Shown here piece after piece: positions 1-32,000 of a stretch of 32,000 bases of DNA. Numbering within the stretch: the first letter of the stretch is position 1; each line of letters starts with the position of its first letter. The notes under the pieces were generated by a model that was not told where the DNA came from, made no database searches, and saw nothing but the letters and a program-made list of their open reading frames with translations. Made by a program: the position numbers and the translations under genes. Origin of the DNA: Vibrio alginolyticus NBRC 15630 = ATCC 17749 (GTDB lineage Bacteria; Pseudomonadota; Gammaproteobacteria; Enterobacterales; Vibrionaceae); contig NC_022359.1 of the NCBI RefSeq assembly GCF_000354175.2, forward strand, positions 1,620,001 through 1,652,000. Direction: 5' to 3'.

Positions 1-1514
1 TTTTGCACTTTGGTGTTCATATGATTCGTTTCAGTCATCAGTTCATACGATTCACTGTACTTTAAATTAAGCGACTGGATGTTTTCATTTATTTCATCCG
101 TTACATAAACCTGCTCTTCTATCGCGACCGCAATTTGTTGGTTTCGTTCGACGACGTCCTGAACAAGGGACTCCAGTTGTTGAATGCTATCCAAAGCAGT
201 ACCCAGCAATGTTACCGTTCCGGTCGACATTTCGTTACCTTTCTCTAACGCAGAAACCGCTGATTTGCTCCCATTTTGAATCCCTTCAATGGCCGATTTA
301 ATCTCTGTTGTCGATTCCTGAGTTCTTTTAGCTAAGGTTCTCACTTCATCTGCTACAACGGCAAACCCTCTGCCTTGTTCGCCTGCCCTCGCGGCTTCAA
401 TTGCAGCGTTCAACGCTAATAAATTAGTTTGTTCGGCAATACCATTGATGACTTCAACAACGGTTCCAATTTGCTCGGTTTGTTGGTTCAACCGTATGAC
501 CACTTTAGATATTTCGCCGAGCTCACCCACCAGCTCTAGTACCGATTGGTTAACATTATCGATAACGCTACGGCTGTCTATCATCGTATTTTGCGCTTCT
601 AACGTAGCCTCGGCGGTCGCTTGAGCATTATTTGATATCTCAGATGAAGAGGCTTGCATCTCGTTGACCGCTGTTGCGACCGAGTCAATCTCCACTTTCT
701 GTGCGCTTAAATTCTCCGTCACTTGCTGGCTATTTGTCGCAGCACTGTTAGCACTTGCGCGCGTTTCTTCGCAAGAATCTTTTACAGACACGCCAACGCG
801 CCCCAATAGCGCATTGGCAAATTGCTTACGCATCTTCATACCCAGCTCAATCTCAGCCAGATCGTTGATTCTTCCGCAATAAATATATTCCATGAGTGGA
901 TTGTTGAAGTCTTGCCTAGCCTGTTTAGCGAGCTTTTCAACTGGTCTGGTTAATACATAAATAGAGAAAACGGAAAGTAACGCAACAACGCTAAACGCTA
1001 TCACTGGTGATTGATTCATTTGTAGAGTGAGTAAGCCAAGAAGGTTTGAAATTAAAAGGAAGAAGGCCGATCTCATCCACAAACGTGTACGAGGAAGATA
1101 CATTTTCCACGGCTTACGATTATTTCGAAGCTTCGAATACGCTTTTTCCGCTCGCTGGATGTGTATGCGCTCAGGTTTAAATCTCACTGATTGGTATTCC
1201 ACAACTTCACCATTAGATTTTATAGGAGAAGCAAACGCGTCAACCCAATAATAGCCACCGTTTTTACGTCGATTTTTGACCATTCCCATCCAGTGTTTGC
1301 CAGTTTTCAGGTGAGTCCATAAATCTTTAAAAGCCTGTTTTGGCATATCAGGATGACGCACAACATTGTGGGGTTTACCGATAAGCTCCCCTTCATCAAA
1401 CCCCGCTACTTCATTAAAGTTTTCACTGGCATATTTGATGTAACTGGAGGTATCGGTAATGGAAACTAGGCTGTAACTCGAAGGGTAATCGTATTCCGTT
1501 TCACTCATAAACAT
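1..1514 (-). CDS. aer: Aerotaxis-type methyl-accepting chemotaxis protein (PAS sensor + MCP signalling domain). Partial: the C-terminus lies beyond the left edge of the window
   Basis: Absent from the ORF track because it runs off the edge; translated by hand on the minus strand. Start ATG at 1514 (alternative ATG at 1508). The N-terminus [21 protein letters not shown]...[25 protein letters not shown]...[13 protein letters not shown] closely resembles the E. coli Aer PAS domain ([17 protein letters not shown]...[13 protein letters not shown]). This is followed by two hydrophobic segments ([36 protein letters not shown]) and the MCP hairpin [38 protein letters not shown]. Confidence 0.9.
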
Positions 1515-1793
1515 GTGTCCTAACATTGATTAATTAACAAACGGCAAATATGAATTTATCAGCATAACATTTACATGCATAATGATAGGTTGATTCAAAA
1601 ATAAAACAAAATTATTGATAGGTTTACTTGTTACTTAATGACTCTAGTCGCATTTTTATCCTCTAATACAAGGCTTCGTTAATATGCACAAGACTGAGTG
1701 CTGTTCAAAATTAATACACAAAAGCGCTTCCGTACTGAGTTCGTAAATTGTTATAAGTAATCCACTAAAGCGAAAACAAGGAAGACAAACACA

Positions 1794-3248
1794 ATGACTA
1801 TTCACTTTCGTCAGCTTGCAGCCAAGAGAAACACGACACACTTGTTTATTGACGATTGGAAAATTAACACTCAGCAGTCTTGGGGGATATTCAGCGCGGA
1901 TGGAGATATTGGCTCTCTGCTTGGAGACCTTATTTGTGATGAAATGTCACCAGATAGTGGGGAAATTGAGCTAAATGGGCTGTCCGTTGCGCAAGTGTCG
2001 TTATCAGAGCAACAGCGATTACTGGAAAGAGAATTAGAAAAGGATGATACGGATTTTCTTGATCGTATCGACCAAGGAAGCACTGTTTATTCATTAATCC
2101 TAGAGCAGAGCCAAGACACCAACTTAACTGAACAGCTAATTAATGATCTCGACCTAAGTCATCTTAAAGATAGTGGCTTCCGCGTTCTCTCTACCGGAGA
2201 AACCAGAAGAGTAATGCTCGCCCGAGCTTTAGCCACACAACCTGACTTAGTATTACTCGATAATCCATTTACTGGCTTAGATATTGCGCACCGAGCTGCC
2301 CTCGCTCGCTATTTACACTCGCTTTCTCAAAATGTGCAACTACTCATAACCTTCTCTCGCGAATCTGACATGCCTGAGTGGCTCAATAGCATCGCGCTTT
2401 TCAGTGCAGGAAAGCTTGATAGTACAATGGATAAGTCCAGTTGGGATAATCATCCAATCATTGGACAAATTAAATCTCAGTCAAAGCAACAGAGTGAAGA
2501 AATGATGAGCTTGATACGTCAGCATAAGCACTCGACTCCATTCAACAACCCAATATTTGAACTAAAGAATGGGGCTGTCGAATACACCGATAAGAAGATT
2601 TTTACTGACTTGAACTGGCGCATAGACAAGGGCCAACATTGGCAGGTCAAAGGTCCAAATGGTTGTGGAAAGAGTACCTTACTTGGATTGATCTTTGGCG
2701 ATCATCCGCAATGCTACAGCAATGACATTGATATTTTTGGTAAAAAGCGTGGTACTGGCGAGACAATCTGGGAAATTAAGCAGCATATCGGCATGGTGTC
2801 TTCAGCGCTACACCTCCAATATCGAGTCAATTGCAGCGCATTAGAAGTCATTTTGTCAGGATTTTACGATTCGATTGGGTTGTATAACCAGCCAACTCGC
2901 AAAGAGATGAATATTGCAAACGAGTGGCTCGATATCTTACATATGAGCCAGTACAAAAAAACCTCATTCAAGCAATTAGAGTACGGTCAGCAGCGACTAT
3001 TACTGATTGCAAGAGCCATCGTGAAACAACCCACATTATTGATTTTGGACGAGCCGTATCAAGGGTTAGATTTTTTGGGTAGACGGTTAGTTAAGAACAC
3101 ACTTGAACTCATCGCTAGAGAGAATTTAAGCCAACTATTGTATGTGTCTCACTACCAAGAAGACCGCTTAGATAGCATCAAAAATGAGTTAGAGTTTGTG
3201 TTTGATGAAAATGCTCAGTGTTATAGAGCTAACGTCTACCAATCATAA
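1794..3248 (+). CDS. modF: ModF-like ABC ATPase with two fused nucleotide-binding domains and no membrane domain
   Basis: 484 aa, collinear with E. coli ModF (490 aa). Shared features are the LSTGETRR signature in NBD1 and, in NBD2, HWQVKGPNGCGKSTLLGLIFGDHPQCYSNDIDIFGKKRGTGETIWEIKQHIG, then LEYGQQRL and LLILDEPYQGLD. NBD1 motifs are degenerate (see findings). Confidence 0.8.
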   Translation: MTIHFRQLAAKRNTTHLFIDDWKINTQQSWGIFSADGDIGSLLGDLICDEMSPDSGEIELNGLSVAQVSLSEQQRLLERELEKDDTDFLDRIDQGSTVYSLILEQSQDTNLTEQLINDLDLSHLKDSGFRVLSTGETRRVMLARALATQPDLVLLDNPFTGLDIAHRAALARYLHSLSQNVQLLITFSRESDMPEWLNSIALFSAGKLDSTMDKSSWDNHPIIGQIKSQSKQQSEEMMSLIRQHKHSTPFNNPIFELKNGAVEYTDKKIFTDLNWRIDKGQHWQVKGPNGCGKSTLLGLIFGDHPQCYSNDIDIFGKKRGTGETIWEIKQHIGMVSSALHLQYRVNCSALEVILSGFYDSIGLYNQPTRKEMNIANEWLDILHMSQYKKTSFKQLEYGQQRLLLIARAIVKQPTLLILDEPYQGLDFLGRRLVKNTLELIARENLSQLLYVSHYQEDRLDSIKNELEFVFDENAQCYRANVYQS

Positions 3249-4708
3249 TGACTTCGCTGCGCAAGCTTCTCATAAGGTAATGGTTTGGAGTACAGGTATC
3301 CCTGATGATATCTCACTCCCATCTGCTTTAAGTGTTCAGCTTGCGCTATGGTTTCCACGCCTTCAGCGATCAATTGTACTTGTAATTCTTCCGCGAAGTG
3401 AACCATCGCTTTTAAGACAGAAGCACTAAGGCTAGGAATACCAATGGTTTCGACAAAGCACTTATCGATTTTTAAGTAATCTATGCGCATGTGCTGTAGA
3501 AATGCTAACGAGGTTTGGCCAGTTCCAAAATCATCGATCAGCACATCAATACCATGCACTCGCAGCGCTGCAATGCATTTTCTCGCCTCTGAATCAATGA
3601 GCTGACGCTCCGTTATCTCTACCCCTAATGAGACTTTGTTTCGGCTCAACTGTCTGTCGAGCAATTGAATTTTTCTGATCGCGTTTGGTCCGACTAAATA
3701 ACCAGGCGGCACGTTAATACCAAGGTGGACAGGCTGATCAAAGCCTAATTTACTGAAGTCCTCTGCCGCTTTATCCAGAACGAAATCAGTAAGTAAAAAA
3801 ACCAATCCACTTTGCTCTGCCGCAGGGACAAACTCGTCCGGAGAAATGAACCCCTTACTTTGATGCTCCCATCGCACTAGCGCTTCAAACCCGAATAACT
3901 GGCCGGTATCAACGTTAACTTGCGGTTGGTAATACAGGGTCAACTCTCCTCTTTTTATCGCTCTTTTAAGATCCAGTATCAAATTGCGATGAGGATCAAT
4001 AAACTTATTCAACGCATACAAGCAAAGGTAGATCACGAAAATAATTGGAATTGAGTACAAAAAATAGGAAAGTGTTCTCTGTTTGACGAAAAGATCGCTG
4101 GCTTCACTCAAAGCTTCATACTCAAACATTTGCGACGATTTGATACCGATAGGATTACTTCCCGCTCTTAATGCTCCTTCTGGTGAAACTTGATCATGGA
4201 TAAACAGCGCAGAGCGTTTTAGGCGTAAATCGTTGTTAAACCCTATTGTCGCATTAAAGTAGTCATGATCGATAATCGTTACGGCTTGATAACCCCGCTC
4301 TCCTTCCGTTACCACTAGCAAGAACTGATCGTACAAGCTATCAACACTACCAAGCGCTAGCGTTTGTCCCTTGGGAAAGGTGATGTGCTCAGCTAACGGT
4401 TTAGAGATACTTCCCAATTTCGAAGAACAAGTAATGACTCCCTCTTTCACAATGAGCATTTCTTCAATATCTCGTTCAAACATTAAGCTTTGCTGGAGCT
4501 CTTCACATCGCTCAGGGTGTAGCAGCGCCGTGCGGTTTTCTGTCTCTATTTGGAATAAAATTTCATCTGCAATTTGCACATTTTTTTCTAATAAATGATT
4601 GAGATTGTTTTGCACGCTTTCACGAGCTAAATACAAAACCTCTCCAATAACCAAGGGAATAGGCAGAAGAAAAATGATGGCTTTTTTAAAAATCGCCTTA
4701 TTCAGCAT
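3236..4708 (-). CDS. Cyclic-di-GMP phosphodiesterase: N-terminal periplasmic CSS-motif sensor domain plus C-terminal EAL domain
   Basis: 490 aa. It has an N-terminal TM (AIIFLLPIPLVIG), a periplasmic region with Cys residues at HPERCEEL and the GVITCSSKLG CSS motif, and a second TM (YFLYSIPIIFVIYLCLYAL). The EAL domain carries intact motifs: GFEALVRW, NVPPG, EITER, DDFGTGQTSL, KIDKCFV, AEGVET, QGYLYSKP. Confidence 0.88.
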   Translation of the reverse strand: MLNKAIFKKAIIFLLPIPLVIGEVLYLARESVQNNLNHLLEKNVQIADEILFQIETENRTALLHPERCEELQQSLMFERDIEEMLIVKEGVITCSSKLGSISKPLAEHITFPKGQTLALGSVDSLYDQFLLVVTEGERGYQAVTIIDHDYFNATIGFNNDLRLKRSALFIHDQVSPEGALRAGSNPIGIKSSQMFEYEALSEASDLFVKQRTLSYFLYSIPIIFVIYLCLYALNKFIDPHRNLILDLKRAIKRGELTLYYQPQVNVDTGQLFGFEALVRWEHQSKGFISPDEFVPAAEQSGLVFLLTDFVLDKAAEDFSKLGFDQPVHLGINVPPGYLVGPNAIRKIQLLDRQLSRNKVSLGVEITERQLIDSEARKCIAALRVHGIDVLIDDFGTGQTSLAFLQHMRIDYLKIDKCFVETIGIPSLSASVLKAMVHFAEELQVQLIAEGVETIAQAEHLKQMGVRYHQGYLYSKPLPYEKLAQRSHYDW

Positions 4709-5056
4709 ATAAAAGTAACCTTTTATAAAACCGATTTACTGAGATGGTACCTCGATTCCGATACCCGCTAGCAACTCACGTTTTTTAACATTATTTGTTT
4801 GGATTAACTCAGTATGCGAAACGCTGAGTAATACCGCAAACTAAACAATGTCTTATTCACTCCTGTTCCAATTTAGTATCAAGCGCCTCAAACCTGAGAC
4901 TTTAATTCGACACCATGTTATGTCTATCGGTACTTGCGAAAGTCTTTACCTGTCTGTTTCTCATCATGTAAGAATTACCCATTAAAAATATTTTTCTTTT
5001 CTCAGTGATTAAGAATTATATTTGTCGTAACTCCTACAACACGTTACAACACTCTC

Positions 5057-5791
5057 ATGACGACAAACAAAGCTAATGCTAACCAGGTAAACGAAAAATC
5101 ACTGCAGTTGTTAATGCAAGTTGCAGTTAGTCCGTTCCCAGTTTCTGCGAAAACGCTAAGCGAGCAATTGAACGTTCCTCTAAGCAGCCTTTACCGACAC
5201 TTAAAACTGCTTAAAGAGTGGAACTTGATCGAAGAAAGCGTTCACGACAAGACATTTGTCGTTGGTCCGGCGGCATTGTTACTCATGCACAGCTATGAGA
5301 CCGCGCAACATGGGCTCGACATGGTCGAAACCATACTGGCTAGGTTGGTACAACAAACCGGGGAAATGGCCGCTTATATGGTACCAGCTGGTTATCGTGC
5401 GCTTTGTGTCAGACAGAAAGAAAGTATGCAGGCGCTGCGTTGCAGCTTCGTCCAGGGTCAAAGTCAACCTCTGCTGCGCGGTGCCTCATCTAAAGTGATG
5501 CTCGCTTTTATGCCTCAAAGTCGATGCGAGAAAATCTTGAGATATTTTAATCAAGATCACCGACGTGACGAGTGGGAAAAAGAGCTCACAACCATCCGTA
5601 AACACGGATATGCCGTCAGTACTTCTGAGATTGACCCTGGTGTTTCAGGTATTAGCGCACCGGTAATGAAAGGAAGCAAACTGATTGGCGCAGTCTCGGT
5701 GATGGCTCCGGCCCACCGAGTCGAAAAGGATAAGCAGCGCATTATTTTACATGTACTGCAAGCGGCAAGGGCACTACCACCAGAAAGGTAA
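5057..5791 (+). CDS. IclR-family transcriptional regulator
   Basis: 244 aa. N-terminal winged HTH (SAKTLSEQLNVPLSSLYRHLKLLKEWNLIEE) and a C-terminal effector-binding domain typical of IclR (GYAVSTSEIDPGVSGISAPV...GAVSVMAP). Confidence 0.8.
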   Translation: MTTNKANANQVNEKSLQLLMQVAVSPFPVSAKTLSEQLNVPLSSLYRHLKLLKEWNLIEESVHDKTFVVGPAALLLMHSYETAQHGLDMVETILARLVQQTGEMAAYMVPAGYRALCVRQKESMQALRCSFVQGQSQPLLRGASSKVMLAFMPQSRCEKILRYFNQDHRRDEWEKELTTIRKHGYAVSTSEIDPGVSGISAPVMKGSKLIGAVSVMAPAHRVEKDKQRIILHVLQAARALPPER

Positions 5792-5797
5792 TTCATC

Positions 5798-6637
5798 ATG
5801 TTAAGCTTTTTCAAACGCTATAAACTCCACCACACCGTGAAACAGCCGCAGCATTACCCTTTTTCTTTTATGACAGTGTGTGAGTATTTGCCACCCATGT
5901 CTAAGGGCGCGTTTGAATTAGCTGATCAAAGTTTGGAAAATGCTAGCGATTGGCTATACCAACAGCATGATCATGAAACCGCTGAAAACTTTGGGCACTT
6001 CAACCACGACAAGCTGGAAAATGGCGAGTTTCAGGAAGCATTAAGCCTTTCGCTTTCTCGCCACTCAATTCCTGTTTTAGTCACTAACTGTACCGAGGCA
6101 ATCTTGTCCATGTTACCTGTGGTCGTGTCCTATCGAGACGAAGTGGGTGTGGTAAATATTGGACATGACATGAACTTGAAACCAACACTTGAACCACGTT
6201 TAGACTCGGCATTCCATTTTGCTCTTTCTCGCTATCAAAACGTGCGATTATTTTTTGCTGGTGTTAGCGAACAAGATACAAAGCAAGAAACGTGGGAATA
6301 CGCGGAGGATCAAGGTTGTGACTGGGTAACCGATAAAGAGTTTTCTTTTCGTCATCGCAATAACGTTAAGCAACAGATCGGCAATTACCTAGACCACTGC
6401 GACCAAATAATCATTAGTATCGACCTTGGATCTCTAAAAACCAAAAACAGCCTTGATGGCGCGTCAGAAATTGATATCCAAATGGTTCTACGCACGATTA
6501 GGCAATGTTTGGTTGCAGGTAAAGTGAGAGCAATTCAGCTCGTTGGCGATCGAGATTGTCTGGTGTATTCGAGACAAACGAAAGCCATACTAGAAGAGTT
6601 ATATCAGATGGCTCCACTCATCGTTCACGCTGCCTAG
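5798..6637 (+). CDS. Hypothetical protein; possible degenerate arginase/formimidoylglutamase-fold protein
   Basis: 279 aa. The ATG lies 6 nt after the IclR stop, with GAAAGG 9 nt upstream, so it is probably co-transcribed. By eye, the order and spacing of VLVTNCTEA / VVNIGHDMN / IIISIDLGSL / AIQLVGDRD mirror the ureohydrolase motifs GGDHS / DAHxD / SxDxDxxDP / E-NP-D, but several metal-ligand positions are substituted. The family call is tentative. Confidence 0.35.
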   Translation: MLSFFKRYKLHHTVKQPQHYPFSFMTVCEYLPPMSKGAFELADQSLENASDWLYQQHDHETAENFGHFNHDKLENGEFQEALSLSLSRHSIPVLVTNCTEAILSMLPVVVSYRDEVGVVNIGHDMNLKPTLEPRLDSAFHFALSRYQNVRLFFAGVSEQDTKQETWEYAEDQGCDWVTDKEFSFRHRNNVKQQIGNYLDHCDQIIISIDLGSLKTKNSLDGASEIDIQMVLRTIRQCLVAGKVRAIQLVGDRDCLVYSRQTKAILEELYQMAPLIVHAA

Positions 6638-6647
6638 CGTTATAAAC

Positions 6648-6684
6648 GTTCAGAATCAGGATCGCGTCCTTCCTGATTCTGAAC
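6648..6684 (+). terminator. Perfect 14-bp stem hairpin after the 5798-6637 gene
   Basis: GTTCAGAATCAGGA (6648-6661) pairs with TCCTGATTCTGAAC (6671-6684) across a 9-nt loop. No T-tract follows, so an intrinsic-terminator function is uncertain. Confidence 0.45.
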
Positions 6685-6944
6685 CAACATGCTTACTTAT
6701 TATCCTTAACTAACAAATAGTTACACATATAAATCGACACACATCACACTTGCCTCTTGAACTAACCTGACACTTACGTTGTAATAAGGCCGCTAAACTT
6801 TGGTATGACATACGAAATAAAAAATAACCAAAGTTCAATAACTAAGCGGCTTCAGAACAAAAAAGTACCGCAGCTATTCCAATTTCAGTGAGCATTTGCT
6901 CACGCTCGCTTGATGCCATCTTGTTCCACTCATTAGGACATTTG

Positions 6945-9900
6945 ATGATGCGTCTTTGCAGTATTTTCACTGCGGTTCTTTTTTTACCGCTAACCTCACA
7001 CGCCACCACTTATGACGTAAAAGATCTATCTGAGTTAGGTCAACTTTGCTCACACAAGAGTTTTAGTATCGAAAGCGATGGCACGACTTATCGCTGTACA
7101 GGGAAACTAGTCCTACCCGCTGGTGATAAAATTGTCTCCTCATTACCGGAAAAAGAGATAACATTAAAAGCAGATTATGGAATTGTGTTAGAGGGGAATA
7201 ATACAATTGGTGAACCCAATAAACGTATCTCTCTACACGCCCTCGCTACCGGATTAACGGTTAACAATGAGAAAGCATCAAACCTCGACGATTACCAAAA
7301 CAAGCACACTGTTATCTATGGTGATCTTCTATCGGCTTATCCAACAAAGCTGCATAACGTTCTCATCGATGGGGATATAGAGCTAACAGGTGAGGCCCTT
7401 CATATTAATGGTGAGTACAACACCATTATTGGTGACATTTTGACTCACAGCACGACCAATATATTTAATACAAACATCTGTGGTAAGGTCGAATCACAAG
7501 GCGAAACACTACACCTAAAAACAAACCATCCTTTACAAGACCATTTTGTCGTCGGTGATGTTTCTGCGCACAACTCTCTGATTATAAAAGATATGTCGAT
7601 CTATGGTACGGCTGAATCTGTAGGATCGTCAGCTACATTAAGTGGCTCATTCTATAGTTCCACCGCAGCAATTAAATACTTCCAAACATTGAACTTCAAC
7701 AACGCTCCAAATCAGCCTAGTCAAGTTTGTGGTGAAATCCAACAAACGCCAGGAAGTGCACAAACGAAAGCACAAGACAACAAATACACGCAATACTGTG
7801 GATTGGGCGAGGCTGATTGTCACTACTCTTCCCAAGTCTGTCCAATCACCCCTCAAGATGTTCCGAATTGCAGCATGCAGCCACCATCAGAGAACGACTT
7901 CGACCTAAGCGTCACACCATCGGACGACATGGCACTGATGTGCGGCGACGATCTTCCGCAATTTACAGCAATGACAACCAATAATGGAGAAGTTGTAAGC
8001 GCAGAAGTCAGTGCAGCCCTATCACACCCTGACTTGTTCACTTTAGAGGTGATCAAAGGTCAGCAGACATTAAAAGCAAACCAATTTATGTCTGACGACA
8101 ATGGTGAGCTCGTTGTTCGAGTGGTCCCGAACGATATTGATACCATCGCGTTAGGTACTAACTACACGCTGACTTTCACTATGGCAGAAGACACCAGCAA
8201 GCATCAAACTGTTCGCTTTATGTTTACGCCATTTATGTTTGAGGCCTACTCAAAGACGAAAAGCGCCACTTTAAATGAAATACGCGTTATTGCAGGTAAA
8301 CCAGAAAACGTGCATACGCGATTGCTTGCTTGTGCTTCCACCGGCGAACCTGTAGTCGCAAGCAACTACAATGGTACGCCTAAGGTTTTTCATCCATTGG
8401 TTCAACCATTAGGAGGAAGTGAAGGAAACTTTAGCTATTCAGCGGAATTTAAAGACGGCTTGTCTGAACATGGTCTTGTCACGAACGAGTCCGGCATATT
8501 TGAAGTGACATTGTCCGATCATTTTGAATGTGAGGGATTTGAAGAGTGCCCTGAAGAAGGCAGAGTGGAAGTGAAAGGGACATTTAATGTGCACTCGCGA
8601 CCATGGACATTCGCTATCTGTGACAACCAACGTGCTTTGCCTTCTGGCACCTCTGAACAAGGAGATGGGTTTATTGCCGCCGGAGAACTTTTCTCTCTAA
8701 CAGTGAAGCCGATCATTTGGCAAACTGACGGCTCTGTAAGTGGTTCTGTTGAATCAGCACGTTATTGTGATGCCTCTATCACCCGTAATTTTATGCTTGA
8801 TGACGCTCCAGCAGCATCGGTTGTCTTGTCGAGTGAGCAACATACGCCATCAGAGACAGCGAACCAAACCTCAAAATTGCTAAAAAGTAGTGACTCACTG
8901 GCTCAGGCGCATAATTCAGCCAAGAATGATCAATTCGTCTTTAATGGATTATATTGGGAAGAAGTCGGGAGCTTGAGAGTAAAAGCAAACCTAGAAAGTA
9001 AATATCTAGGTATGACTGTTAACGAAAGCTATCGTTACATCGGTCGTTTTTACCCAAAATATTTTCAAGTGCAAGACCAAGAATGGCACTACCCACATGG
9101 CCAAACTTTTGCTTACATGAATCAACCTTTTGAGAAAGTCACTTACGATGTTGTCGCACTCAATGCGAATAAGGAAAACGTGAAGAACTACGTCCACTTT
9201 TCATCTAACCTTCAACAACATTTCGACTTAGGCGAGCTAAGCTCATACTCCGATCGGTTTTTGCCGCCTAAGCCTAAGAAGGTAGACTGGAAACTACTGG
9301 GTAGCGCGAGTGTTGGAACGTTTGTGATCGAGAAGCCCTCGACCAATGCGACTTGTAACAATAGCCCATGTTGGAAAAAGAACACGACAGATAAACAATA
9401 CCCTGATGGCCCATTTAATAAAGGGACTAACAGTGACAGCAGCCAAATAGGTTTAGTCACGACTAAAGCCGTTGATGAGGTAAACTTCTTCGACGATAGC
9501 GAAGTGCTTACAAAACAACCAGACATTCGATTCGGTCGTTTGAACTTTCAAGATGTAGGTGGCAACCAAGGCATGGTGATCAAAGTGCCACTTGATGTGG
9601 AAATTTGGCAAAACGGTCGATTTACGACTAACTTCGATGACAGCTCAACAACGGCGAGTGGTGAATATTACTTCAGCACGCCAATTTGGTCTCATGCGCT
9701 AGCAAACAACGCCCTGCTTTCTGGCGTTGGAACGATGAGTATTGGCAGAATGACCGATATCGTTGCAAGCCAAATTGACTCAGCACGCGAGCAAATACAA
9801 TTCCACCTGGATTTAGACGGCTCAGGTAATCGCATCCCTTGGCTGAAATACGATTGGGATAACACGACAAGTGAAGAGGAAAATCCACCTGTTACAGTTA

Positions 9901-9971
9901 CGTTTGGTGTTCACCGAGGAAACGATCGCATTATTTATCGTGGTGAGCCAAATATGCTTGGCCTAAATTAA
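6945..9971 (+). CDS. Large secreted Cys-rich protein of unknown function (about 1008 aa), possibly MshQ-like
   Basis: The long ORF 6888-9971 starts at GTG in the track. The in-frame ATG ATG at 6945 gives a classical signal peptide, MMRLCSIFTAVLFLPLTSHA|TTYD. The N-terminal ~250 aa contain recurring short G-D/E-hydrophobic turns (IYGDLL, LIDGDIELTGE, IIGDIL, VVGDV) suggestive of a beta-helix. The C-terminal TFGVHRGNDRIIYRGE resembles, from memory only, the C-terminal motif of MshQ/DUF6701-type proteins. No pilus or secretion genes are adjacent. Confidence 0.85.
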   Translation: MMRLCSIFTAVLFLPLTSHATTYDVKDLSELGQLCSHKSFSIESDGTTYRCTGKLVLPAGDKIVSSLPEKEITLKADYGIVLEGNNTIGEPNKRISLHALATGLTVNNEKASNLDDYQNKHTVIYGDLLSAYPTKLHNVLIDGDIELTGEALHINGEYNTIIGDILTHSTTNIFNTNICGKVESQGETLHLKTNHPLQDHFVVGDVSAHNSLIIKDMSIYGTAESVGSSATLSGSFYSSTAAIKYFQTLNFNNAPNQPSQVCGEIQQTPGSAQTKAQDNKYTQYCGLGEADCHYSSQVCPITPQDVPNCSMQPPSENDFDLSVTPSDDMALMCGDDLPQFTAMTTNNGEVVSAEVSAALSHPDLFTLEVIKGQQTLKANQFMSDDNGELVVRVVPNDIDTIALGTNYTLTFTMAEDTSKHQTVRFMFTPFMFEAYSKTKSATLNEIRVIAGKPENVHTRLLACASTGEPVVASNYNGTPKVFHPLVQPLGGSEGNFSYSAEFKDGLSEHGLVTNESGIFEVTLSDHFECEGFEECPEEGRVEVKGTFNVHSRPWTFAICDNQRALPSGTSEQGDGFIAAGELFSLTVKPIIWQTDGSVSGSVESARYCDASITRNFMLDDAPAASVVLSSEQHTPSETANQTSKLLKSSDSLAQAHNSAKNDQFVFNGLYWEEVGSLRVKANLESKYLGMTVNESYRYIGRFYPKYFQVQDQEWHYPHGQTFAYMNQPFEKVTYDVVALNANKENVKNYVHFSSNLQQHFDLGELSSYSDRFLPPKPKKVDWKLLGSASVGTFVIEKPSTNATCNNSPCWKKNTTDKQYPDGPFNKGTNSDSSQIGLVTTKAVDEVNFFDDSEVLTKQPDIRFGRLNFQDVGGNQGMVIKVPLDVEIWQNGRFTTNFDDSSTTASGEYYFSTPIWSHALANNALLSGVGTMSIGRMTDIVASQIDSAREQIQFHLDLDGSGNRIPWLKYDWDNTTSEEENPPVTVTFGVHRGNDRIIYRGEPNMLGLN

Positions 9972-9986
9972 CGCGAAACGACAAAA

Positions 9987-10019
9987 CAAAAAAAGCCCCT
10001 ATATTGAGGGGCTCTTTTC
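9987..10019. terminator. Bidirectional rho-independent terminator between the large secreted protein gene and the convergent helicase gene
   Basis: AAAAAAA-AGCCCCT(9994-10000)-ATATTG-AGGGGCT(10007-10013)-CTTTTC. An A-tract lies on one side and a T-tract on the other. Confidence 0.8.
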
Positions 10020-10037
10020 ATCTAAAACGGATGTAAT

Positions 10038-11330
10038 TTACTTTGCGCCACGACGCGCTTTCAGGCGCTTCACCATAGCAAGACGACGCTCTGCCGACCC
10101 TTGGTCTGTTGCCGACTGGTTCGGGTTATTACGACGACCTTGACGATTCTTAAACGCTGGTTTTGAGTGCAGCTTTTCAATGTAAGATTCACGCTGTTTT
10201 GGTTCATAGCCTGCAAGCTCAATACGGCGAATTCGCTGCTGGATTAGATTTTCAACCTGAACAACCGTGAGCTCTTCATCTCGGTTTACAAATGAAACGG
10301 CATGACCTTGTTTACCTGCACGGCCTGTACGACCAATTCGGTGAACGTAATCTTCCGCTAGGAAAGGCATGTCATAGTTCACAACGTGAGGTAAATCTTC
10401 AATATCTAGACCTCGAGCAGCGACATCGGTAGCCACCATGACACGTGCTTTACCGGACTTGAACTCTTCTAACGCACGACGACGAGCACTTTGAGCACGG
10501 TCACCATGACAAACCACCGCTTTGATACCATCAAGTTTCAGCTCTTTTACTACTTCGTTTGCGGTCTCTTTGTAGTTCACAAATACCAACACTTGTTTCC
10601 AGTTCTTACGACCAATCAGCTCCGAAAGCAGTTCCGTTTTTCGCTCTTGATCAACTGGATATAACACGTGAGCAACTGTCTGTGCTGTCGTATTCGCTCG
10701 CTCAACTTCAATACGCTTAGGCTTACGCAGGATATCTTTTGCTAACAGATTTAGTTGGCTCGAAGTCGTTGCTGAAAACATCATAATTTGCGGATCAGTA
10801 TCCACATCTAGCATGATCTTACGTACTGCGTGAATAAAGCCCATGTCCAAGATACGGTCTGCTTCATCAAACACTAAAAACTCTAAGTGTGCGACCGAGA
10901 CATTACCTTGTTCAATGTGCTCTTCCAATCGACCTGGTGTAGCCACTAGGATATCTACACCGTTTTCTAATGCCGTTACTTGAGAAGACATTTTACGGCC
11001 ACCGAAAATCGCAGCCACCGACAGGTTCGTGTACTTCGTGTAAGCTTTGATGTTGTCAGCAATTTGTTCAGCAAGCTCACGAGTTGGAGCCAAGATAAGT
11101 GCGCGAGCAGTCTTACGAGAAGCGCTACGGTTACTGTCTAGCAACTGCTGAATCATAGGCAGAGAAAACGCAGCCGTTTTACCAGTACCTGTTTGTGCTG
11201 TAGCGAAAATATCATGGCCTTTGCGAGCCATTGGAATCGCCTTCTGTTGAATTGGCGTTAACTTTTCATAACCGCATTCTGCCAGTGCTTTAACCACTTC
11301 TGGCGCAAAACCTTGAGATGAAAATGACAT
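10038..11330 (-). CDS. rhlE: ATP-dependent DEAD-box RNA helicase, RhlE type
   Basis: 430 aa. The Q-motif region MSFSSQGFAPEVVKALAECGYEKLTPIQQKAIP parallels the E. coli RhlE N-terminus. Other motifs: AQTGTGKTAAF, PTRELA, DEAD (VFDEADRILD), SAT, HRIGRTGRAG. The C-terminal tail is basic. Confidence 0.9.
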   Translation of the reverse strand: MSFSSQGFAPEVVKALAECGYEKLTPIQQKAIPMARKGHDIFATAQTGTGKTAAFSLPMIQQLLDSNRSASRKTARALILAPTRELAEQIADNIKAYTKYTNLSVAAIFGGRKMSSQVTALENGVDILVATPGRLEEHIEQGNVSVAHLEFLVFDEADRILDMGFIHAVRKIMLDVDTDPQIMMFSATTSSQLNLLAKDILRKPKRIEVERANTTAQTVAHVLYPVDQERKTELLSELIGRKNWKQVLVFVNYKETANEVVKELKLDGIKAVVCHGDRAQSARRRALEEFKSGKARVMVATDVAARGLDIEDLPHVVNYDMPFLAEDYVHRIGRTGRAGKQGHAVSFVNRDEELTVVQVENLIQQRIRRIELAGYEPKQRESYIEKLHSKPAFKNRQGRRNNPNQSATDQGSAERRLAMVKRLKARRGAK

Positions 11331-11437
11331 TGAGCGTATTCCTTAAACAAACCACTAAAAATAGCTTTAAAAATTTAGCCGTGCACTATACCCGAATTTG
11401 AGTGATTTATCTCACTTTTCTCATTGAAATCCTACAA

Positions 11438-11483
11438 AAGAAAAAACGGTGAGCACAGATATATTAGTGGTTCACCGTTTTCG
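11438..11483 (-). terminator. Rho-independent terminator downstream of the yeiR-like gene
   Basis: AACGGTGA (11445-11452) pairs with TCACCGTT (11472-11479). On the minus strand the hairpin is followed by TTTTTTCTTTT. Confidence 0.65.
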
Positions 11484-11500
11484 TTTAACCTTTGCGCGAT

Positions 11501-12502
11501 TTAATGTTTGATGCCAGATAACTGAAGGAGAATTCGCTCAAGCTCATCCCATGGCAACAGCTGAGAATCTATCACTTCTAATCGTGATTCAAAGCCTTCT
11601 AAGCTGATTTCATTCACCGACACGACTCGGTTGGCAACATTAAACGCGTAACAACCTTGATCCGTATTGACCACTGCTTTAACACGCTCTGCGGTCAAGT
11701 CCGAAAGCATAGAGAAAAGCTTTTCAAAATCAAACTTATACTCTGCCCCAAACAACCACCCACAACTAAAATAACCCTGCCCTTTGTTCTCTTTGCGCAC
11801 AAAGGCTTCACCAGGCGCCAATTGGAATTGAGGCTCTTGATGAGCGTGGTCATGATGATGTGACTCGATATGGGAAGAAGCGCTGCCGTAAACCCGCTCA
11901 ATATCCAAGACTTCTATCGGCAACTCACCGTCATGAATAAGCTTACTGAATACTTTTGAAGGGGATTGGTCCGTCACCCAGTCATTAAACACATCAAGGT
12001 CGTGGCTGGAACATAGGTCAACCTTACTACCAATAACCACATCTGCACTGTCTAACTGGTCCACGAAGTTTTGGTTAGAAAGATACTTTTCATCACTTAA
12101 GTTACGCGGATCAACCAAGGCAATCGTCGCTTTAAGATCAACGTAAGGTTCATACTGCTGTGAGGTAAGCGTCGCGATAACCTGTTTTGGATGACCAAGG
12201 CCTGTCGGCTCAATCAATAAACGGTCCGGTTTTTGACGCAATAATGCGGTGATACCTACCGACATCGGCACACCCGCAGTGCAGCACATACAACCACCCG
12301 GCACTTCTTTAATCAGCGCGCCTTGGTCGGTCATCAATGCACCGTCGATGCCAATCTCACCAAATTCATTGACCAAAACCGCCCAGTTTTCTTTTTCCGG
12401 TTTGTTCTTCAGTAGATTTAAAATCGTGGTCGTTTTACCGACACCCAAAAATCCGGTCAGTATGTTGGTTGGTACTCGATTTGACATGCTTATCTCCGAC
12501 AC
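11501..12502 (-). CDS. yeiR: COG0523-family GTPase / putative zinc metallochaperone (YeiR/ZigA-like)
   Basis: 333 aa, nearly collinear with E. coli YeiR: NILTGFLGVGKTTTILNLL (P-loop), WAVLVNEFGEIGIDGAL, the GGCMCC metal-binding CxCC motif, DRLLIEPTGLGHP, and a His-rich stretch SHIESHHHDHAHQ. Confidence 0.88.
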   Translation of the reverse strand: MSEISMSNRVPTNILTGFLGVGKTTTILNLLKNKPEKENWAVLVNEFGEIGIDGALMTDQGALIKEVPGGCMCCTAGVPMSVGITALLRQKPDRLLIEPTGLGHPKQVIATLTSQQYEPYVDLKATIALVDPRNLSDEKYLSNQNFVDQLDSADVVIGSKVDLCSSHDLDVFNDWVTDQSPSKVFSKLIHDGELPIEVLDIERVYGSASSHIESHHHDHAHQEPQFQLAPGEAFVRKENKGQGYFSCGWLFGAEYKFDFEKLFSMLSDLTAERVKAVVNTDQGCYAFNVANRVVSVNEISLEGFESRLEVIDSQLLPWDELERILLQLSGIKH

Positions 12503-12550
12503 GTTAGTGCATTAATGCTCCAGCAAAGTATACGGAGAATGTGACTCGCT

Positions 12551-12814
12551 TCAACGCTTTTTATCGCACGCATCAAGCTCATTGCGTGATGCGTTGGAAC
12601 ACATTTTTCGAGCTTGTTTGGGTTGACTTATCAACTCTGAACGCTTCATATCAGACAGGTATCTACTGGTATAAATAACGCAAGTAAAAAACGCGATAAT
12701 AGCGACTACGATGGGAAGAACTCCGAGCGTGTTTTCGAATTTAAGCGCAGCAATAGCCAACGCGAAAACAACGACAGAGATAAGTGCGATTGACTTACTT
12801 TTGTTGCTTTTCAT
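12551..12814 (-). CDS. Small hypothetical membrane protein (two predicted TM helices)
   Basis: 87 aa. Hydrophobic spans are IALISVVVFALAIAAL and VLPIVVAIIAFFTCVIY. An AAGG-type RBS precedes the ATG. It lies 48 nt upstream of yeiR on the same strand. I recognise no family. Confidence 0.45.
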   Translation of the reverse strand: MKSNKSKSIALISVVVFALAIAALKFENTLGVLPIVVAIIAFFTCVIYTSRYLSDMKRSELISQPKQARKMCSNASRNELDACDKKR

Positions 12815-13011
12815 AATAACTCGCCTTTCGTAAAGTTAGCCCCTAACACCTCCTGTACTAGAGGAATGCCAGTTTGAACAACATCCAACCTGACTATTCA
12901 ATGCTACTCCTTTCGCTACTTGTGAAATTTGACAAAGCTAACATTTACTACAACATCAAACGACGAGCTTATTATTATCTTTCATATACTTACTGGATTT
13001 TAAAACACTTA

Positions 13012-13650
13012 CTAGCAAATCGACCCGCCGCTGACCAATATGTCGTTTTCATTGGCAATACAAACTTGCGCCACCAGCCTTAGCCCTTCGACTATCATCT
13101 CCAGAGACATAGAAGGCTGACTGCCATCTGCTGCTTGTTCTGGCAATAATGGAATATGAACAAACCCGTGACGAATCGGATTGTCTTTCAAGTAATGTTG
13201 GATGCCATAAAAAAGGTGGTTACATACAAATGTTCCAGCACTGTTGGAAATCTGGCTAGGTATACCCTGCGTTTGCAATGTTTGCACAACACGCTTTATC
13301 GGTAGTGTCGAGAAGTAAGCATCAGGACCATCAGCCACCACGGGTTCATCAATCGGTTGATGACCAGCGTTATCTGGAATACGAAAATCATCGACATTGA
13401 TTGCGACACGCTCTGGGGTTATCGCGCTACGCCCGGCCGCTTGCCCTACAGTAATCACACAGTCTGGCTGGTGCGCTTCTATTGCTTCAATAACGACTTT
13501 CACCGAGTCATATCGAACTACGGGGACTGGGCAAGTAACTATCACACCTCCTTTTATGGCCGCGGCCTCTAATTGCTTGACCGCTTCTAAGGCGGGGTTA
13601 ATGGCGTCACCACCAAAAGGTTCAAAACCGGTAATCAGGACTTTCTTCAT
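13012..13650 (-). CDS. pcp: Pyroglutamyl-peptidase I (pyrrolidone-carboxylate peptidase)
   Basis: The track ORF (13012-13713) is trimmed to the internal ATG at 13650. This gives [23 protein letters not shown]..., the canonical Pcp N-terminus, and a ~212-aa length typical of the family. The catalytic-region sequences [14 protein letters not shown] and [10 protein letters not shown] are present. Confidence 0.9.
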
Positions 13651-13939
13651 AACAGCCTTTAGGAAAAGAGTTTCACAAATTATTGCACTCCCCTTCACCC
13701 CATCCAATAGCAAAAGTATTGATGAGATAAACCAGACAACATTATGTGACTCATGTCTAACCAGAGAGTGTTTTCTGCCTCATTGAATCTAGGCAAGTTC
13801 CGGACTATCGAGACTAACTTATTGATGATTAGTGGCAGGGCAAGGTTCTCTCATTACATGACGCACGTAGAAGCTTGGTTTCCACGCTTAACTTAGGTAG
13901 AGTACGCGACCGCAATGCAATTCGAAGAGATTGAATACA

Positions 13940-14188
13940 ATGAATATTGATAACCATGTAATCGAAACGATTGAAGAGTTAGAGGCATTTCTGCATTTAG
14001 TAGAAAGCGGCGCTCTGGGTCTTGAAGGTGTCACTGGCGTTGCGCTAGCCACCTCTAATACCGATGGCCGTCCATTTGTTGCCGTATTAGGAGAAAAGCA
14101 CCAATTGCTCCTCGGTCGCTGGGTTTCGCAGCACGTATATGACAATGGTAAAGACATCGTTCGTAACGGCCCAACCAGAAAACACTAA
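13940..14188 (+). CDS. Hypothetical small protein
   Basis: 82 aa from the ATG at 13940 (the track uses TTG at 13931). GAAGAGA lies about 10 nt upstream. I recognise no family. The composition is typical of coding sequence, and the ORF is antisense to a less plausible one. Confidence 0.4.
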   Translation: MNIDNHVIETIEELEAFLHLVESGALGLEGVTGVALATSNTDGRPFVAVLGEKHQLLLGRWVSQHVYDNGKDIVRNGPTRKH

Positions 14189-14493
14189 GCGCTCGACGCC
14201 ACCTATAACATCACGCCGTCTTATACACCAAGCGTATGCTTTGAAAGCAATGCGCTTGGTGTACTCAAAAAATAAAAAGAAAAGGCTAGCCTTTATTAAT
14301 TTTGTCGGTATACTGCACATCAGCTCTTACGGAAAGAGCTATTAATGTAATTAAAGATCAAAGTTTCTCTCAGTTCCACATCGAATTCCTCGTTTACGTT
14401 CCTGCGACAAAATAGTTATCTCTAAAATCATATAGTAGCACTTGATATTAGCTAAAAATTCAATATTTAAAACAATCAAATATAGAGGTATCT

Positions 14494-14706
14494 ATGTCTA
14501 ATAAATTAACTGGTTCAGTAAAATGGTTCAACGAAACTAAAGGTTTTGGTTTTATTTCTCAAGACAATGGCGGTGATGACGTATTCGTTCACTTCCGTTC
14601 TATTGTTTCTGAAGGCTTCAAAACTCTTACTGAGGGCCAAAAAGTATCGTTCGTTGTTGAACAAGGTAACAAAGGTTTACAAGCAGCTGAAGTAACTGCA
14701 CTGTAA
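14494..14706 (+). CDS. cspA: Cold-shock protein, CspA family (OB-fold nucleic-acid chaperone)
   Basis: 70 aa. [31 protein letters not shown] contains the RNP1 (KGFGFI) and RNP2 (VFVHF) motifs and is collinear with E. coli CspA. A strong RBS (AGAGG) is present, and a long AT-rich upstream leader is typical of csp genes. The exact paralogue name is uncertain. Confidence 0.92.
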
Positions 14707-15060
14707 TTCTTTGTGTGGCATCAATGTTGTTGGTGCCACAATCCCCTTCCACTTATTACTGCCCTTACTATTCTCTATCTAAGTTTATATACCCAAATCA
14801 CTTACCTCTCCCACACCATCATTAATCACTTTCAATAAAGTCACTTTGGTATACATCTTTAGGTAATCACACCGCCTACCTTGCAATTCCAGTTTGGAAC
14901 TAAATTAATCTCATTCATATCTGAATCACTTCGCCTCATGCTTTGCTCATAAAAATAAAGTTTATAAAATAAAAGCGATTGGCGAATATAAGAGAAAAAA
15001 TGAAATTAAACATATCTGCTCAATCAATAAATTCTAATAACTACGAGCACATAATCCCTA

Positions 15061-15372
15061 GCTGAGAGGTTGAGTCAGCACTGAAATGTCATTACATGAA
15101 GCCATTTATCGGACAACACTTCATAGGGACAGCGTGTGGAGTCACACACTTCGGGGTATTTGTTGAGTTAGAGGAACCGAACCGAAGGTCTCATTCCTTT
15201 ATCAAGTTTCCAAAATGGTGAGTTCGAATTTGATGCAGTCAAACAAAAAATTTCTAGCCAGAGCACCACGTTTACTTTAGGGACTAAAGTGCACGTATTG
15301 GTTAAAAACGTCGATTCGAAACAAAGAAAGATCATGTTCAATTTAAAAGATGCAGAACACACGGTAGGTTAG
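15061..15372 (+). pseudogene. Relic of the 3' end of an RNase R/RNase II-family gene (C-terminal S1 RNA-binding domain), disrupted by frameshifts and a stop
   Basis: Hand translation spans three frames. Frame 1 (15061-15084): AERLSQH*. Frame 2 (15096-15221): MKPFIGQHFIGTACGVTHFGVFVELEEPNRRS...*. Frame 3 (15184-15372): EGLIPLSSFQNGEFEFDAVKQKISSQSTTFTLGTKVHVLVKNVDSKQRKIMFNLKDAEHTVG*. Joined, they read like the RNase R S1 domain; compare E. coli [31 protein letters not shown]...YRLGDRVEVRVEAVNMDERKIDFSL. The frame 2 to frame 3 junction sits at a CCGAACCGAA tandem. No upstream catalytic domain remains. Confidence 0.7.
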
Positions 15373-15554
15373 TCTGTTTTAGGTTACTTTCTAATCCATT
15401 AATCAAAAATAAAAAATAAGCTTTTAATACCGCAATTAACTTGTGACATTTCGCTGACATCGACTCATTCTAAAACCCTAATATCTGACAAAGGAAACGA
15501 ATCTAATTTTTGTTTCCAGACACCATCGCAGAGTGTATTTCCAGCACTCTGTTT

Positions 15555-15601
15555 GCCTCGAGAGGTTCTTATGACAGCCTAGGATCTCTCGAGGCTTTTT
15601 T
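15555..15601 (+). terminator. Rho-independent terminator, probably the relic gene's original terminator
   Basis: GCCTCGAGAG (15555-15564) pairs perfectly with CTCTCGAGGC (15586-15595) across a 21-nt loop and is followed by TTTTTT (15596-15601). Confidence 0.7.
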
Positions 15602-15667
15602 GCACCTATTCAAACCACCTGATTCTACATCACAACTATTATCCCCTACACAAGCTGTACTTTTTAA

Positions 15668-15679
15668 CTAGTGCACTAG
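15668..15679. promoter_or_regulatory. Candidate TrpR-type operator (CTAG-N4-CTAG palindrome) upstream of the orphan trpB
   Basis: CTAGTGCACTAG is a perfect 12-bp palindrome. With flanks, ACTAGTGCACTAGA matches the E. coli trp operator core ACTAGTTAACTAGT at 11 of 14 positions and has the same CTAG spacing. It lies 94 bp upstream of the trpB ATG. A further AACTAG half-site sits at 15755-15760. Confidence 0.45.
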
Positions 15680-15772
15680 ATCGCGAACTCTGATTTAAGC
15701 AACTGATCACACAACCACTTCTAAATTTTGGGTATAAAAGTATCAATACTTTCGCTAACTAGGATGTAAATA

Positions 15773-16996
15773 ATGAAAAACTCGTTTGATCTCACTATGC
15801 CCAACGAAGAAGGATACTTTGGTGAATACGGTGGTAGTTTTGTTCCACCTGAGCTTGAACAAATCATGCATGACATCAACGCAGCTTATGAGGAATGCAG
15901 CAAAGATCCTGAATTTAAAGCGGAACTCGCTCGCCTGTATAAGCACTTTGTTGGACGACCTAGCCCAATCTTCCATGCGGAAAACTTGTCTAAAAAATAC
16001 GGAGCAGACATCTACCTAAAGCGCGAAGACTTAAACCATACAGGCGCACATAAAATTAACCACTGCTTAGGGGAAGCCATTCTCGCTAAAAAGATGGGTA
16101 AGAAGAAACTAATTGCAGAAACTGGCGCAGGGCAACACGGTGTTGCGCTTGCTACAGCCGCGGCATTGGTTGGCTTGAAATGCGATATTTACATGGGTGA
16201 AGTTGATATCGCCAAAGAGCATCCGAATGTCGTCCGCATGAGAATCCTTGGTGCTAATGTCATTCCTGCCACTCATGGGCGCAAAACCCTCAAAGAAGCG
16301 GTAGATTCTGCATTCGAAGCTTATCTGAAAGATCCTGATACACAACTTTATGCGATAGGCTCTGTCGTTGGCCCTCACCCATTCCCTAAAATGGTACGAG
16401 ATTTCCAATCAATTATCGGTAACGAAGCACGAGTTCAATTCAAAGAAATGACCGGCAAGTTACCCAATAATCTCGTCGCATGCGTTGGAGGTGGTTCTAA
16501 CGCGATGGGGCTATTTACTGCTTTCTTAGAGGATGAACAAGTCGCCATTCACGGCGTTGAACCTGCGGGCCGCTCTTTGCAAAAGGTTGGCGAGCATGCT
16601 GCAACACTCACACTCGGTGAGCCAGGAATCATGCACGGATTTAAGTCTTACATGCTTAAAGATGCGCAAGACGAACCTCAGGAAGTGTACTCTGTAGCAA
16701 GTGGCTTGGATTACCCATCGGTTGGGCCTCAGCATAGTTACTTAAAAGACATTGGCCGTGTCAATTACGGCTCAATCAGTGATGACGAAGCGATTGATGC
16801 CTTCTTTGAGCTGTCTCGTGAAGAGGGAATAATCCCTGCTATTGAATCCTCACACGCTGTCGCTTACGCAATTAAACTCGCACAGCAAGGAGAAACCGGC
16901 TCGATTTTGATCAACTTATCAGGCCGTGGTGACAAAGACATTGATTTTGTCGTTGAACACTACGGCGCAAAATACGGCATTGAATCACTCATATAG
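15773..16996 (+). CDS. trpB: Tryptophan synthase beta subunit (PLP-dependent), stand-alone copy without adjacent trpA
   Basis: 407 aa. [30 protein letters not shown] (PLP lysine), [18 protein letters not shown] and SGRGDKD are all canonical TrpB motifs. The RBS AGGA lies 8 nt upstream. Confidence 0.92.
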
Positions 16997-17024
16997 CCTA
17001 ACTCCGTAGCCTAACCCTACATGC

Positions 17025-17060
17025 AAAAAGCTACCTGGTACTAGGTAGCTTTTTGTTTTT
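17025..17060. terminator. Bidirectional rho-independent terminator between the convergent trpB and permease genes
   Basis: AAAA-AGCTACCT(17029-17036)-GGTACT-AGGTAGCT(17043-17050)-TTTTTGTTTTT. Confidence 0.85.
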
Positions 17061-17127
17061 GTCTACTATTTTAAGAAGCAAGTCCCTTTACTCACTGATC
17101 TCACTATACCTTTAGAGCATAATTCGA

Positions 17128-18585
17128 TTAACCGATAAGAGCTGGAATGCCTGGAAGCTGACCAACAATAGCAAGGGAGCCTGCACAAACGATAAACGCA
17201 GTGCCAGGAATCAGATATTTATCTTTGCGCGATAGTTCGTTAGCACGCTCATGGTCGCCGATAAGCCCGAGGTTATCCAACAGCATCGTGATTGCCCAAC
17301 CGAAGACTGGATTAACGAATGCACAGGCAAAAATACAGATACCTGCACTGAGTGAATCTTTATGCTTATGGATCATCTGCATACCCGCTTCAAGGAGTGG
17401 TAAGAATACACCCACAATCAAAGCAACGCGCAGAACAGGTTCCCACATTGCTAGATCCATTGGGTAGCCAATTACCGCCGCCGCAATACACATGAAACCC
17501 GTCAACAGAGCGCCACCTGGAATAGGACGCTTGGCAATTGCGGCAGGAATCATGTACGTTCCCCAAGAAGAAGCTAGGTTTCCGCCCCCTAAGAGTGAAC
17601 CAACCCCCTGACGAACAGATGCTCCGACCATCGTGTCGTCGACATCCATGAGTACACCTTTCGCTTCTTTTGGGTAGTTAAGTTCTTGAAACACACGATG
17701 GCCGAGATAATCAGGGGACCACATAGCGACTGCCAGTAGAGCAAATGGAGTCACGGCAATAAAGTGCTCTAGGGTTGGCCAGCCTAGCTGCCAGCCTGTA
17801 TCTTCACCCCACCAGTAGAATGGACTGAAATTAGGCAGGCCCGGTTCTGTGGTAAAGGCAAACTCAGCGCCCATCAAATAAGCAACAATACCCGCGAGTG
17901 CAGAGCACAATGGGATAGCGAGCCAACGTTTATTGATCTTGGCTAAGTAAGCGTAAACCATAACGGTTAGGCCTATGACCACAAACGAAATGTAACCTTG
18001 GTCCGTACTTGCAGCCCACGCTTCCGTCTTATTAATTTGCCCGAGCAACCCAACAGCACCAAGGTAGATCAACAACCCTCCTCGAACCCCGATACCAGTC
18101 AGAGTCATGAGTTTAGAGCCACCTTTGGTTAAGGCGAGAATTAACCCAAAAACACATACCATCAAACCTAGCGCGAGAGGGTGCCCTCCTGCAGCTGCAA
18201 TCATAGGAATCAGCGGTATCATTGGGCCATGGGTTCCCGCTAAGTTTGCATTCGGGTTTAGTATGGCAGAAAACAGGATGACGAACAGGGCTCCAGCGAT
18301 AAGTAATTCGTAACGCACGTTTTCTGCAATGAATTCCGGAGATAAACCAAACTGAGCAGCAAAAGCGGAAACCATGGCAGTGACCATAACCACTTTACCA
18401 ATGGTTGCTGCTAATGCCGGTACCCAGTCTTCGATTTCAATACTGTAATCACGTGAGGGCAAATGAATTCCCCAGCGACGGAAACTCATGACGGTTAAAT
18501 CATGATTTAGAAAGTCTTCTCGGTTTTCAAATTCATGCGGTTTTTTGCGCACATCCCTGTAAAAAGTCTTACTTTTGTCAGACAT
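17128..18585 (-). CDS. Polytopic inner-membrane permease of unknown substrate
   Basis: 485 aa with at least 10 hydrophobic spans rich in Gly/Ala/Pro, and a soluble N-terminal ~60 aa. From memory it resembles the uncharacterised DUF3360-type or NCS2/SulP-like permeases annotated in Vibrio; this is unverified. Confidence 0.7.
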   Translation of the reverse strand: MSDKSKTFYRDVRKKPHEFENREDFLNHDLTVMSFRRWGIHLPSRDYSIEIEDWVPALAATIGKVVMVTAMVSAFAAQFGLSPEFIAENVRYELLIAGALFVILFSAILNPNANLAGTHGPMIPLIPMIAAAGGHPLALGLMVCVFGLILALTKGGSKLMTLTGIGVRGGLLIYLGAVGLLGQINKTEAWAASTDQGYISFVVIGLTVMVYAYLAKINKRWLAIPLCSALAGIVAYLMGAEFAFTTEPGLPNFSPFYWWGEDTGWQLGWPTLEHFIAVTPFALLAVAMWSPDYLGHRVFQELNYPKEAKGVLMDVDDTMVGASVRQGVGSLLGGGNLASSWGTYMIPAAIAKRPIPGGALLTGFMCIAAAVIGYPMDLAMWEPVLRVALIVGVFLPLLEAGMQMIHKHKDSLSAGICIFACAFVNPVFGWAITMLLDNLGLIGDHERANELSRKDKYLIPGTAFIVCAGSLAIVGQLPGIPALIG

Positions 18586-19003
18586 TGAGTCATCCTTTTA
18601 TGTTTCAACGTTGAACTACGTCAACTAGAGTTTCGCTTGGTAGACAGGCCTTCGACCAATACGAGACAACACCCACATCAAACTTCTAGGCCATACTAAG
18701 AAAGCGGCATGAACCAATTTTGATTTTGATCTTATTAAGCATGTGTTGCTATGGGTAGGAATATTAGACATTAGTAAAAGAACAACAAAAATCTCACTTA
18801 TTACACAATAATTTAACATCGAGCTAGGACGCTTGAACTTTTATGAGTCATTTTTGAGCAGAGAGCCAAGTAGAACGGCTAATTCCGATTTATACTTTCA
18901 AGGTAGAGAGCACTGTGCTCGCATCCATCGCAAAGTAACTATCGATATCTCTACATTGTATACTTTGTTAAACTCCGCCCTTTAATGAGTAAGGCCCTTA
19001 AAA

Positions 19004-19420
19004 ATGATGACTGACGAAGAGAGAATCGAGCTGCAACAGAACAATCCACTGCACGGATTAAAGCTAGAGACTATGTTGCAAGAGTTAGTGGATTTTTACG
19101 GCTGGGACATTCTAGATACAGCAATGCGTTTTAATTGCTTTAACACTAAGCCTTCGATTGCAAGTAGCGTGAAGTATTTAAAGAAAACCGAATGGGCGAG
19201 AGAAAAATTAGAAAACTTTTACCTTTATCGCTTTAAGCGCATGCCACGCGCGAGCGAAGAAGAATACAACTTACCACCAAGAGCTCGTACCTTCCCTCAT
19301 GGCCTTGAACCTAAAGAGCCAATGCCGCTAACCGTTGACTCTATTCTTAAGTCACAAGCCAAAGCAGCGTCTGCATTTAAAAAGCGTTCACCTCGCGGAC
19401 GCCCTGCTCGTCGCCAATAA
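19004..19420 (+). CDS. VF530-family (DUF2132) putative DNA-binding protein with a basic C-terminal extension
   Basis: 138 aa. NPLHGLKLETMLQELVDFYGWDILDTAMRFNCFNTKPSIASSVKYLKKTEWAREKLENFYLY matches my recollection of the VF530 four-helix-bundle family. The tail ends KKRSPRGRPARRQ. Confidence 0.7.
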   Translation: MMTDEERIELQQNNPLHGLKLETMLQELVDFYGWDILDTAMRFNCFNTKPSIASSVKYLKKTEWAREKLENFYLYRFKRMPRASEEEYNLPPRARTFPHGLEPKEPMPLTVDSILKSQAKAASAFKKRSPRGRPARRQ

Positions 19421-19435
19421 CACTATCTTGAAAAG

Positions 19436-19480
19436 CAATAGAGCCCTACTGGTAGCTCCAGCAGGGCTCTATTGTTCTTT
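19436..19480. terminator. Hairpin terminator between the convergent VF530-like and helicase genes
   Basis: CAATAGAGCCCTACTGG (19436-19452) pairs with CCAGCAGGGCTCTATTG (19458-19474) with one mismatch. TTCTTT follows. Confidence 0.7.
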
Positions 19481-19571
19481 AAAGGAATGGCTAGAAGCGA
19501 AGACTCAAGCTAGTGAGCATTCCTTTTCTCTAACAACTCCCGTAAGTAAACTCACATGTGGTTTACGTTTT

Positions 19572-20822
19572 CTATTGATTACGCTTTTTCTTCTTTTTAC
19601 CCGTACCTGCCGGCTTCGCTCGCGGCTTCATTGGTAAAAAGTAGACTTCACTCTGATCGTCTTCCACTTCAAAACCGACTACCTGCTCGCGTTCAAGTTG
19701 GAACTTATTTTTCTTTTCTATCACTTTGAAATGGTGGTAGTCGTCGTAATCGATAAGAGATAACCCTAAACCTACTTCACCAGCACGACCACTACGACCG
19801 ATTCGATGCATATAATCAGCAGGGCTACGCGGAAGATCGAAGTTAATCACCACTGGAAGTTTTTCTATATCAAGGCCGCGTGCTGCGATATCGGTGGCAA
19901 TAAGAACTTGAATCTCGCCAGACTTAAAACCGTCAAGGACACGAGTACGAGCGCCCTGCCCTTTATCACCATGGAAAACTTCAGCGGTAATACCGCGTTT
20001 TGACAACTTTTGAGCTAAATGATTACAGGCATTCTTAGCATTCACAAAAATCAAAGTCTGTCGCCACTGATGCTGTTTGATTAAGTGCGCGAGTACCGCC
20101 GTCTTCTCACCTTTATTTACACTAAACACGCGCTGCACCAAAGTGCTGGCTTCTGCGCTCTGCAACTGAACTTCAACAGGGTCGCGGAGCAACTGCTGAG
20201 CCAGCGTCGTGACTTTATCAGGGAAAGTAGCAGAAAATAACAGCGTCTGTTTCTTCTCTGGTAGTAACGCAAGAATCTTATTCAGTTCTTCGGTAAATCC
20301 GAGGCTCAACATTCGGTCGGCTTCGTCAAGGACGAGCGTTTCTACTTGGTTCAACTTAATCGCGTTACTGGATACCAGATCAAGTAATCGACCCGGCGTA
20401 GCTACGATAATGTCACAGCCACCGCGAAGCGCTAGCATTTGTGGGTTCACCGATACACCACCAAATACGGCAACCGTTTTGATCTTATCTCTAAGATGGT
20501 ATGAGTAAGATTTGACGTTGTACGCCACCTGTGATGCCAACTCACGAGTTGGAACTAAAATCAGGTGAGAAACGAAGTTACCACGGCGATTGTTTGATCC
20601 GTCTTGCTGAACAATTTTTTGCAGGATTGGCAGCGAAAAAGCAGCGGTTTTACCAGAACCCGTATTGGCACCACCAATAATATCTTTCCCTTCAAGGATA
20701 TCAGGAATAGCACGGGATTGAATGGGCGTCGGTTGGCTGTATTCTAACGCTTCTAGTCGCTCGACTAAGGTTGGAATCAGGCCAAGATCGGCAAATGTCG
20801 CTTGCTGTGTTTTATCTGTCAT
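19572..20822 (-). CDS. ATP-dependent DEAD-box RNA helicase (second RhlE-like paralogue)
   Basis: 416 aa. Q-motif TFADLGL...PTPIQSRAIP, then ANTGSGKTAAF, PTRELA, DEAD (VLDEADRML), SAT, HRIGRSGRAG, and a Lys-rich tail GTGKKKKKRNQ. Confidence 0.9.
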   Translation of the reverse strand: MTDKTQQATFADLGLIPTLVERLEALEYSQPTPIQSRAIPDILEGKDIIGGANTGSGKTAAFSLPILQKIVQQDGSNNRRGNFVSHLILVPTRELASQVAYNVKSYSYHLRDKIKTVAVFGGVSVNPQMLALRGGCDIIVATPGRLLDLVSSNAIKLNQVETLVLDEADRMLSLGFTEELNKILALLPEKKQTLLFSATFPDKVTTLAQQLLRDPVEVQLQSAEASTLVQRVFSVNKGEKTAVLAHLIKQHQWRQTLIFVNAKNACNHLAQKLSKRGITAEVFHGDKGQGARTRVLDGFKSGEIQVLIATDIAARGLDIEKLPVVINFDLPRSPADYMHRIGRSGRAGEVGLGLSLIDYDDYHHFKVIEKKNKFQLEREQVVGFEVEDDQSEVYFLPMKPRAKPAGTGKKKKKRNQ

Positions 20823-21215
20823 TACGATGAGTGGCTCAGTGCTAGTAAAGGCCGTGTATCTTATGCTATTTCGCGTCTGGATGTTAGAGATAATGGCCCA
20901 AACAGAAGATTGGTGAAAGAAGCACTATAGAGTTCAGGAATTTCCTTTCACTAACATGAGTTAACGGTTTCGATAACCAATACTCTACGACCAAGATGGT
21001 AGCGTTCGCGACAAGCAAAGGGAAAAGGAGTCAGGCACTCTGACTCCTGTAAAGCAAAATACAGCTTGAGAAAACCCTATAGCTTATAATTGGACAAAAA
21101 TGCGTTACGACAAATAGAATATTAGCAACTAATGGATAACTTCAAGTATTGAGAGCTAGCGCATGACATGTACATACGCTAGCAGGGTGCTTGTACCAAG
21201 AGCTTGAAAGATGAT

Positions 21216-21686
21216 TTAATCGCACGAACTAGGGTCTAAAACATACGTCCGACTTGAGGATTTTAATGTAAGTTCTTGTTCAGAAGTACATTCAATATAG
21301 TCATATTGCTTTATTTTTTCTCTCGTGTTGTTATCTAACCATATGGCAGAGGCAATAGAACTTAATACTATTATCGCTATAGAATATAGCCCTGTTTTTG
21401 TCGAAAATGGTACTTTTAGTAATAGTTCTGTTGACCTGTGTAGCATAGCTATGGGAATGATCGCTATAAAACCAAATATTAGAAGGCCTACAAAAGAAGC
21501 AACATTGTTCACTAAACCTGCTAGTTTTACTTTAGGAATGATACCGATTGAGTTGTTAATGCTAATTAACTCATTAATTGAGCTGTAGCTCAACCACACC
21601 ATAAAAACCATAAGAGGCCAACTAGCCATCACTTTAAGCCAACGCTTTATCTTTAGTCTTCGGTTAAATTTTTCATTAGAAATCAT
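21216..21686 (-). CDS. Small three-TM membrane protein; putative immunity protein for the upstream toxin-like gene
   Basis: 156 aa. Hydrophobic spans: WLKVMASWPLMVFMVWLSYSSI, VASFVGLLIFGFIAIIPIAML, LYSIAIIVLSSIASAIWL. The C-terminus is soluble. Its ATG (21686) overlaps the upstream stop (21676-21678) by 11 nt. The gene is visibly AT-rich: about 30% GC on a hand-counted 60-nt line, against about 45% in the neighbouring helicase gene. Confidence 0.45.
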   Translation of the reverse strand: MISNEKFNRRLKIKRWLKVMASWPLMVFMVWLSYSSINELISINNSIGIIPKVKLAGLVNNVASFVGLLIFGFIAIIPIAMLHRSTELLLKVPFSTKTGLYSIAIIVLSSIASAIWLDNNTREKIKQYDYIECTSEQELTLKSSSRTYVLDPSSCD

Positions 21687-22587
21687 TAATAGTTTTCTCT
21701 ACTTGATTCTTCATCGGTTCCGTGAATTTAAATTGGTCATCTAGTTTAGATATTTCCTTTCCTACAATAAACGCAGTAACAGCGAAAATACCAAGTGTTA
21801 GAGCGGTTGGCACAACAAGTACCGTACTTAATGTTGCGACTCCCAGAATAGTTATTCCTTGAGCGATAACTCCTGCGGCAATGCCCTTAGATATATCCGC
21901 TGTAAATTGGCCGACCACTTCACCTAGCGTTTTTTCATCATGTAGAATGTAGTCAACCGCATTAACCGCACCACTAAACACAAGTTCAACATAGATGTTG
22001 CCTTTCAAGAAACTGACATTGCCTTGAACAGTATTTAGAGCATGACCAATTTTAAGCATTTGTGGTGTTGCTTCTTGCCAACGGATACCTAGGTCTAAAT
22101 ATTTAGGCTTGTAGTTCTCAACCACAATATTCATTACACCATTGATATTGACAGCTTTAGCGGTTGCCCCCCAAGCGCCAAGCTCTTTAGCGACCTCATA
22201 AGCGCCTTTAAGCCCCATGCCTACGCCAGTGTAGTCCTTGCCGTTCGAAAGTTGTCCATGCGAGTCTTTGATGAGCAAGTCTAAATACTCGTTACCTTCT
22301 TCAACAGTCAGTACCGCAATACTCACGTTCTCTTGTTGAGAGGTGTCCCACTGATATTCTTTAGCTTGCTTTTGTAAATCATCGTTCCATTCTTTTTCTG
22401 TTAGGTCGTAAGCTTGTTGGTCCGCTTTGCGTTCAGCAAGAACGCGCTCTCTATTTTCAGTCCATCGTTTCTCATCGCTCGCGGTAGATCTCAGCTCTTC
22501 CTGACGTTCTCGGCGTTGACGTGCTGCTCGTTCTCTAGTGGTTTCTTGTCTTTCTTCTGGGGCTACAGGAGAGGATTCATATCTCAT
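21676..22587 (-). CDS. Putative membrane pore-forming toxin with a colicin channel-domain-like C-terminus
   Basis: 303 aa. The N-terminal ~80 aa are a highly charged R/E/Q-rich coil (ERQETTRERAARQRRERQEELR...). The C-terminus has an uninterrupted ~42-aa G/A/V/T/I hydrophobic hairpin, GIAAGVIAQGITILGVATLSTVLVVPTALTLGIFAVTAFIVG, followed by KEISKLDDQF. By eye this parallels the colicin A helix 8-9 hairpin GIASSVALGIFSATLGAYALSLGVPAIAVGIAGILLAAVVGALIDDKF. An in-frame TGA 48 nt upstream of the ATG excludes a longer N-terminus. Confidence 0.4.
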   Translation of the reverse strand: MRYESSPVAPEERQETTRERAARQRRERQEELRSTASDEKRWTENRERVLAERKADQQAYDLTEKEWNDDLQKQAKEYQWDTSQQENVSIAVLTVEEGNEYLDLLIKDSHGQLSNGKDYTGVGMGLKGAYEVAKELGAWGATAKAVNINGVMNIVVENYKPKYLDLGIRWQEATPQMLKIGHALNTVQGNVSFLKGNIYVELVFSGAVNAVDYILHDEKTLGEVVGQFTADISKGIAAGVIAQGITILGVATLSTVLVVPTALTLGIFAVTAFIVGKEISKLDDQFKFTEPMKNQVEKTINDF

Positions 22588-22907
22588 GGGAGTCGGTTTT
22601 ACTGATAAATAAAAAGGATAATAACAATATTTTCAGTGATTTATCATCCCCAACAAGATTGCATGATGATTTAACCAATTAAATAGGCAGTTTGACTAAT
22701 CAAACAAGCACAATGAAGGCTCAATAGTGTTGAGTTACATTCAATCGGATAACTTTTCGTAGGGTAAAACGTACGAACCAAATTTTGTAGAGTATTTATT
22801 CCAGTTCTTTTTTGGGGCAATAAAGAGTTAGCCTAACGGTCTGGCTCTTTTGAATGAAAAAATAGTCTGGTGGGAGAACTTGTAAGTCTGTGGCAGGTTA
22901 CACTCAC

Positions 22908-23168
22908 TTACTCCTTAGGCAGGTGACCAGTTTCCTTCGCTAGCTTTTGCATCGCCTCGGCAAACGTTGTTGTCCCGCCTTTAGCTTTAACCTGTATTAC
23001 CTTATATCCCAACTTTTCCAACGCTTGGCGCTCTGCCAAAACAGCTTTGTCATCTTGCTGGCTACCTTGAGCTGGCTGATGAATGTAACATCCCTCTAGT
23101 TTACCATCTTCGACCAATTGGTGGTGTTTCAGTGCATCGATATCAAAATTCATAATAAGTCTTTTCAT
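22908..23168 (-). CDS. Hypothetical small soluble protein
   Basis: 86 aa (81 aa from the alternative ATG at 23153). It lies 25 nt downstream of the DUF3820-like gene on the same strand. The RBS is weak and I recognise no family. Confidence 0.35.
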   Translation of the reverse strand: MKRLIMNFDIDALKHHQLVEDGKLEGCYIHQPAQGSQQDDKAVLAERQALEKLGYKVIQVKAKGGTTTFAEAMQKLAKETGHLPKE

Positions 23169-23193
23169 TAAGAGTGGGAGTTTCTGTGGCTAG

Positions 23194-23409
23194 TTACATA
23201 CGCTTCAAAGGCTTCACGACACTATCTAAGCCTTCAATTTTGAGCGCTAAACATAGCTTGAGCAAATCCCCTAGCTCGCCGCTTGGCCAGCCCTTTTTAT
23301 CAAACCACAGTAAGTATTCTTCAGGCAGGTCGATTAACACTCGCCCTGCATATTTCCCAAATGGCATTTGCATTCTAGCGAGTTTAATGAGGTTTTCTTT
23401 TTCTAACAT
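23194..23409 (-). CDS. DUF3820-family small protein
   Basis: The track ORF starts at TTG 23472; it is trimmed here to the ATG at 23409 (MLEKENLIKLARMQMPFGKYAGRVLIDLPEEYLLWFDKKGWPSGELGDLL...). The MPFGKY.G..L.DLPE.YL.WF motif is what I recall for DUF3820 proteins of ~70 aa. Confidence 0.65.
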   Translation of the reverse strand: MLEKENLIKLARMQMPFGKYAGRVLIDLPEEYLLWFDKKGWPSGELGDLLKLCLALKIEGLDSVVKPLKRM

Positions 23410-23553
23410 AAGTGACAGAGAGTTAAGGTAACTCGCCCAAGGGTAACACTGGTTCTCCCTCCTCACCAGCAAATCGCAGTCACGTTTATTTTTGGCGGCC
23501 TTGACTCGCTTTATGCTAGAGTACGCGGCATAAAAAATGAGAACGAGAAAGCA

Positions 23554-23862
23554 ATGAAGTCACCTTGTCGAGCAGCATGTAAAAATAACGCCGGAATATG
23601 CTCTGGTTGTCACCGAACGATGGATGAAATCATCCAATGGAAAGACAAAACCGATCTCCAACGAGATGCGATTATCGAACAAATCGCAGGAGAAGATTCA
23701 ACGCACAGTTGTCCAGAATGCGGGACTCAAGCCCATTGTGATATCGCCGCAGGCAAAGAGACATGCTGGTGCTTTACTATTGAAACCCGTAATTTACCCA
23801 AGCCAAGCGCTAACCAGCTGTGTTTGTGCCGAAAATGTCTAGAAAAAAAGCCAGTCGCGTAA
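23554..23862 (+). CDS. Cysteine-rich protein: DUF1289-like N-terminus fused to a CWC-type Cys-rich C-terminus
   Basis: 102 aa. SPCRAACKNNAGICSGCHRTMDEIIQW fits the SPC-x3-C-x6-C-x-GC-x-RT-x2-EI-x2-W pattern of DUF1289. CPECGTQAHCDIAAGKETCWCF...CLCRKCL fits the cysteine-rich CWC pattern. Family names are from memory. Confidence 0.7.
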   Translation: MKSPCRAACKNNAGICSGCHRTMDEIIQWKDKTDLQRDAIIEQIAGEDSTHSCPECGTQAHCDIAAGKETCWCFTIETRNLPKPSANQLCLCRKCLEKKPVA

Positions 23863-23900
23863 TACGACTGGCTTACTGATCATCGTTTTCTGACTGGTGT

Positions 23901-24245
23901 TTATTTAGCGGTTAAAGCGGACGCTTCAAACTTAATGCCTTCCCACCCTGTCACCATAAAATTACGAATATTCTGGTGATCGCTGTTCTCTGGATGCTGC
24001 AATACATCTTCACGATAAAAACGGCCAAAGCAGGCTAGCGTCGCTTCTTTGTCTAGGTTGTTTAGCAAACCGAAAGCGAAGATCTTACACGAACCGTTGT
24101 TCTCGCCTGCATTGTTTTGTGTCTCACCATTTACAAAAGCGGTTGGCTCAAACGTATAGTTATCTTCGATCACCGCCATCGTTGCTTCAAATTCGACCTG
24201 CTCTGGTGACGCTGCCAATAAATCTAAAAACGATTTTAATTCCAT
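23901..24245 (-). CDS. HopJ-family protein (type III effector HopPmaJ-like; function unknown in non-pathogens)
   Basis: 114 aa. The stretches ...VEFEATMAVIEDNYTFEPTAFVNGETQNNAGENNGSCKIFAFG...HPENSDHQNIRNFMVTGWEGIKFEASAL match my recollection of the HopJ family. Confidence 0.7.
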   Translation of the reverse strand: MELKSFLDLLAASPEQVEFEATMAVIEDNYTFEPTAFVNGETQNNAGENNGSCKIFAFGLLNNLDKEATLACFGRFYREDVLQHPENSDHQNIRNFMVTGWEGIKFEASALTAK

Positions 24246-24444
24246 TATTCCTCTATCCCTACTTCATCATATTGATGACACATTAGTTTCATAAAAAGCC
24301 AATATAAGAGTCATCAATCATACATATATTCAGAGCCTTACCAAATCACACGTCATTCAGCGCTCTATCATTCCAGTTGCGGAAATGGACAGCAGCATAA
24401 AACCCATGCTGATTGACAACCTATCGGATTGATAAGGAGATATC

Positions 24445-26214
24445 ATGATCACCCCTTTAAAGGCAATCGGTGCACTCGCATTGTCATCACTTGCCATCGC
24501 GTGTTCATCACAACCCGAAGATACCGTGGCTTCATTCGCTACACAATGCAAGCCTACCACTGCACCCGTTACTGGGGAAACGTCAATTCAAGGTTTAACT
24601 TTTATCGGAACATCCGTTGCTGATGCACCATTCGACACATCGGCAGCTGAAATCGTGAGTTATGACGCCTGTACAGATAAGCTCTATGTGGTTAATGCTC
24701 AAGCAAAACGTGTCGATGTAATGTCTATGGATGACAACGGCGTACCAACGCAAAGCGCATTCATCGATCTCAACAGCGCTGGCGAAGCAGCGGGCATTGA
24801 AATTGGCGCAGCAAACAGTGTCGCTGTATTCAATGGTTTGGTAGCAGTTGCGATTGAAAACAGTAATAAACAAGCGAATGGTATTGTTGGCTTGTACCGC
24901 TCCGACGATTTGTCATTAGTCATGACGTTTCCAACAGGCGCATTGCCAGACATGGTTGGCTTCTCGAAAGATGGCCGATACATCGCAACCGCTAATGAAG
25001 GAGAGCCAAACAGCGATTACAGCATTGACCCTGAAGGTAGTATCACTTTGATCGCTCTGAGCCTTGGTGTTACTCAAGCAGAAGTGACACAAATTGGCTT
25101 TAACGAATTTGATGGTTCACGAAAAGCAGAGCTCCCAATGAATGTGCGTATTTCGGGGCCAAACGCCACCGTCGCACAAGATCTAGAGCCTGAATACCTC
25201 ACTTTTGCAGATAACGGTAAAATCTATGTCGCGCTACAAGAAAATAACGCCATGGCAATCGTCAATCCAGAGAGCAAATCGGTAGAAAAAATTGTTGGCT
25301 TAGGTGAGAAGTCTTGGTCGGGCGCTAAACTCGATGCATCCAACAAAGACAAAATCATTGGGAACTTGAAAAGCTACCCACAACTGGTTGGCTTATTTAT
25401 GCCTGACACCATCGACAGCTACTCAGTGAATGGGAGTACTTACATCGTATCTGCAAATGAAGGCGACGGGCGTGAGTACGGATTCACAACCACTCAAGAA
25501 CTGTGCGACAAAGCTGGCTTTATGTGGGATGAAGACGATTACCTCGGTACAGATGAATATACATCTGAGCAAGGAACCTGTTTAAGCCATATTGATGAAG
25601 TGCGCGGTAAGAAGCTGAAAGTGGCAGCAGAACACCCATTGGCAGAGGCACTAAAAGACAACAAACAACTCGCGCGTTTAAAAGTGATTAAGCCGGAACA
25701 AACGCTTTCTGCACAAGAGAATGTTCAATCATTTGGCGCGCGTTCATTCTCGATTTGGGATGAAAACGGCAAGTTGGTCTTCGATAGTGGTGACGATTTC
25801 GCGACTATCGCGCTGCTGAATGAAGGCAAGAACTTCAACAGCACCAACGATAACAATAATAGTGGCGATGACCGAAGTGATGATAAAGGTATTGAGCCAG
25901 AGGCGATTGAAGTAGCACAAATTAACGGTCGTCATTACGCGTTTATTGGCTTGGAGCGTCAAGGCGGTATCATGATTTATGACATCACAGACCCGAAACA
26001 AGCGCAGTTTATGCATTACGTCAACCGCCGTGATTACAATCAGCCAGTATGTACAGAAGTCGAAGATGGCGAATGCATGAACGACACATACAATCCAAAA
26101 GCAGGCGATTTAGGTCCAGAATCCATTAATTACTTTACCCGTAATGGTGGTCATTTTATCGCCGTTGGCAATGAGGTATCGGGCACGACATCCGTCTTCC
26201 GAATCAATCTATAA
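24445..26214 (+). CDS. Secreted lipoprotein, choice-of-anchor-I-like beta-propeller protein (relatives are often annotated as alkaline phosphatase)
   Basis: 589 aa. Strong RBS AAGGAG. Signal peptide with a lipobox-like SLAIAC|SS. Repeated propeller-like segments include PDMVGFSKDGRYIATANEGEP, LEPEYLTFADNGKIYVALQENNAMAIV, PDTIDSYSVNGSTYIVSANEGD and IEPEAIEVAQINGRHYAFIGLERQGGIMIYDI. The family name is from memory. Confidence 0.6.
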   Translation: MITPLKAIGALALSSLAIACSSQPEDTVASFATQCKPTTAPVTGETSIQGLTFIGTSVADAPFDTSAAEIVSYDACTDKLYVVNAQAKRVDVMSMDDNGVPTQSAFIDLNSAGEAAGIEIGAANSVAVFNGLVAVAIENSNKQANGIVGLYRSDDLSLVMTFPTGALPDMVGFSKDGRYIATANEGEPNSDYSIDPEGSITLIALSLGVTQAEVTQIGFNEFDGSRKAELPMNVRISGPNATVAQDLEPEYLTFADNGKIYVALQENNAMAIVNPESKSVEKIVGLGEKSWSGAKLDASNKDKIIGNLKSYPQLVGLFMPDTIDSYSVNGSTYIVSANEGDGREYGFTTTQELCDKAGFMWDEDDYLGTDEYTSEQGTCLSHIDEVRGKKLKVAAEHPLAEALKDNKQLARLKVIKPEQTLSAQENVQSFGARSFSIWDENGKLVFDSGDDFATIALLNEGKNFNSTNDNNNSGDDRSDDKGIEPEAIEVAQINGRHYAFIGLERQGGIMIYDITDPKQAQFMHYVNRRDYNQPVCTEVEDGECMNDTYNPKAGDLGPESINYFTRNGGHFIAVGNEVSGTTSVFRINL

Positions 26215-26240
26215 AGTAATGTAAAAGTCATTTAGAACCA

Positions 26241-26272
26241 AAACGCCCGACGTAAGCCGGGCGTTTTTTTGT
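26241..26272 (+). terminator. Rho-independent terminator after the lipoprotein gene
   Basis: AACGCCCG (26242-26249) pairs with CGGGCGTT (26258-26265) and is followed by TTTTTTG. Confidence 0.85.
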
Positions 26273-26285
26273 ATGAGGTAATGTC

Positions 26286-26624
26286 CTACTCTGCCGATGC
26301 TAGCGCGTCACACTTTGATGCGCAGATAAAATCGTTTTTATGCAGACCTTTGATAGAGTGACTCCACCACGTTACGGTAACCTTACCCCATTCCAACAAA
26401 ATAGAAGGATGGTGGAACTCATCTTCTGCCAGTTCCGCGATTTTGTTACTGAAAGCCCATGCTTGTTTGAAGTTCTTAAATTTATACACCTTTTCTAGTT
26501 GAGGTATATCTTCTCTTTCAATGATCTGCCAATCAGACAATTGCAGAAGCAGAGACTGTTGCTCTTCTTTGCTTAGTGCAATGGCATCGATACTACAAGC
26601 TTCGCATTTTTGTTCATTCAACAT
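26286..26624 (-). CDS. phhB: Pterin-4-alpha-carbinolamine dehydratase
   Basis: Trimmed to the ATG at 26624 ([11 protein letters not shown]...), giving 112 aa. The family motif is [22 protein letters not shown]. The start overlaps the phhA stop by 11 nt, which suggests translational coupling. Confidence 0.88.
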
Positions 26625-27408
26625 GAGCAGGTTCCTTTGGTTCAAAAAGTGGAGGAAGCAGTCCAGCTTCAATCGCTAGATCGGCTTGTTTCAATAAATT
26701 TAACTGACTGATTTTAAAGAGCTGAGAAAAGTCATCAATCACGTAGTACTTCGGTTGCATGATGTCGATACGATAAGGCGTTCTCAGCACAGTTTGTAAT
26801 TCAAATGGGTCGCGAATTGCTACATCACTCTCTAATGCGTAGAGGGTTTCGCCAGGAGATGAGAGAATACCACCACCGTAAATTTTGGTTTTGTCCCCTT
26901 CTTTCACCAAGCCAAACTCTACGGTAAACCAGTAGAGGCGAGCGAGATAGGCTCTTTGTTTTGGGGTAGCGGCTTGCCCTAGTTGACCATAATGTTCGGT
27001 AAATGCAGCAAAATCTGGGTTGGTTAACATCGCACAATGACCAAATATTTCATGGAAGAAATCCGGCTCTTGCAAGTAATCGAACTCTTCTCTGGTACGC
27101 AAGAATGTGGCGACGGGAAAGCGCTTATTACCGAGTAGATTAAAAAATCGGTCGAAGTCAATAAGCGCAGGAACGGGCTCCACTTGCCAACCTGTTGTCT
27201 CCATCAGGACACGATTAATTTCTGGCAATTGAGGAACGCGGTCTTGAGGTAAATCAAGCAGCGTTAAACCGTGTAAATAAGCCTTACAAGCTCTGTTTTG
27301 GATCACACCCATTTGTCGTGTTACCAAATCTCGCCAAATGGCGTCTTCTTCACGGCTCCATTCAACCCTGCCTTCCTGGTTTACGGGTTTAGAACGATAC
27401 TGAGTCAT
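26614..27408 (-). CDS. phhA: Phenylalanine 4-monooxygenase (phenylalanine hydroxylase)
   Basis: 264 aa, a typical bacterial PhhA length. The iron-ligand region is [15 protein letters not shown], followed by YWFTVEFGL and [10 protein letters not shown]. Confidence 0.9.
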
Positions 27409-27500
27409 GGCACATCTCCATTAACAAATCCTTTACATTAAGCCTATCTTCAGTCTTAAGAGCTTCCAATCCCTGCGCGATTTTCTCAGCACCATCCCGA

Positions 27501-27518
27501 TGTAACATATTGTTTACA
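27501..27518. promoter_or_regulatory. Candidate TyrR (PhhR) box in the phhA / acetoacetyl-CoA synthetase divergent region
   Basis: TGTAACATATTGTTTACA matches the TyrR box consensus TGTAAA-N6-TTTACA at 11 of 12 specified positions. It lies 93 bp upstream of the phhA ATG and 113 bp upstream of the ATG at 27631. Confidence 0.55.
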
Positions 27519-27630
27519 ATGCATCGTAACTGCATGATTTTTATGACACGATATAATCTCTGGCTTGTTTGACTTTATCGTGTATTCCTCTCAAACTAAA
27601 ACCTGTTATCACTTTGTTATAGAGGGACCT

Positions 27631-29604
27631 ATGCGCGAGAGCAGCAAAGTATGGCAACCGAGCGAAAGTCGTATCGAAGAAGCCAACATTACACAGTTTA
27701 TTGAACACATTAATCGACAAGGAAATACCCTTGAAAGCTTCGCTGATCTGCATCAATGGTCACTCGATCATGTAGAAAAATTTTGGCAAGAAGTTTGGCT
27801 ATTCTGCGACGTCATTGGCACTCAGGGAGAGACCATAAAAGAGCGAGCAGAAAGTCGCTGGCAGCAACCTGTTGAAAATAGGGATATAAAATGGTTCCCA
27901 AACGCGCAAATTAACTACGCCGAAAATTTGCTAACCTACGCGTGTCACCAACCCGATGATCTCGCGATTTGGTTTGAAAATGAACGTGAAGAAAAACAGA
28001 CCTACACCTGGAAACAATTGTGCGAAGAAGTTTCGAGTGTGCAGCAATGGTTGAAAGAATGTGGAATTAAGCAAGGTGATGTCGTCGCTGGTTATTTACC
28101 TCACCTACCTCAAACGGTGATAGCCATGTTAGCAACCACCAGTTTAGGGGCAACCTGGACTTCTACCTCACCTGATTTTGGCGTTGAAAGCGTTTTGGAG
28201 CGCTTTGGTCAAGTGAAACCCAAAATCCTGTTTACTTGTGATGGCTATACATTCAATGGCAAAACTTTCGATATGTCTAAGAAAAACCAGCATATTGCGG
28301 ATCATCTTGATGGTCTTAAACAAGTTTGCCAAATTAGCTACCTTAAACCACACATTTTTGAATGCGATGTCTGCACCCAAGATTGGCAAAATGTCCTGAA
28401 TCAATACACCCCCGAAGCGCTGACTTTTACTCGTGTGAATTTTAACGATCCGCTATTTGTGCTCTATTCTTCAGGCACAACAGGCAAACCGAAATGCATC
28501 GTTCATTCCGTCGGCGGAACGGTGCTTAATCACTTGAAAGAGCATCAACTGCATTGCGATATCCAACCGAACGACCGAGTGTTTTATTACACGACCTGCG
28601 GTTGGATGATGTGGAACTGGCACGTTTCTTCACTCGCGAGCGGTGCATGTTTGGTGATTTTTGATGGTAGCCCTGTTTACCCCACTCATAATGTGCTCTG
28701 GGACCTCGCAGAACGAGCCGAAGTGACGCTGTTTGGAACCTCAGCAAAATACCTAGAGGCGCTGGAAAAAGCACCTTTTTCTCCGCAGAAAAGTGATGCA
28801 TTTCCAAGTCTGAAAACCATTTGCTCAACGGGCTCTGTTCTGTATCCAGAACAGTTTGATTATGTCTATCAGCGCATTAAAGAAGATGTACACCTCGCCT
28901 CGATTTCTGGCGGAACAGACATTTGTGGCTGCTTTGTATTGGGCAACCCTATTTCTCCCGTTTATCGGGGAGAGTGCCAATCAGCAGGGTTAGGGGTCGA
29001 TGTCCGAGTCTTTAACCCACAAGGTAATAGCGTAATGGGAGCGCGCGGTGAGTTGGTTTGTGCCAATTCATTACCCAACTTCCCTGCTGGCTTTTGGAAC
29101 GACACCGGTGAGAGATATCATCGTGCTTATTGGGATAAATTCGACAATATTTGGCACCACGGCGATGATGTTGAACAGACCCGCGTTGGGGGATACGTAT
29201 TTTATGGTCGAAGTGATACCACGTTGAATCCTGGTGGCGTAAGAATCGGCACGGCCGAAATCTATCAGCAAGTGAACTGTATAGACGGTATTCTAGATTC
29301 GATCGCAGTAGGAAAAGAAGTCGATCGCAACGAACAAATATGGCTGTTTGTCCAATTAGTCAAAGGGGTAGAGCTCAATGACGAGATGATCGCTTCCATC
29401 AAAGCACAGCTAAAGTCTGCATGTTCTCCAAGGCATGTACCTAGTGCAATTTACGCAATAAGCGATATACCTAAGACACGCTCAGGAAAGCTGGTCGAGT
29501 TAGCCGTTAAGCAAGTCGTTAACAACCGAAGCGTCGAAAATTTAGGCGCAATAGCCAACCCTGAAGTGCTGGAGGAGATACGCAGGATAGTCATCTCAAA
29601 ATAA
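27631..29604 (+). CDS. acsA: Acetoacetyl-CoA synthetase (acetoacetate-CoA ligase), AMP-forming acyl-CoA synthetase family
   Basis: The track start 27565 is trimmed to the ATG at 27631 (RBS AGAGGGA), giving 657 aa. The N-terminus VWQPSESRIEEANITQFIEH is typical of acetoacetyl-CoA synthetases. AMP-binding motifs are present: YSSGTTGKPKCIVHS, YGRSDTTLNPGGVRIG, and a C-terminal PKTRSGK. Confidence 0.85.
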   Translation: MRESSKVWQPSESRIEEANITQFIEHINRQGNTLESFADLHQWSLDHVEKFWQEVWLFCDVIGTQGETIKERAESRWQQPVENRDIKWFPNAQINYAENLLTYACHQPDDLAIWFENEREEKQTYTWKQLCEEVSSVQQWLKECGIKQGDVVAGYLPHLPQTVIAMLATTSLGATWTSTSPDFGVESVLERFGQVKPKILFTCDGYTFNGKTFDMSKKNQHIADHLDGLKQVCQISYLKPHIFECDVCTQDWQNVLNQYTPEALTFTRVNFNDPLFVLYSSGTTGKPKCIVHSVGGTVLNHLKEHQLHCDIQPNDRVFYYTTCGWMMWNWHVSSLASGACLVIFDGSPVYPTHNVLWDLAERAEVTLFGTSAKYLEALEKAPFSPQKSDAFPSLKTICSTGSVLYPEQFDYVYQRIKEDVHLASISGGTDICGCFVLGNPISPVYRGECQSAGLGVDVRVFNPQGNSVMGARGELVCANSLPNFPAGFWNDTGERYHRAYWDKFDNIWHHGDDVEQTRVGGYVFYGRSDTTLNPGGVRIGTAEIYQQVNCIDGILDSIAVGKEVDRNEQIWLFVQLVKGVELNDEMIASIKAQLKSACSPRHVPSAIYAISDIPKTRSGKLVELAVKQVVNNRSVENLGAIANPEVLEEIRRIVISK

Positions 29605-29694
29605 CCTCCGAAGACTAAGTTGTTCGAGTATGTCCTTGCCTGCACCACGACGCTTGTTTAGAGCAAGTGAAGTTACATATATCCTCAGCAGATA

Positions 29695-29725
29695 AGAAAA
29701 AAGCGAGCTTGTTAGCTCGCTTTTG
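29695..29725. terminator. Bidirectional rho-independent terminator between convergent genes
   Basis: AAAAAA-GCGAGC(29703-29708)-TTGTTA-GCTCGC(29715-29720)-TTTTGTCATTTTTT. Confidence 0.8.
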
Positions 29726-29752
29726 TCATTTTTTGTTCTTTATTCAGCGGTA

Positions 29753-30328
29753 TTAGCGACGACCAAGCCCCATTAATACCGACATTGTTTTACCATCAGA
29801 TGTAATGTCAAAAACGTGTTGCGATTCAACTTCAGTAAAACCCGCTTCTTTCAGTGCACGCTCAGACTTCGCAAGGGTAAAACCGTCTTGTTCACATTCT
29901 GCAATCCAATCAAAATGAACAAAATAGCCGCCGTGGTTAAGTAGAGAATGCGAGATCGTTAATGACGCGTCTAAGTCTTCCACAAACGCTAAAACTGATG
30001 ATGCAACCACCAAGTCGAACTGTCCACGAAACGCAGGGTGCTGAGCGACCAAGCCGCGAGATAATGCATCTACCACAGGTTCTACGTTGACGAGCTCTTT
30101 TTTATCGAGTTCCTCAATCATGGCTTCCGATGCGTCTAATGCTACGATGTCTTTAACCATCGGTGACAATCGTTGACTTAACTGCCCTGTTCCGCATCCA
30201 AAATCTAGTACTTTAATGCCATCAAGCTGAGTTAGCTGTTGTAACTGCTCAAACACCGACTGCGCAAATTGCTCTGTTGCTGGATTTGATTCCCAGTTTT
30301 TTGCTAAGCCGTCCCAATCTTGTGCCAT
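29753..30328 (-). CDS. Class I SAM-dependent methyltransferase
   Basis: The start is re-set to the ATG at 30328, which is preceded by GGAGG (MAQDWDGLAKNW...). Motif I is VLDFGCGTGQLS, with DLVVASSVLAFV after motif I. The substrate is unknown. Confidence 0.8.
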   Translation of the reverse strand: MAQDWDGLAKNWESNPATEQFAQSVFEQLQQLTQLDGIKVLDFGCGTGQLSQRLSPMVKDIVALDASEAMIEELDKKELVNVEPVVDALSRGLVAQHPAFRGQFDLVVASSVLAFVEDLDASLTISHSLLNHGGYFVHFDWIAECEQDGFTLAKSERALKEAGFTEVESQHVFDITSDGKTMSVLMGLGRR

Positions 30329-30499
30329 CGTGGCCTCCATGTTCACTTTTTGTAACCCACATAGATTACCGCAAAACCGTTAAAAGACCATAGACTTATC
30401 TGGCGGATTCGCGTTTTTTTCGATAATCTTTCATGGCTTTGGGAGCGCATCTGCATAATACCCAAATTATTTGAATTCATTTATTGGTTGTGTCAAATC

Positions 30500-31378
30500 A
30501 TGAACTTAACTCAAGTAGAAGCCTTCTGCACCATCGCTGAGTGTGGTTCTGTTTCTGAAGCGGCAAGGCAACTCGACTGCAATCGTACCAAACTCAGTAT
30601 GTCGATTAAGGCATTAGAGAAAGATCTCGACGTTGAATTGTTTAACCGAACTGGCAACCAGCTCACCCTCTCTGAAGCTGGGAAAGCCATTTACAAAGAT
30701 TGCGAACACCTACTTATCATCGCACAACGGGTCAGAAAGACCTGCGCTCAAATCTCGGAAGGGTTTAACGCGGAAGTTTGGGTAGCACGTGACGACTCCT
30801 TACCTGATGATCTCTGGCAAGAATTATCTCATACATTGAATAACCGCTTTCCTTCAACAACCTTCAACTTAATCTTGGCATCCAGTGGCGACTTAGCCAA
30901 CTTGGTCAGTACCCACCAAGTAGATTTTGCTTTCGGCGTTGATTATGAGCGAGTAGACGATCCTCGTATCGTATATAACCCATTAGGCAAGATACGTATG
31001 ATGTCAGTATGCAGTGTAGAACACCGCCTAAGTAAGATGCGCCGTGTCTCAGACGAAGATCTACGTAGTCAGATGCAAGCACTAATGGTGTACCTAAATG
31101 AGAAAGACAACCCTGAACTGCAACCTTTCTCGACTCGATATATTGGTTTTTCGAGTTTTGACTACATGCTGAACACCATCTTAGAAGAAGACGCTTGGGG
31201 CGTGCTTCCAGAACCATTAATCCGCCATTACCTTCGTCAGCAGAAGCTCGCCGTTATCAAACACACATACGGATTGACGCAAGAAGACTACTGTATGTTT
31301 TCACCTAACGGCCATACTGAGCATCCAGCAATGACGTGGTTAGCAGATAAATTGAGCGAGTATTTATTTGACTTCTAA
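30500..31378 (+). CDS. LysR-family transcriptional regulator
   Basis: The start is re-set from TTG 30488 to ATG 30500. MNLTQVEAFCTIAECGSVSEAARQLDCNRTKLSMSIKALEKDLDVELFNR is a canonical LysR HTH. The gene is divergent from the methyltransferase gene. Confidence 0.88.
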   Translation: MNLTQVEAFCTIAECGSVSEAARQLDCNRTKLSMSIKALEKDLDVELFNRTGNQLTLSEAGKAIYKDCEHLLIIAQRVRKTCAQISEGFNAEVWVARDDSLPDDLWQELSHTLNNRFPSTTFNLILASSGDLANLVSTHQVDFAFGVDYERVDDPRIVYNPLGKIRMMSVCSVEHRLSKMRRVSDEDLRSQMQALMVYLNEKDNPELQPFSTRYIGFSSFDYMLNTILEEDAWGVLPEPLIRHYLRQQKLAVIKHTYGLTQEDYCMFSPNGHTEHPAMTWLADKLSEYLFDF

Positions 31379-31554
31379 ACATTTTATCAGTGAGCGTCAA
31401 TTTTACTGACACCAAAAAATCACAGTAAGCCATTGTTTTATAGGAATATAAATAAAAACGCAATTTTTTAGATTAGTTACTGGTCACTTTGTGGTTGCCT
31501 AAATTACCTTATGAGCGAAGAATAGTAAGGTATTAAAATTCAAAGGCATCTTTT

Positions 31555-32000
31555 ATGTGTGACAGGACAAGCAAAAACGAAAACCGTATTCTAACCATTT
31601 CAGCCCTTTTGGCATCTGGGTTCGCTGCTGGTGGTATGGTACTTGGCTTGCTTGTAGGATCAATTGTCATCGTGTTTGACGGTGTTTACTCTTTGGTCAG
31701 CTTACTGTTAACTTTATTGTCACTGGCCGCTTCTTACTATATTAACAAGCCTTCAAAATCTGTATTCCCATTTGGAAAAGCGGTCTTAGAACCAATCGTT
31801 ATTGCGATAAAAGCAGCCGTCATTTTAGTGGTTGTAAGCTTCTCTCTCTACTCTGCGATATCAGCATTGATGTCTGGAGGTCGCGAGGTCGATGCTTCTA
31901 TTGCGACCTTATTCGGCATCGTGAATGTTATCGGTTGTGGTTACGCTTGGTGGCTTATGGCGAAACGCAGCCGCCGCTTCTCATCAGGCTTGATTGAAGC
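31555..32000 (+). CDS. Cation diffusion facilitator (CDF) family metal efflux transporter. Partial: the C-terminus lies beyond the right edge of the window
   Basis: Absent from the ORF track (no stop within the window); hand-translated from the ATG at 31555. The sequence MCDRTSKNENRILTISALLASGFAAGGMVLGLLVGSIVIVFDGVYSLVSLLL...FPFGKAVLEPIVIAIKAAVILVV... shows the TM1-TM3 pattern and the FPFG.....E motif typical of CDF proteins. Confidence 0.6.
   Translation, partial: MCDRTSKNENRILTISALLASGFAAGGMVLGLLVGSIVIVFDGVYSLVSLLLTLLSLAASYYINKPSKSVFPFGKAVLEPIVIAIKAAVILVVVSFSLYSAISALMSGGREVDASIATLFGIVNVIGCGYAWWLMAKRSRRFSSGLIE

Follow-up and report, generated by a model that had tools for sequence, protein, structure and literature searches.

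The closest described relatives of the locus studied here are the Tme effectors and their Tmi immunity proteins, exemplified by Tme1/Tmi1 of Vibrio parahaemolyticus BB22OP (WP_015297525.1 / WP_005378559.1; Fridman et al. 2020, PMC7046647). Tme1 and Tme2 are secreted by the type VI secretion system T6SS1 and are toxic in the periplasm only, Tme1 being non-toxic in the cytoplasm. They depolarise and permeabilise membranes, with VasX serving as the positive control for depolarisation, and are neutralised by the cognate Tmi only. Tmi1 and Tmi2 show no cross-protection, immunity being allele-specific, and their similarity to DUF1240 required HHpred to detect. The Tme domain, which spans residues 161-310 of Tme1, was defined by a DxxK motif followed by a transmembrane (TM) helix and then an aspartate, and its authors regarded Tme as distinct from earlier reported toxins (PMC7046647). 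RIX is a domain that occupies roughly the first 55 aa of T6SS effectors, is homologous to Tme1 residues 1-55 and is predicted to form two alpha-helices with short loops before and between them (Kanarek et al. 2023, PMC10435454). [quoted passage not shown]

The window analysed here is a 32-kb stretch of contig NC_022359.1 from Vibrio alginolyticus NBRC 15630. It contains a tme-like gene for a 303-aa protein (21676..22587, minus strand; WP_017821095.1 / AGV20386.1, an exact match to the public sequence) and a tmi-like immunity gene for a 156-aa membrane protein (21216..21686, minus strand; WP_017821094.1), which lie in the same orientation and overlap by 11 nt. An in-frame stop is located 16 codons (48 nt) upstream of the tme ATG. 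This layout is as the first-pass annotation had described it, including the stop. Homologues of the two genes occur across many Vibrio genomes (259 and 16 cluster hits), and because of this conservation we regard both as real genes rather than chance open reading frames. Scans of the 303-aa and 156-aa proteins against Pfam, NCBIfam, PADLOC and PDB sequences returned nothing significant. UniRef names the exact 303-aa sequence a "Channel forming colicins domain-containing protein", a label that could not be reproduced.

The pair proved to be an entry in a published catalogue. In Kanarek et al. (2023, PMC10435454), row 58 of Supplementary Data S1 is NC_022359.1:1641676-1642587(-), WP_017821095.1, 303 aa, which coincides with the window positions after a shift of exactly 1,620,000. 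The authors assign RIX to residues 1-54 by PSSM (E=6.08e-32) and Tme1 to residues 143-300 by RPS-BLAST (E=1.1e-16). The same row gives the downstream gene as WP_017821094.1 (156 aa, 3 TM, distance -11) and places further neighbours at 320, 853 and 966 nt; the "Tme" C-terminal class of Table 1 has 137 unique proteins, this one included (PMC10435454). Effector gene, domains and immunity partner had all been tabulated by 2023, down to the exact accession and position, and the novelty that the first-pass annotation had supposed is lost; its closing guess of a Tme/Tmi pair named the correct family. The locus encodes a catalogued V. alginolyticus RIX-Tme T6SS effector and its immunity protein rather than an orphan relative of the channel-forming colicins.

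The base composition differs between the two genes. The tmi-like gene has a GC content of 34.2%, within the lowest 0.5% of same-size windows, whereas the tme-like gene, at 43.1%, is close to the window mean of 43.5%; the spacers have 35.6% upstream of the pair and 41.2% downstream. AT-richness is confined to the immunity gene. Thus, an earlier estimate of about 30% GC for the pair holds in tendency for tmi and fails for tme. No clear Shine-Dalgarno sequence was found before the tme ATG, and a promoter scan of the locus gave one promoter-like match, a frequency equal to chance. A pattern scan and inspection of the sequence located a terminator-like GC-rich hairpin with a T-tract (21026..21048, minus strand) 168 nt downstream of tmi, just within the conserved backbone; the number of terminator-like sites in the region was not above shuffled expectation. 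Rfam and tRNA scans gave no match in the tme/tmi locus.

The RIX domain (residues 1-54; 22426..22587, minus strand) is an arginine-rich T6SS secretion tag, identified by the published PSSM, by its modularity and by its motif. Of the first 85 residues of the protein, 58% are R, E, Q, K or D. This bears out the hyper-charged N-terminus noted at first reading, but not the accompanying statement that it lacks any delivery feature. In an alignment of 22 N-termini we found the motif MRY.S.P...E.QETT.ERA.RQR.ER..EL..T..D..RW..NR.RV..ER, most positions of which are at least 80% conserved and which the 303-aa protein matches. An exhaustive HMMER search recovered residues 1-55 in front of unrelated C-termini (Pesticin, GH108, PG_binding or none), and the C-terminal parts of these RIX-only relatives score at background against the 303-aa protein. 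The named relatives with RIX come from Vibrio, Photobacterium and Moritella, which fits a restriction to the Vibrionaceae and Moritellaceae. The low-confidence full-length structure model places helices at residues 17-31 and 36-59, with a pLDDT of only about 48-54 in this region. No T6SS, CDI or plasmid genes were found anywhere in the 32 kb, as had been reported; the protein carries a RIX tag, and therefore the delivery genes need not adjoin it. Each of the 11 T6SS core components is encoded at least twice in the V. alginolyticus NBRC 15630 genome (Supplementary Data S2 row 592), with 2 Hcp, 2 VgrG and 23/23 T6SS1-like proteins (PMC10435454). An "orphan" Vibrio toxin with a hyper-charged, arginine-rich N-terminus is best read as a RIX-tagged T6SS effector.

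The C-terminal toxin module comprises residues 86-303 (21679..22332, minus strand), as delimited by alignment and by its recurrence in fused relatives, and encloses the published Tme-domain call at residues 143-300 (21688-22161, minus strand; PMC10435454). Judged by its sequence, the module carries the Tme signature of D231xxK234, a hydrophobic hairpin and D283. The first element, D231-I-S-K234 (21886..21897, minus strand), corresponds to the DxxK motif of the Tme domain (PMC7046647). Across 25 diverse modules D231 and D283 (21739-21741, minus strand) never vary and conservation of K234 is 90% or more; in a second module alignment all three are invariant. Between them lies an uninterrupted hydrophobic stretch at residues 235-277 (21757..21885, minus strand; mean Kyte-Doolittle value up to 2.3), followed by KEISKLDDQF, matching the roughly 42-residue stretch and trailing segment that had been picked out by eye. 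AlphaFold2 models of residues 86-303 (pLDDT 59.4, pTM 0.36) and of the full-length 303-aa protein (pLDDT 44.6) are too weak for fold assignment. Both weak models draw the stretch as a hairpin of two helices with a break at residues 255-260 around P260, and both place three beta-strands ahead of four long helices.

The module also travels between delivery contexts. A HMMER search found residues ~85-300 at the C-terminus of fusions with PAAR_motif (n=3), T6SS_HCP (n=1) and DUF4280 (n=1), and some relatives are named "type VI secretion system PAAR protein" in their source records. One relative joins the toxin module to an S-type pyocin domain. Identity of the module to more distant clades is about 25-36%.

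The partner protein is consistent with a Tmi-like role. Its published Phobius topology has 3 TM helices (o20-37i58-80o100-117i; PMC10435454), in line with the three segments that had been proposed, and our Kyte-Doolittle analysis shows two strongly hydrophobic segments at residues 53-86 and 98-118. Precomputed tables list PF06836 (DUF1240) on nearly all tmi homologues, with a "weak" entry for the exact 156-aa product. By hmmscan, DUF1240 was not found in the 156-aa protein and its relatives scored E=0.014-0.55, below the Pfam cut-off.

Taken together, the locus is very probably a bicistronic antibacterial T6SS effector-immunity pair of the RIX-Tme/Tmi kind, and the earlier reading of an effector-immunity pair with a membrane-targeting toxin was right. 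We infer the secretion, toxicity and immunity of the V. alginolyticus allele by analogy with its relatives. By that analogy, RIX (1-54) would mark the 303-aa protein as cargo of a T6SS whose genes lie in another part of the genome, most likely T6SS1, the V. parahaemolyticus-like system. The effector would be injected into the periplasm of a neighbouring cell, where the Tme hairpin (235-277) may enter the inner membrane. Its insertion, framed by D231xxK234 and D283, would cost the target its membrane potential and permeabilise the cell. The translationally coupled 156-aa Tmi-like inner-membrane protein would neutralise the cognate toxin in the membrane and so protect the producer and its kin.

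Comparison of genomes shows that the pair sits at a variable site. By blastn against a contig with an "empty" site (L013), QSregVF_b ends at 23193 and homology resumes at 21063, with 35 nt between these points in L013. The window-specific 2129-bp segment (21064..23192) contains an 81-aa ORF, tme, tmi and 152 nt. The pair is absent beside the helicase gene in 80 other species, and relatives of tme/tmi are found on Vibrio plasmids, including those of the pJM1 type. The pair thus appears to have been acquired by horizontal transfer as a lineage-specific insertion upstream of a DEAD-box helicase gene, and its description as genomically orphan and horizontally acquired stands. The 81-aa ORF upstream of tme (22908..23153, minus strand) is called in all contigs with the tme/tmi pair. 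We considered it as an accessory gene and rejected it: a 78% homologue follows QSregVF_b in L032, which lacks tme, and K01M1/K08M3 carry the same tme/tmi allele in another context in which the 81-aa ORF is not the upstream neighbour (PMC10435454). It is probably backbone rather than part of the effector system.

At this same site many strains carry a tme gene whose reading frame is shifted within a G6 tract at nt 416 (G6 to G5) or which is damaged in another way; their tmi is intact and 155/156 identical. Truncated tme products are found on 13-55 contigs each, compared with 53 contigs for the intact allele. Since frameshifted tme alleles are common in the species, the effector is dispensable. 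Together with the weak translation-initiation context of tme, these observations suggest another view of the locus, that of a defensive immunity island in which the toxin is decaying or unexpressed and tmi is selected against Tme-armed competitors. We consider this unlikely for the allele in the window, whose 303 codons are intact and keep all family-invariant residues. The intact allele is also widespread, with 97-100% conservation in several Vibrio species, a pattern that speaks for purifying selection acting on the toxin. Strains with frameshifted tme and intact tmi amount to a natural experiment, on a small scale, in which the effector is lost and immunity kept.

The first-pass annotation had likened the C-terminal hairpin and the segment behind it to helices 8-9 and 10 of channel-forming colicins. 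On such a reading the C-terminal half would be a divergent homologue of the colicin A/Ia/E1 channel domain, a bundle of ten helices that forms a voltage-gated channel by insertion of its helix 8-9 hairpin, here recruited as an orphan toxin. The features that invite this comparison are a 43-residue uncharged hairpin near the C-terminus with an acidic amphipathic segment behind it, the UniRef colicin name on the exact sequence, the S-type pyocin fusion in one relative and the existence of a separate colicin A-like class within the RIX family (PMC10435454). At the sequence level, however, colicin homology is rejected. Pfam Colicin PF01024 at E<=10 matched neither the 303-aa protein nor any of 25 family members (0/25), and hmmsearch of all PDB sequences with the family profile returned no colicin; similarity to the colicin domain is absent at the profile level, the outcome that the annotation itself had named as counting against its proposal. 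With hhalign, the family profile reached a probability of 2.8% against six genuine colicins, compared with 100% (E=1.5e-45) for the positive control, and the best of the colicin alignments fell outside the hairpin. The alignment of hairpins by eye is no better than composition allows: Smith-Waterman comparison with six genuine colicin hairpins gave z=0.15-1.8, relative to shuffled pairwise alignments, whereas the control of colicin Ia against E1 gave 15.5. A modest z=3.1 was obtained only against the colicin A fragments quoted in the annotation. Channel-forming colicins bear the signature T-x2-W-x-P-[LIVMFY]3-x2-E, which we found in 6/6 colicins (Ia, Ib, FY, E1, K and 10) and which is absent from the 303-aa protein. 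In each sequence-level test with a functioning positive control the proposed relatedness thus failed, and a Gly/Ala/Val-rich hairpin by itself is no evidence for colicin ancestry.

The weak models lend colicin homology no support either. Their three beta-strands and four long helices do not describe an all-alpha bundle, and when the PDB was searched by Foldseek with the model of pLDDT 59.4, nothing reached E<=1e-3 and the 50 best matches contained no colicin. In the RIX study, moreover, Tme and "colicin A-like" were assigned to separate C-terminal clusters (PMC10435454). Divergent homology to the colicin channel domain is therefore highly improbable. Both models are too poor to decide on fold-level likeness, and we see a slim chance that the Tme module is very distantly related in structure to the alpha-helical pore formers of colicin type, or resembles them through convergence. 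Such a module could consist of an alpha/beta "lid" and a four-helix unit, with a hairpin that inserts like colicin helices 8-9. If true, Tme effectors of the T6SS and colicins would be linked by mechanism.

A T6SS-independent membrane toxin-antitoxin or abortive-infection module acting inside the producer, as might be suggested by two small overlapping genes for a membrane toxin and a membrane partner, by AT-rich, horizontally acquired DNA and by the TA, CRISPR and defence genes that adjoin relatives in some genomes, is scarcely credible given that no PADLOC defence model matched, that Tme1 is non-toxic in the cytoplasm (PMC7046647), that the module recurs in fusions with PAAR, Hcp and DUF4280, and that the protein begins with a tag validated for T6SS export, whose encoding genomes have a T6SS in 97.7% of cases (PMC10435454).

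Returning to the RIX-Tme/Tmi assignment, the likeness to channel-forming colicins (A, Ia, Ib, E1, K, 10 and FY; PF01024) is one of functional analogy, in that both would act on the inner membrane from the periplasmic side. By analogy, the two would share a C-terminal hydrophobic hairpin, depolarisation of the target and a small inner-membrane immunity protein. Colicins differ from the 303-aa protein in showing no detectable sequence or profile homology to it, and beta-strands are predicted in the Tme module. The Tme pair, for its part, is without receptor-binding and translocation domains, is without a lysis gene and would depend on T6SS delivery. The immunity gene lies on the opposite strand in 6/6 fetched colicin loci, with a lysis gene in those of E1, K and 10, whereas here it is co-oriented and overlapping, a difference that the first-pass annotation had pointed out. 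VasX/TsiV2 of Vibrio cholerae likewise combines a T6SS-delivered, membrane-permeabilising effector with a membrane immunity protein. VasX exceeds 1000 aa, far larger than the 303-aa protein, and is encoded in a T6SS auxiliary cluster; no similarity between the two surfaced in the searches run.

Closer in sequence are the PAAR-Tme effectors of V. anguillarum pJM1-type plasmids (NC_005250.1) and the V. cholerae "T6SS PAAR protein" P0300, which have the same toxin module. The pJM1 copy is 78% identical to the 303-aa protein over residues 57-302, and the V. cholerae clade 31-35%. These effectors differ in being covalently fused to a PAAR spike tip and in having no RIX tag, the domain swap falling at about residue 57. 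Tme1/Tmi1 shares the RIX and Tme layout of the V. alginolyticus pair: Tme1 has 310 aa compared with 303 aa here, both are orphan and bicistronic with a downstream TM immunity gene, and both hosts are Harveyi-clade vibrios with T6SS1. Tme1 belongs to a different allele class and is not among the close (>=76%) homologues found, and cross-immunity between Tmi1 and the 156-aa protein, with its 3 predicted TM helices, is not expected because immunity is allele-specific in the Tme family. Among the RIX-class polymorphic T6SS effectors the 303-aa protein is itself a listed member, an orphan that matches the PSSM and the motif in a host with T6SS1 (PMC10435454).

The pair consists of a 303-aa ORF (tme, 21676-22587, minus strand) and a 156-aa ORF (tmi, 21216-21686, minus strand), which ORF calling placed in the same orientation with an 11-nt overlap. 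An in-frame stop lies 16 codons 5' of the first ATG of tme. The first 85 residues of its product are 58% Arg, Glu, Gln, Lys and Asp, and in the C-terminal part residues 235-277 form a single unbroken hydrophobic stretch, after which comes KEISKLDDQF. ORF and composition analysis agreed on all these points with the first-pass annotation, whose description of the locus was largely accurate overall. The AT-richness that it ascribed to the pair holds for tmi (34.2% GC, within the lowest 0.5% of same-length windows across the 32 kb) but not for tme (43.1% versus a window mean of 43.5%); the spacers upstream and downstream of the pair have 35.6% and 41.2% GC. The reported absence of T6SS, CDI and plasmid genes nearby extends to the entire 32-kb window, where the neighbors are DEAD-box helicase, VF530, QSregVF_b, DUF1289, HopJ and metabolic genes. 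Elsewhere in the window, 14319-14743 (plus strand) matches the cspA thermoregulator RNA element of Rfam (RF01766, 91.7 bits, E=3e-22), in a stretch without an ORF of 100 aa or more.

Searches of Pfam, NCBIfam, PADLOC and PDB sequences returned no significant match to the proteins, and no colicin. The 259 cluster-level homologs of the 303-aa protein are all from Vibrio, are nearly all named "hypothetical", and group by identity at 97-100%, at about 87% (304 aa) and at about 76%. In the literature, Tme1/Tmi1 of V. parahaemolyticus was defined as an orphan T6SS1 effector-immunity pair (Fridman et al. 2020, PMC7046647), and RIX was described as the N-terminal part of polymorphic toxins from Vibrionaceae whose genes are always orphan (Kanarek et al. 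2023, PMC10435454). Row 58 of Supplementary Data S1 of the latter lists NC_022359.1:1641676-1642587(-), WP_017821095.1, 303 aa, from V. alginolyticus NBRC 15630 = ATCC 17749, with RIX at residues 1-54 (E=6.08e-32) and "Tme1 143-300 (1.1e-16)". The same table gives the downstream gene as WP_017821094.1 (156 aa, three TM helices, distance -11), and the other neighbors as an 81-aa ORF at 320 nt, SrmB helicase (416 aa) at 853 nt and DUF1289 (102 aa) at 966 nt. All of these lengths and distances equal those in the window, the two sets of coordinates differ by exactly 1,620,000, and the exact 303-aa sequence bears a GenBank accession of this strain. Therefore, the locus belongs to the RIX-Tme/Tmi class and is already known and catalogued as such. 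The closing guess of the first-pass annotation, that Tme/Tmi might be the family, was thus right, whereas its claim that the toxin carries no delivery feature fails on the N-terminal RIX.

We further characterized the modularity of the protein by searching 1.84 billion representatives exhaustively with HMMER. Its first 55 residues are found again, with 64-93% identity, at the start of proteins of 185-569 aa, the remainder of which is unrelated to the 303-aa protein (alignment scores at background); some of these bear Pesticin or GH108 lysozyme-like domains and peptidoglycan-binding domains. Residues ~85-300 recur C-terminally behind other N-termini, namely PAAR (3), LysM (2), Hcp (1), DUF4280 (1) and S-type pyocin (1). 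As judged from these sequence matches, the distribution is the pattern expected of polymorphic toxins. The N-terminal alignment yields the motif MRY.S.P...E.QETT.ERA.RQR.ER..EL..T..D..RW..NR.RV..ER, which the 303-aa protein matches. Across an alignment of 25 diverse C-terminal modules, D217, D231, K234 and D283 are among the invariant or near-invariant residues, and D231/K234, the hydrophobic stretch and D283 correspond to the published DxxK, hydrophobic helix, D signature. The 303-aa protein possesses both modules with all conserved residues. The pyocin case was unexpected: in this 585-aa protein (P0180), an S-type pyocin domain (PF06958, E=4.4e-8) lies upstream of the Tme module. The Tme family is reported to be almost exclusively T6SS-linked (PMC7046647), and P0180 may be a rare case in which this toxin is delivered in the manner of a bacteriocin.

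In relatives, RIX drives T6SS1 export, Tme is toxic from the periplasm only, dissipating the membrane potential and permeabilizing cells, and the cognate Tmi alone protects (PMC7046647, PMC10435454). The ATCC 17749 genome has two T6SSs, one of them a complete T6SS1-like system (tabulated in PMC10435454). We infer from these relatives that the WP_017821095.1 allele is likely secreted, toxic and neutralized by the 156-aa protein, and that the hairpin at residues 235-277 is the probable membrane-inserting element. The RIX tag would send the toxin out via T6SS1, the Tme domain would attack the inner membrane from the periplasmic side through this hairpin, and the translationally coupled, co-oriented tmi would supply the membrane protein that neutralizes its cognate toxin. 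PF06836 (DUF1240) is precomputed for nearly all tmi homologs and rated "weak" for the exact product; in our own scans it fell below threshold in Tmi relatives (E=0.014-0.55) and gave no match for the 156-aa protein. The Tme authors saw this likeness through HHpred only (PMC7046647). The 156-aa protein may plausibly be DUF1240-like.

In many V. alginolyticus assemblies, tme is damaged, either by the loss of 1 nt from a G6 run (CDS nt 416-421), which shifts the frame near codon 139, or by a different lesion. Such alleles (comparison loci L096:4547-5919, L097, L098 and L099) occupy the same chromosomal site as 21216-22587 in the window. Gene callers report them as 152- or 165-aa fragments, each on 13-55 contigs. 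The downstream tmi keeps 155/156 identity, so that the effector seems to be decaying with immunity retained.

In all contigs examined, the exact tme allele sat at one and the same site of the chromosome, and among 80 other species with an ortholog of the flanking helicase, neither tme nor tmi was found beside it. Because QSregVF_b abuts the helicase leader in the empty-site locus L013, an insertion of 2129 bp (21064-23192) can be defined in the window. Other species hold unrelated cargo at this position; upstream of the helicase ortholog in L009, L011, L013 and L032 (locus positions ~300-6000) are an HD-domain protein, metabolic genes, AraC/permease genes, or nothing. The position upstream of the DEAD-box helicase may therefore be a hotspot for integration or recombination. 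Near the insertion ends, 21054-21084 and 23246-23276 form an imperfect direct repeat of 31 nt (77% identity), of which one copy crosses from backbone into insert and its partner falls within the 3' end of QSregVF_b. The repeat may be a scar of recombination or a chance match. K01M1 and K08M3 carry a 99% allele with an identical immunity accession in a different context, adjoining patatin and E1/E2-like genes (PMC10435454). That allele is on another replicon (NZ_CP017889.1 / NZ_CP017913.1; Suppl. Data S1 rows 71, 76, 131, 136), about 5 kb from a second RIX-Tme pair (303 aa plus a 140-aa immunity protein). Vibrio plasmids carry relatives as well, among them a PAAR-Tme fusion encoded by V. anguillarum plasmids of the pJM1 type. 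In NC_005250.1:56389-57126, on the pJM1-type virulence plasmid, the C-terminal part of the PAAR-domain protein is 78% identical to residues 57-302 of the 303-aa protein, which places the swap point between RIX and PAAR at about residue 57. The PAAR-Tme relative recurs on six other annotated ~65-kb V. anguillarum plasmids (matches H35, H36, H38-H41), and a further relative is on a 374-kb V. maritimus plasmid (NZ_CP090440.1, H34). Thus, from the variability of the site, the K01M1/K08M3 context and the plasmid relatives, the pair belongs to the accessory genome and is horizontally mobile. This is in keeping with the islet that the first-pass annotation saw here, and with what the RIX authors proposed for orphan RIX genes (PMC10435454).

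The first-pass annotation had set a relationship to colicin channels at its head, and every sequence-level comparison with a working positive control spoke against it. With the cut-off relaxed to E<=10, Pfam Colicin (PF01024) still matched neither the 303-aa protein nor any of 25 family members, and an hmmsearch with the family profile across all PDB chain sequences found no colicin. Six genuine channel-forming colicins from plasmid records (Ia, Ib, FY, E1, K, 10) served as the comparison set. At the profile level no similarity of the C-terminal half was found: hhalign of the Tme and colicin profiles gave 2.8% probability over 35 columns outside the hairpin, against 100% (E=1.5e-45) for the positive control, Ia/Ib/FY versus E1/K/10. 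Smith-Waterman alignment of the hairpin segment with the last 80 residues of each colicin gave z=0.15-1.8 relative to shuffles (colicin Ia versus E1, z=15.5); with the colicin A fragments quoted in the annotation, z was 3.1. The signature T..W.P[LIVMFY]3..E is present in 6/6 colicins and absent from the 303-aa protein. Structure models of residues 86-303 (pLDDT 59.4, pTM 0.36) and of the full length (pLDDT 44.6) were uninformative for fold, and Foldseek against the PDB with the weak model returned nothing at E<=1e-3 and no colicin among its 50 best matches. Both models agree on a strand, two helices, two strands and four long helices, and divide the hydrophobic stretch into two helices around P260; this predicted secondary structure would fit a helical hairpin, not an all-alpha ten-helix bundle. 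By these measures, the protein is not a detectable member of the colicin family. UniRef names the exact sequence "Channel forming colicins domain-containing protein", a name without support from the Pfam, PDB-profile, hhalign and motif tests. The colicin plasmid records did bear out the observation that the layout is unlike colicin operons, even as the colicin framing falls: the immunity gene is on the opposite strand in all six operons, whereas tmi is co-oriented with tme, and small Col plasmids also have a lysis gene, which the tme/tmi locus lacks. The 303-aa protein probably resembles pore-forming colicins in outline, in that the inner membrane is attacked from the periplasmic side by insertion of a hairpin.
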